From a virus: a DNA stretch of 64,000 nucleotides. Positions 1 through 64,000 of the stretch are shown here, in pieces (the first letter of the stretch is position 1; each line of letters begins with the position of its first letter). Where the stretch lies: positions 1-64,000 of IMG/VR virus record IMGVR_UViG_3300025828_000016, one strand, 5' to 3'. Position numbers and translations under genes: made by a program. The notes under the pieces are model-generated. The model was given only the letters and a program-made list of their open reading frames with translations. It searched no databases and was not told the origin of the DNA.

Positions 1-3000
1 ATAGTAAAGGTGTGGTGTTGGATAAGTTGTATCTGCACCGCTAGAAGTTATAAAAGCATTATTTGAATATGGGTAAAAAGAGTTTTGTAAGATGCCACCA
101 CCGTCAGATGCCGATACCGCTGGTAAAATATTGAACGCAAGCGGAGAAAGACTAACTTCAGCCTCTCTAATGCCGGATTTAATTCTTCCCGGTGTGCCTG
201 TGGCAAAACTAACTCTTTCATCTAATGACCACATACTTGAAGTGGCATATGCAAGTATTGGTCTATTGTAATATGTGTAGATGTCTGAAGTATATGTAAT
301 ATAACCAAAAGGTGTGATACCATATGTCAGTGTTCCTAATGTTCCAATAGTTCTACTTCTTCTTGCTTCCGCATCATCTCTCCAGAAACCATTTTCGAAA
401 TTGTCTCTTTGCCTATGTGTTTTAAGATAGGTGTATTGTTCTTTTGGATAGATTGTTTCTTTTGTTTTGTAGTAATTAAGACCCATAACTGGTCTAAACT
501 CTGGTGCCTCGGCAAAATCTTGCGACGAAAGAAGGTAATAATTTATTACATCTAACATTTCTTGATCTGTTTTAGAGTTTCTATTTGGGTCCAGTATATC
601 AAAATTAAGACTTATATTATCACTAGAGTGATCAGTAAAGTACATAATATTATTCATGTATGTATGGGATATTTCATTCGCAACGCTTACTTTGTCTGGT
701 GTCTCCAATGGACTTTTTGACATTGATAAATTATGTACTAATGGTTTATATTTACTTGTAATTGGTGGTTCTATTACAGAAGTTATTGATCCTCTATAAC
801 CATCTAATTGTATTTGTTGAAAGTTGTTGTTTTCCGCTTTTTTAACTTTAAGATAACTTAATCTATTCTCGCTTCTATGTGCTCTTACGATTGGGTGATT
901 ATCTTTTCTGTAAAGTTTCCAGTTTGCTCCACCGTATGGACCTTGGCGGTGAGTGAGAATAGCATTTAGTATTCCTGCTTTACCAAAACCTTGACTATAG
1001 TTTATTGCACCACCAAGTTGCTCTGCTTTTACATATACTGCACCGATACCATAATTCTCAACAGCAATAGAAGAATTATAACCTATAGTATTTACACTAG
1101 AACTTAATGGATCAACAATAAAATAGTTTATCCCAACAAAGTCAAAGTTCACAAATGGCCATAAGTTGCCTGGGTCCACATCTGGATCTTTCTCATCATA
1201 TACAGCATACGGGTCTGATAAACCGCCATCGAATGCAATACCTGCGGAACTAGCAGTTGCAAAGGTTAAATCAGTAGAAGCAAGACTTGCGTTACTAAAA
1301 TCTGGTTGTTCAAACCCATAAAGAGCGGAACCAGTATAACCAGAAATAATACTTGCTGTGATCCAAGCATACTGTACATCAGTTTGTGGTATTTGATGCT
1401 GGACAAAGAAGTTATCGTAAGAAGCAGAAGTGGAAATAGTACCCAACTCGCCTGTATACTCATTTGAATATTTTGGTTGTTTTCTGCCGTTTCTATTCAC
1501 CTTGTGGAAGGAACCGGTACCGATGTACGCTAAGTCTGCGCCAGGATCATCAATAGAAGATGACCCACCTGGATAAGTTGCCCAGGAGGCTCTTTCGTAG
1601 TCGGCAACTGTTCTAGCATCACTAAATAAACCAAACTGGTTTGTATGGTCTGAGTGTAACTCATTTAAAGGTAGTCTAACGCTTAAGTTTCTAAATGGTA
1701 AAGCATTGTAAACACTATATTGTGCAGAGGCAATATCCAACATGCCTTCACCCATTGTATCGGGACCGCCTGGAGCAGAGAATCTGTTGACAATTATTGC
1801 TTTAGTTGAACCGGTTAAGTCCCTTCTTGGGATGGTGAAATCAACAACACCGGAAACAAAAGTGGAATCTGTGTATGTTGTTGGTAAATTTCCCTCAGAT
1901 TTGACCATATATCTATTGTTAATTGACCTATCATTAGTCATTACAATTTCGTAAGTATTGGTGTAGTTTCCTATATTTGTGGCGTTAAGTTGGTCAATGG
2001 AGTCGGTAGCGCCGCCGACTGCTCCCGTTGTTTGTTGAATGTTTTTAATATTTACAGGTCTTTTTGCGTATTCTTCACGGAAGAATATTGAGTATGGACG
2101 GATTCTCCCAGAACCGTCTGAACCAACATTAGTTAAATCTAGAGCACCAGCGGAGGCGGTCAATTTCCAACCCTCAATTCTTTGTAACGGGCGAACCGTC
2201 GGGGCTTGATTTGGAGTCAAGTTAAACATCACATGGCGATATTGGCGACCACCTACAAATTTTTCTGTAAATGGACCCTGCATTGGAACATCACCATATG
2301 GACCATAACTATCGTGGTGCAAGTTTGTAATCGCTAGATTTGATTGAAAAACTTCTAAATTGGTCATTGCTGGATTTGAATTAACAGAAGAACTGTAGAG
2401 GCTGAATGGGAACACTATATCGCCTTTATAAACTTCTGAGAATGTGCCGCCATCTTGTGCAGTGCCAACTGAGAATTTATATTTTCTTTTCCCTTTGTTT
2501 AACTCTATATTGTCGTCGCAATCTTTAAAACTGTCTAATGACGAATCGGTTGGTTCAATAGAAATTAAACCGCCTTCTCCTGCTCCTGATGGAGTTGGTC
2601 TTTTTCTAAGAGCGTCCCAAATACCCACTTTTTTATTTTCGTAAGTATTTCCACCGGCATGTAATTGTGTTTCTTTAACTGCATTAATCTTATAAGGTTT
2701 GGCAAGTCGGCGTAAAGCAAAAGTTGAACCTTGATAAGTCCCACTTGAACCGCTTAAATTTGGAAGTGCGGCATTACTTTTGTTATTTATTACATCTAAT
2801 ATTTCTTGTCTATCAGAATCAGCATCAGCATCGCCGCTGCTAATAACACCATCTCTTTCTGCCCTTTCTTTAAACCAAAGACAATTGTTTTCTTGACTAC
2901 CTGCGGAAGCATTTAAAGGAGCATGTCCCTCTTTCCAAGGATATGTAAGTTCATTTATGCCAAGTAAATTTGCTTCTGGATCTGTTTGTTTAAATTCATA

Positions 3001-6000
3001 CGTTGGAAATTTAGTTTCATATTTGTTTCTTTCAAAAATATGTGATTCAATAATGTTTCTAAGTGGTTTTTCAGCAAGACCAGAAGTCATAGGGGCAATT
3101 TTTTGGATCATAGCGGAAATTGCCACATCAAACCATTTAAAATATTCAATGTATTTATCTAAATCTGGTTCACTTTTTATATTTTTAAAGAATAAATTTC
3201 TTAATAATTCTATTTCTTTATATTGATTTCTATATCTGTCAACACCTTGACCAATTAAATTATTGTAGTCAATTGCAGTTGATAAGAATTTAAGCATCTC
3301 TTCTGATATGCTTTGATAAGGACTTTTTTCTACATACATATCAAAGAAAGTTGGACGACTATCTCTTGTAAAATAAATGTCATCATTTGACAAAACTTGT
3401 ATTGTATCTTCGCTATTTATTGTTTCTGGTAGATTTTGTTTTGCTGTGATTAATTGATCAACAACCGAAACACTTGTACTAGAAGCATTAAAATATTCGC
3501 CCTTACCAGTAAACTGTTTATTTTTTAGATTTGCTAAAAATCCATATCTAGATATTTGGTCTGTAGATCCTGAAGTTAGATCTTGGACAGAAAACTCACC
3601 AGATGCATCTGATGCAGTAACACTATTAAAGTTCCAGTGAAGCAGTAGTGTTTCTTGATTAGGAACAAAAACTTTATTTATTTGTGTATTAAATAAATAC
3701 GCATTCTCTTGTGGGTCTTTAATACTAAAATTATCTGGATCAGAGGCATGGACTCTTAAGTCTTCTATAGAGAGTTTGTTTTGCCATGCTCTCAAATTGT
3801 TGAATTTAACATCAGTGTTTTCAAGAACAGAACCAGTGAAATTTGTTCTGTGTGCTCCAGCAAAAAGTCTCTTTGGTGAAGCTAAAAAGTTAGCAGCATT
3901 TTGAGCGGTAATCGAACCGGTTACAGTGAACTCTTCTAGCGTAACGTCTAAAACTCTTCTAACACCAGAAAATTCTACAGTATAGTCAGAGCGACCTCCT
4001 GCCGCTCCGCTAACTTCATTTACATTTGGATATTTTTCTGGATATATGCTTACTAAGAAATTAAAATCAGAATCATTATAAACATCACTTAGGAGCGATG
4101 AAGATAACACTGGTATAACCGAACCAAGAGTACCAGTTAACACAAACTTTGTTTTATCAGAAAACACGTCTGGTCTTATAGATTTAACGACAAAGTTGGC
4201 ATAATCATTCGATGCCCAAGTGGTTTGTGCTGGGGTTGAATCCACTGCAGTGTGCATACCAAACAAACTTGAAGTTTCCATAAGGGGGTAATAATTTGCA
4301 AACTCTTCGGATGTTTTTGTTTGAGTTTTCCAATCGGATTCAATTACTCTTTTTGGGAAAATAATGCTTGCTTCAACGCTAAATGGCAAACCAAATTCCT
4401 GTGAGGTGCCGAGTGTAAAATTATTACTTGCCGAAATGAACGTTGTTGAATTTGAATTACCATTGATTGTGTACTGATATACAGTTGCATCTGAGTTTCC
4501 AACTTCATTAAAGTTAATAACTCTATGTCTGGTAGAAACAGATCTAAATTTATCTTTTAAAAGAAAATCAACATTATTTGAATAGAGATTTATTTTATAT
4601 ATTTCATCATCAACGCCAAAACAACGAATTAGATTTCTAAAAGATTTTTCTGTACCTTTTGATTTGTTTATGTAATTTAAATTGTTATAAATGTTTTTAT
4701 AAATAATATTCTTTACATCTGCAATTTTTTTAGTGTAAAGAAAATTATCATCTCTATTTTCTAAATCTTCTAAAGCATCAAGTGCGTTAAATATTTCTGG
4801 AGTTATAAACCCTTTTGATTCTAGAATTCTATTCATGAAAGGCAAAGGTTTATTAGAACCGCTAAAATATTCTGTATTCATTAGTGATGGTAATGTTTTG
4901 ATTAAATTTGCCGCATCATCAAAATAACTACTCATAATCTGTGTTAGATTGAGTAAAGAATTTGCTATTATACCTTCATTTTCAGTATTATTAGTATCGT
5001 GTTCATCTAAAATCCACCCTGGCATTGTATAGTATATTGTAGATGGATTTCTATAATCGTACTCTTTTCCTTTTTGTCTTCTATCGTCTAGTAAAGAAAC
5101 AACAGAAGAATGGAAAGAATAAAGTATTGGATCTCTAAATTCACTACCTGAAAAGTTAGTTAAACCGCATTCATTTATAGCAGAACCAGTATTTCTAGAA
5201 AAATCTGCAGAGTAACCTGTCCAGGTGCCATTACTTACACGACCGGAATAATCTAAAACTTTTAAATCGACTGCTGGAGTATTAGTTACTCCCTCATTGA
5301 ATTTATAGTAAAGTCCCAAATCAGTATTTGCATCATCGGTATTTGTCCCTGCTCCAACTTGATCAAACCATCGTGTTTGGATTTGTTTTGATGTTCTCCA
5401 AACTTTCCAAAATCTAAATTCGTCCAAAGACCCAGATAATTTACCCCACCCTTTTTCTGCTTGTGGTGCCCCTGCCTGAGTACCTGATGGGTTGGTTGCG
5501 AGAGCGCCAATTGTACCAACAATGGTGCCACTTACATAATCAACAGTCGTACCGGTTTTAATATTATCGTTAAATTGACCGTCAATAAAAAGATCAACAG
5601 ATGTATTTGATCCATCATTTTTAAATCTAAAAGAATAATGATGCCAACTGTCGTCAGCAACCGAAGATGTCGTTATGGACGCACCGATGTTTTCTTTTGA
5701 AATTCCGCTTGTCCCAGACATATATGTAACATAAAATGGAGAAAGGGTGTTTGTTGCGACACCGTGACCAGACATTTCAATCGTTAACCGCCCATAATCT
5801 AAACTTGAAGATATTGAACTTGTAGTGAATATATCGAAGATAACCTCAGTCTGTGTAGCGGTAATACCAAAAGATTCTTTTTTAAGCCAAAACTCTACTG
5901 TATTTCCATCATTTCCGCCTATCTTTAGGTTACACTCACGATTTTTAGATAGATCATAGACGTTTGCTTTTTCTCTATACTTTGCTTCACCTGTATCTGG

Positions 6001-6486
6001 ATCAATATAAACTCTAGTGCCGGTACCGGCATGGGGACCGCCATTAAAAGAAATATACTCATATGTACCAGTTCCTGCGGCACCATATGATCCCCAATAA
6101 TCATAATTTGTTGAGGTGTCAGTTGCTGTTAGACTAGCGGTTGAAAATATAGCATAACCAGTTGTACGAGGGTAATCATTTTCAAAAATATAAAGATCTA
6201 TACCGGAGGATGAAAGTTCCCATAATATTTTTTCTTTTTTAGAACCATCATAAGGATAGGTCTTGTAAATTCTAGTAATTGAATCGTAATAATATTTTTC
6301 TGCGGAACCAAAACGAGCAAAACTCTCTGGTTTGGAGTAATCTACAAGAGGAATAAAACGATTTCTATCTTCTAAGTATGCTTTTACATATTCAGGTGAT
6401 TCTATTCCACTAGAAGTTAAACTATTAAGTGAAGAATTTGATAAAAATTTATATCCGTTTTCTTTGAATAAATCTTTTAAGGACAT
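1..6486 (-). CDS. Very large virion/baseplate protein with a LamG/concanavalin-A-like domain; partial, runs off the left edge (>=2162 aa); absent from the ORF track
   Basis: ATG at 6486, 1 nt after the upstream stop. Manual translation gives MSLKDLFKENGYKFLSNSS...FARFGSAEKYYYDSITRIYKTYPYDGS, with LamG-type motifs NTVEFWLKK and DDSWHHYSFRF...VDLFIDGQ near 5570-5910. The track has no long ORF here, consistent with an open frame to the edge. Position after the gp6-like gene suggests a gp7-like wedge/fibre-attachment role. Confidence 0.8.
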   Translation of the reverse strand, partial: MSLKDLFKENGYKFLSNSSLNSLTSSGIESPEYVKAYLEDRNRFIPLVDYSKPESFARFGSAEKYYYDSITRIYKTYPYDGSKKEKILWELSSSGIDLYIFENDYPRTTGYAIFSTASLTATDTSTNYDYWGSYGAAGTGTYEYISFNGGPHAGTGTRVYIDPDTGEAKYREKANVYDLSKNRECNLKIGGNDGNTVEFWLKKESFGITATQTEVIFDIFTTSSISSSLDYGRLTIEMSGHGVATNTLSPFYVTYMSGTSGISKENIGASITTSSVADDSWHHYSFRFKNDGSNTSVDLFIDGQFNDNIKTGTTVDYVSGTIVGTIGALATNPSGTQAGAPQAEKGWGKLSGSLDEFRFWKVWRTSKQIQTRWFDQVGAGTNTDDANTDLGLYYKFNEGVTNTPAVDLKVLDYSGRVSNGTWTGYSADFSRNTGSAINECGLTNFSGSEFRDPILYSFHSSVVSLLDDRRQKGKEYDYRNPSTIYYTMPGWILDEHDTNNTENEGIIANSLLNLTQIMSSYFDDAANLIKTLPSLMNTEYFSGSNKPLPFMNRILESKGFITPEIFNALDALEDLENRDDNFLYTKKIADVKNIIYKNIYNNLNYINKSKGTEKSFRNLIRCFGVDDEIYKINLYSNNVDFLLKDKFRSVSTRHRVINFNEVGNSDATVYQYTINGNSNSTTFISASNNFTLGTSQEFGLPFSVEASIIFPKRVIESDWKTQTKTSEEFANYYPLMETSSLFGMHTAVDSTPAQTTWASNDYANFVVKSIRPDVFSDKTKFVLTGTLGSVIPVLSSSLLSDVYNDSDFNFLVSIYPEKYPNVNEVSGAAGGRSDYTVEFSGVRRVLDVTLEEFTVTGSITAQNAANFLASPKRLFAGAHRTNFTGSVLENTDVKFNNLRAWQNKLSIEDLRVHASDPDNFSIKDPQENAYLFNTQINKVFVPNQETLLLHWNFNSVTASDASGEFSVQDLTSGSTDQISRYGFLANLKNKQFTGKGEYFNASSTSVSVVDQLITAKQNLPETINSEDTIQVLSNDDIYFTRDSRPTFFDMYVEKSPYQSISEEMLKFLSTAIDYNNLIGQGVDRYRNQYKEIELLRNLFFKNIKSEPDLDKYIEYFKWFDVAISAMIQKIAPMTSGLAEKPLRNIIESHIFERNKYETKFPTYEFKQTDPEANLLGINELTYPWKEGHAPLNASAGSQENNCLWFKERAERDGVISSGDADADSDRQEILDVINNKSNAALPNLSGSSGTYQGSTFALRRLAKPYKINAVKETQLHAGGNTYENKKVGIWDALRKRPTPSGAGEGGLISIEPTDSSLDSFKDCDDNIELNKGKRKYKFSVGTAQDGGTFSEVYKGDIVFPFSLYSSSVNSNPAMTNLEVFQSNLAITNLHHDSYGPYGDVPMQGPFTEKFVGGRQYRHVMFNLTPNQAPTVRPLQRIEGWKLTASAGALDLTNVGSDGSGRIRPYSIFFREEYAKRPVNIKNIQQTTGAVGGATDSIDQLNATNIGNYTNTYEIVMTNDRSINNRYMVKSEGNLPTTYTDSTFVSGVVDFTIPRRDLTGSTKAIIVNRFSAPGGPDTMGEGMLDIASAQYSVYNALPFRNLSVRLPLNELHSDHTNQFGLFSDARTVADYERASWATYPGGSSSIDDPGADLAYIGTGSFHKVNRNGRKQPKYSNEYTGELGTISTSASYDNFFVQHQIPQTDVQYAWITASIISGYTGSALYGFEQPDFSNASLASTDLTFATASSAGIAFDGGLSDPYAVYDEKDPDVDPGNLWPFVNFDFVGINYFIVDPLSSSVNTIGYNSSIAVENYGIGAVYVKAEQLGGAINYSQGFGKAGILNAILTHRQGPYGGANWKLYRKDNHPIVRAHRSENRLSYLKVKKAENNNFQQIQLDGYRGSITSVIEPPITSKYKPLVHNLSMSKSPLETPDKVSVANEISHTYMNNIMYFTDHSSDNISLNFDILDPNRNSKTDQEMLDVINYYLLSSQDFAEAPEFRPVMGLNYYKTKETIYPKEQYTYLKTHRQRDNFENGFWRDDAEARRSRTIGTLGTLTYGITPFGYITYTSDIYTYYNRPILAYATSSMWSLDERVSFATGTPGRIKSGIREAEVSLSPLAFNILPAVSASDGGGILQNSFYPYSNNAFITSSGADTTYPTPHLYY

Positions 6487-6487
6487 A

Positions 6488-7984
6488 TTATTCTACTCTA
6501 AACCTAAACCTTTCTGGTTGTTCCACATAACTTCCATTAATTAGATATGAAAAACTTAATTCATAGACCGTATCAGTGTCGAATAAGTCCATTTCTAAAT
6601 CAAAGTAGCTACCACTCGTATCATAAGATAGTCGAGTGTGGTTTAGCGAACCGGTTCCAAAAGGAATAACCTCTAGATTATCGCTTACACGGGTAAAACG
6701 GTAATAAGTATTATCAATAATACTTGTTTCTATGGCGTTACTCGCTACTGTATAAATAGTTGGAGACCAATCTTTTTGACGAGTATAAAGTCTAAATCTT
6801 ACTTTTTCGCCGCGATTATATGTGGCACGTAAATTTGTGACTTTAGAGATGTATCTTTGATCAAAATTATAATCTTTGCTATCAAATGTTTGAACGCTAA
6901 TTGCCGAACCTGTATGATATTCTATTCCACCGCTGTGCCAAACATCATAGATAGAAGTGATGCTGGATGATGTATAAGCAAAAGAGCAGGAATATATACC
7001 TGTTTCAACATGAGAAGCAGTAATATTAACATCTCCTGTTGCGACGACTCCACCGCCAACTGGAAGATATAATTTATTCCCTGTTGGACCAGTACTACCA
7101 CTGTAAATGCTAACTAACATATCGTCAGTACCAACTGCTGGGATGTTAGTCAATTGTCCTCTAACCACATTATAAAGATAGAGATTCATTAAATTATCAG
7201 ATGCAGGAACAAGAGAAGAACTTAAATAAAAGTCGCCTCTGTTATCTTTTTTGCTGCTGTCCCAACGAGCTTCAATAACTGGACGCTTGTGGAAGAACTG
7301 CGATCCACGAGCAAAGAACATTTTAGTGTAGTAAGAATTTGTTGCTGATTCGTCGGAACCTGTTAAGCGCACACCAAAACCATAATTATTCAAATCACCA
7401 CTAATCCAATCTTCTACAAGGTGACTTACATCTATTTCTAGATTCTCAAAACCAGTATCAAATGATTGAGTAAAAAGATATTCAGTCGGATTAGCATCAG
7501 ACCCGGTAATATAACTTCCTCCTGGTTTTGCTACACTAGCATAATCAACCCATTTTTGTTTTCCTGGGTCCGATGAAGCAGATAACCAGTTTGAAGCATC
7601 TTCATCTGAATATTCTTCCATGTCCAACCCAAGACCTTCACTCCATGACTGAGATATTGCGGACACAATTAGAGTATAATCTTTTGGTGTTGTTTGGGTG
7701 TGCTCGGCATCATACATTTTAAGAAAGAAATTTACACTACCTGATGCTGGAATATTTCCAGCAGTTCTATCTGTGTTAATAGCATCTGTGTTAAACTGGA
7801 TTAGAATACGAGATAGTTCAGAAGAGTATCCTTCCTCACTAGAACTTACTTGAGCATAAATACTAAAAACCTCAAGAATATCTGACTGACCCATGTTGCC
7901 GCTAACCCCACGAGTCTGAAGATTTGCCTTGTAAGCATTTGTAATTGTGTTATCTTTTGTAGCATAGTATCTTTTAATTGCCAT
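6488..7984 (-). CDS. Putative virion structural protein (beta-rich, DNRLRE-like N-terminus)
   Basis: 498 aa, S/T/G/Y-rich, YYATKDNTI...SRILIQF. Translationally coupled within the baseplate operon. Confidence 0.55.
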   Translation of the reverse strand: MAIKRYYATKDNTITNAYKANLQTRGVSGNMGQSDILEVFSIYAQVSSSEEGYSSELSRILIQFNTDAINTDRTAGNIPASGSVNFFLKMYDAEHTQTTPKDYTLIVSAISQSWSEGLGLDMEEYSDEDASNWLSASSDPGKQKWVDYASVAKPGGSYITGSDANPTEYLFTQSFDTGFENLEIDVSHLVEDWISGDLNNYGFGVRLTGSDESATNSYYTKMFFARGSQFFHKRPVIEARWDSSKKDNRGDFYLSSSLVPASDNLMNLYLYNVVRGQLTNIPAVGTDDMLVSIYSGSTGPTGNKLYLPVGGGVVATGDVNITASHVETGIYSCSFAYTSSSITSIYDVWHSGGIEYHTGSAISVQTFDSKDYNFDQRYISKVTNLRATYNRGEKVRFRLYTRQKDWSPTIYTVASNAIETSIIDNTYYRFTRVSDNLEVIPFGTGSLNHTRLSYDTSGSYFDLEMDLFDTDTVYELSFSYLINGSYVEQPERFRFRVE

Positions 7985-9780
7985 TATTGAATAGTTCCTA
8001 TAATATCTGCGTTTGGAAATTTTACCTCAAATATAGAATCCTTTGGGCAGTAAATAATTCTACCAGTTTTATCTTTATTGTCTTCAACATTAAAATTTGT
8101 ATCTGCATAAGAAATTCCATTTTTTGTTGTAACAATCACTTCTTCCACATCAAGTACCAAAGGATCGTTTTTAAGAACATTAAAAATATCTGTTATTTTA
8201 AATGGTTCGCCTATATCAAAATTCTTTCTATTTCTAAAATAATTTGTTAAAGATTGCTTTGCAGAATCTAATGAACCAAACTTATTTGCATCTGGGTATG
8301 ACACAATCTTAAAAGAAATCTGTAGATTAATAATTTTTGCATCTAGAATGTCTATTGTATCATTAATCATTTTATATCCAGATAGATGGGTTTTTAAGTT
8401 ATTTTTTATGGTTGTTGATGCTGTGGAAAGGTTTCCATCAACATCTTCTGATATAACGTATAAATTAATATTTCTCTGATTTAAAGAATCTGAATCTTGA
8501 TCCGCACTTACTCTTTTGATTGTTCCAAACTTGGAAGGCATACTATAAGCAGCTGTAATTAAGTCTTGTTGTGTTACAATTCTATTTTGCATTGCGTAAG
8601 CACCAAAAGCACTTTCTCTTATTTGGTCATTTGAAACAAATGTATTACTTCCAATAAATTGTTCTTCATTGATAACCTCTAGACTCTCTTGGGTTGCTCT
8701 TATTTGTAATGCACTTAAGTTGTTTGTTTGTTCAAAATCAAATACAGCTTGATCTACAGATGTTATAGTACCTATGGAGGCATTTGAATTTTGAAAACTA
8801 TTTTTTCTGTAAATTATTGTCAAAGTTGTGTTACTTGGACTGACGCCAAGAGAATCTGTTTGAGTTAGAACATTGGGATCAAAAGAATTATCTGATATAT
8901 ATTTCTTACCGTGTTGCTCAATAAATACGTTCGCAGGGTCAATAATTTCTTCTACATTTTCATTAGTTCCTGCCCCAAACTGTAAATAAACCTGATCTTC
9001 TTCTATAACTGTAACAAATCTCCTTGGAACTGAAATTGGTTTCATAATATTGGCAACAGTGTTTTTATCTGCGTTCTTGTTTATTATAGGTACATAAATT
9101 GTATTTTGCGTTAGATAATCAACTTCAAAATAAACGTTTCCAGCAGAGTCGCTAACTGTTACTATTTCCGATATGTTATCGTCTAAAACTCTTATTTTTC
9201 TAAACTTTTCATAATTTCCTATACGAACCTCTTTAACGAACAATTGTCCTGAAACTGCTTGACCTCTCGCTCTAACTGCGTAGGTTATTGGAACTCCAGT
9301 ATCATTGTTAACATCACCAACAACAATCTCATTATTTTCCTGATCTTTAAAGTTTACATCCTCTAATAAAGAAAATGTTTTTCCCCCTCCTGTTTTAAAA
9401 ATACTACCTGCTTTTAATATTGGAGCATAGTTGTAGTCTGGAGCACCAGATACGTTTGCAGGTATCAAAATAAAAAATGTAAGAGTTCCATAGGATGCTG
9501 TTGTTAGTTTTGGTTTATATCCAAGTTGCTGTGCTAACTTAAGTATGTTTTTTCTTTCAATTGCGGTTGTTATAAAAGATTCATTAACTTGATAATCCAA
9601 ATAAAAAGATAACATATCTCCAATGTAAGACACAGTATCCAGCATTAAAGAACCAAACGAATTAGCAGAAAAATCTCTGTACTGATTTGGATAATATCTT
9701 TTAGTATAATTTAGCAAATCACTTTTTATTGATGTAAAATCTCGACTAGTATATTTTATCGATGGTTTTTTTTCTGCCAT
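7984..9780 (-). CDS. Baseplate wedge subunit (T4 gp6-like)
   Basis: YTSRDFTSIKSDL...DFSANSFGSLMLDTVSYIGDMLSFYLDYQVNESFITTAIERKNILKLAQQLGYKP, LQFGAG and QNRIVTQQD are characteristic gp6-type motifs. Follows the gp25-like gene. Confidence 0.9.
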   Translation of the reverse strand: MAEKKPSIKYTSRDFTSIKSDLLNYTKRYYPNQYRDFSANSFGSLMLDTVSYIGDMLSFYLDYQVNESFITTAIERKNILKLAQQLGYKPKLTTASYGTLTFFILIPANVSGAPDYNYAPILKAGSIFKTGGGKTFSLLEDVNFKDQENNEIVVGDVNNDTGVPITYAVRARGQAVSGQLFVKEVRIGNYEKFRKIRVLDDNISEIVTVSDSAGNVYFEVDYLTQNTIYVPIINKNADKNTVANIMKPISVPRRFVTVIEEDQVYLQFGAGTNENVEEIIDPANVFIEQHGKKYISDNSFDPNVLTQTDSLGVSPSNTTLTIIYRKNSFQNSNASIGTITSVDQAVFDFEQTNNLSALQIRATQESLEVINEEQFIGSNTFVSNDQIRESAFGAYAMQNRIVTQQDLITAAYSMPSKFGTIKRVSADQDSDSLNQRNINLYVISEDVDGNLSTASTTIKNNLKTHLSGYKMINDTIDILDAKIINLQISFKIVSYPDANKFGSLDSAKQSLTNYFRNRKNFDIGEPFKITDIFNVLKNDPLVLDVEEVIVTTKNGISYADTNFNVEDNKDKTGRIIYCPKDSIFEVKFPNADIIGTIQ

Positions 9781-9793
9781 TTATTTTTTTCCT

Positions 9794-10189
9794 TTAAAGA
9801 GGTTTTGTTTCTATAACCCTTACAGAATCTCTTACGTTTGTTCCTTTAATTGCATAAGTAAGACTAACTGATAAGACATTTGACTGTCCCACTTGTAAGT
9901 CTACATTTGCATCTTTTATAACAGACAATGATATTATAGCAACTTGAGGCAAAAATAACCTCATTTGCTCATATATCCTTTGTGTTATTTCAGCTTCAGG
10001 AGAGTTTTCAAAAAGATAATTTCTCAATCCTACACCATACCTAGCAAGCATAATTCTTTCACCTGGGGCAGTTAACAAAAGCATTTTTATGTTTTGTCTA
10101 TAATTGTCTTTTATGGTTTTTATTAATCCATAAAACTTATCCGTTTCATTATATGCAAGGGGCAATTGAGCATCAATACCAACAGACAT
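9794..10189 (-). CDS. Baseplate wedge/sheath initiator (gp25/GPW-like)
   Basis: QNIKMLLLTAPGERIMLARYGVGLRNYLFE is the gp25 signature; 131 aa. Confidence 0.9.
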   Translation of the reverse strand: MSVGIDAQLPLAYNETDKFYGLIKTIKDNYRQNIKMLLLTAPGERIMLARYGVGLRNYLFENSPEAEITQRIYEQMRLFLPQVAIISLSVIKDANVDLQVGQSNVLSVSLTYAIKGTNVRDSVRVIETKPL

Positions 10190-10237
10190 TTTCGTTTCTC
10201 CTTAGATTAATTAGATTAAAAGTAGGTTTTAACACAA

Positions 10238-13200
10238 TTATGTGTCATTAGGATCACCACAATTTAAACTATCATTAATCTTATCTTTTTCTTCGTCCTG
10301 TTTGCCAAGAAGTTTTTCTATATCGTCTATCGCGCCACTATCATCAAGCAATTTTGCAATAATTCCAAGAGGAGTAAGTGGTCCAGGGACAAACCACGGT
10401 GTTTTCCAAGTTGGATCGCTCATATTTGCCATCATTTTGATAAACATTTCTATTATAAGAGATAGTAAATCCATATTGACCGTTGGTATTTCTAATCCTA
10501 ATAAATCTATTGCATTGTTCTTTTTATAAAATTCCTTATCTTCCCCTCTTTTTGAAACATCAATAAGAGGCATTAATCCTGCTTTTATTATTGCTAGTGT
10601 TCTAGAAAAACCAGCATCCAAAGTTGGATATCTTTTTTGTATTACTTCAGTAACCAAAACCGATACAAAAGATAATATACTTTCATATTGTAAATTTTCT
10701 GTTAATCTTGCAAAAGATATTGATTCAGAAATATAAGCATATAAATCACTTGGAAATGGAGTCGGACTATCGTATGGTGCTTCGTGATTTTCTAAACCTT
10801 CGGTTATGTTACCTGGGTTAAATTTTCCACCCTCTAGCACGCCTCTGCGGAGGTCACTCATCTTGTCCCCGTAAGAATACAATTTTAAAACAGTAGTTGA
10901 ATTTAGCACTTCGATTATGGATTTAGAAACCGCATTATCAGAAGATACATCATCTGGATTATATTTATGTATAAAATAAACCAATGGTAATTTAAAAAAC
11001 ATTTTTCCTGGTGTTTTTGAACCCACTGGTGTCTCTTCTTTTAAGAAGTATTTTTTATCAAAAACTGCCTCTGCAAATCCTTCTTTGAAAGAAATTGCTT
11101 GATCTGAATTGGGATCTAAGTTTGAAATACCCGCTGCAAGCATAATTCGCTCATAGATTAATTCGGTCGGTGCGCCTTCTTCTATTGGAATCAATAAATT
11201 AAGAGTGGTATATCCATTAAACTTTTTATAAAATAAGTTTTTTTGTAAAATTTGATTCAATCTTATTTTTTGTTCAGTGGTGGCTTTATTTTTTGCTTGC
11301 TTGATAAAACCGTTTAGTTCCATTCTATACTCATCCATGCTATCTTTTCCATATATAGCATTAAAATCACCAACAGAAATTCTTCCTTGGGTATTTGCTA
11401 CGATATCGTCTACCACAATTTTTCCAGTCATAAGTTGATTTTTAGTAAATTTACTATAACCACCAATTAAATATTTGAATAATCCTTCTTGAGATGAATT
11501 ACCATGTGTATACGCATTGCCACCTGCTGCTGCTCTCGATGCAAATTCAAATGCAGGTTGAGAGTATTTTTGCATTTCAAGTGCTGCATCAAGTGCAGCG
11601 CCAGCGGCGATGTCGTCCCCGAGGTACGCAGTCGTTAGTGCTGCCCCCTGGAGTGTTGTGGCAGCAGTAACTGCTGCCGCTGCTTCTGCTTGAGTCGGCA
11701 ATAAACTATAAATTAAATTATAATCATCAATCATAGAGAATGGTTTAAGTTTTTTACCACCATCAAATCTTATATTTGAAAATTTATCTACATCCTCTTT
11801 ATATATTGGAGATACTTCAAAACCTTGCTCTAAAAAGAATCCACCATTCTTTAATCGATCAGTGCTTGTATAATATCCACTTGGCACAGTAAAGTAATAA
11901 TTTTCTCTATCTACTTTTACAACAGTTGGTGGGTCAACCACTTTCAATGCTTTATTTTTATTACCAGTATACTCATCTATTCTAAGAATGTTTGCCAACA
12001 GGGATTTTGTGACAAAATCGGTTTTAAAAATATAATTTGAATATTCAGTTTTCTTTACCTCATTATAAGTTTCGACTGCATTTGCTTCACCCTCGATAGC
12101 GGAAAGATCTTCAAGAAATTCACCATCGATTTCTCCCTCGAAAGCGTCTGTTAATTCATAACTGTCTTGAGCTAAAATTCTATCAGTAAATCCAATATTG
12201 TATATTCCTGCGTCATTAAGAATTGAATTCATGTGATCTTTTGCAAATGAAATAGTTGAAGTTATCAATTCATTAAAAATTTGATCTGAGGTGACACTAC
12301 TGATATTTTTAATATTATTATTTGCCGCGTATTCAATGCGTAAATATTTCATAAAATCAGTGTCATCTGGAAACCCCTGTCTAAGACTAATTGTCTTATT
12401 TTCACCTTGTGCACCAAAATACATTTGTTTTTTAATTTGAGATTTTAAATATTTCAAATAAAATGAATCAAGTGAATTATTTTGATTATTTCCCGCTAAT
12501 AAAGCATTAAAACCGTATGCACCAAATACAAATATACCCTTTAATATCTCATTTAATGTTAGAACTCTCAAATATAATTTTATAAAAGAAGAAATTTTCG
12601 CTATTTCAGGTGGAGATGGGGTAACGTCCATACCAAATAAACATTGAATGTTGTCTGACGTTTGTTCTACACTATTGAATATATCCTGTGTGTATAAAAG
12701 ACTTTTGGCACAAGCATTTTTTCTACTTAATTTTAAATTATTAAAATTACTTCTCTTGAACAATCCTTGTGTAGAAATAAATTCTGCATGTTCTTTTATT
12801 ATCTGTGATGTTATTTCTGTAAAAAATGAAATAGAATTAGAATCATTTACAAAGAATTGTTTTAATGCATAGTCATATTGTGTTTCACTAGAACCAGCAA
12901 ATAAATTATCTGTTATTTTTTTATAGTCTTGATTTGCTTTTAGTGGAGTAAAATATTCTACATTATTATTGTCGTTTCCAACTCTTAATCTCACTGTTCG
13001 TGGTGGAATTATATCTGTCCGCTCACTAATTTGATTTTGATATAAATTTTCAGAAAAATTAAATGATAATGAGATTTTATCATTTTTGATATAATTGGTT
13101 GTTAAAGAAATAACCTTGCCATCTTCCTGTCCGTCTGGTACTTCTATGTTGAATTTAGTTCCAAATCCTTCCAAATATTGTTTCGCGGATCTTGCAACAA

Positions 13201-16200
13201 CACCAGTTTGTTTTGACTGTTTCTCTAGTTTTTCCTGAATCTCTTCTATTTTTGGGATTGGAAAATCACCAACCCCTGGAGGCTTAAATGTTGCCAACAT
13301 TGCATCTACAGTATTGAGACTTGTACCAAATAAGGCGTCAAGTTTAGACCCAGGGTTTTTCAAAGCATCGATATTGGTTATATTATTCGTAAGAATTATT
13401 TTAAAGTTTAATATATCTGTTTCAAAAACATCTGTTATAACCCCATAAGAAGATTTTAACTGCTTATCTTGCATATATTTCGCGCTTGGGTGCATTGAAC
13501 TTGCAAATATTGGTTTTTGTTCTTTTAATTCCGCTTCTGGACCACAAAAAACAGGTGGAAAATTATTGGACAAGTCAGTCAAATCTTTAATATTTTCTAA
13601 AAGATTTTCTATCGCCTTATCTTCTTTTCTCAATATTTCACTTACAATTGCACGATCTGCCTTAGTTAACAATTCGCCAACTAAAGCTTCATTCGAAATT
13701 GGTTCACATAATTGAGAAATTATTTTTTTTGTATTTTCAATTCCTTGTACCGCTAGAACACATTTTTCTTTATCTATAAAAGGAGATAAAAGTGCAAAAA
13801 CAGTTATCAAGTTGCCTTTTGAACCGATTGATTTTTTTAATTTTTCATATTTTGATAAACCCAATAAACCAGACCAAATCTTATCCATTATTGAATTATT
13901 GATTAATCCACTTGCATCCTCACTAAATAAAGAACAAGTTTCAGATACAGTTAAAACTTCTGACAATTCAGATATAAACTCACTAATTTCTTCTGGTGGT
14001 CTATCAACATAACTTCCAATATCATTTACGACATCTGGGTCGGTAATTGTGTCATTAAGAAAATTTGGAGTAAACGGAAAAACGGGTGTCACATCTTTTG
14101 GAAAATCCACATTTGGTGGTTTGGCACTTAAATTTGCAAAATCTGACTTGCTTGACCCTTCACATAATTTAGCAATCTCTTTCAAAATAGAAGATATCAT
14201 CTTAACAATATATTCTTTAACAAAATCCATTAATGTTTCTTTTAGTTGTTCTGACCAATCACCAGTTAAATTAACACCTTTATATTTTTCAAGTGCATCT
14301 TCAACTGATTTTCCAACTGATTCGAATGGATTTGATAATTTTGGCGCACCTTTAAGCAACTCTTCTGTTTTGTCAACAATCTCGTCTAATTCTTTTTGAT
14401 ATTCATTTATTCCAGAAGTTACTTGAGAAAGATAACTAGTTGCTTGATTAAATGCCTCTTCTGCTGTTTTTTGTGCATCATCAAGAACATTATTGAACTG
14501 CTGAGTGGCATCTTTTATTATTTTATTTGCTTCATTTAATGCACTATCAATAGCATCGTCTATAGCATCTTCAGCGAGATCTGTAGCTTTACCAATAAAA
14601 GAATTTATTTCGTTACTGCTCAGAAAATCAGTTAAATTCAATTCATTTAAGTCTAAACCAAATCCGTCTAGTCCACCTAAGTCTCCTAAATTTAAACCAC
14701 TAAATTTAGCAAAACTGCCCAAACTCATATTTGATAAATCGCCCAGAGAACCTAAACTTAGTCCTCCTAAACTTGATAAACTACCTAAATCAAAATCCCC
14801 TAAACCTAAAGAATCTAAATCAATTCCACCCAAACCCAAAGAAGACAAATCAGTGACTGCCACCGAAGACAGATCTACTCCTTTGATTTTTCCAAGACTT
14901 TTATTTATCGTTTCATTAATGCTTACTTTATATTTTCCTGCGTATTTTTCAATTAATTTATAACCTTTGTCTGCTAATTGCTCAACATCAGATTCTGATT
15001 TAACACGATCTTCTGTACCTTCAATAAAATTTTCTGCTGCTTCATATATTTGAATTACCATTTGACCGGCAGCAGGTAAAGAGGAAAATATAGCAATCGA
15101 AATCAAATCCTTATTTATATTATTTTTTGCAAACAAACTTAAAAATACATTTTTTAAAGTTTCTAGATTTTTTGAAGTGTCGCCAGGACTAGTACCACTA
15201 GAAAGAGAAACACCAGAAAGATTAATTTCTTTAGCAATTATTCTTTGCAAAACTATACTTTCTGGTAGTTTTGAACTACTGAGATATGACATTATTTTGC
15301 CGATCTCTTCTTTTCTAATATTTTTTATAATGATATCTCTAACTTTATCAATTGGATCGTCTAGATATTTTTTAACACAAGACATGGCAATTGAAACAAT
15401 TTCAGACAATGGGACTACATTTAGAACTTCATTGTATACATCGTTAGTCGTTTTGATCTGATCTGCATTTTTAATTATATTCAAAAATGCAGCATCCGTT
15501 GTCTGAATAAAAGAACCATCAACTAACGAAAAGATCTTTTCCTTTAAATCTTTCGGAATTATACTTTCATTTTCTACATCTTCTGTTTTTTTATAATTTA
15601 CCTCACCTTTATTATATACTTTTTTTCTTATACTTCTTTGTGGTGTGTTTTTTAATTGTGACTCTTTTGTATAATCCACCAAGTAAGATTTAACAAAAAT
15701 GTCAACTGACATATTCTCACCATGTTTACGATAATCCTTTGCTATAGAATCTATGTTATACAATATATTTCTAAAATTATTTGAACAAACCTCATTAAAA
15801 TACGTTGCAGACGGGGTTTTCCAAGGAGCATCAGGATTCAATTGTGCTTTTTTTTCTGGTGTATTTGTGACAAATGATTCTGCAGAATTTTGTGCTTCAA
15901 GTTTACTTGATAAATTAGTTGGTTTGTATCTCTTAACTGAGGCACCTCTTTCATTAAGATAATAAATTCCAGTGTTTTTACCGGTACTTGGATTAAAAGT
16001 TGTGAAAGAATAATCAATGTATCCATTTTTAGCAACAAAATCATTTTGTAATTCATATCCAAGACAATTTTTTGCTAGAAAATAATAATAATCTCTAACT
16101 TCAGTTATGTGACTGTCTAAGTCAACTATATATTTGTCTTTTGGCTCTAGTTTTTTATTTTTTTCTGATATTATCTTCAGCAACTTCATTGTTGACTGAA

Positions 16201-17134
16201 AATGATCAAGATAATCGTCCCCATTTTCAAGTTTTGGATATTTTTTAGAACCAACGTGATCATATAAATTAAAAGATTTTATTTTAAATCTAGAGTTTGA
16301 AGAATTTAATCCAACTGTCGAAGCAGAACCTTGAATCAATCCTTTGAGAAGTTTTTCTGTTTCAACATCTACCGCAACAATTGTTTGAAAGTAAACCAAA
16401 GAACCGGATTCTTTTTTACCTGTAGGTATTGCAAAATCAGTAATTGATATATTAGCAAATAAAGATTCTTTTATTTTTCTAAGGTTAGTATCTTTTCCAC
16501 CTCTTAAAATTTGACCACCAACATTATTTGGTAATGATTTACAGTATTCCAATAAAGCATGTTGCTTTATACTTGAAACAAAGGCAGTATTTTTAAACAA
16601 TTCAAAAGATAATTTACCATCAAGAACATTCGCTTTCTCCATAAACAGACGTTGTGGACCTTTCACAACTACGTGGTGATATTCTTTTATGGCATGAGGT
16701 AGCGTAGGGGCATATGTAAATTTTTTTAAATATGGTTTTTTTACTAGTAAATTAAATTGTGTCCCCGGTGGTGGACTAACGATAAAACTCGCATTTATAA
16801 AAGTATTGTCAAGAAGTTCGGTAATGTCAGGTGGTGTATTTTTTGGTATTTTAGAAGTATCTGATACTACAGAATTTAGTGCATTGGAAAACTTAGAAAT
16901 ATTGCCTATTGGAACATCTGTTGGTTTTATTTCTGCTTCTTTAAAAGTTGTAACAAGTAAACGCTTATAAGAATCAGAAATTTCTGGTGTCAAACCAGAG
17001 GATATTTTATTGTAAATTCCAGAACTTATTATTTCTGATATTTCTTTTAATGTTGTTATCTGCTGGATCTGCGTATTCGTTTCCCAATTAACTGTAAAAG
17101 GATTCACAGATGGTTTTGCTTCTATCATACTCAT
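10238..17134 (-). CDS. 2298-aa putative tail/baseplate-associated protein with helical and Leu-Gly/Ser repeat segments
   Basis: Long ORF between the hub-like genes and gp25. No catalytic motif recognised. Confidence 0.5.
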   Translation of the reverse strand: MSMIEAKPSVNPFTVNWETNTQIQQITTLKEISEIISSGIYNKISSGLTPEISDSYKRLLVTTFKEAEIKPTDVPIGNISKFSNALNSVVSDTSKIPKNTPPDITELLDNTFINASFIVSPPPGTQFNLLVKKPYLKKFTYAPTLPHAIKEYHHVVVKGPQRLFMEKANVLDGKLSFELFKNTAFVSSIKQHALLEYCKSLPNNVGGQILRGGKDTNLRKIKESLFANISITDFAIPTGKKESGSLVYFQTIVAVDVETEKLLKGLIQGSASTVGLNSSNSRFKIKSFNLYDHVGSKKYPKLENGDDYLDHFQSTMKLLKIISEKNKKLEPKDKYIVDLDSHITEVRDYYYFLAKNCLGYELQNDFVAKNGYIDYSFTTFNPSTGKNTGIYYLNERGASVKRYKPTNLSSKLEAQNSAESFVTNTPEKKAQLNPDAPWKTPSATYFNEVCSNNFRNILYNIDSIAKDYRKHGENMSVDIFVKSYLVDYTKESQLKNTPQRSIRKKVYNKGEVNYKKTEDVENESIIPKDLKEKIFSLVDGSFIQTTDAAFLNIIKNADQIKTTNDVYNEVLNVVPLSEIVSIAMSCVKKYLDDPIDKVRDIIIKNIRKEEIGKIMSYLSSSKLPESIVLQRIIAKEINLSGVSLSSGTSPGDTSKNLETLKNVFLSLFAKNNINKDLISIAIFSSLPAAGQMVIQIYEAAENFIEGTEDRVKSESDVEQLADKGYKLIEKYAGKYKVSINETINKSLGKIKGVDLSSVAVTDLSSLGLGGIDLDSLGLGDFDLGSLSSLGGLSLGSLGDLSNMSLGSFAKFSGLNLGDLGGLDGFGLDLNELNLTDFLSSNEINSFIGKATDLAEDAIDDAIDSALNEANKIIKDATQQFNNVLDDAQKTAEEAFNQATSYLSQVTSGINEYQKELDEIVDKTEELLKGAPKLSNPFESVGKSVEDALEKYKGVNLTGDWSEQLKETLMDFVKEYIVKMISSILKEIAKLCEGSSKSDFANLSAKPPNVDFPKDVTPVFPFTPNFLNDTITDPDVVNDIGSYVDRPPEEISEFISELSEVLTVSETCSLFSEDASGLINNSIMDKIWSGLLGLSKYEKLKKSIGSKGNLITVFALLSPFIDKEKCVLAVQGIENTKKIISQLCEPISNEALVGELLTKADRAIVSEILRKEDKAIENLLENIKDLTDLSNNFPPVFCGPEAELKEQKPIFASSMHPSAKYMQDKQLKSSYGVITDVFETDILNFKIILTNNITNIDALKNPGSKLDALFGTSLNTVDAMLATFKPPGVGDFPIPKIEEIQEKLEKQSKQTGVVARSAKQYLEGFGTKFNIEVPDGQEDGKVISLTTNYIKNDKISLSFNFSENLYQNQISERTDIIPPRTVRLRVGNDNNNVEYFTPLKANQDYKKITDNLFAGSSETQYDYALKQFFVNDSNSISFFTEITSQIIKEHAEFISTQGLFKRSNFNNLKLSRKNACAKSLLYTQDIFNSVEQTSDNIQCLFGMDVTPSPPEIAKISSFIKLYLRVLTLNEILKGIFVFGAYGFNALLAGNNQNNSLDSFYLKYLKSQIKKQMYFGAQGENKTISLRQGFPDDTDFMKYLRIEYAANNNIKNISSVTSDQIFNELITSTISFAKDHMNSILNDAGIYNIGFTDRILAQDSYELTDAFEGEIDGEFLEDLSAIEGEANAVETYNEVKKTEYSNYIFKTDFVTKSLLANILRIDEYTGNKNKALKVVDPPTVVKVDRENYYFTVPSGYYTSTDRLKNGGFFLEQGFEVSPIYKEDVDKFSNIRFDGGKKLKPFSMIDDYNLIYSLLPTQAEAAAAVTAATTLQGAALTTAYLGDDIAAGAALDAALEMQKYSQPAFEFASRAAAGGNAYTHGNSSQEGLFKYLIGGYSKFTKNQLMTGKIVVDDIVANTQGRISVGDFNAIYGKDSMDEYRMELNGFIKQAKNKATTEQKIRLNQILQKNLFYKKFNGYTTLNLLIPIEEGAPTELIYERIMLAAGISNLDPNSDQAISFKEGFAEAVFDKKYFLKEETPVGSKTPGKMFFKLPLVYFIHKYNPDDVSSDNAVSKSIIEVLNSTTVLKLYSYGDKMSDLRRGVLEGGKFNPGNITEGLENHEAPYDSPTPFPSDLYAYISESISFARLTENLQYESILSFVSVLVTEVIQKRYPTLDAGFSRTLAIIKAGLMPLIDVSKRGEDKEFYKKNNAIDLLGLEIPTVNMDLLSLIIEMFIKMMANMSDPTWKTPWFVPGPLTPLGIIAKLLDDSGAIDDIEKLLGKQDEEKDKINDSLNCGDPNDT
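14615..14880 (-). repeat. Degenerate ~5-residue repeat (DLSSL/GLGGI/DLDSL/GLGDF/DLGSL...) within the 2298-aa protein
   Basis: Visible in the translation and as recurring cctaaa on the + strand. Confidence 0.7.
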
Positions 17135-17155
17135 ATTTTTGTCTACTCCAAAAAA

Positions 17156-18130
17156 TTAATTAGAAAAAATACTCTTGCTACCCGCTTGGTTTGTGCCAAA
17201 TATTTCAGTTGAATTTACTTGTGTTATTGTAGATTTAAGTTTATTCATTACATTATCTTGCTTAGAAATCATTTCTTGTGCTGAACATTTCATTCCCGCT
17301 GCCATTAATGAAAAACTGGGTAAAGTTTGACCAGCATTTATTGCAAGAGGATTGAATGCGCCAAGTAATCCAACCAATTGACTAAAAGAATCTGGATGTT
17401 GATGATTCATAACCTGTTGATTAAACTCAAATTGTGAAGTCATAAAAAAATCTAAAGTAGAATTTAACTCATCTAATCTTTTATAAATCTTCTCTATCGA
17501 TTTGTTGTTTGCACTAGCCTTAGTTGATGGTTGCATACCACTATCTCTATTTCCTGCTATCAATTCTATTCTTGGAACTGATCTAACTCCACCGCCTAAA
17601 GAATTTTGATCATCAACTCTGCTTATTAATTTTATGCCCTCTCTACCAACTATTCGAATAACATCTGCCTTAGCAACAATTGCGGACCTAGCAGTTGAAG
17701 AACCGCCTTTTCCAGAAGTTAAATTAAAGTTAACATCTGCATCTGTTTTTTGTTCTATATAAATCATTGCCGCATCTCTATATAAATTAGGATCAGCATA
17801 AAACAGTTTTTGCTTTTCTCTCTGTGGAGATATTTCAGAAGAAAGGGGTCTTGCGGACATTGGTCCAGCAACTATGCTAATTGATCCAGCGCCAGTTTCT
17901 CCACCTCGTCCTGAGTTTCTTTCTCCTGGTCTATCATACCCTTGTTTTATATAAGTATTTCTTGGACCCTGAATTAAACTTTCTCCGGGTGTTTTATTAT
18001 ATCGTACCTTAACCTCATCTAGTTGTTCACCATTTATTCCTAAATTCAAATAACTATTTTTACTTGTATTGAGGATTGCTTTTGATTTATTAGATAAGTT
18101 TTTGGTATCAAATGCTTTTTTAAGACCCAT
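17156..18130 (-). CDS. Putative baseplate hub/spike-associated protein (gp5 C-terminal-like)
   Basis: Short beta-strand repeats (AIVAKADVIRIVGREGIKLIS) and a late NHQH. Lies directly downstream of the tail enzyme. Confidence 0.45.
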   Translation of the reverse strand: MGLKKAFDTKNLSNKSKAILNTSKNSYLNLGINGEQLDEVKVRYNKTPGESLIQGPRNTYIKQGYDRPGERNSGRGGETGAGSISIVAGPMSARPLSSEISPQREKQKLFYADPNLYRDAAMIYIEQKTDADVNFNLTSGKGGSSTARSAIVAKADVIRIVGREGIKLISRVDDQNSLGGGVRSVPRIELIAGNRDSGMQPSTKASANNKSIEKIYKRLDELNSTLDFFMTSQFEFNQQVMNHQHPDSFSQLVGLLGAFNPLAINAGQTLPSFSLMAAGMKCSAQEMISKQDNVMNKLKSTITQVNSTEIFGTNQAGSKSIFSN

Positions 18131-18148
18131 GTGTTCTCCTATTATTTA

Positions 18149-21100
18149 TTACCACCAACTACCGTAAAGTTCCAAACCCCTTTTATCTTTATTAACCGCA
18201 CTTGGTTTTGCTTTTTTAAATTTATTCTTTTGCCAGTTCGCCTCAAAGGTTGCATAGTCATCTGCTTTGTCTCTGCCTATTTGCAGATATTTTTCTTCTT
18301 TTGCAATTCGATTTACTACATCATAAGAGGTTGTATGTTTATTATTTGTTGCTAAATGTTCAAAATGCCACCATTCTGCACCAGGGAAACCCTTTAATGG
18401 CAATCCTTGAGAAATAGATCCTTCAGATAATCCATATTCCGCTGCTTTTGCTTTTGGAAAATCAAAAAACGGTGCCGACTTACCTTTATTATCTTTTGCT
18501 CCGATAGGTGTAAAACCATGCTTAAACATTATTGCTGTCAAATCTACAAAAGGTCCAGTTGTTGGTCTGAAAAATAATTTGCCTTTTTTATCTTCAGGAT
18601 TTTTTCTTATATATGCAGCATTGATTGTTATGTGCGGAACTTGATTTCCCGGCATCGAATCCCCGACATACCACTCATCTTTTTTTGATGAGATGACCTT
18701 TTTATTTGCTATAAGGTTATCTATTCCAGAAAATCCTATACTTCTTGCATATATTCTCCAATATAATCTATTTTTATAAACAAAATCAGGTGTACAAACA
18801 TATACATCCTGATCTGGATCAGTTAATGACGCAGCTGGAGCAAGATCTATCGCTAATCCCAACCAGTGATTGCCTGGAGGGGAATCTTTATTCGCTTTTA
18901 GTGGTCTTCTAGTGCTATCAAAATAGAATACACAACCTAAAGATCTCAATTCTCTGCCAACAGCATTTGCATATCTAGCAACGTCCTTTCTCATGTATTC
19001 TTGACTAACATTAACAACACTATTAAGGGGTGTATTCGGTCCTATTTTATTATTAGGATTGATTACGGGAGTGCTATATGCAGGAAAATGACTTCCTTCG
19101 CCGCCTTCAGGAAAATACATTTTATTATTACGTTCATTAAATATTTCTTTCGTAATCCCGTTTGCTTTATTCCATTTCCTCGAACCGTACTCACTGGTGT
19201 TGTGTGCAGCGAAAGAGGCAGGACCATATCCTGTTCCTCCGACCGACCCTGCTGAACCTACCGCTACAATTTCTCTTATGACTATATCAGACCCTATGTA
19301 ATCACTTGATGTTAATGGTATAATACCGCCAATCGCTGAAGCATATGCTCCTGGTTCTCCTGGTGTACTGCCGAGCGGAACAGGAGAACCAGGAGGACCA
19401 CTGACACCTGGAGCACCATATGAACCGCATGGACCAGGAGCAGCAGCGGGTGCAGGTTGTGCAACATTTGGAGTTGCATTTGCAACTTCTTGTGCTGACG
19501 GTTCCGCAGGAGTCGCTGATGGTTGCGGAGCGCCAACTGATGCTGCGCCTCCTGGGGTTGTTCCTGTACCAGTACCTTCTAATTGCTCTTTTAATTTAGT
19601 TAGAAATGGTTTAAAAACTTGTCCGATTTGAAGATAAGCTTGGTCTCCTTCTTCTTTGCCTTCTAATGGAGTTCCACCAAAAAATTCCTTTCCTTGTGGA
19701 TCAACCGTATAATAATCACTGATAAGAGAATCATAATGCTTCTTAACTGTTAAATATTTCATAAGCGGCGCAATTTCAGCAGGTACATCTTCAGGACCAC
19801 TATAAAATGCGGCAGCTGCCTTATAAATTAAGATTGGATTTTGTCTAACATAATTCTCAGGCAAAGCACCCGTTGGCGAAGGATCATTCAATAATTTAAA
19901 TAATTCCTCATCACGATTTGTATTTTCTGGCGCTGGCGCAGGTGTGGGTTCAGGTGTGGGTTCAGGTGCCGCTCCACCAGCAGGGGGCGTAGGTGCTGGT
20001 GTCCCTCCCGCTGGTGGAGTTGTACCAGTGCCTGTAGGCGTTGTACCGTCTGCTGGTGCTGGAGTTGTACCATCACCTGGAGGTTTTGTATCGCCAGTTG
20101 GTGCTGGTTCGGGTGCATTTGCCTCTGCAACATCTTTACCTTTAGAAAAGTTTACGAAACTTAGTCCTTCTCCAGTGAATAATATTTGTGTATTACCTGC
20201 GGTTCCTGGTACTTCTTGTTTTATTCTAACTATTGCTTTTTGTGGTGGAGGAGATGCTTGTGGGGTTGCAGTTGCGCCTCCAACAATATCAGCAGTTTGC
20301 CATCCACACTCTGTGTGACTTGCATCTAAAATATATATTGGTATACCATCTGGATAAAGAAAAGAGTGTCTTTCTTCATTTCCTTTTTTTGGATACTCTG
20401 GTGCCTTTGCCCAAGAGAACTCTAATGGTTTTGATAACGCCGAATTTGGTTTGCCCTTGGTTTGTACCACCCAACTAACCATTCTCTTCCAAACTTCTCT
20501 ACCAGCAGTTCCAAAAGTATCGTTTTGCACTTCTCTTGCAAAATTAATGTGGTCTTTATTTCCATAATCTGCGTCTAAATATCTAAAAACTTTAAATTTT
20601 TCAAATGCGCCTGACGGGTTTAGTCCGTGCGCGTGCGCTCTCAACCAAGATGACCCAAATTGTGATAGTGGACTGCCGCCGCCTGACCAACCATAGGCAC
20701 GAATAGATCTTATATTTGGATAGTCATCAAAACCAGTTACTGCAGCAGTCGGGTTAACCTTGCTTCGAAGTTGATTCATTATGTCTGATATAATATTTGA
20801 TTCTATATAGGGATTTTTTACACTACCTTCATTTCCTGGTGCGCCGCTCATCCTTGGAGCAATAAAAATAATATTTTCATTTGCTGGAAGTCCTGGTCCT
20901 TTATCAATAACTGCCTTTGCTCTATCTCCTAATCCACCATTTCCATGCAACCATAGCATTATATCCACTGGGGCACCAAAATCATGATTTTTTGGTTGGA
21001 ATACCTGTACTTTACCACCAGGGTATTTATTGTGTTTGGATGTGAACATGTGTTCGTCACAATCTGCGGTCCTAATAACACCTGTGTTACCTGAAGGGGT

Positions 21101-22069
21101 TCCACCGTCCCCAGAAACATCAGGTCCGGTGCCTCCTTCTGGGGTCAAAGAAAGTATTTTTGTTGTAAAAATGTCTTTCCAAAGACCTTCGTTACCAATC
21201 CACTCTGCTAAAAATTCAGCTACGCCATTGTCTGTTTTTTCAACACCTTGTGTTCCAATGGTGACTTCTTCCGTGGTTCCATCAACAATTACTTTTTCTG
21301 GTGGCGTTCCAAGCGTTGTTGGTTCAATTAAGTCTGGATTAAAATTTATGTTATAAGTTGTCTGACTTGTACTGATTAATTTTAAAATACTTGGTTGTGC
21401 AAGAAACTCTTCTGCATTTGTAACTGTTATTTTTGCACTAGCATATGGACCTAAATCCTCTTCCACTACTGGGGCGGGTGCATTATTGGCATTACCGGCG
21501 TTCCCAACCGTTGTATTTACAGCGCCCACCTGACCGCATAGACCTGCAGCGGCACCTGGACCAAAACCTCCACCTGGGAGTTTTGCGCCACCGCCAGCGA
21601 GTGGGTTCTCGAAAAGAGGATCTTCAAAAGAATCAGTATCAGCAAAGGAAACCTTAACAGGTGCCATATATGTTGGTTCTTCGCCCTGATAATCATACCT
21701 TTTGAAGACACCTTTACGACTTGCAAGTAATTTTTCAATCAGTGCTTCAAATTCTTTTCCAGAGGGTTCAGATGGCAAAGAATCTTTGTCAATGTGATGA
21801 AGTTCTGGAACATAAACAAGACAAATAAATATATCATTTTTTATATCAGAAAAATTTTCAAAATTAGAAGAAACATAACTTGCCAAATGGGAATCAAAAA
21901 GGAAATCACCCTCCAGGTAATCTATTTTTTTTATAAAAAACCCATCAAACTCTTTTCTTGTTCTTAGAGTATTTGGTACCGCACTTTCTTGTACTACTTT
22001 TCTAACATATCCAATAGAAGAATCATTAAAACTATCGTATAGTATTGAATCTCTAGATATCCGAGACAT
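18149..22069 (-). CDS. Multidomain tail-associated hydrolase: alpha/beta-hydrolase + M15-type Zn peptidase, Pro/Thr/Gly linkers
   Basis: Hydrolase: LWLHGNGG, IFIAP, GWSGGG nucleophile elbow, YLDAD, SH. Peptidase: STRR...NHWLGLAID (H-x6-D) and EWWHFE (ExxH). Confidence 0.75.
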   Translation of the reverse strand: MSRISRDSILYDSFNDSSIGYVRKVVQESAVPNTLRTRKEFDGFFIKKIDYLEGDFLFDSHLASYVSSNFENFSDIKNDIFICLVYVPELHHIDKDSLPSEPSGKEFEALIEKLLASRKGVFKRYDYQGEEPTYMAPVKVSFADTDSFEDPLFENPLAGGGAKLPGGGFGPGAAAGLCGQVGAVNTTVGNAGNANNAPAPVVEEDLGPYASAKITVTNAEEFLAQPSILKLISTSQTTYNINFNPDLIEPTTLGTPPEKVIVDGTTEEVTIGTQGVEKTDNGVAEFLAEWIGNEGLWKDIFTTKILSLTPEGGTGPDVSGDGGTPSGNTGVIRTADCDEHMFTSKHNKYPGGKVQVFQPKNHDFGAPVDIMLWLHGNGGLGDRAKAVIDKGPGLPANENIIFIAPRMSGAPGNEGSVKNPYIESNIISDIMNQLRSKVNPTAAVTGFDDYPNIRSIRAYGWSGGGSPLSQFGSSWLRAHAHGLNPSGAFEKFKVFRYLDADYGNKDHINFAREVQNDTFGTAGREVWKRMVSWVVQTKGKPNSALSKPLEFSWAKAPEYPKKGNEERHSFLYPDGIPIYILDASHTECGWQTADIVGGATATPQASPPPQKAIVRIKQEVPGTAGNTQILFTGEGLSFVNFSKGKDVAEANAPEPAPTGDTKPPGDGTTPAPADGTTPTGTGTTPPAGGTPAPTPPAGGAAPEPTPEPTPAPAPENTNRDEELFKLLNDPSPTGALPENYVRQNPILIYKAAAAFYSGPEDVPAEIAPLMKYLTVKKHYDSLISDYYTVDPQGKEFFGGTPLEGKEEGDQAYLQIGQVFKPFLTKLKEQLEGTGTGTTPGGAASVGAPQPSATPAEPSAQEVANATPNVAQPAPAAAPGPCGSYGAPGVSGPPGSPVPLGSTPGEPGAYASAIGGIIPLTSSDYIGSDIVIREIVAVGSAGSVGGTGYGPASFAAHNTSEYGSRKWNKANGITKEIFNERNNKMYFPEGGEGSHFPAYSTPVINPNNKIGPNTPLNSVVNVSQEYMRKDVARYANAVGRELRSLGCVFYFDSTRRPLKANKDSPPGNHWLGLAIDLAPAASLTDPDQDVYVCTPDFVYKNRLYWRIYARSIGFSGIDNLIANKKVISSKKDEWYVGDSMPGNQVPHITINAAYIRKNPEDKKGKLFFRPTTGPFVDLTAIMFKHGFTPIGAKDNKGKSAPFFDFPKAKAAEYGLSEGSISQGLPLKGFPGAEWWHFEHLATNNKHTTSYDVVNRIAKEEKYLQIGRDKADDYATFEANWQKNKFKKAKPSAVNKDKRGLELYGSWW

Positions 22070-22365
22070 TATTTTTCCCCCTGAATTACGTCAAAAAGTT
22101 CTCTTTTGTCGTCTTCTGATAGTTCGACGCTGGCATCAGTTTTCTTCGCCATAATGGACGTAAGTTTTACTAATTGTTCATTGGATCTTTGTAAAGTCTC
22201 GACATACTTTGCTGCGATTAAACCAAGGTCTTTGTGAGTTTCTTGACCATTGGTTATTTCCGCAAAGACTTGTGTGAGGAGTGTAGAGGTAATATCACGA
22301 TCATCACGGATATTACTGATTGCTTCTTGAATATAATTTTCTAAATCTTTTACTGATCGTCCCAT
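22069..22365 (-). CDS. Hypothetical helical protein
   Basis: 98 aa, coupled to both neighbours. Confidence 0.7.
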   Translation of the reverse strand: MGRSVKDLENYIQEAISNIRDDRDITSTLLTQVFAEITNGQETHKDLGLIAAKYVETLQRSNEQLVKLTSIMAKKTDASVELSEDDKRELFDVIQGEK

Positions 22366-23048
22366 TCTTTTTTAAACTCCGCATACCTCTTGCGTACTTT
22401 ATTTAGAGAACTTACGACTTGTTTCGTATTTAGTCCGGTTATTTCTCTAATATACAAGTAAATAGCTTTTTTATTAAAAATTTCTATATTGTTTGCTTCG
22501 TTAAAAAGAATCTCAATCGCTTGAATTGTCTTTACTTCATTTTCTCGAAGGGGCATTTTTTTCCAAGATTGTATTTCTTTGTTCAGGTGAGAAAAGAATT
22601 CATGTTTATTTCTATCATCAATGTAGGTATTGTGAACTACGAGTTGTTGGATTGTTGTAGTATTGGATTTATCTGACTGCGAAAGAAAGTATTCTTCCAG
22701 ATGTGTTTCTCTTTTTGCTTTCTTAGAGGTCTTTTTAACCTCTGCTATAAACCAGTTCTTGGAAACGACGCTGAAGTAGGTAAATGCTTTTGATCCTTTC
22801 TCTGGGTCGAAGTTGTTGAGAACTGTAATCAACCAGTTCTTACAGTCGTCTTTGAGAGAATCAATATTAGGGAGAGAAGTGAACTTGTAGGTGTAGACAA
22901 TCTTGTCCACCATTTCATCAAACACTGGTCCGATGAATTCTTTATAAAGTTCATTACGACGCTTGGGATTTTGCGTAGAACAATATTCTACAATAGCATC
23001 TTGGTGTTCTTTTCTAAAATAATGGTTTTTAGTTCTCTTCCTCGCCAT
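22350..23048 (-). CDS. Phage sigma factor (sigma70 region-2-like; T4 gp55-type late sigma)
   Basis: DDCKNWLITVLNNFDPEKGSKAFTYFSVVSKNWF matches the sigma region-2 FDP..G..F.TY motif. Also has a C-terminal HTH-like segment (YLYIREITGLNTKQVVSSLNK). Confidence 0.75.
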   Translation of the reverse strand: MARKRTKNHYFRKEHQDAIVEYCSTQNPKRRNELYKEFIGPVFDEMVDKIVYTYKFTSLPNIDSLKDDCKNWLITVLNNFDPEKGSKAFTYFSVVSKNWFIAEVKKTSKKAKRETHLEEYFLSQSDKSNTTTIQQLVVHNTYIDDRNKHEFFSHLNKEIQSWKKMPLRENEVKTIQAIEILFNEANNIEIFNKKAIYLYIREITGLNTKQVVSSLNKVRKRYAEFKKEWDDQ

Positions 23049-23319
23049 AGTCTTCTTCCTCTTGTCTTAGGACACGCTGAAAACTTTGGCATTCCTCCAC
23101 GAGTGCTTTTGAGTGACGAAGTAAATTACCAAGGGTTTCGTCACCATAAAAACGTTCAAGACCGTGAACTATGTCTATATGGTTTTGATATTCTTCTAGA
23201 GTTTCGCTGAATTTATCCAACTCTTCTTGAAAGGTTAAGAACCTTCTTAATAGTTGTGTAATATACCAGATAAAAACTATGTTGAGAATAACTGAGAGGG
23301 CCAAGAAAAGGTGTGTCAT
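23029..23319 (-). CDS. Small membrane-anchored coiled-coil protein
   Basis: N-terminal hydrophobic helix LFLALSVILNIVFIWYI. Confidence 0.65.
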   Translation of the reverse strand: MTHLFLALSVILNIVFIWYITQLLRRFLTFQEELDKFSETLEEYQNHIDIVHGLERFYGDETLGNLLRHSKALVEECQSFQRVLRQEEEDYGEEEN

Positions 23320-23564
23320 CTGCTACTATCTAGTTCCTTTTTTTGATTTTTGAGATCTTCTTTTGAGTTCTCAATAAATTCTTTGGTTAAATCGCCAGTT
23401 TTCTTTGCTTTTTCTTGTTTATTTCCACTGTAAGAAAAGTCTGATGGTTTTCTTGCGATATTTTTAGAATCGCACCAAGAGCAATTTTCTATAGTTTCGC
23501 ACATTAAGTGGCTTGTTTTCCACTCGCCTAAACAATCTCCACATTGATAAACATAAATTGGCAA
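23316..23564 (-). CDS. FmdB-like zinc-ribbon protein
   Basis: MPIYVYQCGDC...CSWC; GGAGG RBS. Confidence 0.8.
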   Translation of the reverse strand: MPIYVYQCGDCLGEWKTSHLMCETIENCSWCDSKNIARKPSDFSYSGNKQEKAKKTGDLTKEFIENSKEDLKNQKKELDSSR

Positions 23565-23580
23565 TTTAAAACCCTCCTAG

Positions 23581-23802
23581 TTACTTTGGTTGATCTGCGA
23601 TAACATCCCAATCATGAGATGTTTCTTCATTAACTTTAACTAGTGGTGGATTCAAAACAACAAGACCTTCTGGTGAATTGGTCATTTTAAAACCTTCTAA
23701 AACTGGAACAATATCAGATTGCTCCATTAGGGATTTTTGTAGTGCCATCATAAGAGCGCCAATTGCTTGCTTTGATAAATTTGTGTGTTGTACGTCAGTC
23801 AT
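23581..23802 (-). CDS. Hypothetical protein (start moved to ATG 23802)
   Basis: AAAGGAG RBS precedes MTDVQHTNLSKQAIGALMMALQK. Confidence 0.7.
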   Translation of the reverse strand: MTDVQHTNLSKQAIGALMMALQKSLMEQSDIVPVLEGFKMTNSPEGLVVLNPPLVKVNEETSHDWDVIADQPK

Positions 23803-23803
23803 A

Positions 23804-24613
23804 TTATTTACTCCTTTGAGTGTTATTAAACTCAATTGATTTTTCAAGCATTTCAAACATTATATCTTGTTTTTTTGAAAAGTTTAATAACTCTGTGGAA
23901 TCTTTTGGTAAGCATTTTCCACCATAACCAAATTTTCCGTCTGGACCAGGGACCATTGTATGTTGTTCCCCAACCCATTCTGCTCTAGCAAAATGCTTTC
24001 TAAAGTTAGAATAATCAATATCTTTCTTCTCACAAAGGTTAAAAATATGGTTACAATAAGAAACTTTTAAACTATAAAACGTGTTTCTAGCTAATTTGAG
24101 TAGTTCTATCTCTTCCCACTTTTCAGTCTCAAAAAATTGTATATTTTTATTATTATGGTGATTATAAAATTTAGAGTATAACTCTTTGACTTTTTGTGTG
24201 TGTTCTTTTGGTCCTGATAGGTATAATTCTGTTTCATTGACAAAATCTTGCATTGCAGTTCTTTCGGTAAGAAACTCTGGATTGAATACAATATTGTCTA
24301 AATTATACTTCTTAGACAACATATCACATGTGCCCACAGGAATTGTGGACTTAATAACAATGGTGGAGGAATGATTATTTAATTCCTTATAACGAACCAA
24401 GCACTCTTCTAAAATAGAAGTATTCAATGTTCCATTTTGCAAATCTGTTGGAACATTTACAAAAATAATATCACAATTATAAGTTTTCACTATATGATCT
24501 GTTGAATTATAATTTTGATTATTTGGATCATATATCTGCAAATTGGCTACGACAGAAAGTTGACTTACTGCCTTACCAACAAATCCAAACCCAACAATGC
24601 CTACATCATTCAT
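23804..24613 (-). CDS. ugd: UDP-glucose/GDP-mannose 6-dehydrogenase family (short form)
   Basis: GIVGFGFVG Rossmann motif, IVIKSTIPVGT, FNPEFL, catalytic GYGGKCLPKD. Confidence 0.88.
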   Translation of the reverse strand: MNDVGIVGFGFVGKAVSQLSVVANLQIYDPNNQNYNSTDHIVKTYNCDIIFVNVPTDLQNGTLNTSILEECLVRYKELNNHSSTIVIKSTIPVGTCDMLSKKYNLDNIVFNPEFLTERTAMQDFVNETELYLSGPKEHTQKVKELYSKFYNHHNNKNIQFFETEKWEEIELLKLARNTFYSLKVSYCNHIFNLCEKKDIDYSNFRKHFARAEWVGEQHTMVPGPDGKFGYGGKCLPKDSTELLNFSKKQDIMFEMLEKSIEFNNTQRSK

Positions 24614-25409
24614 GCCACAACTCTCTATTTAAAAATTTACATTTGTTTTTATTCCAAAGATTGTTTTTGTAAAAATGCCATTTATAAAGACAATGATTAT
24701 TTAAACAATAATCCTCCGTATATCTATACAATTTTGAACTTTTGTTTTGCTTATCTTTAAGAAATTCATTTGAAAACCAATCGTCCGCGTTGGTGTCAAA
24801 ACATCCTTTCATCATTTCATTAATGTACTCGCTATCTTTTGACAAATAGTTTAATACATGATCAAATAAATTACAAACTATACTTATATTGTGTGAGTTA
24901 CCATAAAACCAATGATCTGACAATCCTGCGTTTATTTGACTCCAATATGCACTATACACGCTATCCATTTCTAAAGTTGGATCAAAATCTATGTAACTGG
25001 TTTTATTTTTACCGTGATTGTGATAACCAACATCAAATCTACTAGTAACTACGCAATCATATTTTTTACCAGTTTCTGACTCATAAAGCAACCTTAAGTC
25101 GTTACTTTTTTTTCTAGTGTAGAGAAAACTCAAAGTTTTAAATATATCGCCTCGACTACCACTAAATCTACTCATATCAAGTTGAGCGATCTTGTTTTCA
25201 AAAAGTAATTGCTCTTGAAAGATCATTTTTTTTGGATTAAAAAGATCAATAGTTTCTTTCTCCAAAGACTTATCCCAGCAGTGAATAAACACATCAGGTT
25301 TATGCACCATAACTTGATCAAAAAGATGTTTATAATTTTCTTTTTGACCTTGACCGGCGTATATAGTGCTACCTTTGGGATAACCAAATAGACATAAAGC
25401 AATATTCAT
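24606..25409 (-). CDS. Glycosyltransferase-like protein
   Basis: IALCLFG, VFIHCWD, YDCVVTSRFD and LSDHWFYG pattern seen in capsule-locus proteins; cluster context. Confidence 0.55.
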   Translation of the reverse strand: MNIALCLFGYPKGSTIYAGQGQKENYKHLFDQVMVHKPDVFIHCWDKSLEKETIDLFNPKKMIFQEQLLFENKIAQLDMSRFSGSRGDIFKTLSFLYTRKKSNDLRLLYESETGKKYDCVVTSRFDVGYHNHGKNKTSYIDFDPTLEMDSVYSAYWSQINAGLSDHWFYGNSHNISIVCNLFDHVLNYLSKDSEYINEMMKGCFDTNADDWFSNEFLKDKQNKSSKLYRYTEDYCLNNHCLYKWHFYKNNLWNKNKCKFLNRELWHE

Positions 25410-25413
25410 ATTT

Positions 25414-26151
25414 TTAACTGTGTAATTTTACTTGTTCGTCATACCATTCGGACTCTTCTTTATAAATGTCTTGTTCTTGCAAATCATCATGATCAAAATT
25501 AATAATACCGCCGAAGCTTTTTGCAAATGATCGTTTTACAAGAAAAGCCATACCAATTCTACAATATGGTTGAGTGCCGGGACCGCCTCCAAAGGGCAAA
25601 TTAATGATGTCAAAAGTCCCATCGTTAAACTCTTTATACAGATCTAAAACAAATTTTCTGGGACCAGTATGAGAAAAAGTATCATGAAAGACGATTGTTC
25701 CCTCTGGTGATAAAAGTGGATACACTTTTAAAAAATCATTTTTTGTTCCTTCATATGAATGACACCCATCAATGAAAGCAAAATCAATTTCTCCACCGGT
25801 ATCTTCGCGTAATATATTAGAAAACTCATCACTTCTTGTGTCAACTTTTGTTAACTTAAAAGTGTCTTCATCATATCCTCGACTAATTAATCCACTTCTT
25901 ATAGTATTTATATCAGGAGTAATTGGTATTTTTCCACCCGAATAAGCACCGATTGGACCAAAAAAATCATATCCATAAACTTTTCCACCAATTTTAGAAG
26001 CAACTTTACACAATTCATGTGTGGTGTTACCATATTGCACACCTATTTCTACTATAGTTTTATAATTGCAAAAATCAATATAACTTGATAAAAGAGGAGC
26101 CCAATTGATGTCTGGATTTATATCCTTATCGTTATTGTTTTTAAGTTTCAT
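25414..26151 (-). CDS. Class I SAM-dependent methyltransferase (Methyltransf_24-like)
   Basis: IVEIGVQYG, DFAFIDGCHSYEG, GTIVFHD. Confidence 0.88.
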   Translation of the reverse strand: MKLKNNNDKDINPDINWAPLLSSYIDFCNYKTIVEIGVQYGNTTHELCKVASKIGGKVYGYDFFGPIGAYSGGKIPITPDINTIRSGLISRGYDEDTFKLTKVDTRSDEFSNILREDTGGEIDFAFIDGCHSYEGTKNDFLKVYPLLSPEGTIVFHDTFSHTGPRKFVLDLYKEFNDGTFDIINLPFGGGPGTQPYCRIGMAFLVKRSFAKSFGGIINFDHDDLQEQDIYKEESEWYDEQVKLHS

Positions 26152-26177
26152 TTTTATTATATTCTTTGTCTTGCAAC

Positions 26178-26870
26178 TTATAAAATTAAATTAGCGCCGT
26201 CCATATGAAAATCATATGAAGTTTTTACAGAAAAATCATGAAGCGATACTCCAATCCTATTCATCTTATCATAGACATCCTTTGGTACAGTAATGATATC
26301 GCATCCACTTTTTTCAGCGTGTAGGATATCTAGAACTCTTTGACAACCAGCCCACAAAATTTTTACATTATCATTATTTCTAAATTTAGAAACTGCGTAA
26401 TTTACAATATCAAAAGGATCAGCACCAACATCGCCAATTCTACCACAAAAAATAGAAACTATAGTCATTTTATCCGAGGTGTTTAAAAATTCTAAATTAT
26501 CAATTTGATCTTTTGTATAAACGCATGTGGTATTAATATTTAATTTTTTATCCAGAACCATTTCTTTTACTAAACCTGTAAAATCTTCTCCATATGGTCC
26601 AACAACTGGTATTTTAACAAATACTTCTTCCCCAAAAGAAGATATTTTTAGTGCTTGTTCTCGACATTCGTCTAAAGTTTCACCAAAAACTTGAAATGAA
26701 ACAGGTTTTTTATTAACATTCAGTTCTACAGTTTTTTCTATAAACGACTCATAGTCTGTAATTTTTGATTTTTTAAGAAAACCAATATTAGTTGTTACGC
26801 CATCTGCGGTATTTATATATTCTTCAATATAGTCACTTCCATCATAATAGATATCAATTTTACTTTTCAT
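26178..26870 (-). CDS. Transaldolase/FSA family protein (polysaccharide-locus type)
   Basis: YYDG, GVTTN, VFVKIP (Schiff-base Lys), SIFCGRIGD, KILWA, GCDIITVP. GGAGAG RBS before ATG 26870. Confidence 0.85.
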   Translation of the reverse strand: MKSKIDIYYDGSDYIEEYINTADGVTTNIGFLKKSKITDYESFIEKTVELNVNKKPVSFQVFGETLDECREQALKISSFGEEVFVKIPVVGPYGEDFTGLVKEMVLDKKLNINTTCVYTKDQIDNLEFLNTSDKMTIVSIFCGRIGDVGADPFDIVNYAVSKFRNNDNVKILWAGCQRVLDILHAEKSGCDIITVPKDVYDKMNRIGVSLHDFSVKTSYDFHMDGANLIL

Positions 26871-28935
26871 TGAACTCTCCATCTCTAAAGTTTAATTTAT
26901 TTAACCATGCGGTTGCCATTAATAAGGCAAATATACCATGATCTCTTCCCATTTTTAATCTAAAAGGCGTAAATCGTATGAAATAGGTTGACATATAAAA
27001 AATGCAATCTTCAATCGTATCGCTGGTATACGGAAGGATTGATTTTATTAATTCCAATGAGTCGCTAGTTGCCTCGAACCAACGAGAGTCGCATATAAAG
27101 TTATCTCCATCTATGAATATTTCTGGATCAATTAAGTTCCATTCAGAATATCTAGCCAAGATTGATTGAGATAGTTTCCCCAAATCAAGTTTGTGAGTAT
27201 CCATATATTTAGAACCATCCATATCAATTAATTTATAAGTATCATTAATTATATTGTATAAAATATTCTCTAATGTTAGATCTCCATGTACTGGTGTTAA
27301 TCTTGAAGGGGCAAACTTTAAAATAGATGTGGAATTAAAAACGTGTTTTAAATTTTTGTGTGCAACACCATTTATTTTCAACTCGTCTGAACTAATAATC
27401 TTTTTCATATCTTTATCTTTAGACGAAAAAAGATTGAGTTTTTTGATAATTTTTTCGTCTATAAAGTTATTGAATGTATCTTTAGATTGTTGTGGTGTTA
27501 AATCTTTTCCGTAGCAATATACATTTTCTTTTAATTTATTTATTATCCTTCCTAGTACTTGCTTTTTTGTATTCTTTGGAAAATTATCTAATTTATAAAA
27601 GTTTTCCAAATACTCCATGTCATAATAGCATTGTAAATTATTTTCTACTAAACATAAAGTCTCTGGACATATATTGTTAATAAAAAAGTTAAATCTTTCT
27701 AGGTCTTTAAACTGTCTTTTTAGAGTATTAATATGTTTATCACTATCTACAATATTTTTGTTTACGCATTTTCTAATAAATTTTTTTCCTGACCCATCCT
27801 CAATTAAGAATGTTGAAGCGCCGGAATTGGCGCTTAAGTCTTTTAAAATTTTCTGCTCATTTGAATTTAAAATACCACTTATGTTAACTTCTAATGGTTC
27901 ATTTCTAAAATTTTCAAATGAATTTGCTTGAGTTGTAAAAGGTTTTGATGGTTTCCTATCATTTACTAAAAATCTAGGTCCAGACGCCAATCCAGTAACC
28001 AAATGATCATAAGGTATATTTAACTCTTTCAAAAGATTAATAAATTCTTTTTTATATTTAGTACTTCTAGCTGTCGTTAATACTATTTTATGTTTATCTT
28101 GCTTTAATTGTCTTAAGAAATTTATATTGTCCTTAAGGGGAGTATTATCATCTAAAACGTTAGTTGAATTATCTTTGTGTTTAAGTAACACACCGTCTAC
28201 ATCAAAGAAAAATGAACATTCATTTCTTCTTTTCTCGATGCAATTCTGTAGCATCTCGGGATCTCCAAAAAAATAAGCATCATTTATTTTTGAAAAAGTT
28301 ACAGGATCATCGGATAGAAAAATATCTTTTATAACATCAGAAACGTATTCATTGAGTTTATCATTTTTAAATCTTCCAAGGTCAGGAAAATATATACAAC
28401 CTAAGATTCCCCAGACTTCAAACATGTTAAAATCAACGCTTTGTTTTTCTAAAATATCTACTATTTTATCATCTTTTAATATAATTTTAGACCAATTGTT
28501 GCTTTCACTTTCTGATATTTCCCAAACAGGCACAACAACCTTTTTGAATTTAACTTCTAGCATTTTTTCAAATAAATTATCAACATTTATTTTATGATCG
28601 CAATCGCACACAATCGCATTACTAATGTTTTGTTTTTTTAATGCCTCACAAATTGTATTCCTTGGTCCTTTTGTTTTTGTATTAATGACAATGTTCTTTA
28701 TTTTTTCACCCTCAAAGAGAATATTTTTTTCTAGATAAGAAGACACATTATAATCCTCTTCTTGATCTCTTCTGAAAATAAAATAAACATTATCAATGTA
28801 ATCTTTCCACTTATAAAAAGGTTCAACTGCTTGCTCTATAAATGTTTGATCACCAAGTTTCATAAAAGGTTTAAATTTATAATCAAATCTACTACCTTCT
28901 CCTGCCATCAAAAAAACAACATTTGTTTTAGTCAT
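26860..28935 (-). CDS. Trifunctional fusion: NTP-transferase + HAD phosphatase + APH/choline-kinase-like phosphotransferase
   Basis: LMAGEGSRF..KP (NTP transferase); FFDVDGVL...LTTAR...VNDR (HAD); HGDLTLENI...LIDM (kinase). Confidence 0.85.
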   Translation of the reverse strand: MTKTNVVFLMAGEGSRFDYKFKPFMKLGDQTFIEQAVEPFYKWKDYIDNVYFIFRRDQEEDYNVSSYLEKNILFEGEKIKNIVINTKTKGPRNTICEALKKQNISNAIVCDCDHKINVDNLFEKMLEVKFKKVVVPVWEISESESNNWSKIILKDDKIVDILEKQSVDFNMFEVWGILGCIYFPDLGRFKNDKLNEYVSDVIKDIFLSDDPVTFSKINDAYFFGDPEMLQNCIEKRRNECSFFFDVDGVLLKHKDNSTNVLDDNTPLKDNINFLRQLKQDKHKIVLTTARSTKYKKEFINLLKELNIPYDHLVTGLASGPRFLVNDRKPSKPFTTQANSFENFRNEPLEVNISGILNSNEQKILKDLSANSGASTFLIEDGSGKKFIRKCVNKNIVDSDKHINTLKRQFKDLERFNFFINNICPETLCLVENNLQCYYDMEYLENFYKLDNFPKNTKKQVLGRIINKLKENVYCYGKDLTPQQSKDTFNNFIDEKIIKKLNLFSSKDKDMKKIISSDELKINGVAHKNLKHVFNSTSILKFAPSRLTPVHGDLTLENILYNIINDTYKLIDMDGSKYMDTHKLDLGKLSQSILARYSEWNLIDPEIFIDGDNFICDSRWFEATSDSLELIKSILPYTSDTIEDCIFYMSTYFIRFTPFRLKMGRDHGIFALLMATAWLNKLNFRDGEFNEK

Positions 28936-30526
28936 CTAATTTACTCACAAGAATACCAAAATCAGCAAAGTATAAGTAATCAATATCTGTATTTAAAAAA
29001 CAATTAAGTGCATGTTCTGGTGTTTCAACAATCGGTTCACGGTCATTGAAACTAGTATTTAACACAATCGGAACTCCAGACACTTCTTCCCATGTTTTTA
29101 AAAAATCATAATACCATTTATTATCATTTTCAGTTACAGTTTGTAATCTTGCAGTTCCATCAAAGTGAACAACTGCTGGAACTTTATCTTTCACCTCATC
29201 TTTAAAAGGCACTACAAAAGACATATAAGGACTTGATATATCATATTTAAACCAATCAGAAACTCTTTCTCTTAAAATAGATGGTGCAAAAGGTCTAAAC
29301 CACTGTCTATGCTTTACTTTTTCATTAATAATGTCCTTCATATCTGGATTTCTTGGATCTGCTAAAATACTTCTGTTTCCAAGTGCTCGACGACCAGATT
29401 CTGACCCGCCACTAAATACAGAAACAATATTAGACTGAGATAGCAATTCAGCAACATCTTTTTTTGTTGCTTCTGTCGTTTTTACTACATCGGATTTTTC
29501 TTGAATTGCTGCTGTTACTTGTTCTTCGCTATAAGAGAAACCCAAATATGGGGTAAAATTATCTTCCCAAACGATTCTGGGATTTCCTAAATGTTGATGC
29601 CAAACGTATTGCGCTGCTCCGATTGCAAGACCAGCGTCATAAGGAACAGGGCACACATAAACTTTTTCAAAATTATCTTTATACCAATCGAAAGTTAGTT
29701 TTCCTGTCATAACCGAGTTTAATACAACCCCACCAGATAAACATAAATTTTTTGATTTTGTATTCTTAACAAACGGATCTAATATTTCTTTTAAAATAAC
29801 TTCTGTTGACTTTTGCAGTGCCGCAGCAACATTAAACCTTCCCTCTTCAGAGGAATCTGCAATTAATTTAAATTTTTCAAAATCAAAAAACTTTTGACTT
29901 GGATGGGCACAGCGATGATTATAAAATTCATCATAATATACATCTGGATCGCCCATGCAAGCCATTGCCATTACAGTGCCACATTGATTTCCCTTTGGAT
30001 AACCTTTTGACAATCCAAAAATCTTTTCAGTACAAGAAGACCACATTGTTCCAATATTAATTTGAGATTCTTCAATAATTTCGATTTCTTCTATTTTGTT
30101 GTCTTTACCTTCCCAAACTGTAATAGTTCCAGCAGCGGCATACCCATTCTTCATATCCCTGCCGCCGCCGTCAATAGTAATAATCAAAGCATCTTCTAAA
30201 TTACTAGAAAAAAATGCATTCGCAGCGTGCGATTTGTGATGACCAACAACAAATAACTTACCATTGTTTTTTTCTGCGAGGTCTTTCATTCTTTCCCACG
30301 ATTCAGGGTACCACTTACTAGGACCGCCGTCCCAAGTATCTAAAGGGTGTGCAAAATATTGAATGTCTTTATAATCATCGTATTCCTCAGTTAAGAATTT
30401 AAAAGCATCACCTTTGGGTTCTTTAAGTCTAATATATCTTTCTAATTCAGCATGTACGATTGGTTTTCCATCTTCTAAAACAGCAAACGAACAATCGTGA
30501 CTAGAAATTACCCCTGCAATTTTCAT
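28928..30526 (-). CDS. Carbamoyltransferase (NodU/CmcH/TobZ family)
   Basis: HDCS, ELERYIRLK, HHKSHAANAF, IDGGG, LSGGVVLNS, GRRALGNRSILADP, KHRQWFRPFAPS, VHFDGTARLQTV, LNTSFN. Confidence 0.95.
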   Translation of the reverse strand: MKIAGVISSHDCSFAVLEDGKPIVHAELERYIRLKEPKGDAFKFLTEEYDDYKDIQYFAHPLDTWDGGPSKWYPESWERMKDLAEKNNGKLFVVGHHKSHAANAFFSSNLEDALIITIDGGGRDMKNGYAAAGTITVWEGKDNKIEEIEIIEESQINIGTMWSSCTEKIFGLSKGYPKGNQCGTVMAMACMGDPDVYYDEFYNHRCAHPSQKFFDFEKFKLIADSSEEGRFNVAAALQKSTEVILKEILDPFVKNTKSKNLCLSGGVVLNSVMTGKLTFDWYKDNFEKVYVCPVPYDAGLAIGAAQYVWHQHLGNPRIVWEDNFTPYLGFSYSEEQVTAAIQEKSDVVKTTEATKKDVAELLSQSNIVSVFSGGSESGRRALGNRSILADPRNPDMKDIINEKVKHRQWFRPFAPSILRERVSDWFKYDISSPYMSFVVPFKDEVKDKVPAVVHFDGTARLQTVTENDNKWYYDFLKTWEEVSGVPIVLNTSFNDREPIVETPEHALNCFLNTDIDYLYFADFGILVSKLDD

Positions 30527-30541
30527 TTGTTTTTTCCTCTT

Positions 30542-31258
30542 TTATTCATGATTTTTAAGAAAATATCTTAAATCTTCTGGGGTTCCTATTCCCCACATTT
30601 TATTAACATAAAATGGAATTAATGTTTTACCAGAATTTATCAGTTCATTATAAACCGGTGCTATATAAAATTCGTTATTTACCCTAATATCTTTTTCTAT
30701 CATTTGCTTGGCACAAGAAACAAAATCAGATCCGTGCCTATACCAATAAATTCCGCATGTAGCAATATTTGAAATAGGTTTTTTCTCTGCAACCTCTGTT
30801 ACATAACCCCTAGCATTGGTCTTAACAAAGGACCATTTTGGGTGTACAGCATTGAATGAGAAAACTATTCCATCTACACTTGTTAGATTCTTAAGCATAT
30901 GAAAATTTAAAGATTCATAATCAATATATTGATCTGAATTTGCTATTAATAAATCTTCGTCACTATCAATTAAATTTTCTGCCAATAAGGCTGTACATGC
31001 TGCGCCTTCGGTAAGACCATCCACTTCTACATATTTAAATTTATCATTAGTTATTCGAGATAATGAATCTAAAAGACCTGGATATCTAGATATATGTTCT
31101 TTTCTTATTAAGAAAATATATTCACAATCAAAATCTAAGTTTTCCACAACCACCTGTATCATTGGTTTGCCGTTAACATCAATCAATGGTTTAGGAAAGG
31201 TATACCCTTCTTTACTAAATCGACTACCTTCACCTGCCATTGGAATTAAAACTTTCAT
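30542..31258 (-). CDS. Sugar-phosphate nucleotidyltransferase (BcbE-like)
   Basis: IPMAGEGSRF...PKPLI, TEGAACT, ANSDQ, EKKPIS, GIGTPEDL. Confidence 0.88.
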   Translation of the reverse strand: MKVLIPMAGEGSRFSKEGYTFPKPLIDVNGKPMIQVVVENLDFDCEYIFLIRKEHISRYPGLLDSLSRITNDKFKYVEVDGLTEGAACTALLAENLIDSDEDLLIANSDQYIDYESLNFHMLKNLTSVDGIVFSFNAVHPKWSFVKTNARGYVTEVAEKKPISNIATCGIYWYRHGSDFVSCAKQMIEKDIRVNNEFYIAPVYNELINSGKTLIPFYVNKMWGIGTPEDLRYFLKNHE

Positions 31259-31869
31259 ATAATTTCCTTGAATAAGTTTATATCAACATCATCAACACCA
31301 GAAACCTCTAAAACACGACAACCTGTTGCTTTCGCTGCAATAATACCTTTTGGCGAATCTTCAACTATTAAGACTTTATTTTTTGTTAAAGACAATTGGT
31401 TGATAACTTTTAGATATCCTTCTGGGTCTGGTTTTGGATTGGAAACATCCTCATTGGTAACTAACATACTAAGTTTATCATATATATTTGATCTCTTTAA
31501 CATCAAATTCGCAGTTAATGAAATACTATTTGTAAAACAAGCAACTGTAATATTTTTATTCTTTAACCAATCAAAGAGTAGTGTTTTTTCCTTTCTTGGT
31601 TTGCACATTTTATTTATTATTTCAATAGTTTTATCTTGTTTGGTTTTGTGAATAATTAAAAAATCTTTTTCTTTAACAATCCCTCTTGCGTTTAATATTT
31701 CCAATTTTTTTATAGTTGGTATACCATTAAAAGTTTTTAAATGATCATCATATTCTATCTCATAATTACAAATTTCCTTTAAAGCAGAATTCAAAGCGAT
31801 TCGGTGCCAATCGCAAGCATCAACTAGCACGCCGTCTAAATCAAAAATTACCGTATTATATTTCAACAT
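31255..31869 (-). CDS. HAD-superfamily phosphatase
   Basis: FDLDGVLVD, FTNS, KPDPEGY, VEDSPKG. Confidence 0.92.
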   Translation of the reverse strand: MLKYNTVIFDLDGVLVDACDWHRIALNSALKEICNYEIEYDDHLKTFNGIPTIKKLEILNARGIVKEKDFLIIHKTKQDKTIEIINKMCKPRKEKTLLFDWLKNKNITVACFTNSISLTANLMLKRSNIYDKLSMLVTNEDVSNPKPDPEGYLKVINQLSLTKNKVLIVEDSPKGIIAAKATGCRVLEVSGVDDVDINLFKEII

Positions 31870-32573
31870 ATGCCTCTTAAATTATAATCAATGTGATACT
31901 CTTGTAAAAGTTTTGATAGAATGTTTTCATACTCTGTCATATTCCATTTCTTTTTATTTATTGCTGTAGCTATATAAGGAAAGACATTTGAATTAAAGTG
32001 GAAATTACCAACCTTATCTTCATTGTCATAATGATAACAGGATTTGATTTTTAAAGAATTACACGCACTAGAACCATACATTTCAACATCTCGATAAGTC
32101 TTTGGTCTATAAAATTTTAAAAGTTTAATCAAATCTTTTCTTTTCCATATTGCGGTTTGTTGGGAAAGTAAGAATCTAGAAGTCATTGGTACGTCAAATA
32201 ACGTTTCAGTTAGTTTATTACCGCCCATCTCACCAGACTTTATTAACCTTAAGCAACTATAATCAGTTTTACTTAAAAATTCATTGTATTCTTGAATCAG
32301 AGTGTGATTTGGATTATCGTACAATATATGATCTTCTTGCATATATATGATGTATTCTTCTTCTATTTGTTCCAAACAGGATGATAATCTTTTATAGAAT
32401 GGATCACTTTCTTTATTAATTATTTGTATGTGCTTGTCTGGAATTTTTTCTGATGTATTGTTAATGGCGATGTATGATTTATAATCATAACAATATTTAT
32501 CAAATTGTCCAAAATACAATGGGAAAACATCTTCACATTCAGTATTTGTCCATGTAACAAATGCAATATTCAT
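31863..32573 (-). CDS. GT-A-fold glycosyltransferase-like protein
   Basis: YIIYMQEDH (DxD-like), QTAIWK; cluster context. Confidence 0.55.
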   Translation of the reverse strand: MNIAFVTWTNTECEDVFPLYFGQFDKYCYDYKSYIAINNTSEKIPDKHIQIINKESDPFYKRLSSCLEQIEEEYIIYMQEDHILYDNPNHTLIQEYNEFLSKTDYSCLRLIKSGEMGGNKLTETLFDVPMTSRFLLSQQTAIWKRKDLIKLLKFYRPKTYRDVEMYGSSACNSLKIKSCYHYDNEDKVGNFHFNSNVFPYIATAINKKKWNMTEYENILSKLLQEYHIDYNLRGIC

Positions 32574-33022
32574 TATTGTACCTCGTATTTATTTACATAA
32601 TCTGTACATATCCCAAAACTACATTTAAGATCGTCTATAGACCACACGCCTGAACTTTCAGGCATAACAGCAATACTTTTGCTAGTTAATGATTTACCTG
32701 GATATGTCCAAATGTATCCAAAACTAGTTAAAGTAAAATCATCTTCTTGATGCCAGAAAACATTAAGGTTTTGTTCAGATAGTTTTGTCAGTGCATGTAT
32801 GTTTTTACAGTGAATCCATAAATTATTTTTATTATTCAACAACCAATCTAAATTTATGGGATATTCATGAACATCATGACCTAAAAATAAATTTGAATTT
32901 ATTTCCCATACATCAACCTCTACATCATAACCTTTTTGTATTACAAAATTAATCTTATTAGGGTTATTTTCTTCAGTAGGCAAAGGTCCAGATAAGTTAC
33001 CACGGTGTGATATTAATCTCAC
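32573..33022 (-). CDS. PLC-like/glycerophosphodiester phosphodiesterase-like protein
   Basis: ISHRGN, ENNP, DVEVDVW, LGHD, WIHCKN, GICTD. Confidence 0.8.
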   Translation of the reverse strand: MRLISHRGNLSGPLPTEENNPNKINFVIQKGYDVEVDVWEINSNLFLGHDVHEYPINLDWLLNNKNNLWIHCKNIHALTKLSEQNLNVFWHQEDDFTLTSFGYIWTYPGKSLTSKSIAVMPESSGVWSIDDLKCSFGICTDYVNKYEVQ

Positions 33023-33762
33023 TATTCACCCCAAATACAAACCTTATTTAAACTTGATTCCCCTCTTAAATATCCACGAGTCGCAATTCCTTCATCACCT
33101 AGCAAAAGTGGATTTAATGTAGAACCAATATCGATATAAGTATTTTTTTTATTATAATCATACAATTGGTGAGTTAAAATATTTCCAAATGGTCCAGCAC
33201 AAAACAAAAACAAAGAATTTTCTACATTGTTTTCTTGTATATCTTTTTTTATTTCATCAATTAAATTATAATCTTCAACCCAACAGTTTTTTCCTATCTT
33301 ATAATGTTTTTTTAAATCAAATGGCAGTTTTTCTAAATTAGACTTACTATTCGACACAAGATAGACATCATAGTTTGAATATTCTGGAACTACGTTTTTT
33401 AGGTAATAGTTATAGTTTCCATTAACAAACAGATTAGCCCAGGTTAAATTCTCAAGATTTTGTTCAGATCTTGTTTTCATCCAATCGTGAACTTTTTTTC
33501 CACCAATACAGCAAGGACATGAAATACCAACTAAATAATTTTTGTCTTTGTACTTAAATGATTCAATCAGTTTTGTTCTATTAAATGAATTATTCTCTGG
33601 TTCAAACCAAAATTCTCCATTGTTTATTGGTTTATTTGCAAGGATATGCAGTTCCCCGTCTGCATATTTAGAAAATGCAAAATGAACTTTGTTTTCCAAA
33701 AGAGATTTTATCTTCACTAAATCTTCTCTATAGTTCTTTTTATAACAATCTATTTCAAACAT
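33022..33762 (-). CDS. GT-D-fold (DUF1792-like) glycosyltransferase-like protein (start moved to ATG 33762)
   Basis: FSKYADGE, FLFCAGPFG, YIDIGS. Confidence 0.6.
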   Translation of the reverse strand: MFEIDCYKKNYREDLVKIKSLLENKVHFAFSKYADGELHILANKPINNGEFWFEPENNSFNRTKLIESFKYKDKNYLVGISCPCCIGGKKVHDWMKTRSEQNLENLTWANLFVNGNYNYYLKNVVPEYSNYDVYLVSNSKSNLEKLPFDLKKHYKIGKNCWVEDYNLIDEIKKDIQENNVENSLFLFCAGPFGNILTHQLYDYNKKNTYIDIGSTLNPLLLGDEGIATRGYLRGESSLNKVCIWGE

Positions 33763-34351
33763 TTTCAATCCTTTGAAAAAACAAAAAATTAGCATCAGAA
33801 AAAGGATTTTTTTCACAAAAATTTTCAGATTCAAAATGAAGTGGAGCAAAATTTTTAAAATTTTCTTTTACATAATTTGAAATATTTCTACTAAAACAAT
33901 GCTTAACAGTTGTTCCAATTTCATCATCACGATCTGTGGTAAATATAATTACATATTTTTTTGAAGCATCAAACAAACTCTTCATGTGGTTCTCATATAC
34001 TCCATATTCAACCAAATGGTAAACAACATCCAAGGATACTGTTAAATCTGATTTTTGATCTGAGTAATCATCAATTACACTAAAATTAAATTTTTCATCG
34101 CCCTTAAAAACCTCTTTGCATATTTTTATAGCAGGTGCAAAATCAAATCCCAAATAATTTTTATAATTTATATTTTTTATTTGATTTCCATCTCCGCACC
34201 CAAATTCAATAGTGGAATTTGGTTTGAATCTTTCTAAAAAATCATTAATTACTTTTGTTTTGTATTCTGCTGCGTCACCATAAGAACCCCAACCTGAAGT
34301 ACCACCTTTAGAATATCTATCTTCCCAATATGCTCTAGAACTAAAACTCAT
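33755..34351 (-). CDS. SAM-dependent methyltransferase (start moved to ATG 34351)
   Basis: YWEDRYSKGGTSGWGS, IEFGCGDG, SLDVVYHL. Confidence 0.85.
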   Translation of the reverse strand: MSFSSRAYWEDRYSKGGTSGWGSYGDAAEYKTKVINDFLERFKPNSTIEFGCGDGNQIKNINYKNYLGFDFAPAIKICKEVFKGDEKFNFSVIDDYSDQKSDLTVSLDVVYHLVEYGVYENHMKSLFDASKKYVIIFTTDRDDEIGTTVKHCFSRNISNYVKENFKNFAPLHFESENFCEKNPFSDANFLFFQRIENV

Positions 34352-34352
34352 G

Positions 34353-35357
34353 CTATAACTCCAATAATATTTTATAAATTTTTTCTGCTGATTTGCCATC
34401 TCCGAATGGACAATCTATAGTATCATCAATTTTTGGTTTTTTTAAAAACGCCTCAAACATGTCAGAGAGGTTATTTGGATCTTCACAAAGTTCAAAAAAT
34501 ACTCCCAAACCTTCCACTCTTTCTGTTGTTTTTCTACAAACAATCATTCTTTTTCTAAAAAATGATGACTCTTCTTGAATGCCGCCACTGTCTGATATTA
34601 TTAATCTTGATTTTGATAATAATTCTATAAATTCTGGGTAATTCAATGGATCAATAATTTTTACTTTATTTAAAATTGACTTATGTTGTTGTACTTTTGG
34701 ATTTGGATGCATGGGAAAAATAAAGTCCAATTCAGGATACTTTTCTGCTAACTCTTCAAATTTTGTAAACCACAACTCCATAACATCATGATTTTCTCTT
34801 CGATGCATCGTTATCGGAACAATATTAGATTCTTTTGGTTCTATTTGTAATAAATTATCTAAAACTGTGTTACCTGTAACAAAAATATTTTTTTTGATAC
34901 CCTCGTTATAAAGATTATTAGCAGAAATATCAGTAGGGCAGAAATGAATAGAGGCAAGACGAGATATTGCTTGTCTGTTAAACTCTTCAGGATAAGGATT
35001 GTATAAGTCATACGTTCTCAAACCCGCTTCTAAGTGAATTACAGGAATTCTTCTATGAAAAGCAGAAAGAGCCAATGAAAATGCCGAAGTAGTGTCGCCC
35101 TGAACTAAAACATAATTTGGTTTATTGGTCCATATGGTACTTTGATCCATCAATGATTTTACGATGGCATCGAGTCTGTTTGTACCATTTTTTATATCAA
35201 TAGATACATCAACTTCTTTATGTGCCTCTACCGGTAATAATGTTGTGTGTTGACCTGTGAATAAAACTTTATACGGATAATTGTTTTTTCTAAAAACATT
35301 TACCAGTGGTTTAATTTTGATCCACTCAGGTCTTGTTCCAAAAGTAAGTAAAATCAC
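34353..35357 (-). CDS. wecB: UDP-N-acetylglucosamine 2-epimerase (GTG start overlapping the upstream TGA)
   Basis: FGTRPEWIK, TGQH, VQGDT, HLEAGLR, PEEFNR, TMHRREN, DSGGIQEE. Confidence 0.95.
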   Translation of the reverse strand: MILLTFGTRPEWIKIKPLVNVFRKNNYPYKVLFTGQHTTLLPVEAHKEVDVSIDIKNGTNRLDAIVKSLMDQSTIWTNKPNYVLVQGDTTSAFSLALSAFHRRIPVIHLEAGLRTYDLYNPYPEEFNRQAISRLASIHFCPTDISANNLYNEGIKKNIFVTGNTVLDNLLQIEPKESNIVPITMHRRENHDVMELWFTKFEELAEKYPELDFIFPMHPNPKVQQHKSILNKVKIIDPLNYPEFIELLSKSRLIISDSGGIQEESSFFRKRMIVCRKTTERVEGLGVFFELCEDPNNLSDMFEAFLKKPKIDDTIDCPFGDGKSAEKIYKILLEL

Positions 35358-36931
35358 TTTCTCATCTCCACTGTTTTCCATCCGTTGTCTATTGCATTTG
35401 CAACGCAAGCATCTCTTTGTTTATAAAAAATATTATGATTTCTAGTATTTGAAGTTGCTTTGTTGTCTACACCATATTCATAACCTTTTAAAGAACTGTG
35501 TTTTGTAAAATCATCTTTTGGGTGTGGAGGGCAATAAGTTTTAATTCCACCGTATTTCTGACAACAATAAGAAAATTGAATATCTTCTCCATTTTCCCAA
35601 GTAAATGGTTTTTCCATCCAAAGGTACTTCAACCAAGATTGTCTAAAAAACCATGCATGTCCCACTAAATCAACTTCTACAGTTTCTTCATTTCTAGAAG
35701 ACCATCCAAATCTAGTATGGTGTTTGTACTGTTTTCCTTTAAGTTTAACCCCTGCGCCACCCATTATACCATTTTTAATATCCATTGTTTCAATACAGTT
35801 TTGAAACCATTGATTTCCAGGCAGCGTATCATCATCAAAGAGAGCGACATATTCAGTATCAGCCAGCATCGCAATTGAAAACCTTCCATAAAATTTCCAA
35901 TTAAAATCATTTCTTATTACCCTATCCACATCTAGATCAGAAAAATCAAAATTTTCGTTATCCTCATGGTGGTTAACCCAAACCCAAATCTGATCTGGTT
36001 TTACTGTCTGCTCTTTAATTAATTTTATTTGCTCTTTTAAATATTGCGGTCGGCGGTAGCAATTAAGTATAACTGTTATTCCGTTATCTGACTCTTTTTT
36101 ATTTATTAAATTTTCAAATAATTTAAGTGCTTTTTGTACTCTATCGTCTATTTCTTGGATTAGACGAACCCCAGATAGATTAAAAATTTCCTCGCTTGCA
36201 AAACCTAAAAGTTTTGGTTTTGTTAAAAGTTTACAGTTTAACATTTTTGCTTCCGCTGATATTCTAGAAAAAGTTTCTAAAACACCTGGGAAGAATACAA
36301 ATCCTTCATACTCTGATAGTTTTTTTAGTAACTCTTGCTCGGAGCAAAAATCGATTAAATCAAACGGAATATTTTTTGATTCACAATACTCAACAGATTT
36401 TTTAGTATTTTTTATTGGATTAGAAGAATTTAATACAGCAAATTTTCCATTTTTTGTTTCGGTTTGTATAGATTTTATGAACTCTAATTTTTCTTTAGAC
36501 CATAAACTGCAACCTATATTTACCACATTATCTATATTTAAATTTTCTTCTATAACTTTTTTACAAATATTACTTAGAACAACGACTGCTTCAGCATTTT
36601 TATAAAATTCTTTGTGTATTATTTGTGATTCTGGGGCAATAAAATTATCAAAATGTGAAGGATCTCTAGTTTGAAGATATTTGTGGTCGTGCTCGTAGAT
36701 TATGTATCTTTCTTTTTGTATTTTTATTTTGTGTTCTTCAGATAGAGAAACAAAATTTGAAACAATAAAAAAATTGCTTTTATTGTAATAAGAGTTATCT
36801 AATTTAAAACAATTTATTTTCTCAATATCATAGTTTTTATTTTCTAAATAAGTCAAGAGAACAGAATCATTGGATTCTGCTCCCCCTAGTATTTCTGTTC
36901 TAAAAAAATCTGATAAAAAAACTATTTTCAT
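35354..36931 (-). CDS. Two-domain glycosyltransferase (GT-B-like N-terminus + GT2-like C-terminus)
   Basis: GGAE...ETFSRISAEA (GT-B); ITVILNCYRR...ALFDDD...GEDI (GT-A). Confidence 0.8.
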   Translation of the reverse strand: MKIVFLSDFFRTEILGGAESNDSVLLTYLENKNYDIEKINCFKLDNSYYNKSNFFIVSNFVSLSEEHKIKIQKERYIIYEHDHKYLQTRDPSHFDNFIAPESQIIHKEFYKNAEAVVVLSNICKKVIEENLNIDNVVNIGCSLWSKEKLEFIKSIQTETKNGKFAVLNSSNPIKNTKKSVEYCESKNIPFDLIDFCSEQELLKKLSEYEGFVFFPGVLETFSRISAEAKMLNCKLLTKPKLLGFASEEIFNLSGVRLIQEIDDRVQKALKLFENLINKKESDNGITVILNCYRRPQYLKEQIKLIKEQTVKPDQIWVWVNHHEDNENFDFSDLDVDRVIRNDFNWKFYGRFSIAMLADTEYVALFDDDTLPGNQWFQNCIETMDIKNGIMGGAGVKLKGKQYKHHTRFGWSSRNEETVEVDLVGHAWFFRQSWLKYLWMEKPFTWENGEDIQFSYCCQKYGGIKTYCPPHPKDDFTKHSSLKGYEYGVDNKATSNTRNHNIFYKQRDACVANAIDNGWKTVEMRK

Positions 36932-36932
36932 T

Positions 36933-38186
36933 TTATATTAATTCAACAGAATCTAGTTCATCCATCCAATTACTAGACTTTTTAAATCCTTTAATTAAGT
37001 CATTAAATTTATCATATTGCTTTTGTTGTTCAAAGTTCTCGCAAATCCATTGTTGTAATTTTTTAGATTGAGATTTAAATCTACTATAATCTTTATATAC
37101 TTCACGCATTTTCATTTTATAGGAACCTTGCTTGGCATATGCCCACATAGAATCTTTTTGCAAAACACCGTCCCAAACAGCATCAGGAGCAATAGGTTGC
37201 AAATCATAATCTATTTTGGCAAAATAAGGTTTAGACTTAATTTTTCCTTTTTTATCTTTTGTTGGTTTATATAAGAAATCTAAATGACCTGACCAATCAG
37301 TAGCTACTACAGGGAGTCCACTATATGCTGCCTCAAAAAGAGGAAGACCAAAACCCTCTCCATGAGTTAAACTCAAGATAGCATGAATTAGTTCGTGATT
37401 ATATAAAGAATGCATTTCTTTATCATCTAAATCGCCATGAAGAAGATAAACTTTACATTCTCGATTCGGATATTCTTTTAAAGTCTTCTCTAATTGAGAC
37501 TCAATCGCAATTTTATCTAACAAACACCCGCCGCGAAGAAAAGTTTTTACTACCAGACCAACATCTGGATTATCAATAAATTCCTCAACAAACCATTTAA
37601 TTGTTGCTCCTAAGTTTTTACGTGGTCCCCATTGAGCGACTGTAAGAAAGTTAAATTTTGTTTCCAGTTGCAAATCTAAATCTGGTAATTCATCATAAAT
37701 TTTAACTGGGTAGTGTACTACATCGATATCTTTATTAGACTTAAGAATTGCTCGTTGACCAGTGCGTCTATCAACTGCTTCATATACTGTCTCTAATATA
37801 CCTTTCTTTGAGTGTTCAGAAATAGTAATAACTTTATCCATTTCATTACATTTTTGTAACCATATAGGAGCAACCTTTGTTGTTTCGATACCCGCAGTAA
37901 CTCCAATATTTATTGGTGCCATTGGTTGCCACTCGTTAGGGATTGTTACTTGAATCGACATATCATATTGTTGCTGTGACTGTTCATGTATTGCAGTTTT
38001 TTTAACTAAAAAATCAATCCATTCTCTTTCTTCGTTATCTTCCCACACCCAAGCAGATTCGCCCCAGTTAATTGGTATTAAATAAATATCCAAGTCTTCT
38101 ACTTGTCGTAAAGCACGAAGAACAAAACGACAATGTTCGCCATATCCAGTTCTGGTTAGTGCTGGTCCTCTTACTATAACTTTCAT
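36933..38186 (-). CDS. GT4-like glycosyltransferase
   Basis: TGYGEH, RKNL, EGFGLPLFEAAYSGLPVVAT (EX7E). Confidence 0.9.
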   Translation of the reverse strand: MKVIVRGPALTRTGYGEHCRFVLRALRQVEDLDIYLIPINWGESAWVWEDNEEREWIDFLVKKTAIHEQSQQQYDMSIQVTIPNEWQPMAPINIGVTAGIETTKVAPIWLQKCNEMDKVITISEHSKKGILETVYEAVDRRTGQRAILKSNKDIDVVHYPVKIYDELPDLDLQLETKFNFLTVAQWGPRKNLGATIKWFVEEFIDNPDVGLVVKTFLRGGCLLDKIAIESQLEKTLKEYPNRECKVYLLHGDLDDKEMHSLYNHELIHAILSLTHGEGFGLPLFEAAYSGLPVVATDWSGHLDFLYKPTKDKKGKIKSKPYFAKIDYDLQPIAPDAVWDGVLQKDSMWAYAKQGSYKMKMREVYKDYSRFKSQSKKLQQWICENFEQQKQYDKFNDLIKGFKKSSNWMDELDSVELI

Positions 38187-39457
38187 TAGGCAACCTCCTT
38201 AACAGTCCAACGCTTTGTGTACTTGCGGGTTTCCCAAGAACCCTCTTCTTCGTGGAGTTTAGTCATGACATCTACCCATGTTTTATTAAAATCTTGAAAA
38301 TTGTAATTCCTCATTACATGTTCTCGACCAAGAAGACCCATTTTATTTCTTTCTTCTTTTGACATGTTAAAGATTTTTTCCATAGCAGCTACAACTTCTT
38401 CCCCATTTAATCTATCCTCATAGATCCAAGGAATTTGTTGTGAACCAATAATCGCTCTTGAGGAAGGATAGACAGGTATACCAAATTCTTTTTCCCCGTC
38501 TGTAATCTGCTCTTGCAGACCACCTGTCATATTGACAATAATCGGAGTTCCACAGGAAAGAGATTCTAGAGTAGCAAGACCAAAACCCTCTGCGTCAGAA
38601 ATATTTACCGTACAATCTGCCATATTGTATAGCATTGATAATTTTTGCAAATCTATTTTTTGTTGACTAAACAGAACTTCTCCATTTGTTAGTCCTAAAT
38701 TTTCAATAATTGCTTGAAGATCTTGACCGTTTGGATCTTTAACCTCAGTGTGCATCACGAGACATGCTTTATCATGACCAACCTTATCAAGAAAATCTTT
38801 AAACCAAAAAATCAAAGAACCAGATTGTTTACGACGAGCATTTCGATTATTCCAGAAGAAAATAAATTTATCTGGATCATAGAAATCACCAAAGACTTGT
38901 TTTTTAAATTCTTTTAATAGTTCCTCATTGTTTTCCATTGGTTTGAATATATCGCTATTTACAGCGTGAGGAATATATTGAGATTTTACACTAGGTGCAA
39001 CAGTCTTAACAATATCATCTGTTACTTTTGAGATCGTTGCGATGAAGTCGTTCGACTCATAAAATGGTCTATTAAAAGTAGGATAGGGGTAGTTATCCCA
39101 AACGTGGTAATAAACCATAGGCATAAGAGGTCTAATTTCATTTTCCATCTCCCATAACCAACCCCAGAAGCGAGGGTCAGTCATAAACCAAATGATATCT
39201 GGTCTTTCTTGTCTAATTAAAGACCGGACTGATTCTTTTGTGCCATACCCATCAACTGGGTACATAATCCAATCTTCACCATATTGGTCTGTTTTAATTG
39301 GGTCATATTTAGGGTGCTTGATTGCGCCGCCGAATGAGCGGATTTGGAACTTACCAGTTTTTAATAACGCTTCACAAATATACCTAGTTTGAGTTCCAAC
39401 GCCACTAGGACTAAGAGGCATATCGCTAAGAGTGAAGACCTTAATTTTTTTATCCAT
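38186..39457 (-). CDS. GT4-like glycosyltransferase
   Basis: SGVG, NRNARRK, EGFGLATLESLSCGTPII (EX7E). Confidence 0.9.
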   Translation of the reverse strand: MDKKIKVFTLSDMPLSPSGVGTQTRYICEALLKTGKFQIRSFGGAIKHPKYDPIKTDQYGEDWIMYPVDGYGTKESVRSLIRQERPDIIWFMTDPRFWGWLWEMENEIRPLMPMVYYHVWDNYPYPTFNRPFYESNDFIATISKVTDDIVKTVAPSVKSQYIPHAVNSDIFKPMENNEELLKEFKKQVFGDFYDPDKFIFFWNNRNARRKQSGSLIFWFKDFLDKVGHDKACLVMHTEVKDPNGQDLQAIIENLGLTNGEVLFSQQKIDLQKLSMLYNMADCTVNISDAEGFGLATLESLSCGTPIIVNMTGGLQEQITDGEKEFGIPVYPSSRAIIGSQQIPWIYEDRLNGEEVVAAMEKIFNMSKEERNKMGLLGREHVMRNYNFQDFNKTWVDVMTKLHEEEGSWETRKYTKRWTVKEVA

Positions 39458-39464
39458 TTAAACC

Positions 39465-40271
39465 TCATGAACAATGCTTTGTTTTATAATATTCGCATAC
39501 GCCATATTTGCCGTAGCAGGAAAGTCTATTTTTGACGTGATTGCATTTATCAATATTATATACGGCTTTGTTCAATAGTTTAAGAGCATTATCTATTTTC
39601 TTTTCGCCGTTTGTCACTTTAAATAGTTCAACATTATTTTTATTTGCGGTTCTTTTTAAGAGGGCGAAGTGAGTTGTTATCTCATTATATTTTTTTCCAT
39701 GTTTTTTTGCCCAGAAATGCTTATAGAGGGTTAATTGATAGGTTATCATTTTATCTGCTTTCTTCCGACTGTCCCATCCCCAGGAACAAGTCTTCCAATC
39801 GACAATATGAAACTTTTTAGTGTCTGGTGTGTAGACAACAAGGTCAATAAAACCTTTGAATTTCTTTTGGATTTTATCGTTTTCAATATCTTGGTAAAGT
39901 GGTTCCTCTATGGAAATCATTTCAAACTTACCAAAGTATTTTTTTAAAGCAGGTAAGATAAACTGAATAATGTGTTTACCTTGAGTTCTCATTGAGGTGA
40001 GTAGTTCTGGTGAGAACTCAACATCAGGGGAGGATTGTTTTACTTTTTGTAGATTTTGGACAAACTCCTGCTCAAACAGTTGTTCTAGACCCTCAGACTT
40101 TTTATTTTCGTCGTGGTCTTGAACAACGACCTCACAGACTGTGTGGAGAGCGGAACCAAAGCAAGTGTGCTCGTTGCCTTTGAACTGCTTGATCTTATCA
40201 ATATAGTTGAGTTTGTGTTTCCAAGCGCAGTCGGTCCATTCTTTAAGCTCGGAGTAAGATATGTGAGACAT
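39465..40271 (-). CDS. PD-(D/E)XK nuclease, Cas4/AddB/RecB-like, with probable Fe-S cysteines
   Basis: SYS...C, FGSALH, GFIDLV...IVDWKT, QLTLY, C-terminal Cys cluster. Confidence 0.88.
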   Translation of the reverse strand: MSHISYSELKEWTDCAWKHKLNYIDKIKQFKGNEHTCFGSALHTVCEVVVQDHDENKKSEGLEQLFEQEFVQNLQKVKQSSPDVEFSPELLTSMRTQGKHIIQFILPALKKYFGKFEMISIEEPLYQDIENDKIQKKFKGFIDLVVYTPDTKKFHIVDWKTCSWGWDSRKKADKMITYQLTLYKHFWAKKHGKKYNEITTHFALLKRTANKNNVELFKVTNGEKKIDNALKLLNKAVYNIDKCNHVKNRLSCYGKYGVCEYYKTKHCS

Positions 40272-40664
40272 TTATCCCTCTGTTTTTTTATTTTTTGTTG
40301 TCTTTTTCTTTACGGTGGTTGATTTTAGACCATACTGTAAAGAGTCGGTAGACAACGAAGTTTCATCTATTTTTAGATCTTCAACTTCAACTTTCGGTTC
40401 ATCTATTCTAACAGATTCTTTAACAATGTCAACTTGTTTTTTTTCAAAAGTGTAATTTCCAATTGTATTTGAGACCGTTAAGTCATGTTTATCACTTTCA
40501 CCAGTTAAAAACACATAATCATCTAAATTATATTTTTTTCTTAATAACGATTCTACAGAATTATTTTTAAATATTATTTTCTGAGAAGATCTTCTTCTTG
40601 CGTTTGGGTCCGCTACTATTTCAAAAAATATTTTTTTACCTTTGGTTTTTGTTGTAATTTTCAT
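40272..40664 (-). CDS. Hypothetical basic protein
   Basis: 130 aa with GGAG RBS. Confidence 0.6.
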   Translation of the reverse strand: MKITTKTKGKKIFFEIVADPNARRRSSQKIIFKNNSVESLLRKKYNLDDYVFLTGESDKHDLTVSNTIGNYTFEKKQVDIVKESVRIDEPKVEVEDLKIDETSLSTDSLQYGLKSTTVKKKTTKNKKTEG

Positions 40665-40674
40665 TGCTCACTCC

Positions 40675-41343
40675 TTAAAACTCAAAAAAAGAATCTATAA
40701 TTTCATATAATACTGGACTCAACTCTTTGAGTTTATTTCTATCTCCCAATAAATAGTTCTCAAAACCATTTGCCCAATACTCTCGTAGTGCTGTAATTGC
40801 GTATGGTGAATAAAACAACCCAGATGATATAGTTCTTAATTTATCGTATCCTATTCCTTTATAGAGATGCTGATCAAACTTATAATCGTATTCTGGATTT
40901 TCATAGTCTTCTATATCGTAGTCTTCATCATCTAGAAGGTGGTATAAGGTATTTCGTTTGGCAAGAAACTCTCTTTCTAATCTGCCATCACCATAAATCT
41001 CTTCTTCATTTCTTTTTTCAACAGCGTGGGCAAGTTCGTGAAGAATGTCATCTAAAAGATCTTTCTCGTTATCTTGATCGGGTGAGAGATAGATTGCCCC
41101 GTCTTTAAACATGGCGTTGTATTCACGATCACCTTTGAAAAACTCATCAGCATAACCAACAAGAAAACTATCAACATTATCAAAAAAGAAGTCTGGAGTT
41201 AGAGTTTCGATTGTTTTTTTAATGTAATCTAGATTAATATCGTTTTTGAATGGTTCTATAAAAACAAAAGGTTTTCCATGAATATTATATTGATTTAATT
41301 TTTTTTTAGACTTGCTCGCTTGTTGTGCTATGTACTCTTTCAA
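40675..41343 (-). CDS. Zincin-like metallopeptidase (HExxH + downstream EYWA)
   Basis: ILHELAHAVE ... LREYWANGF. Confidence 0.7.
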   Translation of the reverse strand: MKEYIAQQASKSKKKLNQYNIHGKPFVFIEPFKNDINLDYIKKTIETLTPDFFFDNVDSFLVGYADEFFKGDREYNAMFKDGAIYLSPDQDNEKDLLDDILHELAHAVEKRNEEEIYGDGRLEREFLAKRNTLYHLLDDEDYDIEDYENPEYDYKFDQHLYKGIGYDKLRTISSGLFYSPYAITALREYWANGFENYLLGDRNKLKELSPVLYEIIDSFFEF

Positions 41344-41588
41344 CCTTGCACACCGCCAGCATCTACATCAGCTAGTGCTTGTCGATATCCACGAATAAAA
41401 TTTTCTTCTGCGACAGGCATCAAGAATTCTGGAAATTCTTCAGACATTACCTGAATGATCATTTCAACATTAACTTCATCATTTTTAGGTTGAAGTTTTT
41501 CTCCAACATAGTTTACCAACCATCTTTTCATTTCATTTACTGGTTCTACTACTTGTAGCAGATCTGGGTTTTCATTATCTACAGACAT
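41340..41588 (-). CDS. Hypothetical acidic protein
   Basis: AAGGAGG RBS; 82 aa. Confidence 0.75.
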   Translation of the reverse strand: MSVDNENPDLLQVVEPVNEMKRWLVNYVGEKLQPKNDEVNVEMIIQVMSEEFPEFLMPVAEENFIRGYRQALADVDAGGVQG

Positions 41589-41600
41589 AATTGTCCTCCT

Positions 41601-41638
41601 TTTGGATAAATATAACAGATATTTGGATAAGTTTAAAG
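41601..41638 (-). promoter_or_regulatory. Sigma70-like promoter (TTTAAA-N17-TATATT with TG extension) overlapped by two direct TTATCCAAA repeats
   Basis: Repeats at 41601-41609 and 41622-41630, 21 bp apart. Confidence 0.45.
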
Positions 41639-42946
41639 AATTTTAGAAGCGATTGTTGCTACTTTGGACCTCTCACCTTTGAGAAGAGTTACGTGCCCAG
41701 AAACATCAAAAGTTTTGAATTTTTCAACTGCGTGTGTAAGACCGTTTGAGGTTTCGTCTAGGTAGACGTTATCAATCTGTTCTACGTCACCAGTTAAAAT
41801 AATTTTTGTTCCCTCGCCAACACGAGTGAGGATAGTTTTGAGTTCGTGTGCTGTAAGGTTCTGTGCCTCGTCAATAATGATAAAAGCATTTGCTATGGAG
41901 CGTCCACGAATGTAAGTTAGTGCTTCTACTTCTATTTTGCCTCTTTCCATGTAATTTTCTAATGTTGCTTTATCGTTTGCCATTAGAAACTCAAGGTTAT
42001 CACGGATAGGAGCAACCCAAGGTGACATTTTTTCTTCTATTGTTCCTGGTAAGAAACCAATATCTCTGCCCATAGGTTGAATAGGTCTGGAAACTACAAG
42101 TCTGCTGTAAATTTCTTTTTCTACAACTTGGCTAAGACCGGCTGCGATTGCTAAAAGGGTTTTACCGCAACCAGCCTTGCCGACTAACGTTACTACATTT
42201 ATTTTTGGGTCTTCTAATAAATCCATAGCAAAAATCTGCTCTTTATTTCTAGGTTTCAAACCCCAAAGTCTTTTTTTACTGCTAGTGTTGATTAACTTTA
42301 GGGGTTTCTCATAAGATTCAAACTTTCCAAGAGCAGTTTTCTTTTCATTTTGGTTTGAAATCAGCATAAGGAACTGATTTGGATTTAGTTGTAAATCTTC
42401 TTTTTCTATAAACACTTCTTCTCCTGAATAAAACCGGTCAAGGACAGGTTCATCCACCAAGTGAGTTAGGAAACCAGTATAAATATTATCTGTATCTTTT
42501 ACAACTTGATCTGATTGGAAATCCTCGGTCGTCAAACCCAGAGAATCGCACTTAACACGCATGTTAATGTCTCGTGTGACCACGATTACTTTTCTTTTTG
42601 GGTTTTCATTTTTCTGGTTTAACGCAACGCTAATAATCTCATTATCAGGCACAGAAAGATCTAGATCCTCCGGTAGACCTTCTCTTTTGACCATTTTCAC
42701 GCATATTAGACCTTTCCCTTTATCAATCCTCACACCATTAGACAAACTACCTTTTTCACGGAGGGAATCAAGGACACGAATAACAGTTCTCGCATTTGTT
42801 CCTACACCGTCTTGTCTTTTTTTGTTATTATCTATTTCTTCAAGAACTTTTAAAGGAAGGACGATATCGTTATTACCATAGGAGCGAATACAATTTGCGT
42901 CTGTTAAACAAACACTCGTATCAAGAATATAAATTTTTTTAGCCAT
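41633..42946 (-). CDS. phoH: PIN-PhoH fusion (PhoH2/YlaK type)
   Basis: ILDTSV...EEID...PDNEI...VTRDINMR (PIN); GKAGCGKT, IGFLPG, YIRGRS, IIDEAQN, LTGD..QID, ERS (PhoH). Confidence 0.95.
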   Translation of the reverse strand: MAKKIYILDTSVCLTDANCIRSYGNNDIVLPLKVLEEIDNNKKRQDGVGTNARTVIRVLDSLREKGSLSNGVRIDKGKGLICVKMVKREGLPEDLDLSVPDNEIISVALNQKNENPKRKVIVVTRDINMRVKCDSLGLTTEDFQSDQVVKDTDNIYTGFLTHLVDEPVLDRFYSGEEVFIEKEDLQLNPNQFLMLISNQNEKKTALGKFESYEKPLKLINTSSKKRLWGLKPRNKEQIFAMDLLEDPKINVVTLVGKAGCGKTLLAIAAGLSQVVEKEIYSRLVVSRPIQPMGRDIGFLPGTIEEKMSPWVAPIRDNLEFLMANDKATLENYMERGKIEVEALTYIRGRSIANAFIIIDEAQNLTAHELKTILTRVGEGTKIILTGDVEQIDNVYLDETSNGLTHAVEKFKTFDVSGHVTLLKGERSKVATIASKIL

Positions 42947-42974
42947 GTTAACTCACTTTGTTAAGCATTTGATC

Positions 42975-43017
42975 TTTCTCACGAAACATCTACTTTTGAT
43001 AAATGTAACACGAGAAA
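42975..43017 (-). promoter_or_regulatory. RNA hairpin in the phoH 5' leader
   Basis: UUUCUCGUG-UU-ACAUUUAU-CAAAA-GUAGAUGU-UU-CGUGAGAAA; 17 pairs including 4 G.U pairs that form only on the minus-strand RNA. Confidence 0.55.
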
Positions 43018-43026
43018 GCAATCATT

Positions 43027-43036
43027 ATAAATAGTC
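43027..43036 (-). promoter_or_regulatory. Putative phage late-promoter motif (GACTATTTAT)
   Basis: Copy of the recurring CTA(T/A/C)TTA motif, upstream of phoH. Confidence 0.55.
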
Positions 43037-43125
43037 TTTTTATTTGTTTAGTTGGTAAAAAGGGGCACGGGGCACTTATTTATTTTAAGGGAGTAATAAT
43101 CCCTTTTACAAAGGAGGATAAGAAA

Positions 43126-43878
43126 ATGCGTGGGGTTATGATGTCTACCCTAATATTCGTTCTGTCGTTGACTATCTCTTGCGGCACAATGAATTCAAAC
43201 ATAGAGGACAACTTTCCAAGAGATGGTTTTGCTTTCATTAGTAAGACAGTTGAGTTAAAAAAATGTATTGGTGAGAAATGTATGACTATGGACCTTCGTT
43301 CTACTGGTTCAGGTTATGTTGTGAGGGTCACAGAAAAGGGCGCTTATATTGTTACAGCAGCGCACGTCTGTGATGGAGAATCGGGGTTATTAGAAACAGT
43401 CACTCAAAAAGTGAAAATGAAAGTCTCAACTATTCTGTTGGAAACTTATGATGCAGAGATACTAAAAAAAGATGCTGAAATAGATGCTTGTTTACTTTTT
43501 GCTGAAGGTTTGACTACTGGGGTAAGTGTTATTCCATTGGCAATGAAACCTCCAAAGAAAGGTGAAAGAGTTTATAATATTGCCGCTCCTTTGGGTGTGT
43601 TTAACTATGATATGGTTCCTATCTTTGAAGGCAGATATGCTGGTGAGGATGGGGGACAAGATCTTTATACACTTCCAGCAACTTTTGGTTCTTCTGGATC
43701 TATGCTTCTAAATTCTAAAGGTGAGTTGGTAGGAATGGTTCACTCTGTTCTTGCTAAGTTTAGAAATGTTGCTATTTCTTCACCTTTTCACAAACTAATG
43801 CGTTTTATTAGATCTGGTCTCAGAGACGCTTCCATTCACGAGTGGGCTTGTGTAGCACCTGAAAAGTGTGCTAAATAA
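43126..43878 (+). CDS. Trypsin-like (S1) serine protease, probable lipoprotein
   Basis: TGSG, VTAAHVC, DACLL, GSSGS catalytic triad; hydrophobic signal ending LTISC; AAGGAGG RBS. Confidence 0.88.
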   Translation: MRGVMMSTLIFVLSLTISCGTMNSNIEDNFPRDGFAFISKTVELKKCIGEKCMTMDLRSTGSGYVVRVTEKGAYIVTAAHVCDGESGLLETVTQKVKMKVSTILLETYDAEILKKDAEIDACLLFAEGLTTGVSVIPLAMKPPKKGERVYNIAAPLGVFNYDMVPIFEGRYAGEDGGQDLYTLPATFGSSGSMLLNSKGELVGMVHSVLAKFRNVAISSPFHKLMRFIRSGLRDASIHEWACVAPEKCAK

Positions 43879-44224
43879 TCGAATTTCTCTTCCAAATAGT
43901 CAAACCTAGTTTATTTTTAATCCAATACAGGTCTGTATATAAATTTATATAATCTGCGTAATTATCTTCGTTTGTGTTCTCTTTCATAAAAGTTAATTCA
44001 TCTAGATTAAAAAATATATCAAAATAATTTTTTATTTTTTTATCTAAATCTTTTTTAGAATTTATCATTTTAGATTTTGAGTTTGGTAAATAAAAATAAT
44101 AATCAGATTTATCATTAATAACAGATGTAACAACCGCTCCATTATTCACTTCAACCTTTAAACTTATATGATCTATGTTAGTAACGTACCAATGTTCATT
44201 TTCAAATATTTTCTTTCTATTCAT
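43871..44224 (-). CDS. Hypothetical protein
   Basis: 117 aa, coupled start/stop. Confidence 0.6.
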   Translation of the reverse strand: MNRKKIFENEHWYVTNIDHISLKVEVNNGAVVTSVINDKSDYYFYLPNSKSKMINSKKDLDKKIKNYFDIFFNLDELTFMKENTNEDNYADYINLYTDLYWIKNKLGLTIWKRNSII

Positions 44225-44430
44225 TAATCAACTGCCGATATTAAGTTTGCTCTTACAAACTCTACTTTTTTATTTTTATTTTTTGGATCTTGTAGGGTTA
44301 GATATTGTTCTGAATTCCATTTGAGGTATTGAATATCCTCTAACAACCAAACTCTATTCTGATAATAAACTGGTGAACCTATGTAGGCTCTTTTTCCATT
44401 TCCATCTAGTGTAAATCTTGTTGTAGACAT
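44224..44430 (-). CDS. Small beta-rich hypothetical protein
   Basis: GGAGG RBS before ATG 44430. Confidence 0.65.
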   Translation of the reverse strand: MSTTRFTLDGNGKRAYIGSPVYYQNRVWLLEDIQYLKWNSEQYLTLQDPKNKNKKVEFVRANLISAVD

Positions 44431-44445
44431 TTTCAACCCCTCCGT

Positions 44446-44676
44446 TTAAGGGGTTGTTAACCCCTCTTCTTTTCTTTGAGTAGCATAATCATCAAGCGCA
44501 TCAACACTATCTAATGCTTCTGATAATAGTTTAGTCCATTTATCAATTTCTTTTAAGATATCTGTGTGTTCTCCGACCATTACTGTTTTGGTAAATAGCA
44601 TATCCAACATTGCTCTTGCTTCTTCTGCCTGTGCTTCATATTTTATTCTCGCTGCATTAAATAATTTTATGTTCAT
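44446..44676 (-). CDS. Small helical-hairpin hypothetical protein
   Basis: 76 aa, VGEHTDI turn between two helices. Confidence 0.7.
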   Translation of the reverse strand: MNIKLFNAARIKYEAQAEEARAMLDMLFTKTVMVGEHTDILKEIDKWTKLLSEALDSVDALDDYATQRKEEGLTTP

Positions 44677-45047
44677 ATATCCTCTTCGGTTTCTTCAAAA
44701 AAAGAAATAGTATTATACTTCTTAATATAACGGTTAAATTCCATATAGTCAACCCCTAAAAATCGTGCTGCTTCTTTTTTTGTTCTTGCAATGCTCAGGG
44801 CAGTCTTTAAAAGAGCATCTGTGACTGCGTGTCTAGTCAGTCTCCAGATAGGTATGCCATAGAACTTACCATATAAATATCTAGTAGACAACTCTAACTT
44901 AATAGCTATTAGATCTTCTAAAGCAATATTATTGATATTATTTAAGGTATTGTCAGTTATTTTCTTTTCTAACTTAAGTTTATTTATTATACTAAATTTA
45001 GAATATTTGGTATAAGGTTTTTTATCTCTTTTATTTTTCCAAGGCAT
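44673..45047 (-). CDS. Fis-like HTH DNA-binding protein
   Basis: LLKTALSIARTKKEAARFLGVDYMEFNRYIKKY matches the Fis/NtrC C-terminal HTH pattern. Confidence 0.7.
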   Translation of the reverse strand: MPWKNKRDKKPYTKYSKFSIINKLKLEKKITDNTLNNINNIALEDLIAIKLELSTRYLYGKFYGIPIWRLTRHAVTDALLKTALSIARTKKEAARFLGVDYMEFNRYIKKYNTISFFEETEEDI

Positions 45048-45088
45048 GTTTAAATAATAGTATATTATATGATATAATTTAATTTATA

Positions 45089-45823
45089 TTATTTATTATA
45101 ATCTGGTGATTCTGGTTCTGGAACGGTTGGTTGGAGTTCTTCCTCAAATCTATCAAAATAAAGTTTAAGGTTAGTTAGCATATATTCTTTATAAAGTTTT
45201 CTATCTTCTGCATCTGCTAAAGACTCATAAGCATCCTGAATTTGGTTTTCGATTTTATTGAATGTTGTTGAGGCGAAATTACGACCGGTAACATTCATGC
45301 CTGATAGATCTTGAAAAGATTCTTGTTCTGCTGGTTCTTCTTCTGCTGGTTTATCTTGATCTCGAACTGGAATGAATCGGTCCTCTTCAACATCAACGTC
45401 CAAAGTGACTTCTTCTTCTAATTCTTCTTCATTTTCTTCTTGACTTCCCTCGGCGCTTGCTGTAACATCTATTGGAGTTAGTGAATTTTCAACTGCGTTG
45501 AGAATGTGCGCTCTGAAAGAATCTCTTTGTTCTTTTGAGGTTGTAAGCCCCTTATAAGCATCCTCGACAATAGGAATAATAACTTTTAGAGTGTCTTCGA
45601 GAACATTAATACCAGTTGATCTTTGTGGTTGCTCATCAGGAACGTCAGCGGTTGCTTCTTTGATTAGAGAGCGAATAATGCCACGAAGTCTATTTTCTTC
45701 TAACATTACTTTATCTTGTTTTTCAGCAAGGTAGTTTTCTAGAAGTGAGCGGACAACTTTACGGAGACGCTGTTCTTCTTTTGCTTCTTTCAGTTCTTTT
45801 AAAAGTTCATTGCGATCAATCAT
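45089..45823 (-). CDS. Acidic protein with an internal domain duplication; candidate prohead core/internal protein
   Basis: Two RLRxx(V/I)RSL(L/I)xE tags, two TGxN...DAY..L repeats, Glu-rich linker. Confidence 0.65.
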   Translation of the reverse strand: MIDRNELLKELKEAKEEQRLRKVVRSLLENYLAEKQDKVMLEENRLRGIIRSLIKEATADVPDEQPQRSTGINVLEDTLKVIIPIVEDAYKGLTTSKEQRDSFRAHILNAVENSLTPIDVTASAEGSQEENEEELEEEVTLDVDVEEDRFIPVRDQDKPAEEEPAEQESFQDLSGMNVTGRNFASTTFNKIENQIQDAYESLADAEDRKLYKEYMLTNLKLYFDRFEEELQPTVPEPESPDYNK

Positions 45824-45827
45824 TAAT

Positions 45828-47948
45828 TTAGACTCCAAGTTTCTGTAATAAATAGTTTAACGCCTCATTAACTTCAGTTTCAGAAATATTTCTTCTTTTA
45901 ACTCGTCCAACTGGACCAGGACTGCCCTGGACTGCTGCAGCGACAGTTGTTTCTTCTATTTCTTCTTCTTTCAAAGGGTCAGTACACATTTTTTTTGCTT
46001 CTTTTTTACTTAAAGCAGGTTTTCCCTTAAACTTCTTTCGACTCTTACCCATTTGAGCACAAGCCCATTTTCTTTGTTGCTCGCTTTCTGCTCTTTCCTG
46101 TAATACCTCGTCAACTAACCCACGAAAAATACCCAAGAATGGGTCGTTTGCCTCCTTTTGAATTGTTTTTGGTTTTAGCGTAAGTTCCTTTTTTACCATA
46201 TCAACGATATCTTGTTCTCTATCTTTTGATGTATCTGGTAAATACTTATCAATGTCGCTACCATTTGCAATAGCCTCTCTAAAGTGACTAGCATGTAAAA
46301 CTTCACCAACAGGCTTGAAAGCATAGTCTAGAGGATTTAGGACTTCTGCGTCTTCAGCATATTTTTGAACATTACCAGCGAAACGTTCAGCAGCATCGCC
46401 ATCTTTTGTTGAGGCACCAAGAATAATCTTTGTTCCTTTCATCTCCGGTCTTTTTCCATAGTTCATTGCGGCACCTACGGGCGAAGGAGCGTCTGGAATT
46501 TCAACATCAACGTTAGTAAGGTTGGCGTCATCTAAATAAATATGTAGAATTTTTGCAGCAGTTTGCGCTGTGATACCGTCTCTCGGCTTTGGACTGACCA
46601 AAACAACCACTCTATCAGCCAACCTAGCATAATGCTCAATCATGTCCAAATGACCTCTATGAGCAGGCTTGAATTTTCCTGGTAAAATAGCGACAGTTTC
46701 GCCTTCATTTTGCTCACGAAGCATTTCCTTGACCATCTGTGGGATCTTTCCTCTTCCGTAGCGAAATAACCCCAAAAGTTGGTTCATAGGAGCAAAGTTT
46801 CCTGTAAACTTATACATTTGACCATCGTGTTGGAAAACAAAACCTTCTACAACTGTGTCGATGTTATCATGGTGCTTAAGTTTGGTGAGTTGTCTTACTA
46901 AAATGTCTTGTGCTGCTTCTTGCTCTGGACCTTCATAATCTTGAATGGCACGAATAGCAGATTCAGTTTCGTTTTTTAGTCTTTCGACCTCGGATTCATT
47001 ATCGAGAATGTAAGCACTTTTTAGACCACGGAGAAGTTCAACTGCAAAGTCGTGGATAGCCATTTCGATAGGTTCAATTAATTTTTTTATTAAAAACTTT
47101 GAGTTCTTGTTAAATGCTGAAACCTTTGCTTTAACTTCTGCGTCCATTCCTTTTGTTATTTGAGTTGTTGTTGGGGCACTTTTATCACCCAACATTCTTC
47201 TAACGAGAAGTTCAACCCTTTGATCGTCTAATTCTGGCAAACTTTCAGCAGTGTAAGGTGTAAGTTTATCATGGAGATAATCATTGATTGTCATGTTGCC
47301 TGAATAACCAGTTTGCTTAATCCGGTTCAGAACTTCCTCTACAAACGCTTCGTCGGTTATTTTATTGAGGGTAAGAAAGGCAGTTCGACGAACTCTAAAG
47401 TCTTCGTTTGCTGTTGCTTCTTCGAATCTATCAATAACGCTATCTAAAAATGCTGATTCTTTTTCATTTGCTACAACTTCTAGGGTGTTGTCTTCTTTAT
47501 TATATTTTTTATGACCCATTCGGTGAATGTTCACGACATTTTCGTCATAGTTAACAACATTTGGAGCAACTGGACCTTGGATTTCGGTGTTGTAGAAGAT
47601 TTCACCATTAGGTCCGAAGATTTGTGCCTTTTCTTCTTCTGAAAGTGAATCAAGAGCACTAACATAGGAATTAAAAGCAGTTACATAAGCACGTTTTGAA
47701 TCTTCACCACCACGAAACTCACGGTTAATAAGATCTTCAAATGTCATTCCACCACGAGACATATCACCTTTGTTTCTGGCAGCACGAGGTTTTCCATCAA
47801 CATAACCGAGATAAATGTTATAACCGTCAGTTTTTTCTGTTCCTACAAGTTCACCCGAAGCGGCTTTTTGTAGAATCTTTGCCATTTCGTTGAAAGTAAG
47901 ATCACGATTATCATAAAGATGTGATAAGTGTCCTGCTACGCCGCCCAT
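45828..47948 (-). CDS. Fusion of a ligase-like nucleotidyltransferase domain and a HIGH-motif (cytidylyltransferase-like) domain
   Basis: TEKTDG (KxDG), EGFVF and YKF (ligase motifs I, IV, V); PGKFKPAHRGH (HxGH) and HASHFR (KMSKS-equivalent). Confidence 0.75.
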   Translation of the reverse strand: MGGVAGHLSHLYDNRDLTFNEMAKILQKAASGELVGTEKTDGYNIYLGYVDGKPRAARNKGDMSRGGMTFEDLINREFRGGEDSKRAYVTAFNSYVSALDSLSEEEKAQIFGPNGEIFYNTEIQGPVAPNVVNYDENVVNIHRMGHKKYNKEDNTLEVVANEKESAFLDSVIDRFEEATANEDFRVRRTAFLTLNKITDEAFVEEVLNRIKQTGYSGNMTINDYLHDKLTPYTAESLPELDDQRVELLVRRMLGDKSAPTTTQITKGMDAEVKAKVSAFNKNSKFLIKKLIEPIEMAIHDFAVELLRGLKSAYILDNESEVERLKNETESAIRAIQDYEGPEQEAAQDILVRQLTKLKHHDNIDTVVEGFVFQHDGQMYKFTGNFAPMNQLLGLFRYGRGKIPQMVKEMLREQNEGETVAILPGKFKPAHRGHLDMIEHYARLADRVVVLVSPKPRDGITAQTAAKILHIYLDDANLTNVDVEIPDAPSPVGAAMNYGKRPEMKGTKIILGASTKDGDAAERFAGNVQKYAEDAEVLNPLDYAFKPVGEVLHASHFREAIANGSDIDKYLPDTSKDREQDIVDMVKKELTLKPKTIQKEANDPFLGIFRGLVDEVLQERAESEQQRKWACAQMGKSRKKFKGKPALSKKEAKKMCTDPLKEEEIEETTVAAAVQGSPGPVGRVKRRNISETEVNEALNYLLQKLGV

Positions 47949-47952
47949 AGGT

Positions 47953-48201
47953 TTATTTTCCTTCTTCTAGTATTTTTACTTGTTCTTCTAGGAGTGAAAT
48001 TTTATTTTCTAGTTGATTAACAACTCTTCTTATTTCTTGTAAGTGTTGTCTGGCAACTGAAAGTTGTCTATTTTCTTTTTGACTTTTTGGTCGTACTTCG
48101 TCTAAAATGCGGAGAACAGACTCGACATAAGCACGAGCACTTGGATTTTTTGATTCACCTAACAGAAAATCCCTCGTCATTTTTCGAAAATCAATTTTCA
48201 T
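47953..48201 (-). CDS. Small coiled-coil protein
   Basis: 82 aa, heptad C-terminus. Confidence 0.7.
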   Translation of the reverse strand: MKIDFRKMTRDFLLGESKNPSARAYVESVLRILDEVRPKSQKENRQLSVARQHLQEIRRVVNQLENKISLLEEQVKILEEGK

Positions 48202-48951
48202 TTATTTGCCCTTAGACATCTCTGCGAGAATATCACGGACGGCATCACGAAGTGCTGCTTCGTCAAGGTCTTCTTGTTCTAACATTCTTGCTTCTGGTGA
48301 AGCGGGGTGTGCTTCATCGTGTGAGCATTTACACTCGTCTGCTGGCATATCACAGTCTGGGCATTTCTCCCCAGGTGCTTCTTCTAATTGAGCAGTAGCG
48401 TAGTCTGCGTTGGATAGGTTGTAAGTTCCCATTCCTTCGTTTAGGAATGATTTCTCTTTTGGTTTGTATCCCCATTTATCCATAAGCATCTCGCCAAATT
48501 CTTTATCTCTCCAATTTTTGTAAGACATTTTCTGTTCTCCTTTTTTGTCTTCATTGACATAAATAGTCATCTTTTTTTGTTTTAATCCGTCTTCCCAATC
48601 ACGGAAACACATATTGCCTTTCTCATAGGCTTCACGTTCCATTTCTCTCATTTGACCGTCCTCCTGGGCATAACCAGGACGAGTTGGACCCATTCCCGTT
48701 AGGTCGCCTCTTTCATTTTGTAGGTGGTGAACTAATTCATGGGCGAGAGAACGCAAGCAGTCTTTCATGTGTCTTCCGGTTGTGTAGACTGTGATAGATT
48801 GCGCGGCAGGTTCGTAATGTGCTGTTTTTCCTAACGGTTTTAAACTATTTTGTTGGTCTTGGGCAAAGATTATGGAGGGTTTGTTTTGTAGTTTATAACG
48901 CTGGTGGAAAAACTCTATTAAGTCATTAGCATAAGTGCGGATATTGTTCAT
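48202..48951 (-). CDS. HExxH metallopeptidase-like protein with a C-terminal helical tag
   Basis: RSLAHELVHHLQ...MEREA; CPDC..C.C; ends LDEAALRDAVRDILAEM. Confidence 0.7.
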   Translation of the reverse strand: MNNIRTYANDLIEFFHQRYKLQNKPSIIFAQDQQNSLKPLGKTAHYEPAAQSITVYTTGRHMKDCLRSLAHELVHHLQNERGDLTGMGPTRPGYAQEDGQMREMEREAYEKGNMCFRDWEDGLKQKKMTIYVNEDKKGEQKMSYKNWRDKEFGEMLMDKWGYKPKEKSFLNEGMGTYNLSNADYATAQLEEAPGEKCPDCDMPADECKCSHDEAHPASPEARMLEQEDLDEAALRDAVRDILAEMSKGK

Positions 48952-48955
48952 AACT

Positions 48956-48965
48956 ATAAGTAGTT
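48956..48965 (-). promoter_or_regulatory. Putative late-promoter motif (AACTACTTAT), 4 nt before ATG
   Basis: Recurring motif; no room for an SD. Confidence 0.55.
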
Positions 48966-48987
48966 AAAAGTTTGCTAATGTCTCAAC

Positions 48988-49986
48988 TTATACTTCGTGA
49001 GGGGAACGAGAAAACACAACAGACTTAACAAAATGATTTGTGTTAAGTCGGCGTCGAATGTGATCTTCCATTCCGTGAGCATCTGAAAAGCGTTTGAGAG
49101 TTCCATTTTCGTTAACAGCGAAGTGACCAACATTTTCTAATACGTCCATTTTGTTGAAAACAATATGTGTTGCTCCATTAATGTTAACGGCTTTCTCCAA
49201 GAAGTTTAAGTTCATCCAGTTTACTTGGCGCTTTCTTCCTGTTGTTGCTCCGAACTCTTGCCCTTCCTCTTGAATTTTATTGAAAATATCGCCTGGAGGT
49301 TGAAATGTTTTAGAACCCACGTAAGTTTCATAAGACTTTGCTACTCCGTAAATGTTTCTTACTGCTTGTGGTGGAACACCGTTCATAAGCGCCGCTGCTG
49401 AAATACAGTTTGAAGAAGTTACATAAGGATAGGAACCCCAATCAATGTCTAGTCCAAAACCTTGTGCTCCCTCGAAAAGAATAACTGGGTTATGTGTTCT
49501 CTCGTGTAGTTCTTCGTAGAGGTCAATAAGATAAGGGCGAAGTTCAACAATATCCTCGGCACGAGTTCCAGTTCTAGCAAACTTATCACGGTAAGCGGGA
49601 CCGTTGCCTCGTTTAGTTGTGCCGATTTTTGATTCTTTTGCTTCTTCGTTAATGTGGTCTTGTGTGATAATGTGAGCGTTTTTAGCAATAAAAACGAGAC
49701 CTTTGGTTTTTACACCGCCGTCCTCTAACTCTTGAATTTCTTTAAAAAATTGTTCCACGTTGACGACACACCCCGGACCAATAATGGACCGAACGCCAAA
49801 AAATACACCGGCAGGTATATGATGAGTAATAAATTTTTTCCCTTGATGAAAGATAGTGTGACCGGCATTGCAACCGCCATTATATCTGATAACATGTGTG
49901 TATTCTCCTGTGCGACAAAGGTGATGAGTTACCTTTCCCTTTCCGCAATCGCCATACTGTAAATCAACTACGATATCTGAAATCAT
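48988..49986 (-). CDS. purA: Adenylosuccinate synthetase, short (332-aa) form
   Basis: QYGDCGKGK (catalytic Asp kept), GGCNAGHT, IGTT, EGAQG, YPYVTSS, GATTGRKR, NKMD. Confidence 0.93.
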   Translation of the reverse strand: MISDIVVDLQYGDCGKGKVTHHLCRTGEYTHVIRYNGGCNAGHTIFHQGKKFITHHIPAGVFFGVRSIIGPGCVVNVEQFFKEIQELEDGGVKTKGLVFIAKNAHIITQDHINEEAKESKIGTTKRGNGPAYRDKFARTGTRAEDIVELRPYLIDLYEELHERTHNPVILFEGAQGFGLDIDWGSYPYVTSSNCISAAALMNGVPPQAVRNIYGVAKSYETYVGSKTFQPPGDIFNKIQEEGQEFGATTGRKRQVNWMNLNFLEKAVNINGATHIVFNKMDVLENVGHFAVNENGTLKRFSDAHGMEDHIRRRLNTNHFVKSVVFSRSPHEV

Positions 49987-49987
49987 T

Positions 49988-50038
49988 TAAAACCTCCAAA
50001 TGAGGTTTTATTATAACATAAAGGATTAAATAGTTAAA
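49988..50038 (-). promoter_or_regulatory. purA control region: sigma70-like promoter (TTTAAC-N17-TATAAT, TG-extended) and a 9-bp RBS-sequestering hairpin
   Basis: -35 at 50033-50038, -10 at 50010-50015; perfect inverted repeat TAAAACCTC/GAGGTTTTA at 49988-50010. Confidence 0.65.
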
Positions 50039-50042
50039 GTTT

Positions 50043-51896
50043 TTAGTTTCCGCTACAAGCAGTTTCATCAAGGATTTGTAAAAGGTTTCCGTACATTTGT
50101 TCTGCGGAATCAGTAAGTTGCATCATTTTTGCTTTTGTAGAAGCATCAGTAATCGAAGACCATTGAAGATTCGCAAAACCAGAAGTAAAGGCATAAAGAT
50201 TAAAGTCAAGTGCCGCTTCTATTGCCGCTATTACGTTTGATTCTGTTATCTGTGGAAACAAATAAGATTGTGGTTTCTCGTCTGTAAATAATATAACAAC
50301 TCTTTTTGTGTCTTCACGCCATTCTACTTCCCATTCTTCTTTTGGAGGTATAGAACCAGCATTATAGTTAATATTTAACCAAGTCGCCGCATTTACATCA
50401 TAATCTCCACCGCCAACAAGATTTTTAATTGAAAAATAAATGGCGTCTAAACTTTGTTCGTTTCCTCCACTTTGCTGCAGAGGGTCTATCCCAGCGAAAG
50501 AAGACATAAAATCTTCAAAGTTATTTAGGTTTGTTTGTAGTTTCATTTTCTCTATTGGGAAAGAAGTTTCAGGGTCGTTTTCTCGAATAGCAATAAGAAC
50601 AAGTCCCCATCTTATAACCTCTGAATCGCTGTAATAAAGAGCAAACTGACTTAAGGCAGAAAACACAGCATTAATCTCAAAAGTCATAGAACCAGACATA
50701 TCTACAATAAATAAAATGTCTGTTGGGTCCAGTTCCTTTTCTATAATGCCGTCGCAGTTTGTATCTTCGCCATTACAAATGTCTTCGGTCATAGGAGCAA
50801 CTTCGTCTAAACAGAAATCAGGAATAAAAGAACCTTCAACATTATTTCCCCATTCTCCTTCTTTACAGAAAGAAAATCCAGGTTTACAAATGCCTACACC
50901 CATAGTTTGAGGTGGTCCGCTATAACAAAGAGCATAAAGATCTTCGTCTACAAGTTCGTTGCAGTTGTCGTCGTGATTATTGCACTCTTCTGGGATTATC
51001 TTGCCCAAATAAGGGTCGCAGACTTCACCTTCTGCTACAAAGTCTGGGAACCAATGACATTGAGCGAGACAATCCGTCATTTGGAAGGTGGTGCAAAGTT
51101 CGTCAGAACATTCACAAGTTTTAAAACCTTCTCCACAAACTAATGGGTTTTCAGCACAAGGAACTAACATTCCAAGGTCTTTTTCTTGACAGAAGCATTC
51201 TATTCCTTCGTCGATTTGACCGTCGCAGTCGTCGTCCAAACCATTACAGATTTCTTCTTTTGGTTTTTTTGCGGTGCAGACCCAGTTTCCAGCAACGCAA
51301 TATTCTAGGTTGTCCTCACAAGCAGTAGAGCAAGGACGCACAATATCTTCGTCTACTGCACCGTCGCAGTCATTATCAATATTATCGCAGGTTTCTTGCG
51401 GAACTATCCCACAAAAACCACAAGCATTTAGTTGCCCTTCGTCTGTTTCCCCATCACAGTCGTCGTCAAACCCATTACAAACTTCCTCACCGCAGTTTGC
51501 TATGCAATCTGTAAATTTTATTATTCCTTTTACGCAAACTTTGTCCTGTAAACCCTGCCTTCCTTCGTCGTCAACACAAGAAATATCTGTTTCGATAAGA
51601 TACTGGGTTGGGTTGCATTCTAGCTTTTTTTCGCATTCACCTTCATAGACAATAGTTTTAGGTTCATTACATTCATTTACGCAAATCTGTTTTTGCCAAA
51701 CCTCGGATAAATCTTCACAGAAATACCAAGAGCAAACAACACATGGGTCTTCCCAAATAGAGTAAGTGTCTTCTTGGATAACTAAATCAACAACGTCTTG
51801 TGTGTCTTCTGGTTGGACTGAAACTTCTTTTAGATCTTCCTGTTTATTGGAGCAAGAGGCGACAAGCACCAGAAATGAAAAGAGAATTGACTTCAT
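50043..51896 (-). CDS. Lipoprotein with five Cys/Asp-rich metal-binding (MopE-related-type) repeats and a C-terminal vWA domain
   Basis: Lipobox-like LVASC; ExCNGxDDDCDGxxDE x5; ILFIVDMSGSM (MIDAS); ILFTDE. Confidence 0.85.
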   Translation of the reverse strand: MKSILFSFLVLVASCSNKQEDLKEVSVQPEDTQDVVDLVIQEDTYSIWEDPCVVCSWYFCEDLSEVWQKQICVNECNEPKTIVYEGECEKKLECNPTQYLIETDISCVDDEGRQGLQDKVCVKGIIKFTDCIANCGEEVCNGFDDDCDGETDEGQLNACGFCGIVPQETCDNIDNDCDGAVDEDIVRPCSTACEDNLEYCVAGNWVCTAKKPKEEICNGLDDDCDGQIDEGIECFCQEKDLGMLVPCAENPLVCGEGFKTCECSDELCTTFQMTDCLAQCHWFPDFVAEGEVCDPYLGKIIPEECNNHDDNCNELVDEDLYALCYSGPPQTMGVGICKPGFSFCKEGEWGNNVEGSFIPDFCLDEVAPMTEDICNGEDTNCDGIIEKELDPTDILFIVDMSGSMTFEINAVFSALSQFALYYSDSEVIRWGLVLIAIRENDPETSFPIEKMKLQTNLNNFEDFMSSFAGIDPLQQSGGNEQSLDAIYFSIKNLVGGGDYDVNAATWLNINYNAGSIPPKEEWEVEWREDTKRVVILFTDEKPQSYLFPQITESNVIAAIEAALDFNLYAFTSGFANLQWSSITDASTKAKMMQLTDSAEQMYGNLLQILDETACSGN

Positions 51897-51912
51897 ATAG
51901 TAATTATGAATT

Positions 51913-52266
51913 TTAGGTGAAAGTGTCGTCTATTTGAGGTAATTTTGTGATACGAGTTGAGATAATTCGGTCTCCGTCAGCGTCTTTCATAGTGCCGATT
52001 TTTTGACCGACTTGTTGTAGGTAAGTTAATGCTTTTCCTGGTTCAACGTAAAAACGAACATAAAGTTTCATTAGTTTATTATTGTTTGGGTCTCGCTGAA
52101 TACCTTCGGCGGCACGAATAACAGTGATACCTTCTATTCCACGGATAGCCTCAAACACACGACCATAAAGTTTAGTTGCGCTTTCTGCTTTTACGAGAAG
52201 TTCCGCTTCATAAACCGCTTTTTGTTCGGTTAAAAAGTATTTGAAGTTTTCAAAAAGGTTTTTCAC
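51913..52266 (-). CDS. Tagged hypothetical protein (class B tag; ferredoxin-like fold possible)
   Basis: Starts MKNLFENFKYFLTE; AIRGIEGITVI. Confidence 0.7.
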   Translation of the reverse strand: MKNLFENFKYFLTEQKAVYEAELLVKAESATKLYGRVFEAIRGIEGITVIRAAEGIQRDPNNNKLMKLYVRFYVEPGKALTYLQQVGQKIGTMKDADGDRIISTRITKLPQIDDTFT

Positions 52267-52277
52267 AGTTTATTGTC

Positions 52278-53114
52278 TTACTTACCTGTAACTGCTTTTG
52301 CAGTTTTAAGAACGCCCCTAAAAGCATCAGGGGCATCATTTATAATCTCAGCAGTTGTTCGGCTTCCGAAATCCATAATAGACTTAATTACATTTATTGT
52401 TTGTGCCTTGTATTCTTTTGGTATATCTGGGCTATCTATTGAACTAATCATATCTTTAAGTTCACTCGTGCCAAGTTTATAAACGACTTTTGCAGCACCT
52501 TTTAAGGTGTTAACATCTACCAGTTCTTTTGCATTTTGCAATTTTTCTAGTTCTGCAACTCCTCTTATGAAATGTTCAGCGGTATCAAAGGTTTGCGATT
52601 TGGCTGCAATTCCTTTTATAAAGTTGTATTTATCAATACTTATTGGTTTGCCACCAGCGGCTAATTTTGCTTGTGCTTCTGGAGCAAGAAACACTGACAT
52701 AACTAAAAATAGTAATAATGTCGCAAGTATTTTACATAAGATTGGTCTATTTTTACAAAATTTTCCGACTTTTTCAAAAATTTTTGCACCTGCTTTCAAA
52801 GCGGCAAATCCTGCTCTTTTTGCCATTTGCATAATCTGGATTGTTTTTTCAAGAACAAAATCACTTATTTTGTCTTTTACTTTTCCAACTGCTTGACCAA
52901 TTTTTTGACCAACCTCGCGAGCCTTATCAACAATGCTTTGTTCTAAAATTAGCAATTCTTTTTCAAGTTGATTAAACTCTCTATCAAATTCTTTTTCCCA
53001 TCTTTCATAGAGTTGAGTTTCGTTTATTACTTTTCTATCGTACTGTTCAAGCATTAACTGATATGGATTTTCATTAAACTTTTTCCAGTTTTCCATTATT
53101 AATTTTGTTTCCAT
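52278..53114 (-). CDS. Tagged protein with coiled coil and one hydrophobic helix (start moved to ATG 53114)
   Basis: AAAGGGG RBS, METKLIMENWKKFNE; ILATLLLFLVMSVFL. Confidence 0.7.
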   Translation of the reverse strand: METKLIMENWKKFNENPYQLMLEQYDRKVINETQLYERWEKEFDREFNQLEKELLILEQSIVDKAREVGQKIGQAVGKVKDKISDFVLEKTIQIMQMAKRAGFAALKAGAKIFEKVGKFCKNRPILCKILATLLLFLVMSVFLAPEAQAKLAAGGKPISIDKYNFIKGIAAKSQTFDTAEHFIRGVAELEKLQNAKELVDVNTLKGAAKVVYKLGTSELKDMISSIDSPDIPKEYKAQTINVIKSIMDFGSRTTAEIINDAPDAFRGVLKTAKAVTGK

Positions 53115-53145
53115 TGCAAATTTCCCCTTTGAATCGTAAATATAA

Positions 53146-53487
53146 TTAGTTGCTTTCTTCCAAAGATCCACCAAAACCGGGAGGTGCCGACTTTGATCTT
53201 TTATAAGAAGGTTTAGTCATTCCTTTTACTTTATAATTATTACCACCTTTTCCAACAAGACGGATTTTCATTTTCTTGTGTTTCTTTTTTACTGCTTTCT
53301 GAAAAGGTTCTTCTTCGTTTAGGTTATCGCAAAACTGCTTCATAGAAAAACCCTTTGGGTTGTCGCACTTCTTTGCTCGTTTTCTTCTTTCTGACTTCGA
53401 CCACTTTTCTTGGAGACCGTTAGGTTCCATATAGGGATGGTCTTTGAGATACTTCGCCATTTTTGATGATACTTTAAACTTAATCAA
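53146..53487 (-). CDS. Small basic modular protein
   Basis: LQE|KWSKSERRKRAKKCDNPKGFSMKQFCDNLNE|EEPFQKAVKKKHKK...SLEE. Confidence 0.7.
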   Translation of the reverse strand: MIKFKVSSKMAKYLKDHPYMEPNGLQEKWSKSERRKRAKKCDNPKGFSMKQFCDNLNEEEPFQKAVKKKHKKMKIRLVGKGGNNYKVKGMTKPSYKRSKSAPPGFGGSLEESN

Positions 53488-54112
53488 CTTTCACAAGTTC
53501 CTTCTTTTCTTTATCTAGTTTATAACCAGTTATTTCTGGGTCTACCTCGCCAACATTAAAGAAGTCGAAACCAGGGAGAATAGCAATCTTCTGTTCTGGA
53601 AAGAACCCTCTTTTTATAAAATGACTTGCCTGTCCTACGACCTCGGTGAAAAGTGCCCCTGCTGCTTCGGGAGGAACTGTTTTCATATGTCTATTGTAGG
53701 AGGCGATTTCACCACGAAGGTCAAAACCGGTTTTACCTTGACAGTGGGTCATGTAGTCATGAACTGCTCTCAACTTTAAGTTTAGTTCTGGGTCAAAGAC
53801 AGGGTGAGTAGTTCCACCAGACCAGATTTTTAGAACGCCGTTTTCTAGGGCGTCTTTACACATTTCTTTTTCGGAGGGATAAGGATCTTCATCTACAAAC
53901 TGAACGTCTACTCTGGACCCTATTTGTTTAAACATTTTATTTATGAAAGGTTCTAATGCCTCAAACGCAGGAACGGCAGATTCTTCGAAGGTCGGTGCTT
54001 TTTCATATGCTTGCGCTACGAGTTCTCCATAGAGATCCCAACCGTTTTCTCCTGGTTTGAGAACCAGTTTTTCATTTAGGAACTGTCTCCAGTTTTCAAA
54101 TAGAAGTTTCAT
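53480..54112 (-). CDS. Tagged protein with an HDxxxH...E putative metal site
   Basis: GGAGG RBS, MKLLFENWRQFLNE; LRAVHDYMTH...GEIA...LFTEVVGQ. Confidence 0.7.
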   Translation of the reverse strand: MKLLFENWRQFLNEKLVLKPGENGWDLYGELVAQAYEKAPTFEESAVPAFEALEPFINKMFKQIGSRVDVQFVDEDPYPSEKEMCKDALENGVLKIWSGGTTHPVFDPELNLKLRAVHDYMTHCQGKTGFDLRGEIASYNRHMKTVPPEAAGALFTEVVGQASHFIKRGFFPEQKIAILPGFDFFNVGEVDPEITGYKLDKEKKELVKVD

Positions 54113-54695
54113 TTTCAACCTCCGGTATTACAACCGCCCAGTCTTCACCCCATTGGTTTGCTGGTGGAACGTCTCCACGACCAGACCAAGCAGAAAGAAC
54201 AGAATAAAGTTTATTATCTTCAAGTGCTCTTATTACCTCTGGGTCTTCTCTGAGACTTTCAGGGACATACTGTAAGTCGCTTGTTGGTCTAACTACTACT
54301 GATAGTTTGTCTGTCTTGAAATCTTCAAGAGGTTGAGAGGTTTTATAACCTTTGACGAATATTGGTCCTTGTCTGTCTTCTTTCTCTACTTCTACTTCTT
54401 GTGCGTTTTCTAACTCTTTTGCCTCACTATCGGGCAAAACCAAGTCATAACCAACACCTGGAACGTTAATAGTATAAACCGCTTGACTTGGGTTTACATC
54501 TATCTCTTCTAGTGCTTTATTTACCAAAGATAAATCAAAATCAGCAAATATAGAACCTTTTCCTGGTTCTTTGTGTCCTCTTTCGATATGACCCTTAGCC
54601 CAATCAGAAAATATTATTACAGAATCGTTAGTTTTTACAAGTTCGTCGGCTTCCTTTAATATATACTTACGCCAGTTTTCCATTAGAAGCTTCAT
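54096..54695 (-). CDS. Tagged hypothetical protein
   Basis: MKLLMENWRKYILKE; HIERGH...GSIF. Confidence 0.7.
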   Translation of the reverse strand: MKLLMENWRKYILKEADELVKTNDSVIIFSDWAKGHIERGHKEPGKGSIFADFDLSLVNKALEEIDVNPSQAVYTINVPGVGYDLVLPDSEAKELENAQEVEVEKEDRQGPIFVKGYKTSQPLEDFKTDKLSVVVRPTSDLQYVPESLREDPEVIRALEDNKLYSVLSAWSGRGDVPPANQWGEDWAVVIPEVENETSI

Positions 54696-54967
54696 TTCTT
54701 GATAATCTCCACAATAAGTTTGTTCTTACCCATAAGTAGTCTGTGCCAAGTGTAAGCAGGAATAAAATAAGTCTGACCTTTCTCTAACTTCACCGGAACC
54801 TCGTTTTCCAGTTGTAAATGCCAATCTTTTGACTTTTCTACTGTTATTTGGCGGTCTTCACGGTCTTTATGCCAGATTAACTCACTATTTGAGGTGTTTT
54901 CAGCGTCAAAAATGCGAATAACCTTGTTTTCGGTTATTTTTATCTCTTCAAAGGGGAACTCACGCAC
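54692..54967 (-). CDS. Small cupin-like protein
   Basis: WHKDREDR...GQTYFIPAYTWHRL. Confidence 0.7.
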   Translation of the reverse strand: MREFPFEEIKITENKVIRIFDAENTSNSELIWHKDREDRQITVEKSKDWHLQLENEVPVKLEKGQTYFIPAYTWHRLLMGKNKLIVEIIKK

Positions 54968-55551
54968 TACCAGAACCTACCGGGGACATTCTTACCAAAA
55001 TACTTGTGTGCTCGACAAGCCCAGTATCCTGCTTTGGTTTTATCTTTCTTTTCAGCGCAATTATGGCGATTTGCGAAGTTGGCACGAGCTTCAGCGTTAT
55101 TCCAGTTGCCTTTTAGACCGCCTTTCTTGTCTCCGAAGGTTACTTTTTTAATATTTCCGGTTTTTGGGTCTCTAACAAAGACTTTATACTTCTTTCCACC
55201 ACCAGAATTAAGAGTTGGTTTGTTAAGTGGCGGATTTTTCTTCTTTTTTGCCTTCTTTTTCTTCTCATCAAGGGGCATTGGGAAGTCAAGAGGCACTTTT
55301 TTGCCTTCATAGAGGGCGAATTCGCCAATATCAGTCTCATTTATCCAATATTTTTCGTTTTCGTCCAATTTATAGAGCCCATTTTTGGATAATTTGCGAA
55401 CTTCAGCAAATAACTCGAAATACTTGGTTGAACCCGGTCTAAAAATGTTCTCATTTAAGCGAATATTGTTCTTTAAATGGAACTTTAGACCCTCGGACAG
55501 TAGGTTGTCCATTTCTTCACGAATAATACGTTTTAGTTCGAAAAGTTTCAT
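54967..55551 (-). CDS. Tagged modular basic protein (start moved to ATG 55551)
   Basis: MKLFELKRIIREEM; LDE|KKKKAKKKK; KKVTFGD...ARANFANRHNC...AGYWAC. Confidence 0.75.
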   Translation of the reverse strand: MKLFELKRIIREEMDNLLSEGLKFHLKNNIRLNENIFRPGSTKYFELFAEVRKLSKNGLYKLDENEKYWINETDIGEFALYEGKKVPLDFPMPLDEKKKKAKKKKNPPLNKPTLNSGGGKKYKVFVRDPKTGNIKKVTFGDKKGGLKGNWNNAEARANFANRHNCAEKKDKTKAGYWACRAHKYFGKNVPGRFW

Positions 55552-55573
55552 TATTTCTAGTCCTTTAATCCTT

Positions 55574-56059
55574 TTATGCTTGTTGTTTTTGCATTGCATC
55601 TGGACCTTTTGCAATTGGTACCATATAAACGGTGTTTGGATCTCTAGGTTCGAATACGAAAGCCCTAGTTACACCAGAACCAGGGTTCTCATCAACAAAG
55701 TCAATAAAAATTTGACCAGGGTTTGCCTTTTCAAACGCTTTTATTTTTTCTGGTTTAAACTCTCCCTGTCGTTTTAGTTGTATATAACGCTCTTTGGTGT
55801 CGATATGTGGAACATGTACGGATAATGCATCTTTGGTTAGTTCCACATCTTTTGCGTTGGGAGAGCGTCTTCGATGTTTTCTAGTATCAAACTTTGCATC
55901 CGAGTAACTCATCTTTCTGAATTGAGAAATGTGACCGCCCCAACCGGGATCTAAAACATCCCAGGTGCTTGCTTCTTTGTCCATACCTGATAATTCTTCT
56001 TTTAGGATTTGTATCTCTTCTTTAATAATATCTTTTAGTTGATTTTTTGTGATTTTCAT
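55574..56059 (-). CDS. Tagged hypothetical protein
   Basis: MKITKNQLKDIIKEEIQILKEE. Confidence 0.75.
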   Translation of the reverse strand: MKITKNQLKDIIKEEIQILKEELSGMDKEASTWDVLDPGWGGHISQFRKMSYSDAKFDTRKHRRRSPNAKDVELTKDALSVHVPHIDTKERYIQLKRQGEFKPEKIKAFEKANPGQIFIDFVDENPGSGVTRAFVFEPRDPNTVYMVPIAKGPDAMQKQQA

Positions 56060-56670
56060 CCTTTTTTCCCCTTTGCTGTTTTCTTACCCCAAGACTTTCC
56101 ACGTCCTCGCTCTTTACAAGCACCAGGAGTGGGACGACAAGCAGGATATTTTGCTCGTTTTTCGCCTTTTTCACGACCACATGCTTTACATTTAGTTCGA
56201 CCGGTCTTTTTATCTTTACGGCAAGTGTTACAGTCTACCCAACCGCCTTTTTTACCTTTTGCGCCTTTGCGTTTAAACCAGTCTCTTAGTGAGGATTCTT
56301 TGCTTGATTCAGTTCCCGCTTTCTTTTTTTTTTCGTCTAACTCTATTTCGACAATGTATCCTTCTTCTGGTTCGTCGGCACAGTTGCCTTCTTTGATGCC
56401 TTTCCAGATTTCACCACGACGGCATCTTACAACAGCACCAGAAGCATAAGCAGACGGCCAAGTATCGTATTTGCGTTTAGCAATGCGGACACAACGGTCG
56501 TCTTTTTTCTTTTTCTTCTTCTTTTTTTTCTTTTTCTTTTTTTCGTCGAGGGTTTCATCGACAGAGGATAAGACTTCGATGTCGTTGTCTTCTGTATCAA
56601 CAGGGTTCTGAATATTTCTACCAGCGGGAGGTGATAGGACTATTTCTCTTATGTTGATACTTATTGACAT
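56056..56670 (-). CDS. Highly basic Cys-rich modular protein with a 13-Lys run
   Basis: LDE|K13 DDRC...WPSAYASGAVVRC; LDE|KKKK...LRDWF...GGWVDC...YPACRP. Confidence 0.75.
   Translation of the reverse strand: MSISINIREIVLSPPAGRNIQNPVDTEDNDIEVLSSVDETLDEKKKKKKKKKKKKKDDRCVRIAKRKYDTWPSAYASGAVVRCRRGEIWKGIKEGNCADEPEEGYIVEIELDEKKKKAGTESSKESSLRDWFKRKGAKGKKGGWVDCNTCRKDKKTGRTKCKACGREKGEKRAKYPACRPTPGACKERGRGKSWGKKTAKGKKG
56503..56541 (-). repeat. 13 consecutive Lys codons (mixed AAA/AAG)
   Basis: Read directly from the sequence. Confidence 0.95.
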
Positions 56671-56894
56671 TATTTAGGTTTTCCTTCCATTTTTCTTACC
56701 AAAGAGTAGATTTCCCATCTCTTAAGTTTGCGTGCCATAGCAGCAATGTTAAATAGTTGTGGAGTTTGGACAAATGGAAAAATGCCGTGGACTAGTAGAC
56801 AACAAGATGACACGAGCATGTGAAATGCTGCTCTCCAGGCAAATTTGAGGTGTCCGAAGTAAGTTTCATTATTTTCTTTTAGATGCTTAATCAT
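56670..56894 (-). CDS. Small hydrophobic protein (DUF6356-like)
   Basis: HLKENNETYFGHLKFA...LVHGIFPF. Confidence 0.6.
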   Translation of the reverse strand: MIKHLKENNETYFGHLKFAWRAAFHMLVSSCCLLVHGIFPFVQTPQLFNIAAMARKLKRWEIYSLVRKMEGKPK

Positions 56895-57289
56895 TAACCC
56901 ACACCCAAAGAACCTGACCAGTTAGAACCAGATGGTGAAATATTAGTGATACGGTCTGATGAAATACCTGTAAGACCAGCAAAAACATCAACGTCTCCAG
57001 AACCACTCAGCCAAACTTGTGAAACTTTAACTTCAAATCTTTCAGAAGCGGTTTGACCTCTTACTGTGAAGTAGTTTGTACCGGCGCCATCAACTCCCAG
57101 TTCTGAAAACCCAACTCTACATACGTTAGCAGTGTTATTCACAACATAAATCCACCTAGATACAGATGGGAATTCTACACTCATAGTTTCAGAAGCATCA
57201 AGACCACCACTAACAAACGGCTTGCCGCTGGATTGATAAGAACCGACATTACTTAATCCGGTACCGTATTTATAATCTGGATAAGACAT
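56894..57289 (-). CDS. Small beta-rich putative virion protein, paralog 1
   Basis: MSYPDYKYGTGLSNVGSYQSSGKPF...NWSGSLGVG; AAGGAG RBS. Confidence 0.7.
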   Translation of the reverse strand: MSYPDYKYGTGLSNVGSYQSSGKPFVSGGLDASETMSVEFPSVSRWIYVVNNTANVCRVGFSELGVDGAGTNYFTVRGQTASERFEVKVSQVWLSGSGDVDVFAGLTGISSDRITNISPSGSNWSGSLGVG

Positions 57290-57327
57290 TTAAATCTCCT
57301 TTTTATGTAAGTAGTTAGTTTGTCTTC

Positions 57328-58863
57328 TTATTGCTGTTCAAACCAACTTATTCCACCTAACCCTGCAACTGCTGCGGTTGTACTAACAGCAAGTAATAAG
57401 TTGTTACCAACTCCAAAAGCAAAACTTAAACTTTTTAAATCCTTTGACACGCCTTGACCCGCTCCTGCTACAACTTCGTAAATGGGTGTAAGATTGGAAA
57501 TATTTACAATAGCATTACTTGCTGGATCTAAGGCAGCATAAGAAACAATGCTTTCCTGCTCGTCAATATATTGATAGTTTACCTCTCCAGTTACTTCAAC
57601 ATTTAAAAAGAGTGCTATTGTTACTGTTTTCGGTGTTGCACCACCAGATTCATTCGATGCTCTTATGTCCAATACATCAAACTCGCCAAAGCAACTTTGA
57701 TCTTTAAAAACTCTGTTTGTTTTAAAAAGAGCAAGCGGTTTATAAACTCCGCTAGTATCGACAGAAAAACTAAAAGATTTAGAAAATTTAGGATCTAGTG
57801 AATTAACTTCACCCTCAATAAAACCAGCCATAGAAGCAGTTTTTAATTTTTTACTTGTTGTGCCTCCAATATTGGCAGAGGTAGCCAAAATAGCAACATT
57901 TGGATTTTTTAGAACTGGTGTTGTCCTAGCGTTTGCGTTTTTTATTCTATGAAACTTTGCTGTATGTCCTGTTTCTGGGTCTTCTACAAAGAAATCAGCA
58001 TTACCGTATCCTAAATACTGGAAATCAATTTCATAAACATTTCCCTTTTGAGGGTCCAAAGTCATTCCACTTGGTCCTGTGCCGTCCATTTTATCAACAT
58101 TAAAAGAAGCAGAAGGAATGAAATCGTTAGACTGCGCTTCACCCTCTACCACTCTTGTGAAAGCTCCAACAATAGAACCACCAGAAGAAACAGAATAGGT
58201 GCTAGTAAGACCAGCGGCAGAACGAGCAGAAATAAAATAAACAGAACCAGACTGTGCGTCTGCTAACCAGCCACCTGTTCCAAGTTGCGAATAATCTGCT
58301 TTAGCAAGTTGATAAGCGGTTTGCTCTGGGGAGCCAGCGCCCACTACTGGAACGACTTGACTATAACCGTTTAGAGTAACTGTAACGTTTTCGGTTCCTG
58401 CTCCTGTTGTAATGTCTAGTCTTCTTATCTCACGAGAACCAGAGATAGAGTGTAGAATACCAAAATTAGTTCCAAAGTAACCAACAAAATAACCGCATTC
58501 TGCCGTTCCACCACCGATAAATTGAGCGTTTCCTGCGTCTGGTTCAGAGAAAAGAGCGGTTGCTTTTAAAGCAGAACCTTGTCCTGGTCTGTATTTTAGC
58601 CCTCTTCTTAGTTGAACTGTCGCAGAGCCAGAAGCAGAAGTTCCGCTGCTTAATTCACATTGACCATCTACTACGGCAATTGATGCGCCAGCAAAAGACG
58701 AAGAAATAAAATTTTGATTTCCTATGCCATAAACAAAATCGCCTTGAGCGATAGGGTTTTTTCTAGAAACCAAAACTTCACCAAAGGTTGAGTTTGGAGA
58801 AGCAATGTGAACGTTATCAGCGCCGAGCGTCTTTTTTGGTTTATTTAAATCAGTAAATCCCAT
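57328..58863 (-). CDS. Putative virion structural protein (beta-sandwich/lectin-like; start moved to ATG 58863)
   Basis: G/S/T-rich; LKYRPGQG and IDFQYLGYG motifs; TAATG coupling. Confidence 0.6.
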   Translation of the reverse strand: MGFTDLNKPKKTLGADNVHIASPNSTFGEVLVSRKNPIAQGDFVYGIGNQNFISSSFAGASIAVVDGQCELSSGTSASGSATVQLRRGLKYRPGQGSALKATALFSEPDAGNAQFIGGGTAECGYFVGYFGTNFGILHSISGSREIRRLDITTGAGTENVTVTLNGYSQVVPVVGAGSPEQTAYQLAKADYSQLGTGGWLADAQSGSVYFISARSAAGLTSTYSVSSGGSIVGAFTRVVEGEAQSNDFIPSASFNVDKMDGTGPSGMTLDPQKGNVYEIDFQYLGYGNADFFVEDPETGHTAKFHRIKNANARTTPVLKNPNVAILATSANIGGTTSKKLKTASMAGFIEGEVNSLDPKFSKSFSFSVDTSGVYKPLALFKTNRVFKDQSCFGEFDVLDIRASNESGGATPKTVTIALFLNVEVTGEVNYQYIDEQESIVSYAALDPASNAIVNISNLTPIYEVVAGAGQGVSKDLKSLSFAFGVGNNLLLAVSTTAAVAGLGGISWFEQQ

Positions 58864-59279
58864 TATCCTACCCCCACAGAACCAGACCAATTATTAGCAA
58901 GGTGACTTTGATCGATCCCTGTTAAACCAGCGATAACAGAAGCACTACACTCATTTGGGCTATCGCTCATAAGATAAACAGAAGTTACTTTAAACTCTGC
59001 TTCAAATGATTCTCCATTATTTAAAATAGCATAATTACTGTCTTCTATTCCCTGCACACCGTTTGCCGAAAAACCAAAACGAAGAGGAACATTAGGAGCA
59101 CTTCCTGCTAGTGTGTTCGTGATAATTACAAATCTTGTTACTGAATCAAAAGAAACTTCTTTTGGTGTATTCCCAGAAGCAGGAACATTTAGTGAAGAAG
59201 TTAGATAAGGTCGTGCTGAAACTTGATAAGAACCAACATTCCTTAGACCTGTTCCATAGCTGTAATTTGGATAAGACAT
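58863..59279 (-). CDS. Small beta-rich putative virion protein, paralog 2
   Basis: MSYPNYSYGTGLRNVGSYQVSARPY...NWSGSVGVG. Confidence 0.7.
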   Translation of the reverse strand: MSYPNYSYGTGLRNVGSYQVSARPYLTSSLNVPASGNTPKEVSFDSVTRFVIITNTLAGSAPNVPLRFGFSANGVQGIEDSNYAILNNGESFEAEFKVTSVYLMSDSPNECSASVIAGLTGIDQSHLANNWSGSVGVG

Positions 59280-60055
59280 TATTGATTAACTCCCATTAAA
59301 GCATCGTATGAATCTGTTCTAATATTATTTAGTTTCTCTAAATAATCGTTTCTTCGGAGGACTTTAAAAACTAGATTTTCAACCGAATAGATCCCACCGC
59401 TTTCCAAACCTGCTTTTCTATAACGCTTGATACGTTCCATAATAGCATCACCCGCTTGTTTTGCTTGTAGGAAATCTTTTTCAGCATACATATCGTAAGC
59501 ATCATCGATCTCGTCCATTATTCTGGCAGCTTTCTCTTTTACCATTTTATAATCGACGTTCATTCTACTGCTTGATGGTCTTTGCACCCAGCGATTGTTC
59601 ATAAGAGAATAAACCCCAGCAGAATGATGAGGTTCGTTTGTATCTTGAACATAGATTTCAACTTCAAAACCCTTGAAGAGAATTTTGTGAATTATATTCC
59701 ACAGTCTTGATTTCTGACTTAGATAATCTTTTAGAAGTTCTTTATCTTTTAACTGGTTAAAATCAATAAGAATATGAAGATCAAAGTCTGACATATCAGA
59801 CCAATTGTAAGACGCAAGAGAACCTGTGAGGGTAATATCTTTTATCTTTACATTGGGATCTAACTTGAGATCTTCGAAATATTCGTTGGCGATATTGAGG
59901 GCTGCCTGAAGAATCTCTGGATCAAGTTGTTGGTTCCTGGTCCAGAGATCTTCAGGCAGGGAGGTTTTCGAAATTAAGGTGGAGGTGTTAACTGACTCGG
60001 GTTCTATTAGTTCCTCAAGATAAGTTCTCCAAGTGTTCCAATTGTTTGAGTTCAT
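59279..60055 (-). CDS. Pol-beta-superfamily nucleotidyltransferase
   Basis: TLTGSLASYNWSDMSDFDLHIL (GS...DxD), third acidic residue in VEIYV, helical C-terminal domain. Confidence 0.82.
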   Translation of the reverse strand: MNSNNWNTWRTYLEELIEPESVNTSTLISKTSLPEDLWTRNQQLDPEILQAALNIANEYFEDLKLDPNVKIKDITLTGSLASYNWSDMSDFDLHILIDFNQLKDKELLKDYLSQKSRLWNIIHKILFKGFEVEIYVQDTNEPHHSAGVYSLMNNRWVQRPSSSRMNVDYKMVKEKAARIMDEIDDAYDMYAEKDFLQAKQAGDAIMERIKRYRKAGLESGGIYSVENLVFKVLRRNDYLEKLNNIRTDSYDALMGVNQ

Positions 60056-60058
60056 GCA

Positions 60059-60271
60059 TTAATTAGTTAGTCCTTCTAAGAATTTCTCATTTACATGTCC
60101 ACATTTAGAACACTTAAATAATTGAATTGGCACCATAGTTTCTTTGCCGGTTGGTGACATCAAAGCACTAATATTTTTTATAATGAATGCAGGAATAAAT
60201 GTCTCATTCTCGCATTCTTCACATTTTATATTATCTACATTGCTTAGGTCGATATTGATATTTTGGTTCAT
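60059..60271 (-). CDS. Zinc-ribbon protein
   Basis: CEEC...CSKCGH. Confidence 0.8.
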   Translation of the reverse strand: MNQNINIDLSNVDNIKCEECENETFIPAFIIKNISALMSPTGKETMVPIQLFKCSKCGHVNEKFLEGLTN

Positions 60272-60316
60272 AATAATAAAAATCTTTTAATTTTGTTTAT
60301 AAATTCTTTTCTTTTT

Positions 60317-60496
60317 TTATTTTTGAAATCGTTTAACCACCGCCTCAAAACGTTGAGACACCTCTGTTACGAGGGTTGTGTAGTTGTTTTTAAGGACAGT
60401 TACCTCGTCAAGAAGACGAGAATTTGTCACGCTAAGTTGTGATACTCGCTTTTCTAGCGCAGTAACTTGTTGTTCTAGTTCTTTATTAGTAGCCAT
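60317..60496 (-). CDS. 59-aa coiled-coil protein (not in the ORF track)
   Basis: AAGGAGG RBS, upstream TATAAT; MATNKELEQQVTALEKRVSQLSVTNSRLLDEVTVLKNNYTTLVTEVSQRFEAVVKRFQK. Confidence 0.8.
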   Translation of the reverse strand: MATNKELEQQVTALEKRVSQLSVTNSRLLDEVTVLKNNYTTLVTEVSQRFEAVVKRFQK

Positions 60497-60548
60497 AAAA
60501 ATAACCTCCTTTGGCTTTCCTATATTATAACTTAATTTTATTGGGATT

Positions 60549-60734
60549 TTAATCTAAAATGAGTTTTTCTAGTCTATCTTCAAGTTCTAGTTCCCAAAGT
60601 TGTAGATCTTCCAAGACTTCCTTGGGGACATCTACTCCGATAGATACAAGATACCTTGCCCTTCCTAAAGTTTCTCTAACCTCAGCAAGGTCTTTTCTTA
60701 ATCTAAACTCGTCTATGTATACTACATTATTCAT
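60549..60734 (-). CDS. Small hypothetical protein
   Basis: 61 aa, MNNVVYIDEFR. Confidence 0.65.
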   Translation of the reverse strand: MNNVVYIDEFRLRKDLAEVRETLGRARYLVSIGVDVPKEVLEDLQLWELELEDRLEKLILD

Positions 60735-60764
60735 TGTTTCTCACGGAAACTACATTAAGTCAGG

Positions 60765-61091
60765 TCAGGTTTCTTCGTCAATTGTATCTTCTTCTTGAGC
60801 GTCAGCCTGTTCACCTTTCATATAATTCATAACAGCACTCATATAATCTTGTGCTTTTGTGATTTTTGATTCTACCCACTCTGGAAGGTTTGTATCGTCA
60901 TCAACCATTTCATCAATCATCGTAGCAAGGTCAGCAATGCGGTTTAGTTGAGAGTCAGCCATAGCGCCTTCGCCATCTCCATCGCCATCATCCATTTGCT
61001 TTCTAGCACGGGCTGCGAGATATGTGCCGAGAACTTCGGACTGTATTTCTTCTTTGATAAGTTCTTTTAATCTTGCTTTTGTTATCTTCAT
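60765..61091 (-). CDS. Tagged acidic helical protein (candidate head-internal)
   Basis: MKITKARLKELIKEEIQ; EGAMADSQL...LPEWVESKITKAQDYM. Confidence 0.75.
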   Translation of the reverse strand: MKITKARLKELIKEEIQSEVLGTYLAARARKQMDDGDGDGEGAMADSQLNRIADLATMIDEMVDDDTNLPEWVESKITKAQDYMSAVMNYMKGEQADAQEEDTIDEET

Positions 61092-61125
61092 GTGTTATTA
61101 TCCTCTTGTAGAAAAAGAAGTTTCT

Positions 61126-61135
61126 ATAAATAGTT
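61126..61135 (-). promoter_or_regulatory. Putative late-promoter motif (AACTATTTAT)
   Basis: Identical 10-mer also at 45848-45857 and 63126-63135. Confidence 0.6.
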
Positions 61136-61140
61136 ATTCA

Positions 61141-61476
61141 ATGTTTAAAGGTATTTTAATATTTATTTTAGGTCAAACCTTCGCTTGGTTTAGCATTAAT
61201 TTGCAATTTATGAGCGAATGGTGGAAAGAAAGACCAGTATTCACAGCATTGGTGTTTTCTTTCCCAGTTGGTTTGATGTTTTTATATGGCACAAAATGGA
61301 TTGTTCAGGATGCTGGTTATTATTGGGCGTCAAGGATTATAGGGTTTTCTATATCCACAATAATCTATTCGATTCTAACTTGGTTCTTTCTTGGAGAATC
61401 TTTTTTAGAAACAAAAACTTTAATCTGTTTAGTGTTGTCAATTATCATAGTTTGTATACAAGTATTCTGGAGATAA
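61141..61476 (+). CDS. Four-TM small membrane protein (DMT/SMR-like; start moved to ATG 61141)
   Basis: Four hydrophobic helices, WFFLGE motif, 111 aa. Confidence 0.7.
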   Translation: MFKGILIFILGQTFAWFSINLQFMSEWWKERPVFTALVFSFPVGLMFLYGTKWIVQDAGYYWASRIIGFSISTIIYSILTWFFLGESFLETKTLICLVLSIIIVCIQVFWR

Positions 61477-61477
61477 T

Positions 61478-61696
61478 ATGGAAGTTTGGTTAATCAGAAG
61501 AGCAATGGGACCGCAGACATCTGTGGAGGGTGTATTTAAAAGTCATTCATCTGCTGTCAGGTGGTTTAATAAAAATGCGAAAGAACACGAACAATGGTTG
61601 CCGTCCAAAAGAGACAGCGCAAAAAAGATTGTTTCTTGGAAAAGCGAATATCATGGTGGTGAAATGCGTTTAGAAAAGTGGGAAGTCAAAAGGTAA
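61478..61696 (+). CDS. Small hypothetical protein
   Basis: GGAG RBS; VEGVFKSHSSA. Confidence 0.6.
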   Translation: MEVWLIRRAMGPQTSVEGVFKSHSSAVRWFNKNAKEHEQWLPSKRDSAKKIVSWKSEYHGGEMRLEKWEVKR

Positions 61697-61820
61697 TTTA
61701 AAAAAAATTTTTATCTACCATATATCCAACACCCCCTAATCATAGCACTTTCTCCCACTTATAGCAGAGCAGTCTATCGTTTAGGTCTTTTGGGCATTCC
61801 GTGCGTCTATTTAAGACGTA

Positions 61821-62066
61821 ATGTTGATAAACTCCAAAGGGCGGAAAAAGGGGGATCTCGCTCTAATAAAATACAAAGATGAACCACCTAAGTTTGTGAT
61901 CTTTCTTGGTCACTATTATGATCTATACAAAAAGAATTTTTTTCATTGGGCAGGGGAAGGTTCCATTGGACCGCCTGTGTTTCTAGAACAGTTGCCCAAT
62001 GGAGAATGGGTTGAAATGTCACGTCAATACAATAAGAAGTATCTTTCGATTGAGTGGTTTAGTTAG
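61821..62066 (+). CDS. Small beta-rich protein, paralog of 63682..63906
   Basis: GDLALIK...PVFLEQLPNGEWV...IEWFS. Confidence 0.65.
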   Translation: MLINSKGRKKGDLALIKYKDEPPKFVIFLGHYYDLYKKNFFHWAGEGSIGPPVFLEQLPNGEWVEMSRQYNKKYLSIEWFS

Positions 62067-62067
62067 A

Positions 62068-62829
62068 TTAACTTTTGATCTCTTCTCTAATCATTTGCTT
62101 TAAACGAGATTGGGTTAGTTTGTTTTCTTCAAATCTTCTTCTACCTCTTCTGCTTCTCTGTGGAAGATAGCTTTGTGCTTGTCTCGCTTGTCGTCTAGCA
62201 ATACCGGCTGGGCTATCGTGATAATCGTCTCTTTCATCCTCATAGTCATATCTACGACTTGGGCGACTTTTAGGACGCTCTTTTTCTGGTTCTTTTTTCT
62301 TTGTTTTAGCCACAAAGTAGGTATTATCAGGCATATTCTCAAGGTCTTCTTCAGTAACACTCATAAAAGCACTTTTTACTGCTGGATCTTCGATTAACTC
62401 TGCGCCGCTTTTAAGGTAGTCCAAAGCTCTCTCTGGAGATAAATTAAGTCCACCCTTTGTGCCGCCACCAGACCACCCTTCTGTACCCCAGCCGACGCCA
62501 CGATCTAAGCCAGTAAACGGATTAACGTCTCGAAACACAATCAGCACATTTACGCTGCCGTTGTTTTTACCAAGAATAAGACCCTCGCCGCCTTCCATAA
62601 CGTGATCTTCAAGATCTTTCATGCCGGGGTCTTCTTCTTTTGCCCTATCTCTTTCTGGTCCAGTAATCCAATAATTGGAAGGAAATTCATAAACGCCAGA
62701 GGGTAGATTATCAAAATCTAAACCTTCGCCTTCAGTTTCTTCAACCTCGGCTTCCATTTCTTCAGCTTCCATAATGCTTTGTAGTTCTTCTTTGATTAAC
62801 TGCTTGAGTTTTGATTTGGTGATTTTCAT
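62068..62829 (-). CDS. Acidic protein carrying the class A tag at both termini
   Basis: MKITKSKLKQLIKEEL ... KLTQSRLKQMIREEIKS-stop. Confidence 0.8.
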   Translation of the reverse strand: MKITKSKLKQLIKEELQSIMEAEEMEAEVEETEGEGLDFDNLPSGVYEFPSNYWITGPERDRAKEEDPGMKDLEDHVMEGGEGLILGKNNGSVNVLIVFRDVNPFTGLDRGVGWGTEGWSGGGTKGGLNLSPERALDYLKSGAELIEDPAVKSAFMSVTEEDLENMPDNTYFVAKTKKKEPEKERPKSRPSRRYDYEDERDDYHDSPAGIARRQARQAQSYLPQRSRRGRRRFEENKLTQSRLKQMIREEIKS

Positions 62830-62843
62830 TTTTGGTTCCTTTA

Positions 62844-63083
62844 TTAATCGTCTTCGAACTCACGTTGAGCCACTTTAACTATTTTTGCTAAAAACTTTGC
62901 TGATGTAGTGTATCCGTGTGTTGGGTTAAACTCTCCTGGGTCAACAACTTCTATGTTTGTATCATATCCATCATCAGATATGCTAACTTCTACAAATTGA
63001 CCTTCAGAAAACTCTTCTTCGTCATATTGTTCTTTTAGTGTTTCAACAATAAGTTGTTTAAGTTTGGATTTGGTAATTTTCAT
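62844..63083 (-). CDS. Small tagged acidic protein
   Basis: MKITKSKLKQLIVETLKE; GAGGAG RBS. Confidence 0.75.
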   Translation of the reverse strand: MKITKSKLKQLIVETLKEQYDEEEFSEGQFVEVSISDDGYDTNIEVVDPGEFNPTHGYTTSAKFLAKIVKVAQREFEDD

Positions 63084-63125
63084 TCAGGTGCTCCTCGTTA
63101 ACAGCAATATTATACCATTTTCGTA

Positions 63126-63135
63126 ATAAATAGTT
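63126..63135 (-). promoter_or_regulatory. Putative late-promoter motif (AACTATTTAT)
   Basis: Intergenic, upstream of two tagged genes. Confidence 0.6.
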
Positions 63136-63180
63136 AAGTTTGAATGAAAAATAACGAGCAAGAGAGATTTTTTGGAAGGT

Positions 63181-63561
63181 TTAGTGGTGGTTGTGGCGGT
63201 GATGGTGGCGGGGTCTTCTACGATTGTGTCTAACGTGGCGATGTCTATGTCTATGACGGTTATTAGTCCATCTCGTGGATTGTCTTCTTTGACCATTTAA
63301 CCACCGTCTATGTCGTCTCCAGCGTCTATGATGGTTTTGGGAATAACGATATCCATCCCAGTTTCTCCAAGAGCGAGCATAAGGTCGCCAACTATTAGCC
63401 CAATGTGGCGGCGGGGAAAAAACTTGTGTGGTGTAAAGTTGGGGCAAGCGTTGTGTATACACCACATCTTGTGGTTCTGCCATCCAACCATTTTGAACCC
63501 AGCAACCGTCAGTCGCCCACATGCTACCGTTTAGTAAAATAAATAAAATACATGCATTCAT
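63181..63561 (-). CDS. Possible secreted protein with an Arg/His-rich C-terminus
   Basis: AGGAGG RBS; hydrophobic N-terminus; HRHRHRHVRHNRRRPRHHHRHNHH. Confidence 0.6.
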   Translation of the reverse strand: MNACILFILLNGSMWATDGCWVQNGWMAEPQDVVYTQRLPQLYTTQVFSPPPHWANSWRPYARSWRNWDGYRYSQNHHRRWRRHRRWLNGQRRQSTRWTNNRHRHRHRHVRHNRRRPRHHHRHNHH

Positions 63562-63644
63562 AATGAATCCTCCTATGGGTTATATTGTTGCATATGTTGT
63601 GCCAACATTTTAGCAAAATTTTTTTCATATATGGCAACTTTCAC

Positions 63645-63673
63645 TTGACTTGTACCCAAAAATAAACTAGTAT
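63645..63673 (+). promoter_or_regulatory. Sigma70-like promoter TTGACT-N17-TAGTAT, 8 nt before ATG (possibly leaderless)
   Basis: Spacing read directly; no SD before 63682. Confidence 0.55.
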
Positions 63674-63681
63674 ATATAACA

Positions 63682-63906
63682 ATGGTTGAAGGCGCTTTAG
63701 CGATAATAAAAGTTGGCAAGAAAACTAGATTCAGTGTCTATAGGGGTAGATACTCTGAATTCTATGGTAAAAAAGATGCCTTATTTACAAAGAAATTTGC
63801 CGGGGAAGACCCGCTTGTGTTCTCGGAGCAACGAGAGGACGGGTCATGGGTAATAAGGCATTATTTTTTTAAAAGTAGCGATTTATACTTAGAGTGGTTA
63901 ACTTAG
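63682..63906 (+). CDS. Small beta-rich protein, paralog of 61821..62066
   Basis: GALAIIK...LVFSEQREDGSWV...LEWLT. Confidence 0.65.
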   Translation: MVEGALAIIKVGKKTRFSVYRGRYSEFYGKKDALFTKKFAGEDPLVFSEQREDGSWVIRHYFFKSSDLYLEWLT

Positions 63907-64000
63907 TTAGGGACTTCTTCCACAACCCCAGTAACCGTTAGGTCGCCCTTAAAAGGCTCGAAATTGTCTTCGGGAATTTTGTTAGAGTGGAAAGGTTTTC
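63903..64000 (-). CDS. 3' end of a gene entering from the right edge
   Basis: ...KPFHSNKIPEDNFEPFKGDLTVTGVVEEVPN-stop. Confidence 0.45.
   Translation of the reverse strand, partial: KPFHSNKIPEDNFEPFKGDLTVTGVVEEVPN

Follow-up and report, generated by a model that had tools for sequence, protein, structure and literature searches.

A 14-residue N-terminal tag common to unrelated proteins of marine T4-like phages, a possible variant of the T4 capsid-targeting propeptide

In phage T4, the capsid-targeting sequence (CTS), MKTYQEFIAE (PMC8442874), is reported on the internal proteins IPII and IPIII, with related propeptides on IPI and Alt, and is removed by the prohead protease gp21 (PMC9026906, PMC3012670). 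Reported cleavage by gp21 follows L/I-x-E, and the internal proteins bear targeting propeptides of 10-19 residues (PMC9026906). The first 65 residues of gp23 are also cut away, according to a T4 review (PMC9958956), and FLTE occupies residues 62-65 of that protein. In the words of the same review, the localisation of proteins in the core “remains mysterious” (PMC9958956). A second, longer, and highly conserved family of tags offers comparative leverage on that localisation. When T4 is searched with the ten-residue pattern M-K-x-F/Y-x-x-F/Y-h-x-E, the three matches are ipII, ipIII, and gene 61.1.

The window analysed here is a stretch of 64,000 nucleotides (positions 1 to 64,000 of IMG/VR record IMGVR_UViG_3300025828_000016) from an uncultured marine T4-like phage in which several unrelated proteins open with the same 14-residue peptide. 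Five minus-strand genes of the window carry this class-B tag, whose form, with some variation, is M-K-L-L-x-E-N-W-(R/K)-x-(F/Y)-L-x-E. A first-pass annotation had proposed such a leader class, and all five N-termini are present on the minus strand at the starts it gave. One of the genes (53480..54112, 210 aa, tag MKLLFENWRQFLNE) has an HDxxxH domain body (phrog_3170) whose function is unassigned. Its neighbour (54096..54695, 199 aa, tag MKLLMENWRKYILKE) has an acidic body without a known family, and here the motif is shifted one residue later, with L-K-E at residues 13-15. In the gene at 52278..53114 (278 aa from the tag ATG), the tag METKLIMENWKKFNE has two extra residues in front and an F-N-E end, and the body reads as helical with one hydrophobic stretch. 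The longest reading frame of this gene could begin at a TTG at 53174; its relatives begin at the tag, and the one in L015 opens MKHKLIMENWRLYEQ. The gene at 51913..52266 (117 aa, body without a known family) carries the tag (V/M)KNLFENFKYFLTE on codons 52225-52266, starts with GTG, and has a stop codon two codons upstream; its homologue in L037 opens MKKLLERWNSYLSE (E 6e-14).

The fifth gene (59279..60055) codes for a 258-aa Pol-beta-type nucleotidyltransferase-like protein (phrog_36119) whose half-tag, MNSNNWNTWRTYLEE, has diverged. This tag had been called degenerate and is indeed diverged, but what is left is a conserved half-tag: nearly all unbroken N-termini among the 120 homologues listed retain W-(K/R)-x-(F/Y)-L-E-E after a beginning that varies. 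Among the matches listed, one relative has the canonical start MKLLLESFRQYLEE and another is tag-free. A sixth class-B gene begins just beyond the end of the window, which holds only its 3' end (63903..64000, minus strand; contig positions 63903-64352). The tag of this 149-aa protein, MKLILERWNQYLLTE, therefore falls outside the window, and the protein has a 2H cyclic-phosphodiesterase domain (tRNA_lig_CPD, 27 bits against a cut-off of 23). The sixth tag and four of the five in the window end in L/I-x-E; the earlier count of four L-x-E ends was correct, the exception being the F-N-E of the gene starting at 53114. A strict protein regular expression run over the six-frame translation of the window gives three matches; 60 mononucleotide shuffles gave none, and 60 trinucleotide-block shuffles averaged 0.05.

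A second class of tag, class A, with the form MKITKxxLKxxIKEE, is interleaved in the same locus, as had been noticed. Two class-A genes (54967-55551, MKLFELKRIIREE, and 55574-56059, MKITKNQLKDIIKEE) lie between class-B genes, and three more are found at 60765-61091, 62068-62829, and 62844-63083, all on the minus strand. The presence of two classes had been taken to suggest two docking sites or two routes of loading or ejection, a suggestion that the data do not support. Both tags are 14 residues long with an [LI]-x-E end at residues 12-14, and homologous body domains are found behind either class, so one destination fits at least as well as two.

Downstream of the tag, the class-B proteins are unrelated, again as proposed: in an all-against-all BLASTP of the bodies (residue 17 to the end), the lowest E is 0.017, for an alignment of 23 residues, and there is no full-length paralogy. 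The pI of the bodies in the window ranges from 4.4 to 9.2. The actinophage relatives of the HDxxxH protein are tag-free and align only from residue 30-32. Both checks that had been named as able to overturn the idea of a leader thus came out in its favour. In both proteins modelled with AlphaFold, the tag is predicted to be detached from, and dispensable for, the fold. In the HDxxxH protein, residues 1-12 have a pLDDT below 50, as do residues 1-16 of the nucleotidyltransferase-like protein, which has a helix at 7-13; the two bodies score above 90. The HDxxxH structure had no fold match in the PDB. A Sec, Tat, or lipoprotein signal peptide was also considered and rejected, as by inspection positions 6, 7, 9, 10, 13, and 14 are charged or polar and break up any hydrophobic core of about 10 or more residues behind a basic N-terminus.

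A wider search used a loose DNA pattern for the tag that left several amino-acid positions free. It found the tag on at least 119 viral contigs and in 148 distinct proteins, and 143 bodies of tagged proteins fell into 88 BLAST clusters. The same pattern on 596 Gb of cellular genomes returned mostly noise; in these searches the motif was limited to a single clade of T4-like phages, with essentially no occurrence in cellular genomes. Even positions left free in the pattern are nearly fixed, with L or I at position 4 in 146 of the 148 tags and L, M, F, or I at position 5 in 147. The codons, on the other hand, vary: all six leucine codons are used at position 3 and six codons (five for arginine, one for serine) at position 9, and the copies in the window differ at synonymous sites. 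The 30 bases upstream show no conservation (at most 0.5 bit each). Nearly fixed amino acids, encoded by differing codons behind unconserved DNA, show that selection has acted on the protein rather than the DNA. In an alignment of the HDxxxH family (61 rows), W8 and E14 are invariant, and h-x-E stands directly before the body even where the linker has insertions. No paper was found that prints the class-B tag sequence.

The end of the tag is of the type that gp21 is reported to cut. In 124 of the 148 tags, residues 12-14 or 13-15 read [LIVM]-x-E. Among reading frames of at least 80 aa in the loci, this ending is seen in 119 of 157 class-B and 16 of 22 class-A proteins, compared to 111 of 1514 untagged ones. 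The gp21-type protease (Peptidase_S77) was found in 5/5 and 9/14 large carrier contigs, which include all seven carriers that are at least 90% complete; marine phage contigs of more than 100 kb may, however, mostly be T4-like with or without the tag. Over all carriers, 17 of 46 contigs have a gp21-family protease, and the gp23 capsid protein is present in all four complete carriers tested. None of the 27 mid-size carriers is a complete small phage, since all are rated 20-53% complete. The window's own contig, rated 48% complete, gave no match to gp21 or gp23.

Taken together, a modular tag conserved at the protein level, an ending that matches a cleavage motif, carriers with a T4-like protease, and a predicted position outside the fold point to the class-B peptide as a lineage-specific 14-residue variant of the T4 capsid-targeting propeptide, for which packaging and cleavage are predicted. 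We give this reading about an even chance of being right. The modular tag, the gp21-type ending, the restriction to protease-bearing T4-like phages, and the CTS-like layout support it circumstantially. The tag would form a short amphipathic helix with L4, L5, W8, F/Y11, and L12 on one face, judging by their positions, and through this helix a freshly synthesised protein would attach to the scaffolding core while the prohead assembles. A gp21-family head protease would then cut behind residue 14, the Glu that closes the hydrophobic-x-Glu end, and the cargo, freed inside the capsid, would exit with the DNA.

The genomic context speaks on both sides. The window's tagged genes adjoin a virion structural protein (phrog_1645, 511-520 aa) that lies between two proteins, of 131 and 138 aa, paralogous to each other (56894..59279, minus strand), and these paralogues match genes beside the head-protease module in the relatives G002 and G003 (E 4e-21 to 4e-11). 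In one relative, a tagged acidic gene of 182 aa is within the head module, just upstream of the protease. The tagged genes are clustered, with 1-9 per genome (a reversed-pattern control gave 0 matches), and in the syntenic relative G015, the conserved HDxxxH gene is flanked by different cargo. The arrays are hypervariable and in this may be likened to the T-even ip loci. However, the arrays look like ordinary early-gene clusters and most are distant from the head module, both of which count against capsid loading. Also counting against it, none of the PHROG families listed for the cargo has a head or internal virion annotation. Where cargo is identifiable, it consists mainly of polynucleotide kinase (6 of 127), 5'-3' deoxyribonucleotidase (4), HAD, NUDIX, exonuclease, GNAT, and endolysin-like enzymes; enzymes of these kinds are cytoplasmic early proteins in T4. 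The T4-type late promoter is not prominent either, as TATAAATA occurs 10 times in the window versus 7.7 expected and upstream of none of 154 tagged genes.

Such cargo raises the question of whether the tag gathers proteins somewhere other than the capsid. It could be a dockerin-like docking peptide for a non-capsid hub that collects phage enzymes on an intracellular scaffold, such as a nucleotide-metabolism or RNA-repair assembly. Nucleotide and RNA enzymes do dominate the identifiable cargo, the arrays resemble early-gene clusters mostly distant from head genes, and a detached amphipathic helix, as the models predict, would suit docking. A hub would nonetheless leave unexplained the near-fixed terminal h-x-E with its invariant Glu directly before the body, as well as a tag common to peptidoglycan hydrolases, peptidases, and kinases. 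In addition, the tags have no constant untagged companion gene: none is present in more than 25 of the 118 loci (flanks of about 5-7 kb), and the commonest neighbour family, seen at 33 of these loci, includes tagged members. We regard a hub as rather unlikely. The same 118 loci and flanks hold no enzyme family that co-occurs with class-B tags, which makes it very improbable that the tag is a RiPP-like recognition leader for a modifying enzyme.

A short amphipathic peptide, predicted to be flexible and with Trp and Phe/Tyr on one face, might also bring to mind a membrane-targeting helix or a degradation or timing signal read by a host or phage protease, with no role in packaging. The conserved acidic and polar residues E6, N7, and E14 do not fit this, as such residues are unusual in membrane-binding helices, and neither do the soluble nucleic-acid enzymes among the cargo or the limitation of the motif to one T4-like clade; a signal of this kind is quite improbable. 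It is also conceivable that the conserved element acts as DNA or RNA, either by giving recombination a handle with which to exchange cassettes or by enhancing translation starts, with the peptide a by-product. Identical 27-base starts do occur within genomes (three in L060; two each in L026, L031, L072, and L078), and many identical starts are seen in G001 and G015. The varied codons and unconserved upstream DNA of the 148 tags, next to their nearly fixed amino acids, and the synonymous differences between window copies make this explanation hard to credit; recombination at the tags may well occur, though as a consequence.

If the capsid-propeptide reading is correct, the T4 internal-protein idea, so far tied to three small basic proteins of a coliphage kept in laboratories, would come to cover dozens of enzyme families of ocean phages, and a simple sequence rule would predict which proteins are injected. 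New counter-defence enzymes could then be sought by their tags, and those who engineer marine phages would have a packaging tag ready to use. More tentatively, and with doubt outweighing belief, one could picture an abundant, uncultured marine T4-like clade (genomes of about 180-200 kb) that pre-loads its capsids with a large, fast-exchanged enzyme repertoire made up of polynucleotide kinase/HAD/2H-phosphoesterase RNA-repair modules, nucleotidases, NUDIX proteins, nucleotidyltransferases, and wall hydrolases. These would bear two interchangeable 14-residue tags clipped by the head protease and supply counter-defence and take-over chemistry from the moment of DNA entry, with the tags doubling as recombination handles. 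If the tag is not a capsid signal, it is still an undescribed address label common to at least 88 protein families.

Like the T4 CTS, the class-B tag is a short N-terminal peptide common to otherwise unrelated proteins of one phage. It opens M-K-x-hydrophobic-x-E and closes aromatic-hydrophobic-x-E, the gp21 cleavage motif, and its genes are in variable arrays in carriers that encode gp21- and gp23-family proteins. The parallel that had been drawn between (F/Y)-L-x-E and the CTS stands for the layout, which can be written MKxhxE + NWRx + (F/Y)hxE, but not for the sequence: the ten-residue T4-type pattern has no match in the window's contig (G000) or in G015, and a four-residue insertion is needed to align the two. 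With 14 residues instead of 10, the class-B tag has one extra helical turn and an invariant N-W-R core that is absent from T4. A single genome has up to nine strict class-B genes and a second class of tag besides, compared to two pattern matches at ip genes in T4, and the cargo is mostly enzymes of 100-700 aa, often acidic, unlike the small, highly basic T4 internal proteins. The giant phages phiKZ, 201phi2-1, and SPN3US differ as well, in that their diverged gp21 homologues are reported to cut at S/A-x-E, with a small rather than hydrophobic P3 residue, and no single common N-terminal tag is described for them in the available text of the source (PMC9026906). What these giants would share with the marine phages is many different head-loaded proteins that, in their case, are reported to be processed after Glu by a gp21-type protease (PMC9026906).

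The first-pass annotation had described five proteins with a shared N-terminus, the 14-residue class-B tag M-K-L-L-x-E-N-W-(R/K)-x-(F/Y)-L-x-E, starting at 52266, 53114, 54112, 54695 and 60055, and all five are found there on the minus strand. A sixth copy, MKLILERWNQYLLTE, starts just beyond the window at 64352, on a 2H cyclic-phosphodiesterase domain. Within the window, the 52266 gene has a GTG start codon, the 53114 gene has two additional leading residues and a tag ending in F-N-E, and the L-K-E of the 54695 gene is shifted one residue downstream relative to the other tags. The fifth copy (60055), on a Pol-beta-type nucleotidyltransferase (NTase), is a diverged half-tag, since members of the NTase family retain W-(K/R)-x-(F/Y)-L-E-E after a start that varies, and one relative has the canonical start; another relative has no tag. 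The tagged genes form one minus-strand block, overlapping or abutting their neighbours, with class-A genes (tag MKITKxxLKxxIKEE) interleaved.

A strict regular expression finds three copies in the six-frame translation of the window; shuffled controls, 60 of each kind, give none when mononucleotides are shuffled and a mean of 0.05 when trinucleotide blocks are. Together with a control on cellular genomes, the shuffles rule out a chance origin. Paralogy over the full length of the proteins, which the annotation had named as a finding that would undo its reading, is also ruled out because the bodies behind the tags have no significant similarity to each other. Inspection led to the rejection of a signal peptide.

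The tag is genuine and modular, is specific to viruses and is under selection as a peptide. In AlphaFold models of the HDxxxH protein (54112, 210 aa) and the NTase, made with 61 and 64 homologues, the bodies have a pLDDT above 90, and the tag region is a short helix with a pLDDT below 50 (residues 1-12 and 1-16, respectively). In actinophages, homologues of the HDxxxH body are parts of larger proteins, and their alignment starts only at residue 30-32; the domain is also contained in gp205 of Rhodococcus phage E3 (858 aa), whose annotation as a "structural protein" is given little weight. For the HDxxxH body, Foldseek returns nothing from the PDB at an E value of 0.001 or better, and the best Z from VIA-align wide is only 3.8. 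The window's tag copies use differing synonymous codons and have unrelated upstream DNA. Across the 148 distinct tagged genes listed from viral contigs, the amino acids of the tag are nearly fixed, Leu3 is encoded by all six leucine codons, position 9 by five arginine codons and one serine codon, and each of the 30 bases upstream holds at most 0.5 bit. Some genomes have several tags with identical first 27 bases, which suggests that recombination between tags may occur as a side effect.

A DNA pattern that specifies only M1, K2, E6, N7, W8, R9 and F/Y11 matches at least 119 stretches of viral contigs, with up to six matches per locus. The 170 matches listed comprise 160 ORFs of at least 60 aa, 148 of them distinct. 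At the unspecified positions, the 148 tags listed have L at 3 in 119, L or I at 4 in 146, L, M, F or I at 5 in 147, L, I, V or M at 12 in 124 and E at 14 in 113; in 145 of the 148 ORFs, fewer than 46 codons are open upstream. The 143 bodies from the matches listed fall into 88 BLAST clusters. The control, 596 Gb of bacterial and archaeal genomes, yields at least 122 matches to the same pattern, and those listed are mostly short ORFs whose residues at the unspecified positions are random. The cellular control is thus mostly noise, and the tag is therefore essentially viral. Fourteen of the control matches listed are canonical; nine of these are in ORFs longer than 100 aa, all nine on MAG contigs and none on isolate genomes, and one of the nine looks like a normal cellular enzyme with a fortuitous match. 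Canonical tagged genes occur in Woesearchaeota, Opitutia, Undinarchaeota, WOR-3, Isosphaeraceae and Pelagibacter MAG bins (genome_contigs L157, L172, L174, L199, L216, L231 and L236), and one MAG-contig protein has a start nearly identical to that of a viral-contig protein. The tag-bearing MAG contigs are probably mis-binned phage contigs. A tblastn search of 50,697 phage records, with the 199-aa protein (54695) and a tagged HAD protein as queries, gives no real match, and the class-B pattern has no match in the cultured T4-like phages HTVC008M and cyanophage S-B68. In PMC open-access and bioRxiv papers, no display of the tag sequence was found, and searches there on capsid targeting in marine phages and cyanophages turned up no paper describing one.

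The window covers the first 64 kb of a linear viral contig of 85.5 kb. It includes very large tail- or fibre-like ORFs, a baseplate-wedge homologue, PhoH, a block of sugar-modifying genes and phrog_1645, a "virion structural protein" with relatives in cyanomyoviruses. Ocean surveys, "tara" among them, are the main source of homologues to the contig's proteins. No capsid, portal or protease gene was found anywhere on the contig, which is rated about 48% complete. Two paralogous small proteins (56894-57289 and 58863-59279; 131 and 138 aa, 40% identical) lie either side of the phrog_1645 protein (511-520 aa). Their homologues in two relatives' genomes, G002 and G003, adjoin the head-protease module after a ribosomal-protein-S21-like gene, and the paralogues probably serve as a head or neck component in these phages. 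A 617-aa lipoprotein-like protein (50043-51896) has MopE-type Cys repeats and a vWA domain, and its homologue in another relative, G015 (38% identical), adjoins a tag array. Among the tagged genes are also two very basic Lys-rich proteins (53146-53487 and 56056-56670; pI 10.0 and 9.8), one of which contains 13 consecutive Lys. The 113-aa Lys-rich protein has a C-terminus that matches the end of a G015 protein with a class-B tag. Past the window end, an untagged, endolysin-like protein of 294 aa with PG_binding_1 and Amidase_2 (contig 64352-65236) lies between class-A and class-B tagged genes.

Other tag-bearing contigs, or carriers, reveal the head module. Peptidase_S77, the family of the T4 prohead protease gp21, is present in 5/5 and 9/14 of the contigs longer than 100 kb (counts among carriers only) and in all seven carriers at least 90% complete; the five carriers without it are 29-68% complete. 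The 27 carriers of 37-97 kb, three of which have the protease, are all rated 20-53% complete, which would put their genomes at roughly 180 kb. The gp23 capsid protein is present in all four complete carriers tested, and a gp22-like acidic scaffold gene immediately precedes the capsid gene. With a relaxed tag pattern, each genome has one to nine copies, most of them in 5-10 kb arrays; the reversed control finds none. G015 (complete, 186 kb) is syntenic with the window: after the vWA lipoprotein homologue comes a tag array that surrounds an HDxxxH gene 80% identical to the window's, but the cargo otherwise differs. PHROGs has no family for nine of ten head-module neighbours in the relatives, the propeptide region of marine capsid proteins aligns ambiguously with that of T4 gp23, and complex prediction for the G015 scaffold protein with the tagged HDxxxH protein gave "no answer" (score 0.00), which speaks in neither direction on binding.

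Some head-module genes have features of their own. In three relatives, a small basic protein just downstream of the protease (L122 2421-2645, L124 739-960, L126 704-937) appears, by eye, to resemble ribosomal protein bS21. A conserved protein of 120-152 aa right after the protease (L122 2050-2412, L124 963-1421, L126 943-1386; also L036, L040, L067, L068 and L090), for which PHROGs has no family, has the class-A-like start M-x-K-x-E-L-K-K-x-L-K-P-L-I-K-E. Because of this start, the class-A tag may be copied from the N-terminus of a core protein of the head module. In the relative G001, a very acidic 182-aa protein with the class-B-like start MKLLLEHWNRYLQE (L123 533-1081) is just upstream of the protease, and the gene that follows the protease encodes ATWRTFLNE at residues 16-24.

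The interleaving of two tag classes had been read as a sign of two docking sites or two loading or ejection routes. The class-A protein at 60765-61091 has a body that matches a portion of a 621-aa class-B tagged protein (E 4e-11) and also a protein with the start MSNSTSKWFKYLTE (E 9e-7), and the C-terminal domain of the class-A protein at 54967-55551 matches a class-B protein (E 8e-9). Domains are thus shared behind either tag rather than swapped cleanly one for one. In this genome, the two tag classes have the same [LI]-x-E ending at residue 14. Two separate routes are not favoured because of the shared domains and the equal length and ending of the tags.

The best single explanation, with about an even chance of being right, is that the class-B tag is a 14-residue variant of the T4 capsid-targeting propeptide. 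Tagged proteins would dock, be cleaved and packaged, and finally be ejected. The tag ends in a motif cut by the protease encoded in every complete carrier genome examined. The cargo counts against a simple T4-like picture. In the 127 tagged proteins surveyed (complete ORFs of 90-720 aa, out of the 148 listed), Pfam finds HAD_SAK_1 (7), GNAT (2) and single cases of NUDIX, RNase_T, Zeta_toxin/AAA kinases, tRNA_lig_CPD, 5'-nucleotidase, Peptidase_M23, Amidase_2 and others, most proteins having no Pfam family. PHROGs finds polynucleotide kinase (6), 5'-3' deoxyribonucleotidase (4), endolysin-type proteins (3), metallo-endopeptidase (2), NUDIX and exonuclease, and none of the 25 PHROG families listed has a head or internal protein annotation. 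One could also consider these enzymes a set for immediate use. The main rival, that the tag docks proteins to some other hub, is rather unlikely. Recognition of the tag by an enzyme is argued against because no conserved untagged partner gene was found travelling with the tags in 118 loci, searched over flanks of about 5-7 kb.

The class-B tag can be compared with T4 at several points. T4 gp21 is described as cleaving after L/I-x-E, and the internal proteins as having propeptides of 10-19 residues, with residues 4 and 7 for targeting and 8 and 10 for processing (PMC9026906). The capsid-targeting sequence (CTS) is given as MKTYQEFIAE (PMC8442874), and gp23 is reported to have 65 residues removed (PMC9958956). 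Residues 62-65 of T4 gp23 are FLTE, the same four that close the 52266 tag. [LIVM]-x-E occupies residues 12-14 or 13-15 of 124 among the 148 tags listed, and a separate count on loci ORFs of at least 80 aa gives 119/157 for class B, 16/22 for class A and 111/1514 for untagged ORFs. In the HDxxxH family, the tag is kept in nearly all of the best 120 of 277 matches, where the hydrophobic-x-Glu ending is always directly before the body, even with 4-90 residues inserted behind the tag; an alignment of 61 members shows no variation at W8 and E14. The T4 late promoter TATAAATA shows no enrichment in the window (10 occurrences versus 7.7 expected) and is upstream of 0/154 tagged genes and 3/702 untagged ORFs, counts that give no information on expression timing. 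The 10-residue T4-type CTS pattern has no match in the window's contig or G015; in T4 it matches ipII, ipIII and the small gene 61.1 (NC_000866 18966-19130), which codes for a 54-aa hypothetical protein with MKTFKEFIKE. The MKNFNSFLTE start of a 289-aa hypothetical protein in Synechococcus phage S-B68 (L120 2729-3598), two genes upstream of an NTase homologue, also fits, and T4-type tags may occur in cyanophages. In an alignment that is inferred rather than statistical, the T4 CTS (MKTYQE-FIAE) and the class-B tag (MKLLxE-NWRx-(F/Y)LxE) are one helical turn apart.
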